Assembly: GCA_950097015.1 (NCBI GenBank)
Contig: CATNEN010000029.1
Coordinates: 372,001 to 436,000 of the forward strand
DNA length: 64,000 nt
Reading direction: 5' to 3'
DNA from: Macrostomum hystrix
Lineage: Eukaryota; Animalia; Platyhelminthes
The translations under genes were made by a program, and so were the position numbers. Numbering within the stretch: the stretch's first letter is position 1; each line of letters starts with the position of its first letter. This document shows, piece by piece, positions 1 through 64,000 of the stretch. The notes beneath the pieces were generated by a model that saw nothing but the letters and a program-made list of their open reading frames with translations, did no database searches and was not told the origin of the DNA.

Positions 1-510
1 TATTGATCGTTGGTGCTCATTAGTTTATTTACTAGGCACATCAGAGCGATGGTTGAACGGAAGCGCCTTGTCTGATTATTTCCTTTCCTCTCCTTTTTGA
101 AATGTGTTGGCTTAAAGACAACAAGGCATCTTGACGCCTCACCTAGTGGGGCTGTCTAGGCAATTCTAATGACTTCACTTTCCATAGATCTTATATTTTG
201 TGAATTTTGACGGAACTAATTTATAACATTGGATTGGGACAGTCAATTTCCCCAACGGCGTCGCTTTCCAATTTCCATTTCCACGTTTTGGTTCAAATTA
301 TTCCGCTTGGCACATTAGAATTAGTTAAGGATGCAGCATCTGGACTGAGGCTGCTGTTCATTTATAAAAACTTTCATAACCATCTTATCTTCTCAATTCG
401 GGACCTTCCTTCCCAGGGGGAAATTTATGCTTTAACCAGCATCTAGGCATTGATGAACCTGTCAGCTCACAAAAAATTTGCTTAAATGACTCAAGCTTTT
501 TCCGGCTTCT

Positions 511-858
511 AATAATAATAATAATAATAATAATTGATTACACCTCCCCCAATTGGGTCAGATGTGCAGCCGACAGCACAGCCGCAGCTAATGCGCGGCG
601 CATCTGAAGGCTGCGTAACAGCTGTTCAGTCCATGGACTGGGGGGACGCCACACCCACCTTCAATTATCCCAGCTGATGCTGGTACCCATTTAACAGCTG
701 GGTGAACTGAAGCAATGCAGAGTTAAGTGTCTTGCTAAAGGACGCAAATTGTTCCAGTGGAGTCGGGAATCGAACCCCCGACCTTCAAGTCGTGAGTCCG
801 ACGCCTTAACCACTAGGCTACAACCTCTCCACTAGGCTACAACCTCTCCCAACCTCTC
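511..858 (-). mobile_element. tRNA-derived CORE-type SINE with (ATT)n tail and 11-bp target-site duplication
   Basis: The minus strand begins with a tRNA-like head, GGTTGTAGCCTAGTGGTTAAGGCG...GGTTCGATTCCCGAC (A and B boxes, about 825-757). It continues GTCCTTTAGCAAGACACTTAACTCTGCATTGCTTCAGTTCACCCAGCTGTTAAATGGGTACC, resembling the MIR/CORE domain, and ends in (ATT)n at 511-533. CCGGCTTCTAA flanks it at 502-512 and 859-869. Confidence 0.8.
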
Positions 859-1506
859 CCGGCTTCTAACACTAGCCTAATAGCACTACGGCTGGAAGGC
901 TGTATCCTCAAATACACAAGAAGAGAAGGCCTTGTGTCTCACTAAGCAACAGTTTAGTACCTATTTTAAGGACTCATTTTCGCAGAAAACTTTTACTATT
1001 AAGCTTGAATATTCTATGGCACCTTACATCCGGATCACCTGTCCATCACCTGTCCACCCGAATGCCGCATAAGTGCGTGCTGAATATTCTATGAGCTTAC
1101 TTTAAGATACATGTTTTCTGCCGTTCCCACGCCTGCAAAGTTTCCGTATTGTGTGACTGATTCCACTTCTTAGCCTAGTAACTATCGAGTAGAACAAAGA
1201 AGTAAGTCGTTGTTACTAAGTGTAATCAAGTGACCGCATGTTAGAGAATTAAATAAAGTCGTCGAGTTCACCTTTCGAATTTGAACCATGAGTTTAATTC
1301 CGACTGTCATTTTATGCAATACAAATTTAATCAGTAAGATGGTTCGGGTTGAGTAAGGATGCACAGTATTTTTAGTACATTGTGCACTTGCGGCGACACA
1401 TTGCGTTAGACATATTAGCGGGCTGTGTTTTTAGTGACTGTCGTGCACTGCTAGTGTTCTGCATTATGTGTAGCGTCTTTTGATCCTGCTGGTTCCATAA
1501 TTGCTT

Positions 1507-2165
1507 TCAATATTCCATCTCTTCGTCAGAGATCTCGCGGCCAAAGCGAAACGGCATGTGCACAGTATCGTCCCGCTTGCCCCAGCGGAACACGTTGGGA
1601 GCCCGCTTGCCCCAGCGGAACACGTTTGGAGACCTCTTGCCCCAGCGGAACACGTTGGGAGCCCGCTTGCTCTCAGGCCAATCATAATAGACCGTCTCCT
1701 CGGCCGATGGGCCCGCGAATTCAACGCCCAGAATCCTGCCCGGAGCCATTCGTTTGCCGCGCTTCAGTTCGGCCGTCGGTGAAGAATCATCTGCGGGACG
1801 GGATGCGCACGGGAGGCGGGATATCAGGATGGCTTAGGGCATCAAGAAATTATTCGAGGACGGAAGTGCGTCGAGTCCAGCAGCTTTTTTAATTTTCTTG
1901 TTCGGCAGTGCAGCTTCCTCAATTTGCTGTCCGTGTGCGGGAAATAATGCTGTCCGTTTGATTCGTGAAGCTAATGCACAGTATTCTAATCAAATACCAA
2001 TTCACGCGGATCTTTAATATAAATAATTTCTTTCTGAGAAAAGTCAGTTTCGGACTGCAGCACGTGAGCTGAAACATGCTTACCATTGGTGCCACGTCCA
2101 TTTGATTGCGCAATCAGACACATTAGCGCTAAGCCGCACACTAGCATGATAGTTCTGTGAATCAT
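1507..2165 (-). CDS. Neuropeptide precursor (2x APNVFRWamide, SPNVFRWamide, DDTVHMPFRFamide), 121 aa, 2 coding exons
   Basis: complement(join(2084..2165,1507..1790)) = 366 nt. Exon 1 encodes a hydrophobic signal peptide, MIHRTIMLVCGLALMCLIAQSNG, and ends at a phase-1 G|GTAAG donor. The acceptor CCCGTCCCGCAG| at 1791 is also phase 1. Exon 2 encodes ...KR-APNVFRWG-KR-SPNVFRWG-KR-APNVFRWG-KR-DDTVHMPFRFG-R-EISDEEMEY*, with dibasic cleavage sites and Gly amide donors. Confidence 0.93.
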
Positions 2166-4225
2166 TGCTGCTTGCTGATAGGCAATAACTGTCTTCTGTC
2201 CTCCAGTAAGCTTCGCTATTGTCGATCGAGACCTGTGAAATCGAGGATAGAAAAAGATGCATGCAGTTGCCAGATTGACTACAATATATTTGGAAGCCTA
2301 TATATTTTTTAGCAATGATAGCTTACCCCAGAGTAAGAGTTTGCCGGCGGAGAGATTGAAAGCAAGGAGAATTATTCGAGCCAGTTTTCTAGTGCATTTT
2401 ATAGGCCGGCTGGAGAAAACTTCCGCAGCCCCGCCAACCGCACAGCCAACCGTTGCAGATTCTCCGCACGTTGATGACTAGTCACTGGGCGGATCAAACT
2501 TCGGCGCAGGTGATTGGCTGCCTCAGCTGAAACTAGAATATTGTCGAAGCTAACTTATTTGGATATTTTTTAGCATGCGGAGATCTGTTTTTCTTGAATA
2601 AATTTAAATAAAAATTGTAAATAAATTGCCAATTATGGTTTCGCTGTCTGGCGCGGTCGTAGATGAAAATGCTGCAATTCAATTATAGATGTAAAATGTG
2701 AACTACGTACGTCGAAAAAACTCATTAAGGGAATTTCCCGTAACCTCGTTGCCTCTCGAAAAATATAAACGCTTAGCTCTCAGATGAATTAAAAACTTAA
2801 AATCGCACGTAGTAAATACCAACATATGATGGATATGACACTTGTTCAATGCCACCACAAACAAAAAGCAATGATCTCATTTGGGAGAACCAAGAACCAC
2901 TAGGAAAAACTTATCATCCTTGGCGAGAACATTTTTTAGATTATAAAAAGAGCCACTCTGTAAGTGGTTTATAATTGTAATCAAGAATGAAATGATTACA
3001 CTATAGAATGAATATAATGAAAGTATTTAAGTAGGCCCTAGTCACTTTTACGATTATTAGTTCGTATTTGACAGCAATTTTTTATTTAGCGACTGATGTC
3101 ATAACTTCATCATAGTTTTATTATTTTAAAAGTATATCTAATTCTTTACTTCATATTTGGGTTATTTTATTTGCGTAATAGACTCAATCACATTTTTAAT
3201 TTAACTAGGCCCCTATTGAAATTTGAAGTTGCTGTTCTGCGACGATTTTCCAAGATATATGAGTCCTACATATTCAATTTTAAGTATCATTACCAATAAG
3301 CGCATGAGACATACAGATGGATATAATAGACATGTTTGGATTAACTAATATATAATATATGTAACTAACTATATAACTAACTAATATATAACTAACTAGT
3401 ATATGTACATTTTTCTAATCATTTGTCAGCCTGATAGTTTAATAAATTGAAACAATTTCCTTTATTCAGAATTAATGCAAACACTGTAGTATTTAAGTAT
3501 ACTAATTGTGTACTATTTATATTTCCTTATTCTTATTTAAATTACAGGAAAGAAAAAACCTTCTGCATTGGTTTCCAACTTCAAAATAAACAAAAGTGAT
3601 GATATTCCTTTATGTGTGTGTACTTTTTATAACCATGTACAATACCCAAACAGTCAATCCACTATTCCACTTAGCCACATTAGTATTTTATTAACTGAAA
3701 AAATAATGTACATATAGTCCTTAGGTGGCATTAGGCCTGTTGTGTAATAGTAAATTATATTCAATAAATTTTAGAGTATCACCAAGCTTCAATTGTTTTC
3801 TTTGATTCTTGGAATGTGAAAAATAAACAAACCAGTTTTACACTGTTAGTTTAGCTAAGTATTTTGCTTTACAATTTAGTTAGCTTTCTGAAAATTAATT
3901 ATATCTGTTTTCTTTGATTAGCTTTAAAGCTAGCTAGGCTTGACAGGAGCTAAGATGTGTAGGACATTATGTAGTGTATATATATATACTAGCTTTTTTT
4001 GCCCGTTGTTTTTGGGGCAGAAATTTAAAGCAAAGCAGTAAGCAATTCACGTCTCTGTATTAACTTTATAGTGAAGGTCACCATTTATTTATTTACTGCA
4101 TTAATGAAAAGTGAAGAGTTTGTTTAAGGGCGTTTTAAGTAAAAAATAAGTGAAAAGTTTGTCCAAACAGCCCCCTCTTGATTACTTCTTTAGAAACATG
4201 TCTCTTAGCCACTCCTCTATACAGT

Positions 4226-4508
4226 CAGTGGCAGATCCAGGAATTTTGTTTTGGGGCGGTCTGTCAGGGGAGCGTTATGAGAATCACAGAGGGGGTGCCA
4301 GCGGCCGAAAAAGGGCGCCAGGAGCCAAGAAAGGGCGCCAGCGGCTGAAAAAACGGGAGCCAGCGGCTGAAAAAGGGGCGCCAGCGGCCGAAAAGGGGCG
4401 CCAGTGCTGCGACTGGCGCCCCTGGTGGGGGCATCTTATTCCCATGATTAAAATTTAGGGGGGCGACTGCCCCCCCGCCCCCCCCCCCCCCCCCTAAATC
4501 TGCCTCTG
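4226..4508. mobile_element. hAT-type MITE (283 bp) nested in the Helitron 3' region
   Basis: Imperfect terminal inverted repeats: CAGTGGCAGATCCAGG at the left and reverse complement CAGAGGCAGATTTAGG at the right. An exact 8-bp TSD, TATACAGT, lies at 4218-4225 and 4509-4516. There are internal short repeats of GCCAGCGGCCGAAAA. An 8-bp TSD is typical of hAT elements. Confidence 0.82.
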
Positions 4509-4660
4509 TATACAGTATGCATGTACACGCGTATACATAAGGAAAATAGCCATGGCATAACAATAACAATGTCAAAGAAACAAAATTAAACTGTTTCAGA
4601 GTTCAGAGTTAGACAGGTCAAGGTCAATTCGTGACTACTTTTCTATTAATTGCTTGCGAG

Positions 4661-5640
4661 TCACCTCAAGGCCTGGGGATACACCACATTCTTCGTTCTT
4701 CCCCTTGGTGCAAAAATGAATAGGCCAGCTGGAGTTCCAACACGGGAGCAGGCGACATAAAGCTGCCCATGCGAGAAGCAAGGAGTCTCCAGGTTGATGC
4801 CAGCCATGCACCTTCAGCGACTGTCCCTGAGCCTTGTTAATAGTCATCGCAAAGCACACTCTCACAGGGAACTGCAGTCGCTTGAACTGAAATGGCAGGT
4901 CCGTGGGGATAATTGGAATCCGGGAACAAACACAGACTCTCCTCTGCCAGATCCAGTCATTATCGTGGCCTCAATCACGTGTGGGAAGAGCCGCCTGACT
5001 ATCAGTCTGGTGCCGTTACACAGCCTTGGCGCATTCAGGTTGTGGAGGAGCATAATTGGTGCCCCAACTTTCAGCTGCAAGTTGTGCGATGGAGTTCCAG
5101 GAGGATCTAGAGAGTTCAGAAACTCAACAGGATACTCCACAGCGGTGTCATCAGTCAACGTTGTATCAATTGACTTGTAGGTGAAAACTGCACCTGGCAA
5201 CTCCTGAAGCAGTTGGTAGTTAATTTCGTTGGCGGCATCATTTCTAGGACACAGAATAGCCCTCTCTGACAGCCAGTCAACGTCAGCATATCGAACCATC
5301 AGGTTCGGGTAAACTTTTGCCTTGAGCTCCTGCACTGACTGCACAATGGTTCCGATTGTAGCGATCGATGACTGCCCATCCTCGGTGCTAATCTCCAGCA
5401 GATCATTGCCGATTCGCAATAGATTGGCAGAGAACTCATGAGCTGTTTCGTCTCCTTGAATTGTAGCTCTCATGTTTGTTCGTACAGGTGCAACTTCACA
5501 ACCGATGGCCACAGGTGAGATGATTTTAGGCAAGCATTAATCTCATCAGCAGGAGTGCCACGAGGAATCACAGGCAGCGTCTGTCTAAAGTCTCCAGACA
5601 GCAGCAGAGTGACACCACCCATCAGTTGATCGCCAGCCTC
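4661..5640 (-). pseudogene. Helitron helicase C-terminal fragment with frameshifts
   Basis: Motifs are split across ORFs 5470..5715, 4862..5533 and 4635..4865, so at least two or three frameshifts are needed to join them. Confidence 0.88.
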
Positions 5641-6749
5641 TCTCTTTCTTCTATCCCAGGCTGGCTGGAGAGAAATATCGACCGGAGAGCCCTGCGCACT
5701 GGGACGCCACCGCACTCACCGCACTCAGTCTCAGTGCTGCTTGGGGTCAGTAGACAGTCTAGGGGTTTGGGCTGTGTACATTCACGGCTTGAAATACAAT
5801 GTACAGTCTGGGGCTTCGGCGCCCGGGGAAGGGAGGGGGTGGCTGTAATAAAATTTGGCCCGCAGAGTGGCGGAGGGGAGTTGGGGTGGCTGTCCTCGGA
5901 AAACAAAAAGTGACTCACTTTGAGATGATGCAGCTTTGCTCTGGATTGAGTAGAGATGTTCAAAATTGACAGCATTGTTGGAAAACATGTAAAGTGTAAG
6001 TGGATCAAATTTGGAGAAAATCTGACAAAGTGGGGCGACGATATGTCGAATTGAGTGATTTTTTGACGATTTTTGAGCAGTTTTTTGCACTTTTGAGCAG
6101 GAAGGAAATGATTTTTCGGGAATTTGAGTAGCCTATTGCACTCAGCGTAGGTGGTTTTAGGTATGTGCAAAGTTTGGTGTGATTTGGTTGAGCGGTTTTC
6201 GGCGTCTATAAAGACAAAAGGTTGCACACACACACACACACAGACAGACAGAGTTTTCACTTTTATATATATAGATGCTTAAATTTGGTAAATTGCCTAA
6301 TAACAAACAAAATTATAAATACAAGCCTGGCTATAATATAATCATAAGATATTAGAATAATGCAAACATTAAAATATATATAGCTAGTTGACTTGCTAGC
6401 TGGATAATTGAAGGAAGTATTGCTTAAGGACACTTTGTTTGTTCTTTTTGGCTTTGAAAATTCAGATTGGAATTCCTGACCTTTGTTATGTGTTTAAATA
6501 TCTATAGTCCCTCATTGCTACTACTTAAGTGCTACAATGACAAAAATTATATAGCTAATAAATAGTTATTACCTAATTTTAAAGCAAAGCTGTAATACTT
6601 ATAAGTGTTGTTTAATGGCCTTTATCCACCATATTGCAATGTATCCTTTCTAAGAAGCACATAGCCAATCAGATTGCTAAATTATGGAAAACAAAAAAAT
6701 TATTTTTGACTACCTTATAGCACTTGGAATTCTGTGCAGACGCGTCGCC

Positions 6750-9700
6750 ATGGTAACTGACAAGCAGCGCCGGCCATCCTGTGGCTCTGGCCAGACAGCG
6801 GCCGCAGCGACTACTGCAGCCAGCGAGTCCGCTCAGATTCACTCTGGCCACTTCATGAAGAGCAACCTGGAGGACCCGGACACAGATTCGGACTCGCTGT
6901 CTGATTTCCCTGTCGACTTCTCTAATGCCAATCGATCCTCTTCTGGGCCTGCCAATGCAGCTGTCGGCCTCCCAGCTCTGCGCAGCGCCCGATCCGGCCG
7001 GCTTCCCTGCCGCATCTTCCTTTCCCGCCGCCGCTGCCGCAGTTTCCGTTTCATCAACTGGCGTCAATCCGAACGCTCTGTCTGTAGACGGAGCTGTTGC
7101 CGGTGGCTCTTCAGTCAGCATCGACCAGTCGCTAACGAAGCTGCTATGCTATTTGAAGCTGACCTTCTCGGGCAAGATCACCAATCCAAAGTGGAACGAC
7201 TTTCGTGGCATGCGATTCACTATCAAAGACAAAATCAGGCTGAACAACATTATCTGGCGGGAGTATCATTTGCAGTTTGTTAAACAACAACGGCCACGGA
7301 TTGTGCAGTTCGCCAATCCCCTCGCTGAAGATGTGAGCCGTTTTTTTCCTCCTTACTCACCACTTATCACCCTCCTTAGTCCCCACTTCTCACCCTCCTT
7401 ACTTCTCATTTTTCACCCTCCTTACTCCCCACTTCTCACCCTCCTTACTTCTCATTTTTCACCCTCCTTACTCCCCACTTCTCACCCTCCTTACTTCTCA
7501 TTTTTCACCCTCCTTACTCCCCACTTCTCACCCTCCTTACTTCTCATTTTTCACCCTCCTTACTCCCCACTTCTCACCCTCCCCACTACACTAATCCACA
7601 AAGCAGGCGCACACTCGACCCGAATCCGTCATCATGGAAGGCAAGTACTGGAAGCGCCGCCTCAACACTGTCTGCGATGAGTACAGCGGCTGGCGCGCCT
7701 TCTTCCTGCAGAACAGGCACCGGCTAAGGCCGGACCGCCGGCCAGAACCGATGGACATCATCTACGACAACGACTGGCTGGCGCAGAACACCGCACTGGA
7801 CATCAAGCGCCGTGGTGTCGGTACATCCGGGCACGACTGGCCGCTGAGTCCCCGGGAATCGCATCCCGCAGCGGGCGCCAAGCGTCAACCTCCTGGACGA
7901 CCTGCTGGCCGATTTCCAATTCGATCCCCATCTGGACAACCTGCTGAACCAATGCGACAGCTTCGGATTCGGCGGCGACCTCGGCCTCGCCTCCTCCGGC
8001 TGCGTCAACGGCGTTGGCATTGTTGACAGTGTCGCCGGTTCCTACGGCAATTCCGGTGGCGGTGGCTGCATCGGCGGAAGTCCTGGCGGCGTCAGCAGCG
8101 GCGGCTTTAACTCGGACTTCATCCAGCCGGGCCTGCAACAATTGCAGCCGAGCATTGACGATTTCTTTGGCGGCGACCTTCTGGCTCTGTTGTCCTCGTC
8201 GGCTGCAGCGGCGGCTGCGGCAGCGTCTTCGGTGGCAACGTCAATCTCTGCTCCGCCGCCGCCGCCACCACCGCCACTGCTGCCACCCCCGACACCGCAG
8301 CAGCTGCTGTTGCCGTTGCAGCCTCTTCAAACTGGGGTCAGCCTGAGCCCAAATGACTATCAGCGCATTGTGCTCACCCTGCAGGGCCTGCTGGCCCGCA
8401 CCACCCAGCCGCCCGCTGTTGTCGCCTCGCTGTTGGATTTTCTTAGAGGCATCGGCATACACGTGGCACTGCCTGCTCATCAGCAGCAACCACCTCCACC
8501 GCCGCCTCCACCGTCACCGCCGCCGCCGCCTCCTCCACCGCCGCCGCCCGCGCCTCCGTCAATTTCGCAAACTCTGTACCGCATTCTGCGCACTCCCCTG
8601 ACGACGTCGCCAACACTGGATCCGCCGAGTTTGCATCCGCATCCGGCAGTTCAGCAGCAGCCGCAGAAGCTGCTCAGGCGTGAGCAGTCACAGTCCCAGA
8701 TACAGCATCTTTTACCGGCTGGTTTGGCCAAGTCTGAGATGGATTGCTCTTCCCTGTCCAGTGACGGCTTCCGGATTGAATTGGTCAGTGCGATGTTGAT
8801 CGGAAATATTTCATTATAGATCTCAAATTTGGGCATATACTAATTAACATTATTATCCATTACCCGCTTCACAGCCATCAACTAATCGTCACCGCGAGAC
8901 CTACTTGCTTCAAAAACAGGCCGCAGCTGTCACAGCCAACTCTGAACAGGTTCGCCACTGTCATGTGACAGGGAGATTGGGGTAGAAGGCAGGGGTGACA
9001 GAAAGTTTGGGGTAGAAGGCAGGGCTGACAGGAAGATTGGGGTAGAAGGCAGGGGTGGCAGGAAGATTAGGGTAGAAGGCAGGGGTGACAGGGGGATTGG
9101 GACAGAAGGCAGGGGTGACAGGGGGATTGGGGCAGAAAGCAGGGGTGACAGGGAGATTGGGGCAGAAAGCAGGGGTGACGGGGGGATTGGGGCAGAAAGC
9201 AGGGGTGACAGGGAGATTGGGGCAGTAAGCAGGGGTGACAGGGGGATTGGGGCAGAAGGCAGGGGTGACAGGGGGATTGGGGCAGAAGGCAGGGGTGACA
9301 GGGGATTGTGGCATAGTTGCTGATTCAACCGGTCCTCCTGGCTCCCGCAGGCTCGACGCGGCAACATCAACTCTGCGTTTGATACGCTGCAGGCGATGCT
9401 ACCCGGCGGTGGCGGCTGTCAGCGCCTGTCGAAGGCTGCCGTGCTGCACAAGACGGCCGACCGGCTGCGCCGCCTGCGCGCCGAGCGGAACGACTGGCGC
9501 CTCGAGGCTAACCGGCTGCGCGCCGAGGCCAGCCGGCTGCGTACTGAGATCAGCGCCGCGTGCGAGCAGCTGCCTGCGTCGTCGATGGCGTCAGCAGCCG
9601 CAGCTTCAGCAGCGCCAGAGGCTCAGCGGCTGGTCGATGGTCGGCGCTGGTTCGAGGAGACCTACGCTCGGGAGGGAGTCCTGCGCAACTGGAAGTTTTA

Positions 9701-10639
9701 CCTTGTGAGTCTGTTGTGAGCTGGGAACCGACTGTGAGACACGTGGGTTAGGATCTGGAATCATGATGAGATCAAGGCTTAGAATCCCGGTAGTCATTGA
9801 CTGTGTCCACCCCCGCCTTGCCGCCTGCAGTTCAGCCTGATGATGTCCGACTCATTCGACGCCTTCAACAGCAACGTATCGACTAGCACGCCTGAGAACT
9901 TGGCTAGGACTGTGCTGAGCTGGACTGACCAGCACTGCAGCCTGTCCAAGCTGCGACCCGGTGAGTCACCAAACTTAGCTAACCCAGTCACAATGTCACC
10001 AAACCTAGCTAGCCCAGTCACAATGTCACCAAACCTAGCTAGCCCAGTCACAATGTCACCAAACCTAGCTAGCCCAGTCACAATGTCACCAAACCTAGCT
10101 AGCCCAGTCACAATGTCACCAAACCTAGCTAGCCCAGTCACAATGTCACCAAACCTAGCTAGCCCAGTCACAATGTCACCAAACCTAGCTAGCCCAGTCA
10201 CAATGTCACCAAACTTAGCTAGCCCAGTCACAATGTCACCAAACCTAGCTAGCCCAGTCACAATGTCACCAAACCTAGCTAGCCCAGTCACAATGTCACC
10301 AAACTTAGCTAGCCCAGTCACAATGTCACCAAACCTAGCTAGCCCAGTCACAATGTCACCAAACCTATCTAGCCCAGTCACAATGTCACCAAATCTAGCT
10401 AGCCAGTGACCAGTCACAATGCCCCTGAACCTGCAGCCGCGCACCGAGCCCTGACGCAGCTGTGTGTGAGCACTTGCATCCTGTCGGAGCCGGCGCAGGC
10501 CACTGTGCAGGTGATCGCCGGGGTTCACAGCGGCTGGCTGCCGATTTCTCTGACCGCCGCGTCGGCTGCTGAATCATCGGTGCCAGCTGCCGCGTCGGAC
10601 GATCTAGATGACGAGGAGAGCGACCTGATAGACGAATGA
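6750..10639 (+). CDS. MLXIP: Mondo family bHLH-ZIP transcription factor (MondoA/ChREBP, MLXIP/MLXIPL-like), about 805 aa
   Basis: Mondo-conserved motifs: [17 protein letters not shown]...[41 protein letters not shown] and [19 protein letters not shown]. bHLH-ZIP: SEQ|[14 protein letters not shown]...[13 protein letters not shown]-terminal domain: NWKFYL|FSLMM...[13 protein letters not shown]. Phase-consistent exons: 6750-(~6911), (~6961)-7332, 7607-(~7816), (~7872)-8783, 8875-8949, 9351-9704, 9831-9960, 10437-10639. Two junctions are uncertain (see findings). Confidence 0.9.
7346..7585. repeat. CT-rich intronic minisatellite
   Basis: Tandem CTTACTCCCCACTTCTCACCCTC-like units inside Mondo intron 7333-7606. 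Confidence 0.85.
8966..9305. repeat. 30-bp G-rich intronic minisatellite
   Basis: About 11 copies of GGGGTGACAGGGGGATTGGGGCAGAAGGCA in Mondo intron 8950-9350. Confidence 0.92.
9965..10418. repeat. 30-bp intronic minisatellite
   Basis: About 14-15 copies of AGCCCAGTCACAATGTCACCAAACCTAGCT filling Mondo intron 9961-10436. Confidence 0.95.
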
Positions 10640-11464
10640 ACGGCTTTTGATCATTATTATTGAGCTAATTTTCCGACGACAAATCATATGTAATGTCAGT
10701 TATTGATTTATTATCTTCTTAAATGTTATTTACTATGGATTTCGCATGATCGCCAGTTTTTATTATACAAATATTTTATTAATGCTGTTTTTCTGCACTG
10801 CTTCTAGAATTGTAGCTTTTGATTGTCGCTATCGCAGGTTTTTATCTATCATTTCATTGATTAGAGATTTCACGAAATTATTGTATTTTATAGTCAGAGG
10901 ACGTAAGAAATTTAGCTTTGTCAGCCGAGCCGTTGGCTTAATCTGTGATGCTAATTGTTTGCCGTGTTTGTTTGTTTGTTTTACGTCTATTGCGACACAA
11001 CTATAACTGCTTTACTAATTACAGCTTTACTGCTTGTAATGTGCCGGTTCTCTTTTTCTTTGGTTTAGGTTAGCTGTTTTTTTTTAAATAGAGCATGCTT
11101 TGGTGCTTACTTGTTAGTAGTAAGGCTGGATTGTGAAAACTGACTGTTTGAGCTGTTTTTAAGCCCCACTTGCCCCAGTGGGTAATGCTAGATGGCGCGC
11201 GTCTTATTGAACTTATAGGAGTGGACATTCGAAATCTAATAACTGTAATTATAACAACCTTGCAAGCTATGATGGCTGTGTAAAATATTGTCCAAATATA
11301 TATATATATGAAGCACTGAAAAGCATTGTTCCTGCCTATTTTGCCAAGGTACAGCTTGTACATAATGTTAAATACAGCTGCAGTGCTTTGTACAAATTAC
11401 TACTAAAAACTACTAAGCATTTATTTTATTATTTACCGATTCAAGTATCATTCCAAATAGATAG

Positions 11465-11936
11465 GGGGCGGCTAGCGTCGCTGCCTCGCACTCCAATGGA
11501 CGCCAGTTCGATTCTCCCTTCAAGTCACGATTAATTTCGGGACTTGTTGGAGGGTTTAGACAGTAGCGACGTGTGAGTTGTGTGCGTTGGCGCTGGGGCG
11601 TGAGGCCTTCGGGGGTGGCTGGGGGGCGGGTGTACACCGCCGCGCGCTTTCTGGACTTCCGTCAGCACGATTGGATAAGTGTACACCCGCCCCCTGAGGA
11701 CTGATTTCTTATCAGCCTTCCGCCTCCGGCTTGGTCTGCTCTGTGCGTGTGGGGCTGGGGTGGGGGGAACTGCTGCGTATTGCAGGGTGCCTCCTGCCCT
11801 CCCCGGCTGGTCTGTGCTGCTGTGCTGTGTGTGGTGCCTGCTCAGGGGAGGCGGCGCGATGGGCGCTAAGCGCCTAGTTCGCCGGTCTGGGGGCGTGCCG
11901 CTCCGTCGCTTGTGCGACAAGTGCCCGGGCCCCCTG
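11465..11936. mobile_element. Putative GC-rich inserted element (MITE-like) flanked by 11-bp direct repeats
   Basis: A GC-rich block in AT-rich intergenic DNA. CAAATAGATAG occurs at 11454-11464 and 11937-11947. The ends are GGGGGC and GCCCCC, and there is an internal perfect 16-bp inverted repeat. Confidence 0.5.
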
Positions 11937-13333
11937 CAAATAGATAGAGAAAATAGATTATTCCAGATTCGGATTTTAACCCAGATCCTTAATGTCATCT
12001 AAGATCGCGGCAATATTAAGGCTAGTTTAGACTCGCAGGTGATTTAAAGGCTTACAACACGACGATAATATAAGAGTATGCGGTTTTATTTTTTAGAGCG
12101 AAATTATGCTAAATAAGTATCGCTATGCAATTAAATAATAAATGAAGCACTAAAACACTATTAAATTTGTATTTAATTGGGAACCTCAGATAGGTGCCAG
12201 TTTTGGGTATGGGAGAGATCGTCAAGGTAGATTTTGGACAAACCACGCAAAATTCAGCTAAAAAACAGGGCACGAAAACTTGAGTAGCCTTACAAAATTT
12301 TTTAAACAATAGTTGTTCATTTTTGCCAAATAAATATAGCGCTATCACAATGCAAAAAAGCAAGGGCACAATGATCGAACAAGCTACTATGAGTAGTTAG
12401 AAGTCAGCTATGGCAAAGTTTAAAAAAAATAAAAACTTTGTTTTTATTTAAGCATTATAGTGAGGGACGATTAAAGAGCGGCATATTTGTGTTGTGTCCA
12501 TTTCTTATTAAATATAACTAGTCTTAAAAACTATATAATTGAACTAAACTTATATTATAAATTTTGCACACAAAAAACTTACCGACTACTCACGGGCAGG
12601 TGCGGAAAAGTAGCGTAAAATAGAAAGTATAATATAAAACGTCTTTTTCAGGAAGCATTTTGGGAAGCTAAAAGAATGATTTAAAAAAGGAAACAGCCCA
12701 GTTTACCGGGAAAGAAACAGCAAAAAATGGCATAGAGATTGTGCTTAATAAAAATTGTCTGGATGTACTTCTGCAGTTGTACTTTTAGCTAGCGCTAAAT
12801 TTCAAAATTAAGCGAGCATCCAGGCCGTAAATAGAAGAGATATTAAACAGCGAATCAGTGCATCAGATAATCAGCCCGCTAGATGGGTTCTTGGAATATA
12901 AATACGCAGTATATATCATGAGTATGAATAAGTTTATAATTGGACTCGGAAATTGTGGGACAGGATGACTGATTTTGCATAATTAAAATAAGACTACTAT
13001 GATTGGTGAAATAAATCACTACAGATAATGCAATATACGTTAAAAGTACAGGCCTATGAGTCCGCCAGTATTTAGCAATTAATTTACTAAACCAGTTTGT
13101 TATCGAATAGTAAATGATAATAACTGAATCACAAAACCAGTTTTGCGGTAATATATGGAAATATAGCGCATCGCGAAATACGGAGGTGCTAGGCGTGAAT
13201 TATAAAAAACTGTGTTTAAAAAACTAAATGGACGAGTCGGCTTGGCATCCACTCGCCAACCTGCAAGCTAATCTCACAAAAACGCTTCGCATAGTATCCA
13301 TTGTAAACTGAACAGTTGCTAAGGGGATGGCGC

Positions 13334-16300
13334 CTAGAACTCCACCCTGAAGGCGGTGCAAATCTTGTCTTCGGCTTCGTCGCCCTGCTGTTGCAGCCGG
13401 ATGCGGCAGTCGGAGGCGCTGGGCGCCAGGGTGACGCGCAACTGCTGCATCCGGCTGGCATTGCCGGCTAGCCAGTTGTTGAACAGCTGATTGCTGTGCG
13501 TTGGAATCAGGGTGACCTCCGGCTCAGGCCAGGCCGACTTGCCCTCCAGCAGGGCGTCTAGAATGGCTGGCTGCGGATCGCAGCTGCTCAGCACGTAGTA
13601 TCTGGCGCGGACCCGCTTGAAATACTCGGCGTCGGCGTACTGGCGCTCACCGTGGCCGGGCACGTACGCCAGGTCGAAGTGCAGCGGATGCACCGGGCCG
13701 TAGTTTACGGCGGGATGAGCAGCGGCCGAGCCAGGCTTGGGTTTTGCCGGAGCCGGGGCCGGTGCGGGAGCGGGCAGGCCGAGTGGCTCGTCAACGGTGA
13801 TTAGCTCGGCGGTGTCAGCTTCGGCGCTGTTAGTGTTGTTGGCATTCAGCTCCCAGGCTTCATGATGACCCTCTTGATGCACCCCATCGGCCTGCTGCTC
13901 CTCCGACTGGTGATGCTCCTGCTGGAACAAGTCGGGGTGCCACGCTTCAACCCTAGCCAGGTTGCTGGAATGTGGTGTACAACCCTAACCAGGTTGCTAG
14001 GACGTGGTGTACAACCCTAACCAGGTTGCTGGAATGTGGTGTACAACCCTAACCAGGTTGCTGGAATGTGGTGCACAACCCGAACCAGGTTGCTAGGATG
14101 TGGTGTACAACCCTAACCAGGTTGCTGGAATGTGGTGTACAACCCTAACCAGGTTGCTAGGACGTGGTGTACAACCCTAACCAGGTTGCTGGAATGTGGT
14201 GCACAACCCGAACCAGGTTGCTAGGATGTGGTGTACAAACCTAACCAGGTTGCTATGATGTGGTGCACAACCCGAACCAGGTTTCTAGGATGTGGTGTAC
14301 AACCCTAAACAGGTTGCTGGAATGTGGTGCACAACCCGAACCAGGTTGCTAGGATGTGGTGTACAACCCTAACCAGGTTGCTGGAATGTGGTGTACAACC
14401 CTAACCAGGTTGCTAGGACGTGGTGTACAACCCTAACCAGGTTGCTGGAATGTGGTGCACAACCCGAACCAGGTTGCTAGGATGTGGTGTACAAACCTAA
14501 CCAGGTTGCTATGATGTGGTGCACAACCCGAACCAGGTTTCTAGGATGTGGTGTACAACCCTAAACAGGTTGCTGGAATGTTGTGTACAACCCTAACCAG
14601 GTTGCTAGGATGTGGTGTACAACCCTAACCAGGTTGCTGGAATGTAAAAACGTTCAGTTTCGAGCCTCACTGTGTCAGCATCGGCGCCTGAAGTTTCAGC
14701 CAGTGAAATCTCTTCGACAGCCGCCGCAGCCTCAGGCTCGTGCTGCTCAGTCACCAGATTCTCGTCAGCCGTCGTAGCCGCAGGGGCGGCAGCCGGAGCT
14801 GCAGCAGAAGCAGCCGCAGGCTTAGCAATCTTTCGTCCAGCGATAGGTTTCGCCGGCGCCGCCTTGGCAGCCGGAGCAGCAGCTGCAGACTTGGCAGGCT
14901 CCTTCTTAGCAACGGCAGCCGGCTTGGCCGACGAAGCAGACACCGACTTAGACGCTGCCGATGCTGACGACTTGGAGCCGGGAGCGGCAGCAGTTTTGCC
15001 AGGATCGCCGGAGGATGCGACCGGCTTCTTGACAATGGGAGCAGCAGCAGCAGCAGCTGGGGCCTTCTTGACCGGAGCAGCTGCGGGAGCCGGTTTCGGC
15101 TTAGGCTTGGCAGCAGCCGAGGTGGCGGCGTGGTCGCCGGAGGCTGCGGGCGCGGGCTTTTTAGGAGCAGCGCTAGTAGGCTTGTGAGCAGCCGCACTAG
15201 CCGGGATGTACTCGGCCGACTTTAGGCAGTCCAGTCCGCGGACCTTCTCCAGGCCTTCAATGACTCGCAGCTGCGGGCAGCAGCCGGGCAGCAGTAGGCG
15301 AGTCCAGGCCAGCTTGGGATCGCTGGGCCGCCAGACCAGCAGGCAGCAGAGCGAATTGGCGTGCGAAGGGCTGGCGTGGCAGAGTCCAATCCGAGCCAAC
15401 TGCCAGGGCTTGCCACCGGCTGAGGCTGCCTGCGACTGCAGTTGGGCCACGAAGTCTTTGAACTCCTTGCCGTCGGCCACCGGCTGCAGCGGATACAGGT
15501 CCAGAGCGCCGTTGCCCAGCTTGCTGTAGAGCGTCACTGGCTGCGGCTGCCCGGTGCCCAGCCGGCGCACCTCCTCCAGGTGCACGTTGAGGCCGCGCAA
15601 AAGGCGCACGGCCGTGGCCGAGTCGCGCCGGACGCTGGCCTCAAGCCGGTGCTGGCCGCCGTTGGACGCCTCATCCTCGGCGGCTGGCTTAGGGCGGCAG
15701 GGCAGCAGGGCGCAGCCCAGGGTGGGGGCGCCGCCAGCTTCCTTGGCCGACAGTCGCTCCAGCAGGGCCAGCAGTCCGGGCAGATTGTCGTGATCCCAGT
15801 GGCTCAGTAGGAGGCCGTCAAGCTGCGGGTTTGTTTATTGAGTAGGTTTGGCATTGCACTTTAGCATGCCAAACTGGAAACTAAGAAACTGGCTGAACAT
15901 GACAATGCATTTAGATTCAGGACACTGCGATGGGACTTCAGGACACTGCGATGGGACTTCAGGACATCACGGGACTTCAGGACACTGCGATGGGACTTCA
16001 GGACACTGCGATGGGACTTCAGGACACTGCGATGGGACTTCAGGACACTGCGATGGGACTTCAGGACACTGCGATGGGACTTCAGGACACTGCGATGGGA
16101 CTTCAGGACACTGCGATGGGACTTCAGGACACTGCGATGGGACTTCAGGACACTGCGATGGACTTCAGGACACTGCGATGGGACTTCAGGACACTGCGAT
16201 GGGACTTCAGGACACTGCGATGGGACTTCAGGACACTGCGATGGGACTTCAGGACACTGCGATGGGACTTCAGGACACTGCGATGGGACTTCAGGACATC

Positions 16301-19300
16301 ACGGGACTGTCACGGGACTTCAGGACACTGGGACGAAACTTCAGGACACTGGGACGGGACTTCAGGACAACTGGGATGAGAATTCAGTACACTTGGACGG
16401 GACTTCAGGACAACTGGGATGGGACTTCAGGACACTGTGATGGGACTTCAGGACACTGCGATGGGACTTCAGGACATCACGGGACTGTCACGGGACTTCA
16501 GGACAACTGGGATGAGACTTCAGTACACTTGGACGGGACTTCAGGACAACTGGGATGGGACTTCAGGACACTGTGATGGGACTTCAGGACACTGGGAAGG
16601 GACTTCAGTACACTGGGACGGGACTTCAGGACACTGCGACGGAACTTCAGGACACTGTCACGGACTTCAGGACACTGCGACGGGACTTCAGGATACTGGG
16701 ACGGGACTTCAGGACACTCGGACGGGATTTCAGTACAACTGGGATGGAACTTCAGGACACTGCGATGGGACTTCAGGACACTTGGACGGGACTTCAGGAT
16801 ACTGGGACGGGATTTCAGGACAACTGAGATGGGACTTCAGGACACTGCGACGGAACTTCAGGACAACTGGGATGGAACTTCAGGACACTGCGATGGGACT
16901 TCAGAACACTGGGACGAGACTTCAGGACACTGCGATGGGACTTCAGAACACTGGGACGAGACTTCAGGACACTGCGATCGGACTTCAGAACACTGGGACG
17001 GGACTTCAGGACACTGCGATCGGACTTCAGAACACTGTGACGGCACTGGAAGATGCTGAAGCATCTAATATAAAAAGGACGCAACCAAGCCAAACCAACT
17101 CACCCGATCCAGGTGGGCCAGGAAAGGCCAGAAAGCCGGCGTCCTACCAGCGCCAGTATTTACTAGCAGGCCGAAACCGTCAACGCCCAGATAGCAGGAG
17201 TCGCCTAAGCCAGCCGGGAACACGTACAGAGTAGGCTTCTGAATGCGAATATTGCCAACTGTGCCAGCCGGCCGCAGGCGCTGCTCAACGCTGGCGAGGC
17301 CGCACTGTTTGCCCGCCAGGAAGCCGGCTAGCTGCACCGCGCCCGACACAGTGGCCTGGTCCAGCTCCGACTGATGGGCGGCGGCGTGCGCGCGAAACTC
17401 AGTCAGGGGCGGCTTTACAGACTTCCAGCCAGAGCCGGCGGCATTGAGGGCGCACGAGATGGTAAAGCTGCGTGTGTTTTTAGAGGGAACTTTAGCTTTA
17501 GACTGTCAGCCTACTGCAACTAATTGGCAGCCTACTGCAACAGACTGTCAGCCTACTGCAACAGACTGTCAGCCTACTGCAACAGACTGTCAGCCTACTG
17601 CAACAGACTGTCAGCTTACTGCAACTGATTGTCAGTCTACTGCAACTGACTGTCAGGCAACTGTAACTTCAATATTTTTCGTATGCTCACCGATGATCCG
17701 GAGGTAGCGAGGCATCGGGCGCGGATCGCAGCATTTGAGCGAGACGACTGTTCGATACGCTGCCATCCTTAAGCAGCCAGTCGCCGAGTTCGTCAGACTG
17801 GCGTCCGGCGAAGACTACGTGCCTGTTGACAAACTGAGTTTGCAGAAGCCACTCGAACTGGCTGGCCAGGGTGAACAAACCCGGATTGATGACGGCGGCC
17901 ACGCACAGATTATTGGAGAATACGCGAATCACCGACTCACCTGCAGGACAGAGGAAGCCAATAATTATAATTAAAGACAATTTAAAATAATAAATCGTGA
18001 CCCATTATCACAGCTTAAATGACTCCAACCAAGATTTCGGACGATTCTAACTAAGATTTCGGACGATTCCAAATAATATTTTGGACGATTCTAAAGAAGA
18101 TTTCGGACGAGTCCAACTAAGATTTTTGACGATTCCAACTAAGACTATGTAAGATTCTAACCTAGATTTTCGATGATTCCAACGAAGACTATGTAAGATT
18201 CTAACCTAGATTTCGGATGATTCCAAATAAGACTTTGGAAGATTTAAATTAATATTTCGAAAGATTTCAATTGAGATTTGGGACGATACTATTTCAGAAT
18301 TTGAACGCTACCAACTGAGATTGTTCATGATTCCGACTGAACTGCTGTAAGATAAGAGTTGCAGAGTATGTTGGACTGCAAAAGCTTTCGTAACAAACAT
18401 CGATTTAATACTTAAGTCCCTTTTTTCACTATCGAGCGTGTCCAACTCATAGCTAGCTTCCATTCCAGGTTATAATATTTACGAGACCCTAGGTCAGCAT
18501 TGAAACACGGCAGATATGCTACAGACGAGTGAGAATCTAGTTTGCACTCAGCTACCAGACAAAGTTTAAGAAAAAACGCCTTAAAATGCTATTTCCGACG
18601 CAGCCAAATGTAAAGTGAGAAGAAGACAGCAAATTTTCAGTTCCAGTAAATACGAGTAAAAAAACAACCATTAACTCAGTTTTTACAGATAAGAACGGAG
18701 AGCAGGTTAAAGAAGTCTGAGATTTAAAATGCTTCGCTAATAGCTTAACAACAAAACACCTGAAGCAGGCGTATTCACACTGCGTGAGACAGTTTTTAAG
18801 ATTATTATATTACTAAAGTCTTCGTTTAAAATAGAGCAGACCCATACAGGGTTAACAATGCATACATTTTTTATCAAAATATCGCTACTTTAATAACTAA
18901 TTTAATATTAAAGTTGTACACAAAGCTGAGCTTAGACAAAAATAATCTTTGCGTATATTCCTAATTTTGAGCTACAATATTGGCAAAGCGGAGAAGCAGG
19001 CATGTGTGATAATTTGACTTTCATTTGGCTGCAATTAGCCAACTCTGTTTCATAAATTTCGAACTTGGCCAAAAACTGGCCAAATTATACAACACAATAA
19101 TTTGAAGAGAGACTAGTGAGAGGGAACTAACTCAAGTGGACATTTTGTACAGCTCGGTACACACTTTACAGTTAGCGGGAAATGGACACATCTGGACAGA
19201 CGAAAAATACTTTCTGTCTCCAAACCTCCCCCACTGACGGACTGACTCAACCACACAGCTTTTTATTTACTGTTGAAGTTCTTTCCGATTTGAGCACACA

Positions 19301-22300
19301 ATGGCTTGAACAAAATCTGTGATTGATTTTCTGTTCATTGGTGAACTTGGGTCAACAGGAGCGGGAGAAAGAGAGCTACATCTAAATTACTTTACCTTTC
19401 TTTGTACGAAAAATGCTAAGCCTCTCTGTGAAATCTATCTTTCAGTTGTTTACGAACTTATTAATATTATTATTATATGTTTATATTGCGTTCGAATTAA
19501 TCTCACTCAAACGCGCACAATACAAAATAAACAAGACAATAATAAAAACTAGGTCAGTTATCAGTCGCATGCTCAAATCGAAATTTTGAGAATGCTTCAC
19601 CGCAGCAAACTATTATCAGCAAGAAGGCAGGAAAAATTTCTAAGCAATTTCTTTCGAGCAAATATGAAGAACCGCCAGAAACTATACCCACACTCCGCAC
19701 ACAGAGCCAGACGACACAGAACATATACTAGGCCGATAGGTACAATAAGGGGAAGGCGAGAGAAGAAGCAGATAGAGAATAGAGCAGGAATGAGAACATA
19801 GAATTGAGTATATAGTCCCACGCGCTGAGCAATCTGACTGTACCCTGGCTCACCTCAAGTCTGACGAGTGCAATCTAGAATGCTGTCTAATAGCGTCACT
19901 ATCACAATACACAAGTCTGTGCAGCGATAGTCTTTTCTAAATAGACAACCCCTTCAGGTCATTGGCACCTTGCTGTTATATCTGCTGTTGGTTGCGTTCA
20001 AGAAAAATACTTCTATTTATAACTATGCAACCATAAATGAAGCTATATGCATAGGCGACTCAAAGGGACGACTGTCTGGAGTCACGGGATGATTCTTACT
20101 GGAGTCACGAGATGATTCTTACTGGAGTCACGGGATGATTCTTACTGGAGTCACGGGGTGAGGTGATTCTTACTGGAGTCACGGGGTGATTCTTACTGGA
20201 GTCACGGGGTGAGGTGATTCTTACTGGAGTCACGGGATGATTCTTACTGGAGTCATGGGATGATTCTTACTGGAGTCACGGGGTGATTCTTACTGGAGTC
20301 ACGGGATGATTCTTACTGGAGTCACGGGATGATTCTTACTGGACTCACGGGATGATTCTTACTGGAGTCACGAGATGATTCTTACTGGAGTCACGGGATG
20401 ATTCTTACTGGAGTCACGGGGTGAGGTGATTCTTACTGGAGTCACGGGGTGATTCTTACTGGAGTCACGGGGTGAGGTGATTCTTACTGGAGTCACGGGA
20501 TGATTCTTACTGGGGTCACGGGATGATTCTTACTGGGGTCACGGGATGATTCTTACTGGAGTCACGGGATGATTCTTACTGGAGTCACGGGATGATTCTT
20601 ACTGGAGTCACGGGATGATTCTTACTGGAGTCACGGGATGATTCTTACTGGAGTCACGGGACGATTCTTACTGGAGTCACGGGATGATTCTTACTGGAGT
20701 CACGGGATGATTCTTACTGGATTCACGGGACGATTCTTACTGGAGTCACGGGATGATTCTTACTGGAGTCACGGGATGATTCTTACTGGAGTCACGGGGT
20801 GAGGTGATTCTTACTGGAGTCACGGGGTGATTCTTACTGGAGTCACGGGGTGATTCTTACTGGAGTCACGGGGTGAGGTGATTCTTACTGGAGTCACGGG
20901 ATGATTCTTACTGGGGTCACGGGATGATTCTTACTGCGGTCACGGGATGATTCTTACTGGAGTCACGGGATGATTCTTACTGGAGTCACGGGATGATTCT
21001 TACTGGAGTCACGGGATGATTCTTACTGGAGTCACGGGATGATTCTTACTGGAGTCACGGGACGATTCTTACTGGAGTCACGGGATGATTCTTACTGGAG
21101 TCACGGGATGATTCTTACTGGAGTCACGGGATGATTCTTACTGGATTCACGGGACGATTCTTACTGGAGTCACGGGATGATTCTTACTGGAGTCACGGGA
21201 TGATTCTTACTGGAGTCACGGGATGATTCTTACTGGAGTCACGGGGTGAGGTGATTCTTACTGGAGTCACGGGGTGATTCTTACTGGAGTCACGGGGTGA
21301 GGTGATTCTTACTGGAGTCACGGGATGATTCTTACTGGGGTCACGGGATGATTCTTACTGGGGTCACGGGATGATTCTTACTGGAGTCACGGGATGATTC
21401 TTACTGGAGTCACGGGATGATTCTTACTGGAGTCACGGGATGATTCTTACTGGAGTCACGGGATGATTCTTACTGGAGTCATGGGATGATTCTTACTGGA
21501 GTCACGGGGTGATTCTTACTGGAGTCACGGGATGATTCTTACTGGAGTCACGGGATGATTCTTACTGGAGTCACGGGATGATTCTTACTGGAGTCACGAG
21601 ATGATTCTTACTGGAGTCACGGGATGATTCTTACTGGAGTCACGGGGTGAGGTGATTCTTACTGGAGTCACGGGGTGATTCTTACTGGAGTCACGGGGTG
21701 AGGTGATTCTTACTGGAGTCACGGGATGATTCTTACTGGGGTCACGGGATGATTCTTACTGCGGTCACGGGATGATTCTTACTGGAGTCACGGGATGATT
21801 CTTACTGGAGTCACGGGATGATTCTTACTGGAGTCACGGGATGATTCTTACTGGAGTCACGGGATGATTCTTACTGGAGTCACGGGACGATTCTTACTGG
21901 AGTCACGGATGATTCTTACTGGAGTCACGGGATGATTCTTACTGGAGTCACGGGATGATTCTTACTGGATTCACGGGACGATTCTTACTGGAGTCACGGG
22001 ATGATTCTTACTGGAGTCACGGGATGATTCTTACTGGAGTCACGGGATGATTCTTACTGGAGTCACGGGGTGAGGTGATTCTTACTGGAGTCACGGGGTG
22101 ATTCTTACTGGAGTCACGGGGTGAGGTGATTCTTACTGGAGTCACGGGATGATTCTTACTGGAGTCACGGGATGATTCTTACTGGAGTCACGGGGTGATT
22201 CTTACTCGAGTCACGGGATGATTCTTACTGGAGTCACGGGATGATTCTTACTAGCGTCACGGGATGATTCTTACGCTGGCGTCACGGGATGATTCTTACA

Positions 22301-25300
22301 CTGGAGTCACGGGATGATTCTCACTGGAGTCACGGGATGATTCTCACTGGAGTCACGGGATGATTCTTACTGGAGTCACGGGATGATTCTTACTGGAGTC
22401 ACGGGATGATTCTTACTGGAGTCACGGGATGATTCTTACTGGAGTCACGGGATGATTCTTGCTAGAATTAGGGCGATTCTTACTAGAGTTGGGACGATTC
22501 TTTCTGGTATTGGGACGATTCTTTCTGCTATTGGGACGATTCTTTCTGCTATTGGGACGATTCTTTCTGGTATTGGGACGATTCTTTCTGCTATTGCTTC
22601 GATTTTATCTCTAGTTGGGATGATTCTTACTGGAGTCACGGGATGATTCTTACTGGAGTCTCGGGATGATTCTTACTGGAGTCACTGGATGATTCTTACT
22701 GGAGTCACGGATGATTCTTACTGGAGTCACGGGATGATTCTTGCTAGAATTAGGGCGATTCTTACTAGAGTTGGGACGATTCTTTCTGGTATTGGGACGA
22801 TTCTTTCTGGTATTGGGACGATTCTTTCTGCTATTGGGACGATTCTTTCTGGTATTGGGACGATTCTTTCTGCTATTGGGACGATTCTTTCTGGTATTGG
22901 GATGATTCTTTCTGGTATTGGGACGATTCTTTCTGCTATTGGGACGATTCTTTCTGGTATTGGGACGATTCTTTCTGGTATTGGGACGATTCTTTCTGCT
23001 ATTGGGACGATTCTTTCTGGTATTGGGACGATTCTTTCTGCTATTGGGACGATTTTTTCTGGTATTGGGACGATTCTTTCTGCTATTGCTTCGATTTTAT
23101 CTCTAGTTGGGATGATTCTACCTAAAATTATAGCGCCGATTTTACACTGACTAAAATGGGGTATGGTTCTGCCAAGGATCAAGACAAGAGTTTTCTTGGT
23201 GTACAAACTAAAGCAAAAGATATTTGAATAAAACACTTCTCAAGCACTGACTACAGAGATCAGTTGACCGGGTGCATTCAGAAAAAAAGCTAGCCCACAA
23301 AGTAGCAACAGCACCCAGTCCTAAATGCTTTCTAAACTGTTTGAAGTGACTCAGAGCAGCCGCTCTTTAAGACTCTCCCCAGACTCGACCTCCACCCGGC
23401 CTTCCATTTTCTTTCCGAGTTTAATAACTTAAACTGGAAGTCTTCTCCGTATGAATTGTACACTAGCTATTGAATTCGCATGCGAACTAAACCCTGCCTT
23501 AGCCATACTAGCTTGTAAACAATAAAGCCATTCTCTATGTTTCTTAGAATCGGCCACTACTTTACTCTCAGCATAAAGACAGCTCGGTAGACGCCACTCG
23601 CCAGTTCTATCAGGCGGTCTCGATTCCGCTGCAAATACAGTTAAGCTAATAACACATAAAAAATATCAGCTTACAGAATTGGCAGCGGAGAAACCCGCCC
23701 CCTACATATGCATGCGTAATTAGAGTATTGAACACCCCAGCCTGGCACACTTCTCTGACATAAGCACCGATTAATAATTCAGGGCTCGCATAGATTTTGC
23801 AATAAGTACTATTTAAGACTAGTTCAAAATGACATCAACCAAGGCTAGAACGAACCATTGTACATTCTTTTATGAAATAGCATGGATAGTGAAATTGAAA
23901 CTGACAACAATTAAAAGAATCAGTGCATGAGCTGAAATCAAACTCACCTTTCTCATTTTCGTTGAAGCTCTGCGGACTGGGATTTGAAGAAACGAAAGTT
24001 TTTAACTCTTCATTGATGTCGAATCCTAATGAGCTGGTGTCCCAGGAATTCACACCTGCACAAATTCATTGTTACCATTTAAGTTCATTTTTATCAATAA
24101 GAATATATATATATATGCATATAAGTGATATTAACTTGGGCAAGCAGATGGTAATTTTTTTCATTGTAGCAAACCAGCAAAAAGTCTTAAGATCTAAATT
24201 TCTAAGCAAACAGAAGCAAAAAAATGTATTGCTTGCATCAATATATGTACAATAAGACTAAAACTTAAATTTTTTTATTAGCTAGTCTTAAAGCTCTAGT
24301 CTAACCACTATGGCCTAGAAAAATGTGACACTATGACAGAAAGTGCATTTTGCTTTTTAACTGGCTAGCTATATCACTGCATCAGCATCTCTAGACATAG
24401 CCATTATAATACATAATTCTAAGCTCATATATTAGTTTGCTATCCTTGGTAGGGTATATAGACAAGACCTACATGTTTAGTTATATTTAATCTAGTTCTA
24501 AATTACTTTTTGTCTTAATTAGGACCAATTAGGACAAATTAATTCACACTATTAATTTGAGTGATCTACATAATTATAATTCTATAGACCCAGTATAGCA
24601 TTAGGCATTAGGCCTCTATAATTATATTATTAGCAAATGTTCTTTAAGATCTAGACCTTTTATATAATTATTCTTTTATAATTGTAGGAGAGCTACAGGC
24701 ATGGTACATCATTTGGTGACCCTAGACCTGTAGCCAGCAAGGAGGCGACTCTGCCCATTCCACTGACTTCTGAGCACACTATGCACATAGATATCATATG
24801 CTGGCATAGTTTAGACAGGTCTGCACATTGGCCTTGACTTTCTTGTCATCAGGCAGTATACACTTTCACAATGCCTTGGAAGTTGGCCCTTAAGGATATA
24901 AATTGCATAACAAGTCCCCTCTTTTACTTCTCTCTGCAGCTGCAACCCAAATAAATCTGGCCTTGCCACAGACTCGAGCTCAAGGACCTGCAATAGGCAA
25001 ACAGATTAGATTGCTCTGCCATTCCCAAAATAGGCCTATAAGGTAATAATCAAAATGATATTTTTTGATACATTTTTTGTAAAATTTACAAACTTTTAGA
25101 AAATAAAGTTGCTGGGCAAATTATGAAAAATAATAGCTAGACCTACTAATAGAATTAAAAAAAGTCTACATTGTAGATATTTAAAATAAGGCTTGATATG
25201 CCCAGACATTAAATTCATTTTTTTTAGTTTTTCTTATTTAAAAATAAGGCAAAAATATAGAATAAGGTCTGGACTAAATTCAAAGCCCGATTCTTTACTT

Positions 25301-25593
25301 AAAGTCAAAAGTTTAAGCACAAGATGGGCTGAAGCAGAGCATTTCATAGATTTTTGTCCAGTTTCAACACCTGAATTACATCCCTGCCAAGCTAAAATTG
25401 ACATAGTAAAGTGTAGACCTAACAAATACTCACTTTGATCACTCTGACAGCACTGGTTGCGGAAGCAAAGACAAGTAGTGCATTAAATGATTAAACAACG
25501 CTTACCAAGAATTATCAATTCAGACAAGGGTCCAATATCATCGTCCGTGAGGCATTCACCAGTAATTAAAAACAGACATGATGTAGCTGCCAT
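13334..25593 (-). CDS. MAP1 family microtubule-associated protein (MAP1S/MAP1B/Futsch-like), 849 aa, 6 coding exons
   Basis: complement(join(25506..25593,23948..24055,17691..17940,17104..17467,14671..15822,13334..13921)) = 2550 nt, with all phases matching. Motifs: LFLITGECL, NSWDT...INEELKTFVS, VAAVINP, YVFPAGLGDS...FWPFLAHLDR|LDGLLLSHWDHDNLPGL, QPVTLYSKLGNGALDLYPLQP, LLVWRP...VIEGLEKVRGLDCLK. A light-chain-type C-terminus follows: FDLAYVPGH...EYFKRVRARYYVLS...ILDALLEGKSAW...VTLIPTH. Confidence 0.93.
13948..14645. repeat. About 32-bp intronic minisatellite
   Basis: Tandem GTGGTGTACAACCCTAACCAGGTTGCTGGAAT variants in MAP1 intron 13922-14670. Confidence 0.93.
15915..17045. repeat. 21-bp intronic minisatellite
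   Basis: Tandem GGGACTTCAGGACACTGCGAT variants in MAP1 intron 15823-17103. Confidence 0.95.
17502..17655. repeat. 21-bp intronic minisatellite
   Basis: About 7 copies of GACTGTCAGCCTACTGCAACA in MAP1 intron 17468-17690. Confidence 0.9.
18020..18340. repeat. Degenerate 21-22-bp tandem repeat
   Basis: Decayed copies of GATTCCAACTAAGATTTCGGAC. Confidence 0.7.
20078..23117. repeat. Large compound minisatellite (23-bp unit grading into a related 21-bp unit)
   Basis: More than 100 copies of GGGATGATTCTTACTGGAGTCAC (20078-22450 and 22620-22740), then GGGACGATTCTTTCTG(G/C)TATT (22490-22600 and 22780-23090), all within MAP1 intron 17941-23947. Confidence 0.96.
24690..24990 (+). repeat. Dispersed repeat, copy A (family shared with 58400-58715)
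   Basis: GCCAGCAAGGAGGC..TCTGCCCATTCCACTGACT.CTGAGCACAC...GCCTTGACTTT...CAGGCAGT.TACACTTT...TGCCTTGGA.GTTGGCC is aligned by eye between the two loci. Confidence 0.8.
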
Positions 25594-26339
25594 TATTTTA
25601 GATGCACAAAGACTGCAGTTAACTCTTCCTTCTGCTGTTGCTGAGCTGACACTGACTACAGTTTAAAGAAGACTAAAGTGCTTACAAACCGGCAAGTAAA
25701 TTAAGTTTTTACATAGTGAAAAACCCACCTCATTCAAAATAGCCACTCAAAAAAATAATCATTTAAACAAGCGTGAGATACTTTACTACATAAAATAACC
25801 TATCTTTTGTCAATTATGAAAAGAGTGCTTAATTAAATTCGTAAAGAACTCTCGCTTACATTCAGAGATCTTCAAGCAAATATGTAATCACTACTTTTGG
25901 CGTAACCAGGATCAACATTACTATTTTTCTCTGCGCTTTCGGATCATCCATCCGAAGATGTAAACGATATAATTTAGTAGCCCGTGAGTACATTGACTTG
26001 TTGGGGATATTCATACATTTTGATTACAAGAATGCTGCAAATTCTCGCAATGAGATCACAGCTCATTTCGATGTACTATATAATTTCGCTAAAACCTTTA
26101 AATTTCATGTTTATCTGCATCTCATCTGCCTTTCAGCTGCACTCAAGGACTACAAAAATACAAGAGCTTTCCCATATGTAAATTGTCTTGATCGCTGCGA
26201 AACTCGGCAAACCTCGTAGGGCCTATCGTTTTCTGGAATTTGATCGATTTATTGTGCACATTTTTTTCATTCAAACTTTTTCAAGCTACACAAGCTTAGT
26301 AAAAATTAAAGCTCAAGCTGCTTAATTAATATTTTAATT

Positions 26340-26545
26340 AATATTATTTATGATTGTTATTGCACTTGCCCAACTGGGCCAGATGTGCAGCCGACAGAAC
26401 AGCGGCAGCTATTGCGCGGCGCATCTGAAGGTCACGCATGGCAGTTCAGTCCATGGACTGGGGAGATGTACATCACACTCAGTGTCACCCATACCCCGTT
26501 CAACAGCTGGGTTCGACGCTCAAGCCACTAGGCTACAATCCCCCC
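26340..26545 (-). mobile_element. Internally deleted copy of the 511-858 SINE family
   Basis: Shares CAGATGTGCAGCCGACAG.ACAGC.GCAGCTA.TGCGCGGCGCATCTGAAGG...GTTCAGTCCATGGACTGGGG, AACAGCTGGGT and CCACTAGGCTACAA with the first copy. Most of the tRNA head and core between these blocks is missing. Confidence 0.78.
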
Positions 26546-28475
26546 TGCAACTTCTTAACGTCTATACTCTTATATTGTAGTAAGAGTTATGGGGTTAGTT
26601 GAGAAGTCTGTCAAACAAACATTCACATCTGTACATGTGATGTGTACACAGGGGATGATCATCAAGGCAAATTTATTTACAAATGATTTTTATCGAACTT
26701 ATGAACTTACTTATGTCTATATTTGTTGGATTATAAGGCATAAAGTGAAAGTAAACGAGCAGCGAATAGAATTCTTGCAGCAAATGTCAATAAACATGCA
26801 AATTAGTTTCTGCTACATGTGCTTTTTAGGCTTCGATAAAATTAAGTCTATATAAATATATTTGGACATCGATCTAATACACATGTACAACATGAGAACG
26901 TGAGGTCAATAATAGGTCAGAATATAGTGAGGCACAATAGTGAGGTACAATACATGTATTAATTGTTTCATCTATCGGTATTGCAAAAACTACTGCTTGT
27001 TCTCAAGCAACTATTTAATTGCTCAGAGTCTAAAAGTAGAATTTAAGAATAGTAATTAAAATAGGATCAGTTGTCAGTTGCTTCGAGACTATTTTTTGCC
27101 GAACAGAATCCATGGCCATTTTTATTGCAACCCATCGACTTCTAGATATTTTCTTCCTCAATCTGTTTTCCTCCACCTTGTTTTGCTTCTCTGCTGTTGT
27201 TAAGTACTTTACACGCAAATGCATTATTGCTCAGCCGTCCTGCATCGCAGTGCGTGTCAACGTAGCAGTTTATAGTCACGTGCTTTGAGCAGGTGATTTG
27301 AGCGAAGCGAGTGAGCCGTTAAAGTTAGATGGTGCAACAAATTAACGTATATTTGACACTGTGCTGCAGAAATTTCACAGAAAAAAACGAGCTGTGGTGT
27401 ATAGTATTTATAAAGCTTAACTTATTTGAGACAAAGTAGGATTAAAACAGCGCTTATAACGCGATGACAAAGATTAGCGCTCCATTAAGCATTTAATCGT
27501 TCGTTTTGTATAGCTAGACATAAAATTTAAGAAGAAGGCTGAGAGTTTCTTCAACACGAACTGAGGCAGAAATATTAGATAATATTCATTTGCTCGATTC
27601 TGATTGGCCAAAAGTTGGACTGCCAACCAATAAGAATGTAGTCCGGGTTAGAAAACAATACGCATACGCTTGTCTCTGATTGGCTGAGAGTAAAATTGCC
27701 AGCCAATAAGAACCGGGGCCGGGGGTAGAAAAAGAGCGTAATAGTTCAGAAAGTGCATATGAGCCGCGATTAGAAAATACATGCTTCTTCTAATTTCGAT
27801 TGCAGATTGGCATCAGCCATACTATTAGAATAATTTTATATTACTTTTTTTTCACCGCATCAACTTCAAGGAAAACAACTAGTACATCATTACGAGCCTT
27901 ATAAGCAATTCTTGAGTTACTTTGCTTGAGATAAGGAACGCTTTAATGCTATGCAGAAGTAATTTTTACACAACAGGTCTGACTACGAAGTGAAACGAAT
28001 AGTGACCAGAAAAATCAGAATCATAATATTAGATTATTATTGCGTCGTTAAAAATTTCACAGTAAATAAAAAAAGAAACAGGCCAGTTACAGACAGTTAC
28101 AGTTAAGTACAGTGGTTCTTGTTTGATAATTCACACGAGAAGTCTTACAGAAATTCGCTTAGAGAATATTTTTTTAATCCGGTTTAGAATGATTATTTTT
28201 AAAACACAGTCATATGGACAAATGTTTTGAATCGTGTATCGGTGGCCATCAGCCAATCAGATCTGATCCTGAATGCCCCAGCCAATCAGATCTGATCCTG
28301 AATATCCTCCTTGTATCGTCTGCCACTTTTCTGACCATCCTTGCCGCTGCGGTTGGACCTGAAAGTTCAGCGTTAGACTTGCAATTTCTTCAATACTTAG
28401 ACTCTACTTTGAGTCTACTGTATAAAGTATTGTGATAAGTTTTGAGAAATTTCAGCCGTTTCAATGACCCCCAAC

Positions 28476-31400
28476 TCACAGAAAGCAACAGTTGGAGCAG
28501 CAGTAGGTTTTGTCCTGCTCGTCAGACGAGCGAATCTCGGTCCCGCTATTGTTCCTGGCCCGGAAGCAGCACAGGTAGATAATGATTAGGCCGGCCATTG
28601 TGGCCAAGAGTAGGCCCCAGATAGTCAGCTGTTGCAGGCTGCGGGTTTGTCAAATTTTCTTTCAGTTATTTTTTTGCCGTCAATCAAAGAAGGAGGTTTA
28701 ACGTTGTCTACTAGGCAAAAAGCTTAACAGTCGTTTGTAATTTTCGTGCGAATCGTTATTTGATTTGACATTCTCTTTGACGTCTAAACTCGAGCTTTTG
28801 AGCTAGCTAGTATATAATCAGTTAATTCATTCACTGAGGCACAGACAGACAGTGGCAAATTCTGCTAAAATAACCCAACAATTCCATTTTGTGAATTATT
28901 TCTGTCCACGAATTGAAAAGTCGCTGTGAGAACAATAATTTCTAATCCCCAAGAGAAACAAATTTTGTTTAAATTTAATTGAGTCGCCACAATGCACGCA
29001 CACAAAAATGGCCGTTGAATCGTGCGTGCCGCTGTCACCGATCAATCCCCACTGAGATTAGGCTGGTGGGGATACAGAACCGACCCCACTGCCGTCACGG
29101 TCTGTTGGGATTGATTGGGCTTATGCCAACTCCTCGCCGAGACAGACACGGACATTGCTGCATTCAACTGCCAAGGCTAATAAAATTAAACTAAATCTCC
29201 CTGGCCCGTATGGAAGGAGGACTTAAAGAGTGATTTTGAGAGGCCGCGAGACGACACCGTCTTGACGGAACCGCCTGACAGCTGCTGCAGTAGCGAATAT
29301 CCCGGGATAAACGCTTCCTACTTATGGGTGGGGGAGATATCTTGCCTAGAGAGGAACACAGCTGTCAATTTCGTTTCAATTATTGAAATAGATTGCTCCG
29401 CTCACCCAGCTAGCGACTCGAGACGCACAGCTCAAATCTGTGAGTGCCCTGACCACCATACTCATGGCAGTCATTATTGTCCTGAATTTCTGCTATTTTC
29501 CACTTCTGTCTATTGTTTTTCTCGATTTTTTCAGTCTCCAACCGTCTCTTTGTGTTAAAAACAAATGCCATTTTTTAAACTGACGATGCGGGATAGGCAA
29601 ACTAGAAAAACAGGAATTATGGATTTTAGCTACTTTCTGACAGCTGAAAGCAGACAAAAGCAATATACCATTCATGAAAGACATGAAATATTTCTTTATA
29701 TTCCTTTTGTATTGCTAGAAAAATACGTGGCGCGGCTCTTAGTGTTGCTATGCCATTATTCATCTCGAATGACTGGGTTCAGTCCTGAACTAACATTTAA
29801 GTGCGTTTCTAACGCTATAGTGCGTCCATCACTACACACGCGCGCTGCTGTTGTGATGGCGGACGGTTTGTCAGACCTGTTCGACACCTCGTCAGGCGTG
29901 CTACAAGGCGACACGCTAGCGCCGTACCTGTTCTAGGTGCTCCTGGACTAGGTGCCCCCATCAGCAGACGAGGGCTTCCTGCTTTGCAGACGCATCGGCC
30001 GTCGCACACAATGAGTAGCGACTGAGCGTGCCTGGCTACGCCGACGACTTCGCCCTCCTGTCTTCGTCAGTCGAATTGGTCTGGCGTCAGCGCCAGACGG
30101 TCTGGTTCCCAACGTAGAGGAGGACCTTCGGCTGCGCAGAGGACTTGCCTGGGCGGCCTACCGGTCGGTTCAAGCCGTCCTCCAGTCCGAAGCGCTGCCA
30201 GACCGCCAGAGGGCTCGTCTGAGGCAGGCGGTGGTCGACACCGTCCTGCTGTACAAAGCTGAGACGTGGACGCTGACAGCCATGCTAGAGCGGCAGTTGG
30301 ACTCGGCGCACTCGGAGCCTTTCAACCTGACGAGAGCGTCGGGACCGAGGCCCTGTACGAGATGGCCCAGCTGCAACGCCCATCCAAAATCCTGCGCCGA
30401 CGGCGACTTCAACTGGTCCACGTGACTTGCACGTGATCCGGGCCGAGAGCTACTGCCCCCAACCTGTTCAGGCCGTCTTGCCGCTGACTCTGCAGGGACC
30501 GTTCAGGCGGGGCCAAGCGCGAACTCGGAGATCCGAGGACTGCATTTTCAGGCATGATGATTTTGTTTGGTCGCTGGCTCTGCGGCGCGCCATCTGACGC
30601 TGCCCCTGACTGTTCCGTTTGCGACTTTAACGTTTCGTGGCGTTGCTGTTGTTGCTAGTGCGTCCATCACTGCACACAATCATTCAGTGCGTCCATCACT
30701 GCACACAATCATTCAGTGCGTCCATCACTGCACACAATCATTCAGTGCGTCCATCACTGCACACAGTCATTCAGTGCGTCCATCACTGCACACAATCATT
30801 CAGTGCGTCCATCACTGCACACAGTCATTCAGTGCGTCCATCACTGCACACAGTCATTCAGTGCGTCCATCACTGCACACAGTCATTCAGTGCGTCCATC
30901 ACTGCACACAGTCATTCTGTGCGTCCATCACTGCACACAGTCATTCAGTGCGTCCATCACTGCACACAGTCATTCAGTGCGTCCATCACTGCACACAGTC
31001 ATTCAGTGCGTCCATCACTGCACACAGTCATTCAGTGCGTCCATCACTGCACACAATTTCATTTCTGGTTCAAAAAGTTGAGCTGTTTTCGTGAAATCTG
31101 GGTCGAGTCGCGATGTAATATACTAGTATGTACTTAAGGCTATACCGTACCACACTTATAGGCCAGCGACATGACTCCACTCAGATTTATCTGAGCTGAG
31201 CTGAAGGCCATGTTTAGCCGTTCCCGTAGAAGAGGCAGGGTTTAAGGTTTTCCAGACAGAAAGCAATGACTATCATCTTCTGGAGGCAAGAGATTTCCAA
31301 TACAGATGGAAAAACTCTTTGGCCGGATATAACTTTTGATTTGAGTGGCTCAAATCTGGAACGAAAGCGAGCGAGCACAGTTGGAGTACCGACGAACTGG

Positions 31401-33218
31401 ATCTCGATATTGAGTGTTAAGAGAGGCCGAGTCAAGGACAATCCTCTTTGAGCTGTTTCTCCGCTGACAAAGCACACATCACGTGACTTAATCTTTACTC
31501 CTCCAACTTCTCCAGCTTGTAGCACGTGATAATTTTGCAAGTGGTAGTCACGTGATCTCTCCCTATGGTCACGTGAAGCTGCAAACTATGAATACTTTAA
31601 TTACAGCAAGTAGTTGATAAGCCCAGCTTAAACCTTCAAAGCAATAGTTGTTTTCTCAACTCTGAAGCTCGCAAATCTCTTTAAATTAGCATTTGCGTGA
31701 CGCTCTGGGATATTTCCATATTTTAAGTTAATTGTGATTCTCACTCGATTTTGGACTGGGGGTGTGGCTGTGACAGCTTGAAGTGCGAGCATGAGATTCA
31801 GGTAAGAGATTCGGGTGTGAGATTCAGGCATGAGATTCAGGCATGCGATTCAGGCATGAGATTCAGGCATGAGATTCAGGCATGAGATTCAGGCATGAGA
31901 TTCAGGCATGAGATTCAAGCTTGATATTCAGGCATGAGATTCAGGTATGAGATTCAGGCATGAGATTCAGGCATGAGATTCAGGCATGAGATTCAGGCAT
32001 GAGATTCAGGCATGAGATTCAGGAATGAGATTCAGGCATGAGATTCAGGCATGAGATTCAGGCATGAGATTCAGGTATGAGATTCAGGCATGAGATTCAG
32101 GCATGAGATTCAGGTATGAGATTCAGGCATGAGATTCAGGCATGAGATTCAGGCATGAGATTCAGGCATGAGATTCAGGCATGAGATTCAGGCATGAGAT
32201 TCAGGCATGAGATTCAGGTATGAGATTCAAGCTTGATATTTAGGCATCAGATTCAGGCATGAGATTCAGGCATGAGATTCAGGCATGAGATTCAGGCATG
32301 AGATTCAGGCATGAGATTCAGGCATGAGATTCAGGTATGAGATTCAAGCTTGATATTTAGGCATCAGATTCAGGCATGAGATTCAGGCATGAGATTCAGG
32401 CATGAGATTCAGGTATGAGATTCAGGCATGAGATTCAGGCATGAGATTCAGGCATGAGATTCAGGCATGAGATTCAGGCATGAGATTCAAGCTTGATATT
32501 TAGGCATCAGATTCAGGCATGAGATTCAGGCATGAGATTCAGGCATGAGATTCAGGCATTAGATTCAGGCATGAGATTCAGGCATGAGATTCAGGTATGA
32601 GATTCAGGCATGAGATTCAGGCATGAGATTCAGGCATGAGATTCAGGCATGAGATTCAGGCATGAGATTCAGGCATGAGATTCAGGTATGAGATTCAGGC
32701 ATGAGATTCTGGTATGAGATTCAGGCATGAGATTCAGGCATGAGATTCAGGTATGAGATTCAAGCTTGATATTTAGGCATCAGATTCAGGCATGAGATTC
32801 AGGCATGAGATTCAGGCATGAGATTCCGGCATGAGATTCAGGCATGAGATTCAGGCATGAGATTCTGGTATGAGATTCAGGCATGAGATTCAGGCATGAG
32901 ATTCAGGCATGAGATTCTGGTATGAGATTCAGGCATGAAATTCAGGCATGAGATTCAGGCATGAGATTCAGGCATGAGATTCACTCACATGGTGCGCTGG
33001 GTTGGGTCGTAGTTGCAGCAGGTGCTGAGGTCGCCCTCTTGGCAACAGTTTGGCTTGTCGCTGTCATTGCACTGGTACATATTGTAGGGGTCCGGGTTGG
33101 ACGGGTTTTTGTCGCGGTAGCACAGAGTTCCGGTGGCAGAAGCTAAGCCTACAAGGCGAAGGCCTATCATAATCGTGACGGCCAACAGCCGATGTCCTGA
33201 GCACTGCTCCTGTAACAT
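28476..33218 (-). CDS. Small type-I membrane protein with Cys-rich ectodomain (WBP1/VOPP1/TMEM92/Shisa-like), about 130 aa
   Basis: complement(join(32989..33218,28476..28638)). The phase-2 AT|GTGAGT donor matches the AAACCCGCAG|C acceptor. Protein: signal-like RLLAVTIMIGLRLVGLASATG, then C-YRDKNPSNPDPYNMYQ-C-NDSDKPN-CC-QEGDLST-CC, then transmembrane TIWGLLLATMAGLIIIYL-CC-FRAR, then tail ...TYCCSNCCFL*. The family assignment rests on Cys spacing and topology only. Confidence 0.75.
29840..30655 (+). mobile_element. 5'-truncated, degenerate RTE-like non-LTR retrotransposon
   Basis: Reverse transcriptase motifs GVLQGDTLAPYLF (~29896) and YADDFAL (~30036), and the C-terminal block VVDTVLLYKAETWTLT, with stops and frameshifts. 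It ends in a (GTTGCT)-like tail and is flanked by a 22-bp near-perfect direct repeat. Confidence 0.85.
30656..31057. repeat. 29-bp minisatellite
   Basis: About 14 copies of TCAGTGCGTCCATCACTGCACACAGTCAT. Confidence 0.95.
31793..32982. repeat. 13-bp minisatellite abutting a splice donor
   Basis: About 90 copies of CATGAGATTCAGG with interspersed CAAGCTTGATATT variants. On the minus strand it starts immediately after GTGAGT (32983-32988). Confidence 0.95.
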
Positions 33219-33701
33219 TGCTGCTGCTGCTGCTGCTGTTGTTTATTTTGTTGCTGTTGCTGTTGCTGCTGCTGCGAGCATTTTCTCTAAAGAAGCATGC
33301 GAGATATGCTTCAGCACAGGGAAAGCCGTGGGGCGGTTGGGGAACGGAGCTGCAGCCAATCAGACAGAAGCAAATCTGGGCGCCAGCAACAAACAGAGCA
33401 TGAAAAAACGGGAAACAATAGAAGAAAACGCGATCTGTTCCGAGACAAGCGGCGTTTCGCGCTTCGTCCCTGAGATGCCATATCTTCCTCTTCCGGCTTG
33501 CCACCTATTCAGGCCGAGACAATGGCAACACGCGACCCACCGAACCGCTCTCTCGTTCGGCGACAGTCAGGCGACAACTGTTTGATGAGGGGGATTAAGT
33601 ATAGCTTAGCAGATATCCAGCACAATGGGCTGAATATTTTTTCGTAAATTGTCTCCCTTACTTTTACCCTTGGAGGCTAATTGAATGACAATTTTTTGCC
33701 T

Positions 33702-36383
33702 ATGCTGACACAGACAGACTTGACACCAGCCATGCTGACACAGACTGACTCTGACACCAGCCATGCTGACACAGACTGACTCTGACACCAGCCATGCTGA
33801 CACAGACTGACTCTGACACCAGCCATGCTGACACAGACTGACTCTGACACCAGCCATGCTGACACAGACTGACTCTGACACCAGCCATGCTGACACAGAC
33901 TGACTCTGACACCAGCCATGCTGACACAGACTGACTCTGACACCAGCCATGCTCACACAGACAGACTTGACACCAGCCATGCTGACACAGACAGACTTGA
34001 CACCAGCCATGCTGACACAGACTGACTTGACACCAGCCATGCTGACACAGACAGACTTGACACCAGCCATGCTGACACAGACAGACTCTGACACCAGCCA
34101 TGCTGACACAGACAGACTCTGACACCAGCCATGCTCACACAGACAGACTTGACACCAGCCATGCTGACACAGACAGACTTGACACCAGCCATGCTGACAC
34201 AGACTGACTCTGACACCAGCCATGCTCACACAGACAGACTTGACACCAGCCATGCTGACACAGACAGACTTGACACCAGCCATGCTGACACAGACTGACT
34301 CTGACACCAGCCATGCTGACACAGACTGACTCTGACACCAGCCATGCTGACACAGACTGACTCTGACACCAGCCATGCTGACACAGACTGACTCTGATTC
34401 CAGCCATGCTGACACAGACAGACTTGACACCAGCCATGCTGACACAGACAGACTCTGACACCAGCCATGCTGACACAGACTGACTCTGACACCAGCCATG
34501 CTCACACAGACAGACTTGACACCAGCCATGCTGACACAGACAGACTTGACACCAGCCATGCTGACACAGACTGACTCTGACACCAGCCATGCTGACACAG
34601 ACTGACTCTGACACCAGCCATGCTGACACAGACTGACTCTGACACCAGCCATGCTGACACAGACTGACTCTGACACCAGCCATGCTGACACAGACAGACT
34701 TGACACCAGCCATGCTGACACAGACAGACTCTGACACCAGCCATGCTGACACAGACTGACTCTGACACCAGCCATGCTGACACAGACTGACTCTGACACC
34801 AGCCATGCTGACACAGACTAACTCTGACACCAGCCATGCTGACACAGACAGACTCTGACACCAGCCATGCTGACACAGACAGACTCTGACACCAGCCATG
34901 CTGACACAGACTGACTCTGACACCAGCCATGCTGACACAGACAGACTCTGACACCAGCCATGCTGACACAGACAGACTTGACACCAGCCATGCTGACACA
35001 GACTGACTCTGACACCAGCCATGCTCACACAGACAGACTCTGACACCAGCCATGCTGACACAGACAGACTTGACACCAGCCATGCTGACACAGACAGACT
35101 TGACACCAGCCATGCTGACACAGACAGACTTGACACCAGCCATGCTGACACAGACAGACTCTGACACCAGCCATGCTGACACAGACAGACTCTGACACCA
35201 GCCATGCTGACACAGACTGACTCTGACACCAGCCATGCTCACACAGACAGACTTGACACCAGCCATGCTGACACAGACAGACTTGACACCAGCCATGCTG
35301 ACACAGACTGACTCTGACACCAGCCATGCTGACACAGACTGACTCTGACACCAGCCATGCTGACACAGACTGACTCTGACACCAGCCATGCTGACACAGA
35401 CAGACTCTGACACCAGCCATGCTGACACAGACTGACTCTGACACCAGCCATGCTCACACAGACAGACTTGACACCAGCCATGCTGACACAGACAGACTTG
35501 ACACCAGCCATGCTGACACAGACAGACTCTGACACCAGCCATGCTGACACAGACTGACTCTGACACCAGCCATGCTGACACAGACTAACTCTGACACCAG
35601 CCATGCTGACACAGACAGACTCTGACACCAGCCATGCTGACACAGACAGACTCTGACACCAGCCATGCTGACACAGACAGACTCTGACACCAGCCATGCT
35701 GACACAGACTGACTCTGACACCAGCCATGCTGACACAGACAGACTTGACACCAGCCATGCTGACACAGACTGACTCTGACACCAGCCATGCTGACACAGA
35801 CTGACTCTGACACCAGCCATGCTGACACAGACTGACTCTGACACCAGCCATGCTGACACAGACTGACTCTGATTCCAGCCATGCTGACACAGACTGACTC
35901 TGACACCAGCCATGCTGACACAGACAGACTCTGACACCAGCCATGCTGACACAGACAGACTTGACACCAGCCATGCTGACACAGACAGACTTGACACCAG
36001 CCATGCTGACACAGACAGACTCTGACACCAGCCATGCTGACACAGACAGACTTGACACCAGCCATGCTGACACAGACAGACTTGACACCAGCCATGCTGA
36101 CACAGACTGACTCTGACACCAGCCATGCTGACACAGGACTGACTCTGACACCAGCCATGCTGACACAGACAGACTTGACACCAGCCATGCTGACACAGAC
36201 AGACTTGACACCAGCCATGCTGACACAGACTGACTCTGACACCAGTCATGCTGACACAGACTGACTCTGACACCAGCCATGCTGACACAGACAGACTTGA
36301 CACCAGCCATGCTGACACAGACTGACTCTGAGACCAGCCATGCTGACACAGACTGACTCTGACACAAGCCATGCTGACACAGA
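33702..36383. repeat. 30/31-bp intergenic minisatellite
   Basis: About 88 copies alternating GCTGACACAGACTGACTCTGACACCAGCCAT and GCTGACACAGACAGACTTGACACCAGCCAT. Confidence 0.96.
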
Positions 36384-37243
36384 AATATTTTAGGCAATAT
36401 CTCTTGCAGTGTTTTCTTGAGTTCAAAATGGTCATTAAATGTTCAAGTTCTGCTCAGAGTCATGTGTGTAATTCGCAAATATAGTGGCAGTCCCAAATTT
36501 AAACAAAAAAGAAACGGACATTGATTAAACACAAAATGCCAAAACAATTGTTTGTGGTTCGATTCGCATAGCCAGTTGAAAATAAGCCAACAGCCACTAT
36601 TCCATGCCGGTTTTACAGTAGATAATTCTAGAATAAAACGCAATATTGAAATGAATCATGCCAGCAGGGATCCGTTTTCTGATTTAAAATTAATATTTTA
36701 AAAGCAGGGTTTTTTCTGATGGAGACGCAGAGACAAGGAGAGAGAGAAGCCAAGGCTATATGCTATCACGAAAAAAACTGATTTTAGTGAATAACTGTAC
36801 AGCAAGAATGGGCGCTTAAAACAGCCGCTTGCAACAACATCCGCTCAGCTGTTTGCTGTTATAGCACTTTGGAATAAATATAGCTGTGCAGGCATTTGCT
36901 CAGAGCAAATAAACAGCTGGGTAGTGGCCCGTTGTTGTATGGTAATAATCCGTTTTAAAATCACTAAAATTGAGCTTCAATGCTAACAGCTTTTAAGGCA
37001 AAATTTTCAGAATTTTTGCTTTTAGAGACGACGAAAACGTCAAGGTAGATGTGCACAGCTGTCTAATGCCTATCCGAGATATGCGTGCGTGTGTTCTCAG
37101 GATTTGAGACCAAATGAATCTCTCGTACCAAGGTTATCAAGGTTACACAGTTAGAGTGTACAGCATGACGATAGGAAAGCCAGCTAAGCCTTCACCATTC
37201 AATAAGATTCGTAGGAAAACAAGCGATCATGTTGACAGCTGGG

Positions 37244-39513
37244 CTAGGCTATGTTGCTCCTCAGCCTAGCGTTGATCTCCTTCTCCTGTTTAAGCGCGCT
37301 GCCAGCGTGCAGTTTGTAGGCCGCGAATTCCTGCCTGAGGTCCGCCAGCGCCCGCCTGTGCCAATCTAAATCCGAGCGCAGCTTCCTGACTGCGGCGTCC
37401 GAGCTGACGGCCTCCGTCTCGCGGTTGTATCGCTCTTGAAGCTCGCGTAGGCGCTTCTCGGCGGCCTCCTGACGCTCGCGAGCCGCTCGGAGTTCGCGCT
37501 GTTTCTCTTCGCAAAGTCGGCCCCGCTCCATGGCCAGAGACAGCATGGCGTCCTTCTCTCTGCGGATTGGACGGCCTTTATGATAAACTGGGGTGTCCGA
37601 GATAAACTGGGGTGTCCGAGATAAACTGGGGTGTCCGAGATAAACTGGGGTGTCCGAGATAAACTGGGGTGTCCGAGATAAACTGGGGTGTCCGAGATAA
37701 ACTGGGGTGTCCGAGATAAACTGGGGTGTCCGAGATAAACTGGGGTGTCCGAGATAAACTGGGGTGTCCGAGATAAATTGGGGTGTCTGAGATAAACTGG
37801 GGTGTCCGAGATAAACTGGGGTGTCCGAGATAAATTGGGGTGTCTGAGATAAACTGGGGTGTCCGAGATAAACTGGGGTGTCCGAGATAAAATTGGCGTG
37901 TCCGAGATAGACTGGCGTGTTAGAGATAGACTGGCGTGTCCGATGTTCACTCAGGTGTCCGAGGTGTACTCGGGTGTCCGAGGTGTACTCGGGTGTCCGA
38001 GGTGTACTCGGGTGTCCGAGGTGTACTCGGGTGTTCGAGGTGTACTCTGGTGTCCGAGGTGTACTCGGGTGTCCGAGGTGTACTCGGGTGTTCGAGGTGT
38101 ACTCGGGTGTCCGAGGTGTACTCGGGTGTCCGAGGTGTACTCGGGTGTCCGAGGTGTACTCGGGTGTCCGAGGTGTACTCGGGTGTCCGAGGTGTACTCG
38201 GGTGTCCGAGGTGTACTCGGGTGTCCGAGGTGTACTCGGGTGTCCGAGGTGTACTCGGGTGTCCGAGGTGTACTCGGGTGCTCACTTGGTCAACTCCGCG
38301 GTCTTCGCCCTTCCAGACTCGCCCTCCGCGTCGGCCGCGGCCCGCAGCTCGGCCAGCTGGGCGTCCCGCGCCATGACCGCCGCCTGCGCTGCGGCGGCCT
38401 CCGACTCCAGCCGCTCGGCTCTGGCCGACAGCTCGGCAAGTCGCGCATTCAATCGCTCCGTGGTCTGGTTGGCCTCCTGGCGTGTCTCCAGCAGCTGCCG
38501 CTCGGCTGCGGTCAACCGGTCAGTCAGCTTGGCCGTCTCAGCGTCGCGCTCCCTCAATCGGGCGGCCACCAGCGTCTCGAAATGGTCGCGCAGCTTGGTG
38601 TTTTCCTGGCGGAGCGGGTGTGCGGGTCCCTTTTACTTGTGACGTGTTAACCGGTGAGTGACTGTGTGTTACCGGTGAGTGACTGCGTGTATTACCGGTG
38701 AGTGACTGTGTGTATTACCGGTGAGTGACTGCGTGTATTACCGGTGAGTGACTGTGTTAGTTACTGGTGAGTGACAGTGTGTGTTACCGGTGAGTGACAG
38801 TGTCTGTTACCGGTGAGTGACTGTGTATGTTACCTGTGAGGGACTGTGTTTATTACCGGTGAGTGACTGTGTGTATTACCGGTGAGTGACTGTGTGTATC
38901 ACCGGTGAGTGACAGTGTGTGTTACCGGTGAGTGACAGTGTATGTTACCGGTGAGTGACTGTGTATGTTATTTGTGAGTGACAGTGTGTGTTACCGGTGA
39001 GTGACAGTGTATGATACCGGTGAGTGACTGAGTGAGTGACTCCTATAAGTGAGTGTTCTATTGCGTGTGACTTCAGGGACACACCTTCTGCAGCCAGTCC
39101 TTCTGCTGCTTGTGCTCGTTGTTGAATCGAATCAGTTGCTCGTGGTTTGAGCTGAGCGTCTCGAATTGCTCCTCGAGCACGCGGAACCGATTCAGCTCCC
39201 GCTCCAGCCTTTGCTCGGCCTCCGTGCGCGCCTCCTCCAGCTCCTTGTTGAGCCGCTCCTGAGTCTGCGCCCTGACCAGGTTCTCGTCTGAGCGCTGCTT
39301 CAGCATCATGATGAGGTGCGACTGGTCCTCTACACGCGATCTGAGCAGGCCTAACTCGGACTTGTCCTCCGGTTCCAGATTGCGCAGCCGGCCCAGCCGC
39401 TGCTGCAGCTGATCGTCTGGCTGCGTCGGCGCGTCCTGCGAGGCGTGCGACGCCAGGCCAGCGAGATCAGCGACGTCCAGCTGCGAGTGCTGCTGCTGAT
39501 TCTGATGCGACAT
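37244..39513 (-). CDS. CCDC89: Coiled-coil domain-containing protein 89, 354 aa, 3 exons
   Basis: complement(join(39085..39513,38286..38605,37244..37559)) = 1065 nt, phases 0 and 2 consistent. LRSRVEDQSHLIMMLKQRSDE, FETLSSNHEQLIRF, KEKDAMLSLAMERGRL and EFAAYKLHAGSALKQEKEINARLR match the remembered CCDC89 pattern. Confidence 0.88.
37583..38280. repeat. Two adjacent related 19-bp minisatellites filling a CCDC89 intron
   Basis: GATAAACTGGGGTGTCCGA (37583-37930) is followed by GGTGTACTCGGGTGTCCGA (37955-38280). Confidence 0.94.
38650..39038. repeat. About 23-bp intronic minisatellite
   Basis: GTGTGTATTACCGGTGAGTGACT variants in CCDC89 intron 38606-39084. Confidence 0.9.
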
Positions 39514-39589
39514 TCTATGCCAACTGGGTGGTCCTCAATTTACTCCCCACTATCTACTGCTTGCAGTTTCTTGTCACTCCTAGCGATCT

Positions 39590-40218
39590 CTAGTCACTCT
39601 TAGTTACTTCTAGTTACTTCTTGATACTTCTGGTCACTCCTAGATACTTCAAGTCACTCCTAGATACTTCTAGTCACTCCTTTATACTTCTAGTCACTCC
39701 TTTATACTTCTAGTCACTGCTTTATACTTCTAGTCACTGCTTTATACTTCTAGTCACTCCTTTATACTTCTAGTCACTCCTTTATACTTCTAGTCACTCC
39801 TTTATACTTCTAGTCACTCCTTTATACTTCTAGTCACTCCTTTATACTTCTAGTCACTCCTTTATACTTCTAGTCACTCCTTTATACTTCTAGTCACTGC
39901 TTTATACTTCAAGTCACTCTTAGTTACTTCAAGTCACTCCTATATAATTCTAGTCCCTCTTAGATCCTTCTAGTCACTCCTAGATACTTCTAGTCACTCC
40001 TAGATACTTCTAGTCACTCCTAGATACTTCTAGTCACTCCTAGATACTTCTAGTCACTCCTAGATACTTCTAGTCACTCCTAGATACTTCTAGTCACTCC
40101 TAGATACTTCTAGTCACTCCTAGATACTTCTAGTCACTCCTAGTTACTTCTAGTCACTCCTAGTTAATTCTAGTCACTCCTAGATACTTCTAGTCACTCC
40201 TAGATACTTCTAGTTACT
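39590..40218. repeat. 20-bp minisatellite upstream of the CCDC89 ATG
   Basis: Tandem TACTTCTAGTCACTCCT(AG/TT)A. Confidence 0.93.
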
Positions 40219-41385
40219 CTGTTTAAAAAATCGTTCGCACAGGTGCTTTGAATGCGAACAGAAGTGATATTTTCAACGTTTCCAAAGTGATTTAGTGAGC
40301 AATCGCGCCTGATCAGCTTGTTAGTGACTGTGACAGGGTTGATCCGACTTATGGCCTCAGGTGTGCTGAAATTATTTTGTTAATTTAGCACACAGTTAAA
40401 CGATATAAAAAATGAGCCAAGCTTTCAGGCGTGAAAGACGGAAATAAAATAAATAATTTTAAGTGACATAACAAAAAAAGAGTTAGTGAGCGACAGTAAT
40501 AAATTTCTTATTAAATATTAAATTATTGATGTATGATTAATCATCGTGGAATAATACACTTAAAGTGACGAAGATTAGTTACTGTTTATAAAGGAAATCG
40601 TACACATCAGTAGAAGGTACACAGCTTGTCTTACCTTTGTTAAAAATATTCATCAGGCCCTCTAAAAAACTCCTTATTAGCATTTTTCATAATTTAATAC
40701 AGATGAAGCTGTTTTCCTTTCGCACTACTAGAAGTAGAAAAATAAGTAGACAAAAAGAACAATTTTTCATAAAAGTGAATGAATCTCTAAAAGAAGCTAT
40801 AGCTGATCAGTTTATATTTTTCTTGCAAAGTGTCACATTTTTTTCTCCGGTAAAGGTGACAGAAGAATAACAAAAATGGAAAATCTCAATGCTTTGAAGT
40901 AAGTGAAGTAATGAAAAAATTGTATTTACATAAAAAGGCAGCTAACACTATTTAGAGTTATCAGCACATGAAACTAGAACCCTGTGAATAATAAAGCTAT
41001 CCAATGCATTGGGTAAATTGTCATACTTTCTCGAACAAAAATATATTTAATATCATGTCAGAATCGTTAAAAAGTAAGATAATAGGATGTAGAGGTGAGA
41101 TGAGAGGAGAGATGAGATTAAAGAGCTAAACTAGTAGATTAATCAATTAGGAATTGTAGAGTGGTCATTGTTATTTTAAGCTTTGCACACTGGGCAGAAA
41201 GGTCTAGGACAAAAAATCGAAAGAAAAATATTAACACTGCCAATAAATCTGCAGTCCTGTTGGCGATGTCACTTGGCTTTGCCACCGCTGCCGAACCTGC
41301 TGCCACTAGTGTTCGCTTCTCCCATCGAGTATCTGCAATGGTGGGTAATTACGAGATGTCTTGAAGACTCCTACCTGCTGCAAAT

Positions 41386-41530
41386 CTAATCTGATCTCAC
41401 ACATGAGTTCTTATCTGATCTCACACATGAGTTCTTATCTGATCTCACACATGAGTTCTTATCTGATCTCACACATGAGTTCTTATCTGATCTCACCTGT
41501 GAATTCCAATCTGATCTCACCTGTGGATTC
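41386..41530. repeat. 24-bp short tandem array
   Basis: About 5-6 copies of CTGATCTCACACATGAGTTCTTAT. Confidence 0.85.
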
Positions 41531-42445
41531 TATTTGTATCTACCCCGTTATTTTTTGTCTCATGTCACTTGAGAATCATTAATCTTATCTCACCTGTCAA
41601 AAACATATCAAATTTCGATTGAGAAAATCCCAGCAAGTTACATGCTATATACAAAACATTTATCCAAAAATAAATTCTTAAACAACGAGTCATTATTTTA
41701 GGGCCGAGCTGTTCAGTATAGGGCTCGATGTGGACAACTGATTTTACAAGCAGTTCTCATGCAACCATTCTCAAATGTGAATTAAAACCATCATGTCCGA
41801 TACGTGTGGCAGGTGCCAATAATAACTATCAACAATGTGACGTCGCATTTTAGGGCAAACCTGGACTTAAAGACGAATAAAAAAATACATGAAATGCAAG
41901 CAGCAAATGCCTTGATTTTCAAGCGAGTTGTGACATTTTTACAAGACGGAAGTCGTAGAGCTTAGAACTCGAAATGGAGCTTGGAAGTGTTATTAGAAAA
42001 GGTACCTTATACTCGTAGCTCGTATTATTAACTTCTTAAAATGGCTAACAACCATATTTTACTGTGACAATTGTCTGCTGACTGCTGACAATGGCCAGCT
42101 GAATCTATTGTCTTTTGTAATTTTGCCGCGAACAGATATCGCTCGCAGGTCTTTGTGTTTAATAAAACATGGGACAAAGACAGACCAAAATATTCAAAGA
42201 GAATCTTGAAAGTGGAGATAGCTTAACGAAAGCTCTTTGAGAATCGGGTCCGACTGAGGAAATTAATTTACATTAATCCAGCGATTTCTCGTCGAGTGGC
42301 GAGAGCACGGTCGAAGTTGCAGACTGAAAAAAAATTGAATACGATGCTGCGAGCAACCATTTTTCCTGGGCATTCTGCGAATAATTATCCTCCTAGAAGA
42401 TGTTACTAAAGTCCATTTGATGCCTCTGAAATACGAGCTACTCCC

Positions 42446-45400
42446 TTACCGCGAGCTGCCATCCTTGCTGCTTCCGCCGCCGCCGTTGGCGCCACCTTTT
42501 GACTTGGTCGCAGGCGCGGGCACCGAGGGAATAACGCCTTGCACTTTGTAATAGTCCAGGAACGTGCGAGCCAGATTGCGACCCAGTTTTGCGTCTGGAA
42601 ACAAAATTTAACAGCCAAGTTTTGCATCGAGTTGAACGTAAAGACCAGGTTAAATATAACTTCTGACTTTAGAGAACGCGCATGCGATTAAGAGTATCTT
42701 CGCAGAGTATGCATCAAAAGTACGCTCGCTTTCTTGAGTATGCACCGTTTCTAAAGAACGCACGTACGAGTACCTAAGTACGCACGTACCTGAGTACGCA
42801 CGCACCTAAAGTACGCAAGTACCTAAGTATGCACGTACCTAAGTATGCACGTACCTAAGTACGCACGTACCTAAGTACGCAAGTACCTGAGTAAACACGA
42901 ACCGGAGTACTCATGGACCAGATAATAATGTGCCTTACTTTCTAGAGAACGCAATTTTAAAGATTTGTAACCAAAGAACTAGTTTTCATGACCCAAGCAA
43001 ATTGACTAAATAAGCTTAAAAGAGTTCACCACAACAACTCACAGCCTTCCTCTGTGTAGGGCAGAGTGCCCCCGGAGCTGCTGGCCATGTAGCTGAAGAA
43101 AGACACTTCGAGTGTGTAGCAGAGCACGGAGTCGTCGAAGATGCCAACCAGGGCCCTGGTGTTTGAGTGGATCACAATCGACAATACCAGAACGTAGCGC
43201 ATTAAAAAGCGTATTAAAAAGCAGGTAACCTACACCCAGGCCATGTGCTCATGTTGTGATTCAATGGCTCCCGTGGCCTTCTCACCTTCGCCCAGTTCCG
43301 GCCTTCACTGCGTCCCGATTAAAGTTGGTATTGGTGAGGCTGAAGTCCTCCGCATTCTGTTGGAACAGTTTTGGAAAGATGTTCTGCCTCTCTTGCTTGT
43401 CTGGATCGTCAAAGATGTTGCCGTACATGAAGCCGTTCATGAGGGTGCTGTGCGCATGAAGGTCACAGAAGAAGTCGATGTCGTAGTCCTATGTGGCAGC
43501 AAAGAGTTTTTTCATCGAAGCTGTGAGGTCTATTTAATGAGCCATCGATTATTTTGCACGCAAATGATGAGTGCGCCTATGTTACCTTGCCATTGTACAT
43601 GTCAATCATGACCTTTTTGCAGGCGTAGATGGTGGGATGGGCCCAAGGCGACGGCTCCTGCCAGTGACGGTTCAGGTCGAAGCCCATCAGGGAACAGCTG
43701 AAGTTTCGAGAAGCTAATTGACATGTAGGAAAGGAACCAGGTAAAATGGGGAAAGGAACCAGGTAAAATGGGGAAAGGAACCAGGTAAAATGGGGAAAGG
43801 AACCAGGTAAAATGGGGAAAGGAACCAGGTAAAATGGGGAAAGGAACCAAGTAAAATGGGGAAAGGAACCAGGTAAAATGGGGAAAGGAACCAAGTAAAA
43901 TGGGGAAAGGAACCAGGTAAAATGGGGAAAGGAACCAAGTAAAATGGGGAAAGGAACCAAGTAAAATGGGGAAAGGAACCAAGTAAAATGGGGAAAGGAA
44001 CCAGGTAAAATGGGGAAAGGAACCAGGTAAAATGGGGAAAGGAACCAGGTAAAATGGGGAAAGGAACCAGGTAAAATGGGGAAAGGAACCAGGTAAAAAT
44101 TGGGAAAGGAACCAGGTAAAAATTGGGAAAGACACCAGGTAAAAATAGGGAAAGGAACCAGGTAAAATGGGGAAAGGAACCAGGTAAAAACTGGGAAAGG
44201 AACCAGGTAAAAATGGGGAAAGGAGCCTGTAAGAAACTGGAAGTGGAACTGGGAAACGTAAAAAATCAGGAAAGAAACTATGAAAGTAACCAGTGAATCA
44301 AGTCGGGTAAGAAGCTTGAAGAGTGTTTCAGAACCTGATTAAGCACGGGAATTGTGACTATACGGTTAATAGTTAACCCGCACCGGTAGTTTCCCAGGTA
44401 GACACCGTCCGGGTTGAGCATGGGGATAATCTTGAACACAAGGTAGTCGCGCAGCTGCTTGGCGATGGGATGCGAGCTGACCAGGAAGTCGATGAGGCCC
44501 TGGCACACGAAGGAGGCCGGAGTCTCGCCCGGGTGAACCCGAGCGGTGATGAAGACCACCCGCTTCTGGGCCTCATCCGTGAGGTTGTCCGGATGGCTAA
44601 TGGTGAGCAGGTCAAGCCGCCTCTGCTGCACGCTGAGTCCCAGCAGGCCCCGCTGTACATAATCGAGGCCCTTTCGCTCGATGCTATCCAAATAGGCCTG
44701 CAGGCGAGTATAGGTGTACGGATAACAATACGCGAACTGATAAACGTCGTCCTCTTTGTCGAAGCAGAAAGCGAAGCTCAATACATAGTTCTTGCGGTGC
44801 TCAGGGCAGCGGTAATAGTACACGTGCTTCGGGGGTATCCGAACCCTGCAACGGTTTTTCATACAGAGCTTTATTAATCAAAAGGAAGTGGGGGAGGCTG
44901 ACTGGAGAATACTGTACTAAACATCATCTGTGTCTTTGGTACCGAAGTTCCAACCGCCCCATGCTGAACTATCAATTCACATTCTCTGCTGCGTAGAGCT
45001 CCATGGTTTTTACATCGGCAAAGCCGAACGGAAAGCTTGTGTGACCACTGTACTAAATGTGAAAGCCGGACACGATTTTAAAATTATCGACTGGATGCCA
45101 TGAATGACTATTTATTCATTTGCAAACAATCCAAAACTTGTAGTCCCGACCAAAAACCTGTCCTATCCGAGCAGTGCTTTGAACTAGCCGAAAACTCACC
45201 ACTTTGGCCGGCTGGTAGACTTAACAACCGGGGTCATTCCCTCCCTGTAGAGCGACTTGGTCTTACTGAAGTTCACAATTGTGAAAATCACTCTCTGAAA
45301 TTGAATGCGTTAATTCATTGGTGGTAGATAAACGCCAAGTTACTCGCTTAGACTAAGTTAACAAGGGCCAAGTTACCTGATCCGCCTTGACATTTTCCAC

Positions 45401-46703
45401 GGAGAAGTGGAACCACACCCGGTAGCGCTGGTTGCAGGTGTCTGGCCGGATGAACAGGTCGTATTCGAACTCGCTGATGTAGTCCACGCGACCGAGATTG
45501 CCGCCCTCGAAGCAGGCATCGAATATCAGGTGGCCCTTCTTCGGCTTGCCGGTGTAAGTTGGCGGTGTTACACAGAACTTGCTGACGTTGCCAACCATGC
45601 CCTCTTCGTTGGCCTCTTCATCACTATTGCCTGCTGAGTTTCAGAAAGTTTTAAGTTCATTTTACTTTGATTATATATTATTTTATAAAAAATCTTAAGT
45701 CAAAAGCACTTAAATAAAAAGTTTTAGCAACAGTAAAAAGAAAGTTGCAAGTTGTTCAACGAAAATGTATGTATAAATTACAAGCATATTTTCTCAAGTA
45801 AGTTATATATAATTATATTTATTTTTATGAGCTAGATGCATTATATTAGGAAAGCACAATATTTGTACTATTGTATGATTGTCTATAGCACATGTAGGAC
45901 AAATTACGTTTTTGATAATTATCAGTTAAAAATGGATAATGAAATAAACTACTTTAACGGTAGAACTATCAAGGGGTGTTTCTCCCTCGTGGTATAAAAG
46001 CGGGCGGCAAAATGGCAAGTAGTCCTACTGTTAATATACAAAACAATAAAATGAAGCTGCCTTACTAAAATGAGAACAGGAGTTTATTTGTGATAATACA
46101 TCGTTTGTATTTTTGTTCCTGAACAGCATAACTAATGAAATGCTTTCCAATTATGAATCCAAATTATTGCAATAACAGTAGTAAAAAGACAATTTGGTTA
46201 TGCTTGATGTATCGCGAGTAAACAAGGAAATTTGATAAAATAATTTTTGAAATGTTAAATGTAAAACAATATCGAAAAATTATTCAAACTACTGTACACG
46301 ATTCCGACGGACAATTCCTAAATCGTAATTGTTTTCCTAATCCCAATCCTAAATCCTAAATTTGTTTCGAAATAAATAGTAAAGTGCTCGGCCTGGATAG
46401 GGTTTGGTCATGATTAACATATAGTAAGCACCACTAAATATGTCTAATAACAAAAAATTGTATTTTTAATTATGCGCTAATAATTATGGCTTCTCAAATT
46501 ACAGTTAGTCACCATTTTTTCTTGGTAGTAGTTACTTATAAGTACATACGAGCGTATTATAAGTCTTTCCGATAGGAAGAACTTATTAGTTTGACAAGTT
46601 AAGCCTTTTATTGTTAAGCTGATACATTTTTGTCTTCCCTGACATTACCTGAATCAATTTGGTTAAAGTCATTTGCAACTGAAGCTTGCTGCTCAAAAGC
46701 CAT
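42446..46703 (-). CDS. AGBL4: Cytosolic carboxypeptidase 6 (tubulin deglutamylase, M14D), about 481 aa, 8 coding exons
   Basis: complement(join(46649..46703,45377..45633,45200..45294,44384..44845,43586..43697,43286..43488,43043..43155,42446..42594)) = 1446 nt, phases consistent. Motifs: KGHLIFDACFEGGNLGRV, FIRPDTCN, VNFSKTKSLYREGM, AYCYPYTY, ARVHPGE (Zn ligands), NPDGV, DLNRHW, DLHAHS (Zn ligand) and YTLEVS (catalytic Glu). Confidence 0.95.
42770..42900. repeat. 16-bp intronic tandem repeat
   Basis: GTACGCACGTACCTAA variants in AGBL4 intron 42595-43042. Confidence 0.8.
43727..44225. repeat. 22-bp purine-rich intronic minisatellite
   Basis: About 22 copies of GGAAAGGAACCAGGTAAAATGG in AGBL4 intron 43698-44383. 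Confidence 0.94.
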
Positions 46704-49699
46704 GATTTATTCAAGTCTTTACAAGGCCTGGATAAAAGTGGAAGAAAATCCGAAGTTGAATAGGCAGTTAATTACTGCTGATACAAAACGGACAGCTTAA
46801 ATATCTTAAAAGTTGTTTATTTTTTCCTGTTGGCATAATTAACATACACGCTTGTATTTATCGGATATATTGGTTTCTGGTCTAAAATTGTAGTTAGAAG
46901 GCAAGATCATTTGTTAAAACAATCAAAACCCACGGTATTATGAAGTCCGGAATTACCTTTATGTAAACGCTTAATGTAAACCGTTCAGTGGATAATTACG
47001 TCATGCAAATTACGTCAGTGATTAAACTTTGCAATAAAAATATTCGCTTCGATTTTCGTGAACAGTACGATTGTCTTTATTTTTTTAGTTTACAAACCTT
47101 TTCTTTGTCGACAAGCCTTGCCTAACTTGATACTTTACATAGAGTTAAACGGTGGAACGAGTATAAAGACTGCTTTTCTGTGGACTCCTTAATGGGAATT
47201 TTAAATACGTAATAGCGCTCATTTTTCCTTTTTTATCTATGTGAAATCGTATAAGGAACTGCAGCTGATCGGGTACATCGTGTAGTGTCATGAAGATCGT
47301 CTAAATGGAGGCTAGCTAGAACTAACTCATTTGAACGCGGGTTTAATCTAAAAACAGCTGACCACGAGTTGTTGATTTATAATTAGTAGGATTTAGAAGT
47401 TTTATTTACAATAAAGTGCAATAAAGTGCATGGCGATCGGTCTGGATATTTTGGAGTTCCTAAATTTTACAAGTCTAAATTTTGAGCTGTTTATCTACGC
47501 TCGTAGTTTATTTTCCGGTACGGCTCTTGCTATTCGAAAACATTAGTCTATCCATAAATGTGATTTTTGAGCGGCCTCACCTGCTTGTAAATGTACTCAC
47601 CGAATAAGGTGACAATACAATACTCGAGACAATAAGCAATGTCTGTGTATTTCGTGGCAGTATGTATTTTTCATGTTTCTGCTTGAAAACATGCAGTCAC
47701 AGAAAAATATTTCCTAATATTTTCATGAAACAATTGAAACTATACTTAATTTCAAGCATAATTATAAGCAAAACCGTAAAGTGCTTTCGCATACTTGCTT
47801 TAAATAGTATATTTTTATTTTATAGTATATTAGACGAAATTAAAATCACGTACACATGAATTATAAAATGTATAAAAACATTTTTCACATTTTTTACATT
47901 CGATACACTGACAGGAAAATGTCTCGCAATATATTTATTCTGTTTATATATTTATTTTAGTGCACTTTTAAGTTATTCGATTGTTAATTGATGCAGTTTT
48001 AGTGTAATAAATCGAATCACAATCAACGTTCACGTCGTTGAGTTTCACTATTTTGAAGCGTACAAAGATTAATTAGGGGCAGAGCCAAGACACATGTGGC
48101 TAAATATGTGATGAGGATTTTGCTGGTCAGTGCACCCCTGTGCGCATTGCGGTGGCACTGCGATGCTGTATATATGCCACATTCTTAATTGACTCAAACA
48201 GCAATTAATGCAGGCACTCGCAATGCAACTACAATGCAGCACGGACATTAGTTTGGTGCACTATTAAAATCTGGATCAGTGTGAGACGTCTAACAGCACA
48301 CTTACATTCATTATTTCTTGAAAATGATTTGCTTCTTTCGCTGAATTAGAGGAACTCTTTTTAAACTCGATCAGACTAAACTCACCTGTTGGCCTGTCGG
48401 GACAATTCTTAGATTTTATATATAGCATTTTATCTGCAGCTAGGGACCGTCTTTTGCGGCAGAATATGAAACACAGACGATGTTAAGTTCTTTAGTTATT
48501 GTATCTTGCCACCTCTCCTCTCTACCGCCTGCAGTTTGGAGGCCTGTAATGCTCTAAATAACGCTACAGCAATGCAAGTCTACCTATTGTTATTGCCAGT
48601 TGGGGTGGTAGAGGCTCACAGATCTGCAAAAAAGTGACTGATTCCGAGAGAATCGCGTCCCATAGGGCGGCACGGCTTGTGGTGGCTCTATACTATCTCT
48701 CTCTCTGTCTGTCTCTATGAATTCTCCGCTCTTTGTGGTACGGGGGGTTACTTTAACTTGAGCGCTATAAGCCCACACAGGCCTGATTCTTGACACTCGC
48801 CAGTCGTATATCAAAACCGTATTTGACAAGCGGTGCTCAACCCCGCGCCTCTCTTTCTCTCCCTATTGACTCCGACCCTGAAGCTATAGCGATATGAGTC
48901 AGTGGCAGAACCCGCAATATTGCTGGCCATTTCAGCGGCAGCAGTGGGGAGGGGAAGGTAGTCGTGCCGGGGTGGAATAGGGGGTGGGCGGTAGAAATGG
49001 CGGCACAGTTCTCAACTTCAGAAGCCGCCGCCGCGGCCACCGCAACAGCAGCAGCAGCAGCAGCAGCAGTGGGTGGGAAGAGAATGGATCGGGGGGGGGT
49101 AAGTGGCAAGCGGCAACTGAAAAAACTTGGGCCGCTAAGAGTAGCTTGCAATATATAATATAGTCAGCAATTGTGCAGCCGTACGGTGTGTGAGTGTGCC
49201 CTGATTAATTAGCTAATTTGCTGACTCGCTGTTTAAGACCCACAAGTGCCGCCACCCGATAGGTTGTAGCGAAGCCAGGCAAACGGAGTCAAGAGAGGCA
49301 TGGGTCCAATGAAATTCTTCAATTTTATTTTCTATGCTATTGTCAGGAGCCTGAGCTGCTGCTGCTGCTGCTGCTGCTGCCGAAGGAAACACAGGCCAGG
49401 CCAGGAAATAGAGATTTATGAGCAGCAACAGCTCAGCTGAGCAAGTGTGCCCCTGTTTTGGCACCGGTATATGGCTTATAGTTTCACGCAAAAGCTCGCA
49501 TTCCTTTTTACTTATAGAAACTGGACTTTTATTTTTGTCGAAGTTTACGATGGATTAAGGAAGATTGCTTTTCTAAGTTTCTAATTTTCAGCTTCTTCGG
49601 TGAGACTGCATGCGTCTTCACAACACCTTTCTTAGGCCTTAGGGGTAGGACATCTTTCTAGATGTCCTACCCCAGCCTCTTTATATGCTCCTACCTCTC

Positions 49700-50185
49700 A
49701 GTTTATCAACCCCGACCTCTGAATCTACCCCCTACTACTACTGTCTACCCTACCTCTCTGTCTACCCCACCCTCTCTATCTATACCCCATCCCCTCTGTC
49801 TACCCCTACCTCTCTGTCTACCCCTACCTCTCTGTCTACCCCACCCACTCTGTCTACCCCTACCTCTCTGTCTACCCCTACCTCTCTGTCTACCCCACCC
49901 ACTCTGTCTACCCCTACCTCTCTGTCTACCCCTACCTCTCTATCTACCCCATCCCCTCTGTCTACCCCTACCTCTCTGTCTACCCCTACCTCTCTGTCTA
50001 CCCCTACCTCTCTGTCTACCCCTACCTCTCTGTCTACCCCTACCTCTCTGTCTACCCCTACCTCTCTGTCAACCCCTACCTCTCTGTCAACCCCTACCTC
50101 TCTGTCAACCCCTACCTCTCTGTCTACCCCTACCTCTCTGTCTACCCCTACCTCTCTGTCTACCCCTACCTCTCTGTCTACCTCT
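49700..50185. repeat. 18-bp pyrimidine-rich minisatellite
   Basis: Tandem CTCTCTGTCTACCCCTAC. Confidence 0.93.
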
Positions 50186-51111
50186 AGTTCTCCTCTATAG
50201 CTGCTCCATGTTGCACGGAATGCACTACAGTTTCAGCCGAATGAGAAGGCATTGCTTTGGCAAACCAAGCGAATGTCTTATCGTCTGGTAACCAAAGCAA
50301 GGGACTGGAGCGGGATCTTAGATAGAGGTACTGGTGGCTAGTTAGCAGTCTGTTAGTGGGCTGAGACCGATAGCATTACAACAGAGGCCTGCTTCTGATA
50401 GCCAAGCTATTTCGCTCGACGATAAGATATAAAGTGCAATTTTTTCAGATTTGCCGGAATAGAGACTTGCAGGCAAAGGTTTTTCATGATTTGTTTCTGA
50501 CAATGAAACTCTTCTGCATCCAACATAGGCGCTGGAACAGGAGCAGGATTTACAAAACTAAAACACCAGGAGAATACTAATAATGAGCTTATAGTATTAT
50601 AGTATCTTGCTTATTTCCTTAACTTCTCTTTCCATTCCCACCAATTTATTTACTCTTCCTTTCTTTCCGTTTTCGTTTCCTTCCATAGGTTGTCATAGCT
50701 AGTATTACGAGCAAATCGACAACCGTGTGACTGTGACATGACTTGCATCATTCTCACTCGGATTAGTTAACACAGCAATGAGCGTATCTATTGCGTAATC
50801 TATTTAATTATTCAATTCGCCTTTCCATGATTACTCACTGTTTCACACACAATATACTAGTGCATAAGGCAATCAAATTGACTCCAATGTAATGTTAAGC
50901 CTTGAAATTAGCGCTATGCTTTGCTTTACTCATGCTTTGGCACGTAAGTAGCGTGACACGAAAATTTGCTAAGAGCTTTAGGAAAACTTTGGGAATTAGC
51001 TTCAAAAAATTAAATGAAATGGAACCAACATGCCGCAAACAGACAGTTCATACTCTCAAAACTGTAAAAATAATTCAATCAGAAGCACTTTAGAACTGTA
51101 CTTAACTTTCT

Positions 51112-52805
51112 GAAATGATCCCAGTCTGTAAGGAATAAGTGTCTGAAATGATCCCAGTCTGACAGGAATAAGTGTCTGAAATGATCCCAGTCTGGCAGGA
51201 ATAAGTGTCTGAAATGATCCCAGTCTGACAGGAATAAGTGTCTGAAATGATCCTAGTCTGACAGGAATAAGTGTCTGAAATGATCCCAGTTAGGAATAAG
51301 TGTCTGAAATGATCCCAGTTAGGAATAAGTGTCTGAAATGATCCTAGTCTGGCAGGAATAAGTGTCTGAAATGATCCCAGTCTGACAGGAATAAGTGTCT
51401 GAAATGATCCCAGTCTGGCAGGAATAAGTGTCTGAAATGATCCTAGTCTGGCAGGAATAAGTGTCTGAAATGATCCCAGTCTGACAGGAATAAGTGTCTG
51501 AAATTATCACAGTCAGGAATAAGTGTCTGCAATGATCACAAACAGGAATAAGTGTCTGAAATGATCCCAGTCAGGAATAAGTGTCTGAAATGATCCCAGT
51601 CTGACAGGAATAAGTGTCTGAAATGATCCTAGTCTGACAGGAATAAGTGTCTGAAATGATCCCAGTTAGGAATAAGTGTCTGAAATGATCCCAGTTAGGA
51701 ATAAGTGTCTGAAATGATCCTAGTCTGGCAGGAATAAGTGTCTGAAATGATCCCAGTCTGACAGGAATAAGTGTCTGAAATGATCCCAGTCTGGCAGGAA
51801 TAAGTGTCTGAAATGATCCTAGTCTGGCAGGAATAAGTGTCTGAAATGATCCCAGTCTGACAGGAATAAGTGTCTGAAATTATCACAGTCAGGAATAAGT
51901 GTCTGCAATGATCACAAACAGGAATAAGTGTCTGAAATGATCCCAGTCAGGAATACGTGTCTGAAATGATCCCAGTCTGTAAGGAATAAGTGTCTGAAAT
52001 GATCCCAGTCTGGCAGGAATAAGTGTCTGAAATGATCCCAGTCTGGCAGGAATAAGTGTCTGAAATGATCCCAGTCTGACAGGAATAAGTGTCTGAAATT
52101 ATCACAGTCAGGAATAAGTGTCTGCAATGATCACAAACAGGAATAAGTGTCTGAAATGATCCCAGTCAGGAATACGTGTCTGAAATGATCCCAGTCTGTA
52201 AGGAATAAGTGTCTGAAATGATCCCAGTCTGGCAGGAATAAGTGTCTGAAATGATCCCAGTCTGGCAGGAATAAGTGTCTGAAATGATCCCAGTCTGACA
52301 GGAATAAGTGTCTGAAATTATCACAGTCAGGAATAAGTGTCTGCAATGATCACAAACAGGAATAAGTGTCTGAAATGATCCCAGTCAGGAATACGTGTCT
52401 GAAATGATCCCAGTCTGTAAGGAATAAGTGTCTGAAATGATCCCAGTCTGGCAGGAATAAGTGTCTGAAATGATCCCAGTCTGGCAGGAATAAGTGTCTG
52501 AAATGATCCCAGTCTGGCAGGAATAAGTGTCTGAAATGATCCTAGTCTGACAGGAATAAGTGTCTGAAATGATCCTAGTCTGACAGGAATACGTGTCTGA
52601 AATGATCCCAGTCTGTAAGGAATAAGTGTCTGAAATGATCCCAGTCTGACAGGAATAAGTGTATGCAATGATCAAAATAGGAATAAGTGTCTGAAATGAT
52701 CCCAGTCTGACAGGAATAAGTGTCTGAAATTATCACAGTCAGGAATAAGTGTCTGCAATGATCACAAACAGGAATAAGTGTCTGAAATGATCCCAGTCTG
52801 ACAGG
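51112..52805. repeat. 33-bp minisatellite with higher-order blocks
   Basis: Tandem GAAATGATCCCAGTCTGACAGGAATAAGTGTCT with shorter variants. Identical ORF translations recur at offsets of 376 bp (51319 and 51695) and 219 bp (51912 and 52131). Confidence 0.95.
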
Positions 52806-53000
52806 AATGTGTCTGAAATAATCTCATCATGTAATCTATTTATCAATCAGTCAATCAATATACGACTGAAGCTGTCTACAATGCGGCCCAGGCCTGTGCA
52901 AGCAGTCTTAAAATTCGTACAAGACCATTGCTGGAACTGTATGCGGGCCGACGTTCACCAAACGTTTAGGAGAGCGCAATGTCTAAAAATAGCAACAGCA

Positions 53001-53123
53001 GGGAATCCCCGAGTCTCTCTCACTGACGGCCTGCGGAAACGTATCACCAACGCAGCCGCAACGTAGGAGCTGCGTGGCAGCGGCCGTGGCAGCGGCCGTG
53101 GCAGCGCTGGAGGCAGTATAAAA
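53001..53123 (+). promoter_or_regulatory. Putative p62 promoter: kappaB-like site and TATA box
   Basis: GGGAATCCCC at 53001-53010 fits GGGRNWYYCC. TATAAAA at 53117-53123 lies about 100 bp upstream of the ATG. Confidence 0.5.
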
Positions 53124-53220
53124 GCAGCAGCTTCTGGCCAGCAAGGAGCCAAGAGAATCGTCAAGCATCAGCACCGACGAGCTTCAACTAAAGAAACTGC
53201 TTTGCGAATTCCCGCATACA

Positions 53221-54132
53221 ATGTCTACGTCGCTCGTGACTCTCAAGTGTTACTATGGCAACGAGATCCGGCGCCTCAGTCTGGCGGGGCAGGCGAACTA
53301 CCCCAGCCTGGTGGAGCAGCTGCAGGCAGCGTTCTCCATCGAGCCGACCCAGCAGATTCGGCTGCGCTGGCAGGACGAGGAAGGCGACCGGGTGGCGATG
53401 AGCTCGACGGCCGAGCTGCACGAGGCCCTTCGCAGCGTCGCCGGCAGGCAGGACGGAAGGCCTGGCGACGCCGTGAAAATCTTCGTGAGCGTCGGCGAAT
53501 CGACGGTCGTTCACGAGGGCGTCAGGTGCGACGGCTGCGAGTCGGGCGTGACTGGCCACCGCTTCAAGTGCCTCCTGTGCCCCGACTTTGACCTCTGCTC
53601 AGCCTGCATGAATGCGGGCAGCCACAGCCAGCATCCCATGATCCTCATCCGGCGGCCCGACGACTTTCCTGCCGCTCGCTTCTTCCGCCGCGGCGGCCAC
53701 TGCGGCTTTGGCGGCTTCCGCGGCGGTGGCGGCGGCTGCCGACGAGCCGGCCCCGGAGGCTGCGGCCCGCGCTTCGGCGACTTCTTCGCCAAGGCTGCCG
53801 AGGCCGCCGAAGCCGCCGTCGCTGCCGCAGCGGCCGACCTCGAAGAAGCCGCCGCGGCCTCCAAGCCGGCGTCAACGCCGCAGCCTCCGCCTCCGGCTGC
53901 CCAATCCGCCGAGGAGATGGCGACCGATGAGCGGCCGGAGGAGGCCGCATCCGCGGCAGCAGGTTGGCATGGCAACAGCCAGGAGGCATCGCTGGACCCG
54001 CGCGTGGCCAGGGCTCTGGAGCACATGCGCGCCATGGGGTTCAGCGATGACGGAGGCTGGCTGACCCGCCTGCTGCTGGCCAAGGAGGGCGACATCTGCG
54101 CCGTGCTAGACGCTCTCCGCCCCGCCAAGTGA
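53221..54132 (+). CDS. SQSTM1: Sequestosome-1/p62/Ref(2)P-like autophagy receptor (PB1-ZZ-UBA), 303 aa, single exon
   Basis: PB1 domain: TLKCYY, EIRRLS and acidic WQDEEGDRVAMSS. ZZ finger: HEGVRCDGC...GHRFKCLLCPDFDLCSAC...HSQH. p62-type UBA domain: DPRVARALEHMRAMGFSDDGGWLTRLLLAKEGDICAVLDAL. Confidence 0.95.
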   Translation: MSTSLVTLKCYYGNEIRRLSLAGQANYPSLVEQLQAAFSIEPTQQIRLRWQDEEGDRVAMSSTAELHEALRSVAGRQDGRPGDAVKIFVSVGESTVVHEGVRCDGCESGVTGHRFKCLLCPDFDLCSACMNAGSHSQHPMILIRRPDDFPAARFFRRGGHCGFGGFRGGGGGCRRAGPGGCGPRFGDFFAKAAEAAEAAVAAAAADLEEAAAASKPASTPQPPPPAAQSAEEMATDERPEEAASAAAGWHGNSQEASLDPRVARALEHMRAMGFSDDGGWLTRLLLAKEGDICAVLDALRPAK

Positions 54133-54669
54133 GCTGGGCGGCGTTCCGCACAACTGCGTAACCACTGTTGAAATGTTTATCCAGTGCGCGCGCGCTCAAT
54201 ACTACTCGCAGTAGTAGCTGACAGTTGCATGCATGCATTGCTTAGTCACTATTTGTATTCAATAATCTGAGTCAACCATACTAAAAAGTTGACAGTTCAA
54301 TTTCGCTCCTACTTTGAGTAGAGTATTTCTAACGAACCTACTGTCTTTTCGTTAATATTTATCTTAAAAAAGTAAACAAGGTGCATAGACAAAGAAATCT
54401 GAATTGGCTACAGAAATGAGACTTTCCTCTGAAAACTAACAGCTTTGTCGTTTGTCGACTCTTTATAAACTCAAAAGAGATATATTTATAGGTGTAAATA
54501 AATCGCTTATTGTGCGCGTCCGCGAGCCTTATTGACTGTGTGCGCAGCTCATCACACACAATCCAGCTTGATTGTGTGCAAAACTATGCCATTGGTTGAG
54601 GACAATATGAAATTGCATCTTCAAGCGCTTTACTGCAAAACACTCTCGTCATATCCCACTAATTCACCC

Positions 54670-54990
54670 ACCTTCTCAATAATCTCATGCGCACCGCAAT
54701 AATCTCATGCGCACCGCAATAATCTCATGCCCACCTTCTCAATAATCTCATGCCCACCTTCTCAAAAATCTCATCACGACCTTCTCAATAATCCTATACT
54801 ATCTTTACAATAATCTCATACCATCTTCATAATAAGCTCATACCATCTTCTCAATAATCTCATACCACCTTCTCAAAAATCTCATCACGACCTTCTCAAT
54901 AATCCTATACTATCTTTACAATAATCTCATACCATCTTCATAATAAGCTCATACCATCTTCTCAATAATCTCATACCACCTTCTCAAAAA
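54670..54990. repeat. Degenerate tandem repeat with a roughly 110-bp duplication
   Basis: AATAATCTCAT(G/A)CC...-type units. The block CCTTCTCAAAAATCTCATCACGACC...TCATACCACCTTCTC occurs twice. Confidence 0.75.
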
Positions 54991-55454
54991 GGTCTTGTGA
55001 TCTACCCATCACTGTTAATCGCGCGATAAATGGCAACAACATCAAGGTGTACAGATTAGATACAATGGGCAGCGGTCTGATAATGTTGTGATGCAGAAAT
55101 ACAGTATATACAGGTGATTTCACACACCAAATAATCTTGAGAATAACAGCGGGACCACTTCAGAGCGAATTGTATTGGCGTTATCATTGCGCTCATTTGA
55201 GAACAAAAGAGAATATAAATAATAGTGTCCATATTGGAATGCTGCAGTTGATGATGTCTTACGGGCTTATTCAATCACCAATCGAAAACATCAACTGTGA
55301 GAGAAAAGCGTAGACCTATTTCAACGCTGTTTTGTCATGTTTGGAAAATAGCAGCTTGGAAAACTCGAGACCAACTAGCAAAACCGCCTGCTAATATTTC
55401 ACTGAAATTATTCATTCCAATCAGCCATGTTGGATTGGATTGGATTGGAGGCAG

Positions 55455-56435
55455 ATTCAAGGCAGATTGGATAGGTATCAAGGCAGATTGGATAGGTATC
55501 AAGGTAGATTGGATAGGTACCAAGGCAGATTGGATAGGTATCAAGGTAGATTGGATAGGTACCAAGGCAGATTGGATAGGTATCAAGGCAGATTGGATAG
55601 GTATCAAGGCAGATTGGATAGGTATCAAGGTAGATTGGATAGGTACCAAGGCAGATTGGATAGGTATCAAGGCAGATTGGATAGGTATCAAGGCAGATTG
55701 GATAGGTATCAAGGCAGATTGGATAGGTATCAAGGTAGATTGGATAGGTACCAAGGCAGATTGGATAGGTACCAAGGCAGATTGGATAGGTATCAAGGTA
55801 GATTGGATAGGTACCAAGGCAGATTGGATAGGTACCAAGGCAGATTGGATAGGTATCAAGGTAGATTGGATAGGTACCAAGGCAGATTGGATAGGTATCA
55901 AGGTAGATTGGATAGGTACCAAGGCAGATTGGATAGGTATCAAGGTAGATTGGATAGGTACCAAGGCAGATTGGATAGGTATCAAGGTAGATTGGATAGG
56001 TACCAAGGCAGATTGGATAGGTATCAAGGTAGATTGGATAGGTATCAAGGCAGATTGGATAGGTATCAAGGCAGATTGGATAGGTATCAAGGCAGATTGG
56101 ATAGGTATCAAGGCAGATTGGATAGGTATCAAGGTAGATTGGATAGGTATTAAGGTAGATTGGATAGGTATCAAGGCAGATTGGATAGGTATCAAGGCAG
56201 ATTGGATAGGTATCAAGGCAGATTGGATAGGTATCAAGGCAGATTGGATAGGTATCAAGGCAGATTGGATAGGTATCAAGGTAGATTGGATAGGTATTAA
56301 GGTAGATTGGATAGGTATCAAGGCAGATTGGATAGGTATCAAGGCAGATTGGATAGGTATCAAGGCAGATTGGATAGGTATCAAGGCAGATTGGATAGGT
56401 ACCAAGGCAGATTGGATAGGTATCAAGGGAGATTA
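55455..56435. repeat. 21-bp minisatellite
   Basis: About 46 copies of GATTGGATAGGTA(T/C)CAAGG(C/T)A. Confidence 0.96.
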
Positions 56436-57044
56436 GATAAAAAATTAAATTGGTATTAAGGGAGAGAAATTAGATAGGGAGACAGGGAGACCAGTGTGGA
56501 AGAAAGTGGGACTGGTAAGACAAAAGACAAAGGTGAACACACTATGGACAAATGGCAGAAAGATGGGGTTAAAGCAAAGTATGCAAACAAGAAGATCCAA
56601 CTAATCACAGACTCGTGGAAAATAGCAAAATAAAAATTCAATCCTAAAGAAGAGAGATGAGAGACGAGCGAAATGACTTCAAGGCATGTATGCAAGTGTA
56701 CACAACATACCTGACAAGGCATTGCTTACGTGCAATTCTTTCTCAATACAATTTGAATTACACTTTCGCATGGTCCGGCACGGGACAAAAGCGAGATACT
56801 TTGGGAAGACCAATATGCTGGGGAAAATGAGTCTTATAAAGAAGAAAAATTCATTTGCCAGCACTACATGGTAAGACAGCTTGCCCATAACATGCTCGTT
56901 TCTAATTAGTAAATCGCAGACACGCACACTAGCGACTTAGATTTATATAAGAAATAAAAGAAAGCATTCAATGACAAAAGTCAATTGGGGCGTCTTAGAA
57001 AAATATATCATTGGACAAAGAACAACCAAGGGACTCGTGGCCCC

Positions 57045-57971
57045 TTATCTGGACTGGCTAGCTTTGTACTTTTCCACACCGGTGAATCGTTTAGGCGCCG
57101 GCATGGAGCTGACAGGTCTGAACTGGAATCTCTGCTGAAAAGACGAGCCGCTGCTGACGATAGACCTGCCAGAAGGCCTAGGTGGAGGCGGCGCCGGCGC
57201 GGTGGACGATCGGCCGATTGGCGCGCGCGACGGAGGCGGCGGAGGCGGCTGACGACCTGCGAAAGTAGAAGGCGGCAGCAGCGGCGGAGGCGGGTGCAAC
57301 TGTCCGCTAGAGCTGACTGGTCGACTGCGGGCTGGCACAGCCGGAGGCTCCTGCGTCAATCGTCGACTAGAATGATCCGGGGGAAGCGGCGGCGGGCCAG
57401 ACGGCTGCCGCATCAGAACTGGCTTAGAGCTCTGCGGCGGCGGCGTTGGCGGTATCCGGGGTGGAGGCACCGCCAGTGCAGAACGCGGCGATTTCTGTGC
57501 GGCGCCCCGATCCATCGGCCGCATCGGCGCCTGCTGCCTCTGGATGGGCGGCGGCGGCGGCGGCATCTTCATCGATGGCGGTCGGCTGTTGACACCGTTC
57601 TGTGACGGCGCTGTGACAGAGCTGACGCCGCCGTTAGACGCTCGCTTGGCGAACTTGTTAGCCAGCTCCTGCTGGAAATTGCCGATCGGAGCCCCGACGG
57701 CGGCGGACGGTGACGAACTGGAACTCTCTGAAGACATCGTCGACATCCGATGAGAGGAGACGGAGTTGGGCCTTGTCGCATTGCTGCCATTGCGGCCGCC
57801 CAGTTGAGCTTCGCTTCTGTCGCGCTTCTGATTATCTGGCACTTTGCGCAACCTGGCGCCGCCCCGGATTTCGCCTAAAAGTGCATTCTTGCTAGGCGGA
57901 CCAGCCGCTGAGGATGGTGGAGGAGGCGGCGGCGGCGGAGGTGGTGGTGGTGGCGGCGCCGGCAGTGGCAT
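57045..57971 (-). CDS. WASP-interacting protein / verprolin-like (WIPF), 308 aa, single coding exon
   Basis: N-terminal poly-Pro and a WH2 motif, KNALLGEIRGGARLRKV, then a Pro-rich middle. The C-terminus FQQRFQFRPVSSMPAPKRF resembles the WIP WASP-binding segment. A splice acceptor CTATCCATCAG directly precedes the ATG. Confidence 0.88.
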   Translation of the reverse strand: MPLPAPPPPPPPPPPPPPPSSAAGPPSKNALLGEIRGGARLRKVPDNQKRDRSEAQLGGRNGSNATRPNSVSSHRMSTMSSESSSSSPSAAVGAPIGNFQQELANKFAKRASNGGVSSVTAPSQNGVNSRPPSMKMPPPPPPIQRQQAPMRPMDRGAAQKSPRSALAVPPPRIPPTPPPQSSKPVLMRQPSGPPPLPPDHSSRRLTQEPPAVPARSRPVSSSGQLHPPPPLLPPSTFAGRQPPPPPPSRAPIGRSSTAPAPPPPRPSGRSIVSSGSSFQQRFQFRPVSSMPAPKRFTGVEKYKASQSR

Positions 57972-58399
57972 CTGATGGATAGAGAAAGTTAGATCAGATT
58001 TAAATTAGGAGTTGATCTAAAAAATCCAAGCAACAAAAGTACATGAAAAATACCTCCAGGGCCTTAAACATTTACTTTACTAACAAACAATAAACATATT
58101 AAATTCTTATTATTATTGTTGTAAGTTGTAATAAAAACATTTTGTTTTCATTTTGTTACATTTTCTTTGCTAAGTAATTTATATTTACACTTGGTACACT
58201 CATGGTAGTATAATTTATAATTTTGTATTTTTATTCTTATGTATTACCAATTGTAAATTTGTTATAACTGATGAGTGGAAGTTAAAAATAAAGAGATGCT
58301 GGTAACAACCAGTTAAACATCAGCAGTTTAGGCCTGGACCCTCAAGTAATGCTTATTTACTTCTTTAGGTACTAATATAATAATAATAATAAAAATAAT

Positions 58400-58715
58400 A
58401 ATTGCAGGAGGGCAGTAGGCAATTGCACATTATTTTAGTGACACTAGACCCACTGCCAGCAAGGAGGCAATTCTGCCCATTCCACTGACTCCTGAGCACA
58501 CACGCACACAGATACTGTACGCAGGCATACGTTCACATAGGTGTGTACATCTGCCTTGACTTTATCATTGTCAGGCAGTGTACACTTTTACTGTGCCTTG
58601 GAGGTTGGCCTTCAAGGGTGTAAATGGCACAACAAACCCACAAGCCTTCTTTCTATGGCTACAACCTAAATAAATGTGGCCTCACCATGGAATCAAACTT
58701 AGGGACTGTGGTGCA
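58400..58715 (+). repeat. Dispersed repeat, copy B, with an inverted partial copy at about 58930-59035
   Basis: Similar to 24690-24990. AAAGTGTACACTGCCTGACAATGA.AAAGTCA.GG at about 58937 is the reverse complement of about 58555-58590. Confidence 0.78.
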
Positions 58716-60239
58716 AGAGGCAAATGTGTTAGGTACTAAACCCCTTTTAGGTACTATTATACTTGTGGAGAATTTATTTTTATTAGGCCTAGTTAGTTAT
58801 TAGGCCTTTTATTATCAATATACCTGTATGGCTATAGTCAGTGTCCCATTACGTTACTAATTAACCATTACTAGTCAATTTACTAGAGTTATTAAATTCT
58901 GAATAACTTGATCTGTTAAATAATCATGTCAGTGAAAGTGTACACTGCCTGACAATGAGAAAGTCAGGGCCTAGATGTATACACCAGTGTAATTCTGTCT
59001 GCATATAGCATCTGTGTGCATGTCTCGCATGTGTACAAATTAAAAGTTCACAATTCACTTAAAAAGTGTTTCATTATTTTACTTGTGTGGATTGTGGAAG
59101 AAAAACGTTGATTTTAATTTCAATTTAGATTTTATAAGTTTAAACTTGAAATTTAATTTTGATTCACTAATAAAAAATATAGATTCGATATTGCCCTACT
59201 AATAAATCTTAATTCTAGTGTTATAATATACAGGCCAATGTGTACTATTACTAGAATAGGCCCAAGACCTACATGCGATTGTAATATTAGCTTGAACTAC
59301 GATTAGCCTAACCACTTTAGTACTAGGCCTTAAAAAGACTATAGAAAATAGGGAAAAAATATTTTTTAATGTTGATACATTGACCACTAGAAACAAAAAG
59401 CTGTTTTCTTTGGCATTTTCGATCCTTGATATATGCATAGCATATAAGAGACAGGCCTATTTAATATGTTGAGTTGCACCTAATAATAGTTTTTGTCATT
59501 GTATTAGATGGATAGCGGCAATCTTGATCGGTCTCCCAGATATAATTCCGCGCTAAATTATTTTAATTTGAATTAGCGCTAAATCTGGCATTGTACAGTT
59601 CTAGTTTCAGGCTCTAAATTTTTAGATGATTACATGATTGCATCTTTAAAAAGGAGAGTAAAAAAGCGTGTAGGAGCGAGTTAGAAGTTTAGATTTAGAT
59701 TTAAATGTCAAAATGTTGTCAGTCTAAGTCTGTCAGTCAAATGTTAGACTGTTATCTAAAAAACGAGTAACCGCATATTATAACTTTGCGATGGTGAATT
59801 AATACTTTTTATTGCTCTAAAACTCTAAAATACGGAGCCTCGATTGAGTGGTCGAGTTATTTTTTATCAACATTAAAAATATGTATCTATTCTTATTAGG
59901 TTCAAGCGCAAAAATAGAAATGTTGGCTTGCTTAGAAACGTTGGGCACCAATCAAGAGATTAATTGTCGCTACATCCTTTTATGCAATTTCTTTTCCTTA
60001 ATAAAAGAGATCCAAATATAAACTTTTGACTTTGCTTTATATAATTTTTTTTTCTATTTGGATAGCCATTAATTGTTTTAGGTTTGATTTTGTTTATAAG
60101 ACAACATCGAAAACAACAACGAATATGTAGCTCCGCTTGTCGCATATTTCAGCGTTTACAGTAAGTGCCCCATCAAATGGCTGTTGGGGCAAGTGAGCGG
60201 ACGAATTCTGTCAGTGAGGCAGCCATTGAGCAGCGGAAT

Positions 60240-60840
60240 ACGTGACACGCCAGTTGAAGGTGCATGACGCCGATGCAATTAAGATGTTAGACAGGCGCAT
60301 TTGCAGCTCGTCCCTCTTGTACAAGGCCCTCGATCCCGACGCTCACATCAGCTTGAAATGCTACGGGATTCTCTCTGCCACTTTAGCGGGTACACGGACT
60401 GTCTACATCTCCGTGTTCTATGATCTCGACCACCGCCTGGCATAGCCGCGGACTCTGGTGGTCGGCGGGCAGCGCTTTAGATTGGAGAACAGCGCGTACC
60501 TCTCGATGGGTAGGCTGATCGGCACTGCTGCATGAGCCTTCAAAACTTCCAGCAACCAAAGGCAGTTTGTTCTGACGAGCGATGGACCTGCTGATGAGTT
60601 CAGCCCAAGCTCAGGCATTTTGCAAGGTTACTACTGGCTGGCTTGCCTTTTTTAGTTTAGCCTTTGACAAAGCACGGACGAGGACGACTGCAGCTTGTTT
60701 GGACCCCCCGCTGCGAAGCTCCCGACATCCGACATTCTCGCGTATGCTGACGACATCGCACTTCTCCGTCGCGACCCAGCAGTAGCTCGAGGCACCCTTT
60801 CTAGACTCCATGAGGAGGGTGTCAGGGTCGGCCTTGGTGG
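60240..60840 (+). mobile_element. Degenerate non-LTR reverse transcriptase fragment (RTE-like)
   Basis: GILQG-like codons (GGCATTTTGCAAGGT, ~60614) and YADDIALL (~60743), followed by LSRLHEEGVRVGL. The fragment is frameshifted. Confidence 0.7.
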
Positions 60841-62440
60841 TTCAAAGAGCTCGAAAACGGAGAAACGGAGAAAACAGAAGGGGATTTCTGGTATCCATCG
60901 TATCGGACAGGAGGAACGTGAAGTTACTCAGGAACAGCCTTAAAGTGCGCCTCATCGGCCTCAGTCGGAACTCGAGCGTCTTTAGTGAAGTCTCTAAGTG
61001 TCAATTTATATTACCGAATGACATGAAAATACATGTACATCTTACTCTAAGTGTGAGCAACTCTAGTACTTGTTATATGATTAATATATGCTATAATAAG
61101 CTTGCCCATCGATCATGACGAGAAGTGAAATCAATGAGACATTGCAACAAGAGCCAATCAAGTATAGATGCAACATTCAACTTGGTTACAGCTTTTCGGA
61201 CAGGCAATTTTATGGCGGCATTGATTGCGTGCAGCAACTGTCTTAGCCTTTCGATGCGAAAATTATATAGAATGTGAACAAAGAGTGAGAGAACAATAGA
61301 CATGAGTGAAAAGCAAATAGAAAAAAGCAGACAGATTGCAGAGTGCCAACTGTCTTCACATACTCTATACATAAAAATATGCGCTTATCAATATAGACGC
61401 CACATGAAAATTAAAAATCGGATTGATTGCAACATTTAAAGGATTCAAGAAATCGATTAGTAACAATTAGCGCAGTAAAAGCTGCTTGTGCAGCAGTGAT
61501 AATTTTTTTACAGCGAGCTATAACATCAGTTAGTTATACCTGTATGTGTAAAATATTCTGCAACAAAACTATAATGAGATCTCAGATATATTTCTGAAAG
61601 GATGCGTCCTGATAAAGTGATCTAATCGATTCGTTTAGTATCTGCAATCGTTTCTCAAAGTGAACAAAAAATTACACAAACGCACTCTATTTTAGTATGA
61701 CAAAATTGTGTTGATATGAGATGCGACCAATGGTACAGTTTCACTTTCATCATCAACCTGAAGTTTGTTGGACACTGTCTTCCACGTGCTTCAAGAGTTC
61801 AAGCCGCTACTACTGTATTGGAACACCGTCGAATGACAGACCTGGACCGAGTGCAGCTTCGGTTTAAATAAACTTAATGAGGCTATCTAAGCCTGTGGTG
61901 CGATCAATAATTCCGGATTTTTAACAAATTACCACTGATATTTCACGACAGCAAAGTGAGATGCAAGTGAGATAAAAGTGTACAGTAAATGTTTCGGGCA
62001 GGTCACTGACAACAGGAAAAGTTGATTGGTTAGTAATAAATAAAGCAATTTGCGAGTCAGTTGGAATGGGATAGTTTAGGAGCGACAAAAGCCACAAATA
62101 GGACAGTTGGGCGAGCGAATTCAGTAGCTCTAGGATAGCATCCGAGCCGCCGAGGGACATGGGACACAAATCACCTGCACGACGGAATCGGACAATACTG
62201 GACAAGCGACAAAGACTAGCTCAATGCGAGCCACAATTCTTACGTATAAATCAAATCCAAGAAAAAAGTTACTCTTCGGTTTTATAAACGGGGCAGAAAA
62301 GTCTTTTTTGCCCATAGAAAATGAGAGTATACTGGATGCTTTGCTGCTTCTCGCATTGTCATCCACCTCAACAGCGGCAAGGCAGATCGGGAGGTAGAGG
62401 CGGGGAGTTCTGTGGCGCACAGAGATGAACCTGCGTGCGG

Positions 62441-63924
62441 TCACGCTGTGATGGCCGTGGGTTTGAGTCCCACAGCAGTTGACGCCGCTCCTGCCGACTC
62501 ATGCGACGATTGGTCAGATGCTGGGACGCCAGCGCTCGTCGTTAAAGAGGACGGACTCTCTGGGTTGCAGTCTTTGTCTGACCCGGCGGCTCCCTGATCC
62601 GCCTCTAAAACTGCGGCTGCTGCTGCTGCGGCTGAGCTGCCACCACCGCTGCCACTGCCGGCAGCGCTTCCGCCGCAACTGCCGCCGCCATTGCTATTTG
62701 CCAAATGCGAAGACGACGATGAAGATGAAGAAGATGATGATGAAGAGGAGGAAGAGGAAGAAGAGGAACACGATGACGAGGATGACGAAGAGGAAGAGCA
62801 GGAAGATGATGATGTTGGCGGTGGGGGCGGCGGAGGCGGTGGAGGTGGTGGAGGTGGCGGCGGCGGCGGTGGAGGCGGTGTCAGCATGCCACTGTCCGAG
62901 GAGCCCAGCATCGACGAGGACCACCCGCTACTGGCGCTGGCGAAGCCGGAGGACTTGGAGCCGCTCAGCGGGGAGTCTGGGAGGCCGAGATAAGTTGCAT
63001 TGCGAGCCTCTTCAATCTTCAATATTAAAATTCATTCAATTTTCTTTTAGCTTACTGTGCTCAAACTGTCTACTTACCTGCCATGGAGTAAGGCGGCATC
63101 TGAACTGGCGTTCCCGGCTTTGAATCCGGGTGATTCAACAGGCTAGTGAATCTGCCCACAGGCATCTGCTGCTGATGTAGTTGAGGCGGCAGCTGCTGCA
63201 TCTGGTGCTGTGGCATCATGCCGCCTCCGCCGAATTCGTCCATTATCATCGACAGGCTGGGTGGCGGAGGCGCCATTATCGCCGAGGAGGATGATGACGA
63301 TGAAACAAACTGGTGATGAGGATGATGATGCATTGTAGGCGGCGGCGGGGGCATCTGGTGCTGCTGCTGGTGATGAAACTGGCCAGGATGATTTTGATTG
63401 AGAATTGGCGGCTGCAGCATCTGGGCTTGCATCATGTGCGGCGACGGTGGCGGCGGTGGCAGCGGCGGCTCCATGGACATGGACGCCGGGTGCCTGAGCG
63501 AGTGCGGCTGCGAATGGGACGAGGCCGCAGCGGCGTGGTGATCAAACTGGCGATTTTCTAGTCGGGTTATCAGTCTTTCGTCCTCCTCGCCGAAATCGCC
63601 GCCCATCAAGGTCGGCTCGCCGACAATCATCACATCCTGAAATGGTTTAGGTGCTCTAGGTTAATATTCTTGGTCTATTCTGCTTCCTTAGCCAATAAAG
63701 GCATTGCATGGCAAAATGAAATATGTCGAAACCAACCCCTGGCTGGGCGAAATTCGGTATCGCTGCAGGCGCCATTGCGGCCGCTGTCGCCTTCTTCTTG
63801 CTTTTGCTGCCGCCTCCGCCACCGCCGCCGCCTCCGCCCGCGCCAACTCCAGCCGTGTCGGCACTATTTGCGTTGTTGTTGTTGTTTTTGCGTTTTTTCC
63901 GCTTGCTGGGCTGCCGATTAGACT
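62441..63924 (-). CDS. LIM domain-binding protein (LDB1/2, Chip), last three coding exons; the gene continues beyond the window end
   Basis: Exons 63737-63924 (ESNRQPSKRKKRK, NLS), 63078-63636 (DVMIVGEPTLMGGDFGEEDERLITRLENRQFD, the LIM-interaction domain) and 62441-62976. Phases 1, 0 and 1 are consistent. Confidence 0.92.
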
Positions 63925-64000
63925 CTGAGATGAGAATCAGGGCGGGTTATAGAATCTTGACAGCACGCGGCCAGCGGCAGGAATGTGCATGAAAAGAAAT

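What the first reader, a model, noticed from the sequence alone, without database searches (positions are those of the whole stretch)
1507..2165. Hidden two-exon neuropeptide precursor making three VFRW-amides and one PFRF-amide
The ORF track shows only an 80-aa fragment. A signal-peptide exon 300 bp upstream splices in phase to give a complete 121-aa prohormone. Predicted products are APNVFRW-NH2 (x2), SPNVFRW-NH2 and DDTVHMPFRF-NH2. The xFRWa ending resembles annelid LFRWamide/VFRYamide and molluscan LFRFamide (short-NPF-type, by inference). The last peptide has a different pattern: an acidic N-terminus and His six residues from the end, as in myosuppressin-type HxxxRFa. One precursor may therefore supply two receptor classes. 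Short precursors like this are often missed by annotation.
Basis: partly seen in the sequence, partly recalled or inferred. Interest (0 to 1): 0.78.

Follow-up and report, generated by a model that had tools for sequence, protein, structure and literature searches.

The report
Flatworm VFRWamide (sNPF-type) neuropeptide gene
This is a real two-exon gene of a Macrostomum flatworm for a small secreted hormone precursor, but it is an ordinary member of the LFRFamide/RYamide ("short neuropeptide F") family known from molluscs, annelids and planarians, and the "odd" last peptide is that family's usual tail.

Summary
On the minus strand, exon 1 (2165-2084, signal peptide) joins exon 2 (1790-1507) through a GT..AG phase-1 intron. 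The result is a 121-codon precursor with three (A/S)PNVFRW-Gly-Lys-Arg units and a final DDTVHMPFRF-Gly-Arg.

The assembly matches Macrostomum hystrix (220 Mb, 42 contigs). M. lignano has full-length orthologues that span both exons (PAA79965.1; PAA56779.1, auto-named "FMRFamide-related neuropeptides"; 77% identity to exon 2).

A profile search recovered the annelid RYamide/LFRYamide and mollusc LFRFamide precursors. Of 60 hits, 33 end with H-x-P-[F/W]-R-F-Gly as their last peptide, as this gene does. So the last peptide is the family's conserved tail. It is not a myosuppressin-like addition.

The genome holds two further VFRWamide genes without the tail, which share the phase-1 intron. It also holds two intronless MFRY/MFRFamide genes that resemble planarian npp-4, and a second identical copy of this gene inside a >44-kb duplication.

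Expression, amidation and the receptor are untested.

Verdict: a new member of a known kind, of modest interest. Another window of this scan read the same stretch (s1-363663).

The parts
2296..2304 (-). TATA-like motif TATATAGGC, about 135 nt upstream of the ATG (putative core promoter)
   Evidence: Single match in the window (expected 0.32 by chance, so weak alone). A similar (T/G)ATATAGGC lies 135-195 nt upstream of the ATG in both VFRWamide paralogues. Its role as a promoter is inferred.
2084..2165 (-). Exon 1 coding part: start codon, signal peptide (cleavage predicted after about residue 23, S-N-G) and first base of the split Asp codon
   Evidence: Hydrophobic core. Aligns to residues 1-28 of M. 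lignano P0001.
1791..2083 (-). Phase-1 intron, 293 nt, GTAAGC...pyrimidine tract...CAG
   Evidence: The only two differences between the two genomic copies over 1700 bp lie in this intron, at 1955 and 1813. Both paralogues have a phase-1 intron at the same place.
1507..1790 (-). Exon 2: remainder of the precursor and the stop codon
   Evidence: 77% identical to M. lignano P0061 over its whole length.
1663..1788 (-). Pro-region: short N-terminal piece, K-R-G-K-R, a 27-residue acidic/aromatic spacer and the K-R before the first peptide
   Evidence: Conserved in outline in M. lignano.
1633..1662 (-). Peptide unit 1: APNVFRW + Gly-Lys-Arg, predicted to give APNVFRW-amide
1603..1632 (-). Peptide unit 2: SPNVFRW + Gly-Lys-Arg, predicted to give SPNVFRW-amide
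1573..1602 (-). Peptide unit 3: APNVFRW + Gly-Lys-Arg, predicted to give APNVFRW-amide
1537..1572 (-). Family tail: DDTVHMPFRF + Gly-Arg, predicted to give DDTVHMPFRF-amide. Arg at P4 fits a monobasic cleavage site.
   Evidence: H, P, R, F and G are invariant in a 14-sequence alignment with annelid and mollusc precursors. 33 of 60 profile hits carry the motif as their last peptide.
1507..1536 (-). Acidic C-terminal extension (9 residues) and TGA stop
   Evidence: Mollusc and some annelid precursors likewise end with G-R-E plus acidic residues.

Best explanation
The region is an intact two-exon protein-coding gene of a macrostomid flatworm (the assembly matches Macrostomum hystrix). It encodes a 121-residue prepro-neuropeptide of the lophotrochozoan LFRFamide / RYamide / NPP-4 family, the protostome short-neuropeptide-F (sNPF) type.

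The inferred pathway is as follows. The signal peptide directs the protein into the secretory route and is removed after about residue 23. Prohormone convertase cuts at the Lys-Arg pairs and at the Arg-x-x-Arg-type site after the tail. A carboxypeptidase trims the basic residues. Peptidylglycine alpha-amidating monooxygenase converts each C-terminal Gly into an amide. The products are two APNVFRW-amide, one SPNVFRW-amide and one DDTVHMPFRF-amide. By analogy with oyster and abalone LFRFamides, the short peptides most likely act on an sNPF-type G-protein-coupled receptor.

Shown here: the gene structure, the orthologues, family membership by sequence and architecture, and the paralogues. Inferred: transcription, processing, amidation and the receptor.
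For: The gene model is supported by several results. The exons, splice sites and phase were read directly. M. lignano proteins P0001 (108 aa) and P0061 (117 aa) run continuously across both exons, with 46% identity to exon 1 and 77% to exon 2. The peptide cores and the tail DDTVHMPFRFGRE are identical, while the spacers are less conserved.

Family membership rests on a profile search of exon-2 translations plus P0001. It hit Urechis FRWamide (1.5e-16), Capitella (5.9e-11), the Platynereis neuropeptide precursor F8UKT9 (7e-7), Mytilus, Argopecten, Argonauta and Ostrea LFRFamide-type precursors (1e-5 to 6e-3) and Urechis LFRYamide. Of the 60 hits, 33 have H-x-P-[FW]-R-F-G 2-22 residues from the C-terminus, as this gene does. 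H, P, R, F and G are invariant in alignment A2.

The literature agrees. Mollusc LFRFamide precursors end in PHTPFRFamide (PMC4208409 sect. 5; PMC5996578 sect. 24). [quoted passage not shown]

Two paralogues share a phase-1 intron just after the signal peptide. The genome has PHM-type copper monooxygenase loci. The assembly size and contig count match M. hystrix (PMC10468722).
Against: Reciprocal searches of this genome with oyster and Platynereis precursors give only weak hits (E 0.004-0.9), and this locus is not the top hit.

Repeat-rich short precursors inflate profile scores, and the query profile contained the tail-less paralogues.

The tail motif alone occurs at chance frequency genome-wide (4 matches against 3 in the control). 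Its weight therefore comes only from its position as the last peptide after the FRW units.

Pfam has no model that matches.

In most annelid precursors the tail Gly is followed by acidic residues, not a basic one, so the tail may not always be an amidated ligand.
Confidence: 0.78

Rival explanations
1. The precursor carries two signals. The short VFRW-amides serve an sNPF-type receptor, and the conserved H-x-P-F-R-F tail is a separate ligand for another receptor class. This is the first reader's myosuppressin-type idea, or alternatively one of the orphan lophotrochozoan W/Y/F-amide receptors.
For: The tail is conserved across flatworm, annelid and mollusc precursors independently of the short copies. 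His sits six residues from the end and the N-terminus is acidic, as in arthropod myosuppressins (own knowledge). Reviews state that three oyster LFRFamide peptides activate the sNPF receptor and do not mention the tail peptide (PMC6389622). Thiel et al. note orphan receptors in the protostome W/Y/F-amide group.
Against: The C-terminus is P-F-R-F, not the F-L-R-F of myosuppressin. Myosuppressin precursors carry one peptide only. The tail is explained more simply as part of the LFRFamide/RYamide architecture. In most annelid members no basic residue follows the tail Gly, so amidation is doubtful there. No receptor data exist.
Confidence: 0.12
2. The gene is a flatworm-specific FRW-amide gene that resembles sNPF/LFRFamide precursors only by convergence. 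Short RF/RW-amide repeats evolve easily, and the tail match would be coincidental.
For: The reciprocal searches are weak. The tail motif occurs by chance a few times per genome. The Urechis authors regarded their FRWamide gene as lineage-specific (PMC7737342). Two intronless MFRY/MFRFamide genes in the same genome look more like planarian npp-4.
Against: The match goes well beyond a shared amide ending. A seven-residue motif sits in the same place, as the last peptide, followed by G-R-E plus an acidic end as in molluscs and Owenia. It is preceded by x-F-R-[FYW]-G-K-R units, and annelid members of the tailed class always include one or two FRW units.
Confidence: 0.08
3. The region is a non-functional or untranscribed ORF: a chance reading frame, a pseudogene or a duplication relic.
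For: No canonical AATAAA lies directly after the stop.
Against: The frame, signal peptide and splice sites are intact in both genomic copies, and the only differences between them are intronic. The orthologues in M. lignano have identical peptide cores but diverged spacers. The motif count against the control is 17 to 0.
Confidence: 0.02

Closest known systems
Macrostomum lignano proteins PAA79965.1/PAA88281.1 (BOX15_Mlig013963g1/g2, 108 aa) and PAA56779.1 (BOX15_Mlig021438g1, 117 aa; UniProt A0A1I8G2F4, auto-named 'FMRFamide-related neuropeptides')
   Same: These are orthologues with the same architecture: signal peptide, K-R-G-K-R, spacer, NVFRW-GKR units and an identical DDTVHMPFRFGRE tail. 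Identity to exon 2 is 77%.
   Different: They have two or three units, with ANVFRW in place of SPNVFRW or APNVFRW, and shorter spacers. They are recorded only as hypothetical or auto-named proteins. I found no paper describing them.
Mollusc LFRFamide (sNPF-type) precursors, e.g. Ostrea, Crassostrea, Mytilus, Argopecten, Argonauta (P0041, P0026, P0028, P0032)
   Same: Signal peptide, an early basic site plus an acidic spacer, several x-[FL]-R-[FY]-G-K-R units, and a last peptide ...P-H-T-P-F-R-F-G-R-E followed by an acidic end (PMC4208409).
   Different: The mollusc units end in F- or Y-amide, not W-amide. Their tail has P-H-T-P where this gene has V-H-M-P. Their precursors are longer, with more units. 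Their receptor is known (an sNPFR-like GPCR), whereas here it is not.
Annelid RYamide / LFRYamide (sNPF-type) precursors, e.g. Platynereis F8UKT9 (P0019) and Urechis LFRYamide (P0059)
   Same: They mix FRY-, MRY- and one or two FRW-amide units and carry the P-H-V-P-F-R-F-G tail as the last element.
   Different: The annelid tail Gly is mostly followed by Asp, Glu or Lys and the stop codon, with no basic cleavage site. W-amide units are the minority there, but the only short units here.
Schmidtea mediterranea npp-4 (VFRF-, AFRF- and VFRY-amides, confirmed by mass spectrometry; Collins et al. 2010, PMC2953531)
   Same: It is a flatworm x-V-F-R-[FY]-amide multi-copy precursor and is probably the sequence used as the planarian sNPF-type precursor in PMC7314547 (that identification is my inference).
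   Different: It has no H-x-P-F-R-F tail and no W-amide, and it ends in FRY-Gly-stop. In this genome the intronless C3 gene (GMFRY-, QMFRF- and AYMFRY-amide) looks more like it. The npp-4 sequence was read in the paper only and was not run through tools.
Annelid FRWamide genes (Urechis unicinctus FRWamide MT162138 = P0004; Capitella CAPTEDRAFT_185359 = P0010) and the Macrostomum precursor Mlig032062.g1
   Same: They carry x-F-R-W-G-K-R repeats. The peptide GRTNNKNVFRW-amide from Mlig032062.g1 was synthesised and tested on DEG/ENaC channels without effect (PMC9234716). Its M. hystrix counterpart is the C38 paralogue.
   Different: These have FRW-amide units only and no tail. They match the tail-less paralogues on C6 and C38 rather than the window gene.
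Arthropod myosuppressin (x-D-V-x-H-x-F-L-R-F-amide; own knowledge)
   Same: Acidic N-terminus, His six residues from the end, an RF-amide end, and a position at the C-terminal end of the precursor.
   Different: The ending is P-F-R-F, not F-L-R-F. The peptide here is part of a multi-peptide precursor, and the match to the LFRFamide/RYamide tail is far closer.

Membership tests
Lophotrochozoan LFRFamide / RYamide / NPP-4 (sNPF-type) precursors | N-terminal signal peptide on a small precursor | tested here: met
   Exon 1 translation has a basic n-region and a hydrophobic core with Kyte-Doolittle means up to 2.9, followed by S-N-G. It aligns to the orthologue's N-terminus. No SignalP was available.
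Lophotrochozoan LFRFamide / RYamide / NPP-4 (sNPF-type) precursors | Several short units ending x-[F/L/M]-R-[F/Y/W] followed by Gly and a dibasic site | tested here: met
   Three (A/S)PNVFRW-G-K-R units.
Lophotrochozoan LFRFamide / RYamide / NPP-4 (sNPF-type) precursors | Last peptide of the precursor is ...H-x-P-F-R-F-Gly, close to the C-terminus | tested here: met
   V-H-M-P-F-R-F-G-R-E lies 10 residues from the end. 33 of 60 family hits have the motif 2-22 residues from the end. The columns are invariant in A2. PHTPFRFamide is described in PMC4208409 and PMC5996578.
Lophotrochozoan LFRFamide / RYamide / NPP-4 (sNPF-type) precursors | Significant sequence similarity to named members | tested here: met
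   Profile search: Platynereis F8UKT9 at 7e-7, Mytilus at 1.5e-5, Argopecten at 2.9e-5, against 5.8 billion sequences. Caveat: these are repetitive short sequences, and the profile included the paralogues.
Lophotrochozoan LFRFamide / RYamide / NPP-4 (sNPF-type) precursors | Reciprocal best match in this genome | tested here: inconclusive
   With oyster P0041, the C6 paralogue scores 0.004 and this locus 0.03 (tail region, 51% identity). With Platynereis P0019, only the other RY/RW-amide genes score at E<=1.
Lophotrochozoan LFRFamide / RYamide / NPP-4 (sNPF-type) precursors | Peptides activate an sNPF-type GPCR | not testable with these tools
   Shown for oyster and abalone only (PMC6389622, PMC9071130).
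Lophotrochozoan LFRFamide / RYamide / NPP-4 (sNPF-type) precursors | Transcribed, spliced and processed to amidated peptides | not testable with these tools
Only the capacity for amidation is indicated, by PHM-type loci.
Myosuppressin | Single peptide per precursor ending H-x-F-L-R-F-amide | tested here: not met
   The ending is H-M-P-F-R-F, and the precursor also carries three other peptides.
Luqin / RYamide (luqin-type) | One peptide directly after the signal peptide, and a C-terminal motif with two cysteines | tested here: not met
   There is no Cys in the exon 2 translation. The peptides are separated from the signal peptide by a spacer of about 45 residues.
NPF / NPY | A 36-40-residue peptide ending R-x-R-F/Y-amide, with an intron inside the Arg codon of the RF/RY end (PMC7314547) | tested here: not met
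   The peptides are 7-10 residues long. The only intron lies just after the signal peptide.
FMRFamide (FaRP) precursors | Many F-[ML]-R-F-Gly tetrapeptide units | tested here: not met
   There are no FMRF or FLRF units and no Pfam match. Macrostomum has a separate FMRF/YMRF-amide propeptide (PMC9234716).
Annelid FRWamide-only genes (Urechis FRWamide) | FRW-amide units only, with no H-x-P-F-R-F tail | tested here: not met
   The window gene has the tail. The C6 and C38 paralogues fit this pattern.

The most novel reading that the evidence does not exclude
The H-x-P-F-R-F tail may be an ancient second signal, or a sorting element, with a role of its own. It would have been kept for more than 500 million years in flatworms, annelids and molluscs. 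In Macrostomum the ancestral mixed precursor may have been split among genes: FRW-amide plus tail here, FRW-amide only on C6 and C38, and MFRY/MFRF-amide on C3 and C30. That split would offer a natural dissection of which peptide class serves which receptor, possibly including an orphan W/Y/F-amide receptor.
Probability: 0.15. Interest if true: 0.6.

Novelty: new member of a known kind. Interest (0 to 1): 0.33.

Why it matters
The gene gives the M. hystrix genome a correctly modelled sNPF-type prohormone gene, present in two identical copies. It also shows that an early-branching flatworm keeps the diagnostic tail peptide of the annelid and mollusc LFRFamide/RYamide precursors, which planarian npp-4 lacks. 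That ties flatworm x-F-R-[FYW]-amides to the sNPF family by architecture as well as by the amide ending. It also supplies exact peptides for receptor deorphanisation in a tractable flatworm genus. It does not reveal a new kind of signalling system.

Tried and rejected
The following led nowhere or were left out.

- **The look-up of encoding contigs:** I tried it for the M. lignano orthologue, to compare exon and intron conservation and to look for transcripts.
- The exons were searched separately by reference.
- **Pfam scan** of both exons, the paralogues and known family members: no family matched.
- **ESM Atlas** with P0061: only generic small-prohormone look-alikes (DH31, tachykinin, gastrin, NPFF, PBAN) at 0.88-0.91. 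These are a lead only.
- **Reciprocal searches** of the genome with oyster and Platynereis precursors were too weak to assign one-to-one orthology.
- **Other own-genome hits:**
  - Some were tandem repeats (L006, L007).
  - Others were different peptide families: ASYVRM-, ASFVRL- and AGLLHF-amide.
  - The H-C-P-F-R-F-G match on C30 is a chance ORF.
- **PMC9234716 supplement:** it does not hold the Mlig032062.g1 propeptide.
- **Schmidtea npp-4:** the sequence was read in a paper supplement but has no reference, so it was not put through any tool.
- **Phase-1 intron:** it resembles the one in PrRP-type genes, but I gave this no weight, because phase-1 introns after signal peptides are common (own knowledge).
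- **Large representative-protein search and structure prediction:** not used, because the word search had already settled the family.
- **Receptor search:** not attempted, for lack of a referenced query.

Full report
**What is there**

On the minus strand an ATG at 2165 opens an 82-nt exon. Its 27 codons give a basic N-terminus, a strongly hydrophobic core and S-N-G. The exon ends G|GTAAGC. After a 293-nt intron with a pyrimidine-rich 3' end and CAG, exon 2 starts at 1790. The split codon G+AT reads Asp, so the intron is phase 1.

The frame then runs to TGA at 1509-1507. It holds a short N-terminal piece, K-R-G-K-R, a 27-residue spacer, K-R, three (A/S)PNVFRW-G-K-R units, DDTVHMPFRF-G-R and a nine-residue acidic end. 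The total is 121 codons. Each exon was handled by reference.

**Is it more than chance?**

The degenerate DNA pattern for V-F-R-W-G-K-R occurs 17 times in the genome, against 0 for the reversed control, and all matches fall in four loci. F-R-W-G-K-R gives the same loci plus one stray match.

**Organism**

The window is C29:372,001-436,000 of a 220,453,370-base assembly in 42 contigs. That matches the published Macrostomum hystrix assembly, "~220 Mb ... 42 contigs" (PMC10468722). The only close database proteins are from M. lignano.

**Support for the gene model**

- The word search with exon 2 found one protein, M. lignano BOX15_Mlig013963g1 (P0001, 108 aa). It starts with a signal peptide that aligns to exon 1 (46% identity) and continues without a break into the exon 2 sequence.
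- A cluster mate, P0061 (PAA56779.1, 117 aa), has three NVFRW units. It is 77% identical to exon 2 and is auto-named "FMRFamide-related neuropeptides" in UniProt.
- The peptide cores and DDTVHMPFRFGRE are identical between the species, while the spacers differ. This is the usual conservation pattern for prohormones.
- A second copy of the gene lies 5.07 Mb away on the same contig, inside a collinear duplication of more than 44 kb that is 96-99% identical. Over 1700 bp around the gene the copies differ at two positions, both in the intron.

**Paralogues in the same genome**

- C6:~417.2-417.75 kb encodes GTTFRW-, QSGVFRW- and five PSGVFRW-amide units. Its M. lignano orthologue is P0002.
- C38:~18.577 Mb encodes six G(G/R)(T/A)NNKNVFRW-amide units. 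This is the counterpart of Macrostomum propeptide Mlig032062.g1. Dandamudi et al. synthesised its peptide GRTNNKNVFRW-amide and found it inactive on FaNaC-related channels (PMC9234716).
- Both paralogues have a phase-1 intron a few residues after the signal peptide, as here, and a (T/G)ATATAGGC motif 135-195 nt upstream of the ATG. Neither has the PFRF tail.
- Two further intronless genes encode QMFRY-amide (seven copies, plus one QMYRY-amide; C30:2,652,249-2,652,728) and GMFRY-, QMFRF- and AYMFRY-amide (C3:~6,329,232-6,329,540). The C3 gene ends FRY-Gly-stop, like planarian npp-4.

**Which family**

A profile of the exon-2 translations plus P0001 (alignment A1) found 60 proteins. Named hits include:

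- Urechis FRWamide and LFRYamide
- Capitella CAPTEDRAFT_185359
- the Platynereis neuropeptide precursor F8UKT9
- Owenia and Paralvinella proteins
- Mytilus, Argopecten, Argonauta, Mactra and Ostrea RF-amide precursors

Reading them and scoring them by script shows two classes:

- **Tailed class:** 33 of the 60 mix x-[FLM]-R-[FYW]-G-K-R units and end with H-x-P-[FW]-R-F-G, 2-22 residues from the C-terminus.
- **Untailed class:** the others carry FRW- or LRW-amide units only.

The window gene belongs to the tailed class. In a 14-sequence alignment the H, P, R, F and G of the tail are invariant. The flatworm tail is followed by G-R-E and an acidic end, as in molluscs, Owenia and some unnamed hits.

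The literature describes this class as the LFRFamide (mollusc) or RYamide/LFRWamide (annelid) gene, regarded as the lophotrochozoan sNPF type:

- PHTPFRFamide is listed as the last peptide in Sepia, Crassostrea and Patinopecten precursors (PMC4208409; PMC5996578).
- LFRFamides activate oyster and abalone sNPF receptors (PMC6389622; PMC9071130).
- Yanez-Guerra et al. list a Schmidtea sNPF-type precursor and state that sNPF-type receptors exist in that flatworm (PMC7314547).

The sNPF-type inference stands. The claim that the last peptide follows a "different pattern ... myosuppressin-type" does not. The peptide is the family's own conserved tail.

Whether that tail has its own receptor is open. 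Its conservation suggests a function. However, most annelid members lack a basic residue after the tail Gly, which argues against a universally amidated ligand.

The tail motif by itself occurs at chance frequency in the genome (4 matches against 3 in the control). One other match is a chance ORF. Its evidential weight therefore lies in its position and context.

**Limits**

- The reciprocal searches are weak, so orthology is many-to-one. Among at least six related genes, this is the only one in the genome that keeps the tail.
- Pfam has no model for the family.
- The Atlas search gave only generic prohormone look-alikes.
- PHM-type monooxygenase loci exist, so amidation is plausible.

**Verdict**

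This is a real, intact neuropeptide precursor gene and a new member of a known kind. Its modest evolutionary point is that a macrostomid flatworm retains the LFRFamide/RYamide tail that planarian npp-4 has lost. Another window of this scan had already read the same stretch (s1-363663).

Noticed in passing
window 1-24037 and upstream (C29:352,001-396,037) versus C29:5,426,825-5,470,000: A collinear duplication in the same orientation, more than 44 kb long and 96-99% identical, lies 5.07 Mb away on the same contig. It runs off both ends of the DNA I fetched. It contains a second intact copy of the neuropeptide gene. It could be a recent segmental duplication or an uncollapsed haplotype.
   Followed up: partly
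window 20076-23088: A minisatellite of about 116 copies of a 23-bp unit (90% matches), followed by 30 copies of a 21-bp unit. It is also present, with different register and length, in the duplicate segment.
   Followed up: partly
L003 (G000:C6:~417,100-417,750, + strand): Paralogous two-exon VFRWamide gene encoding GTTFRW-, QSGVFRW- and five PSGVFRW-amide units. It has no PFRF tail and the same phase-1 intron. AATAAA lies about 15 nt after the stop. Its M. lignano orthologue is PAA47094.1.
   Followed up: partly
L008 (G000:C38:~18,576,970-18,577,540, + strand): Paralogous two-exon gene with six G(G/R)(T/A)NNKNVFRW-amide units, ending G-K-stop. It is the counterpart of Macrostomum propeptide Mlig032062.g1 used in PMC9234716. 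The PW-amide peptide reported for M. lignano is not evident here.
   Followed up: partly
L040 (G000:C30:2,652,249-2,652,728, +) and L041 (G000:C3:~6,329,232-6,329,540, -): Two intronless RY/RF-amide precursor genes. One (159 aa) has seven QMFRY-amide units and one QMYRY-amide unit. The other (102 aa) encodes GMFRY-, QMFRF- and AYMFRY-amide and ends FRY-Gly-stop, like planarian npp-4.
   Followed up: partly
L033 (G000:C25:~8,656,900-8,657,600, -), L034 (G000:C30:~872,000-872,640, +), L035 (G000:C5:~857,700-858,600, -): Other multi-copy amidated-peptide precursors: 13 ASYVRM-amide units, 11 ASFVRL-amide units (FVRI-amide-like) and 18 AGLLHF-amide units. The last was already noted by the scan as s1-327250.
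   Followed up: no
window 4865-5533 (-) and 14608-15609 (-): The nearest sizeable ORFs are a Pif1-helicase 2B-domain fragment (possibly from a Helitron-like element) and an exon with a MAP1B MBL-like domain. Neither is related to the neuropeptide gene.
   Followed up: no
genome-wide (e.g. G000:C1:2,096,756; about 80 places): The exact 17-mer TTTCGTTTTGGAAAACG recurs across nearly all contigs. It is presumably part of a dispersed repeat, and it swamps pattern searches for F-R-F-G-K-R.
   Followed up: no
window 1735-1749 (-): Directly after K-R-G-K-R the pro-region reads M-A-P-G-R in both Macrostomum species, and a scallop LFRFamide precursor has K-K-R-M-A-P at a similar place. This could be a minor processing product or a coincidence.
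   Followed up: no
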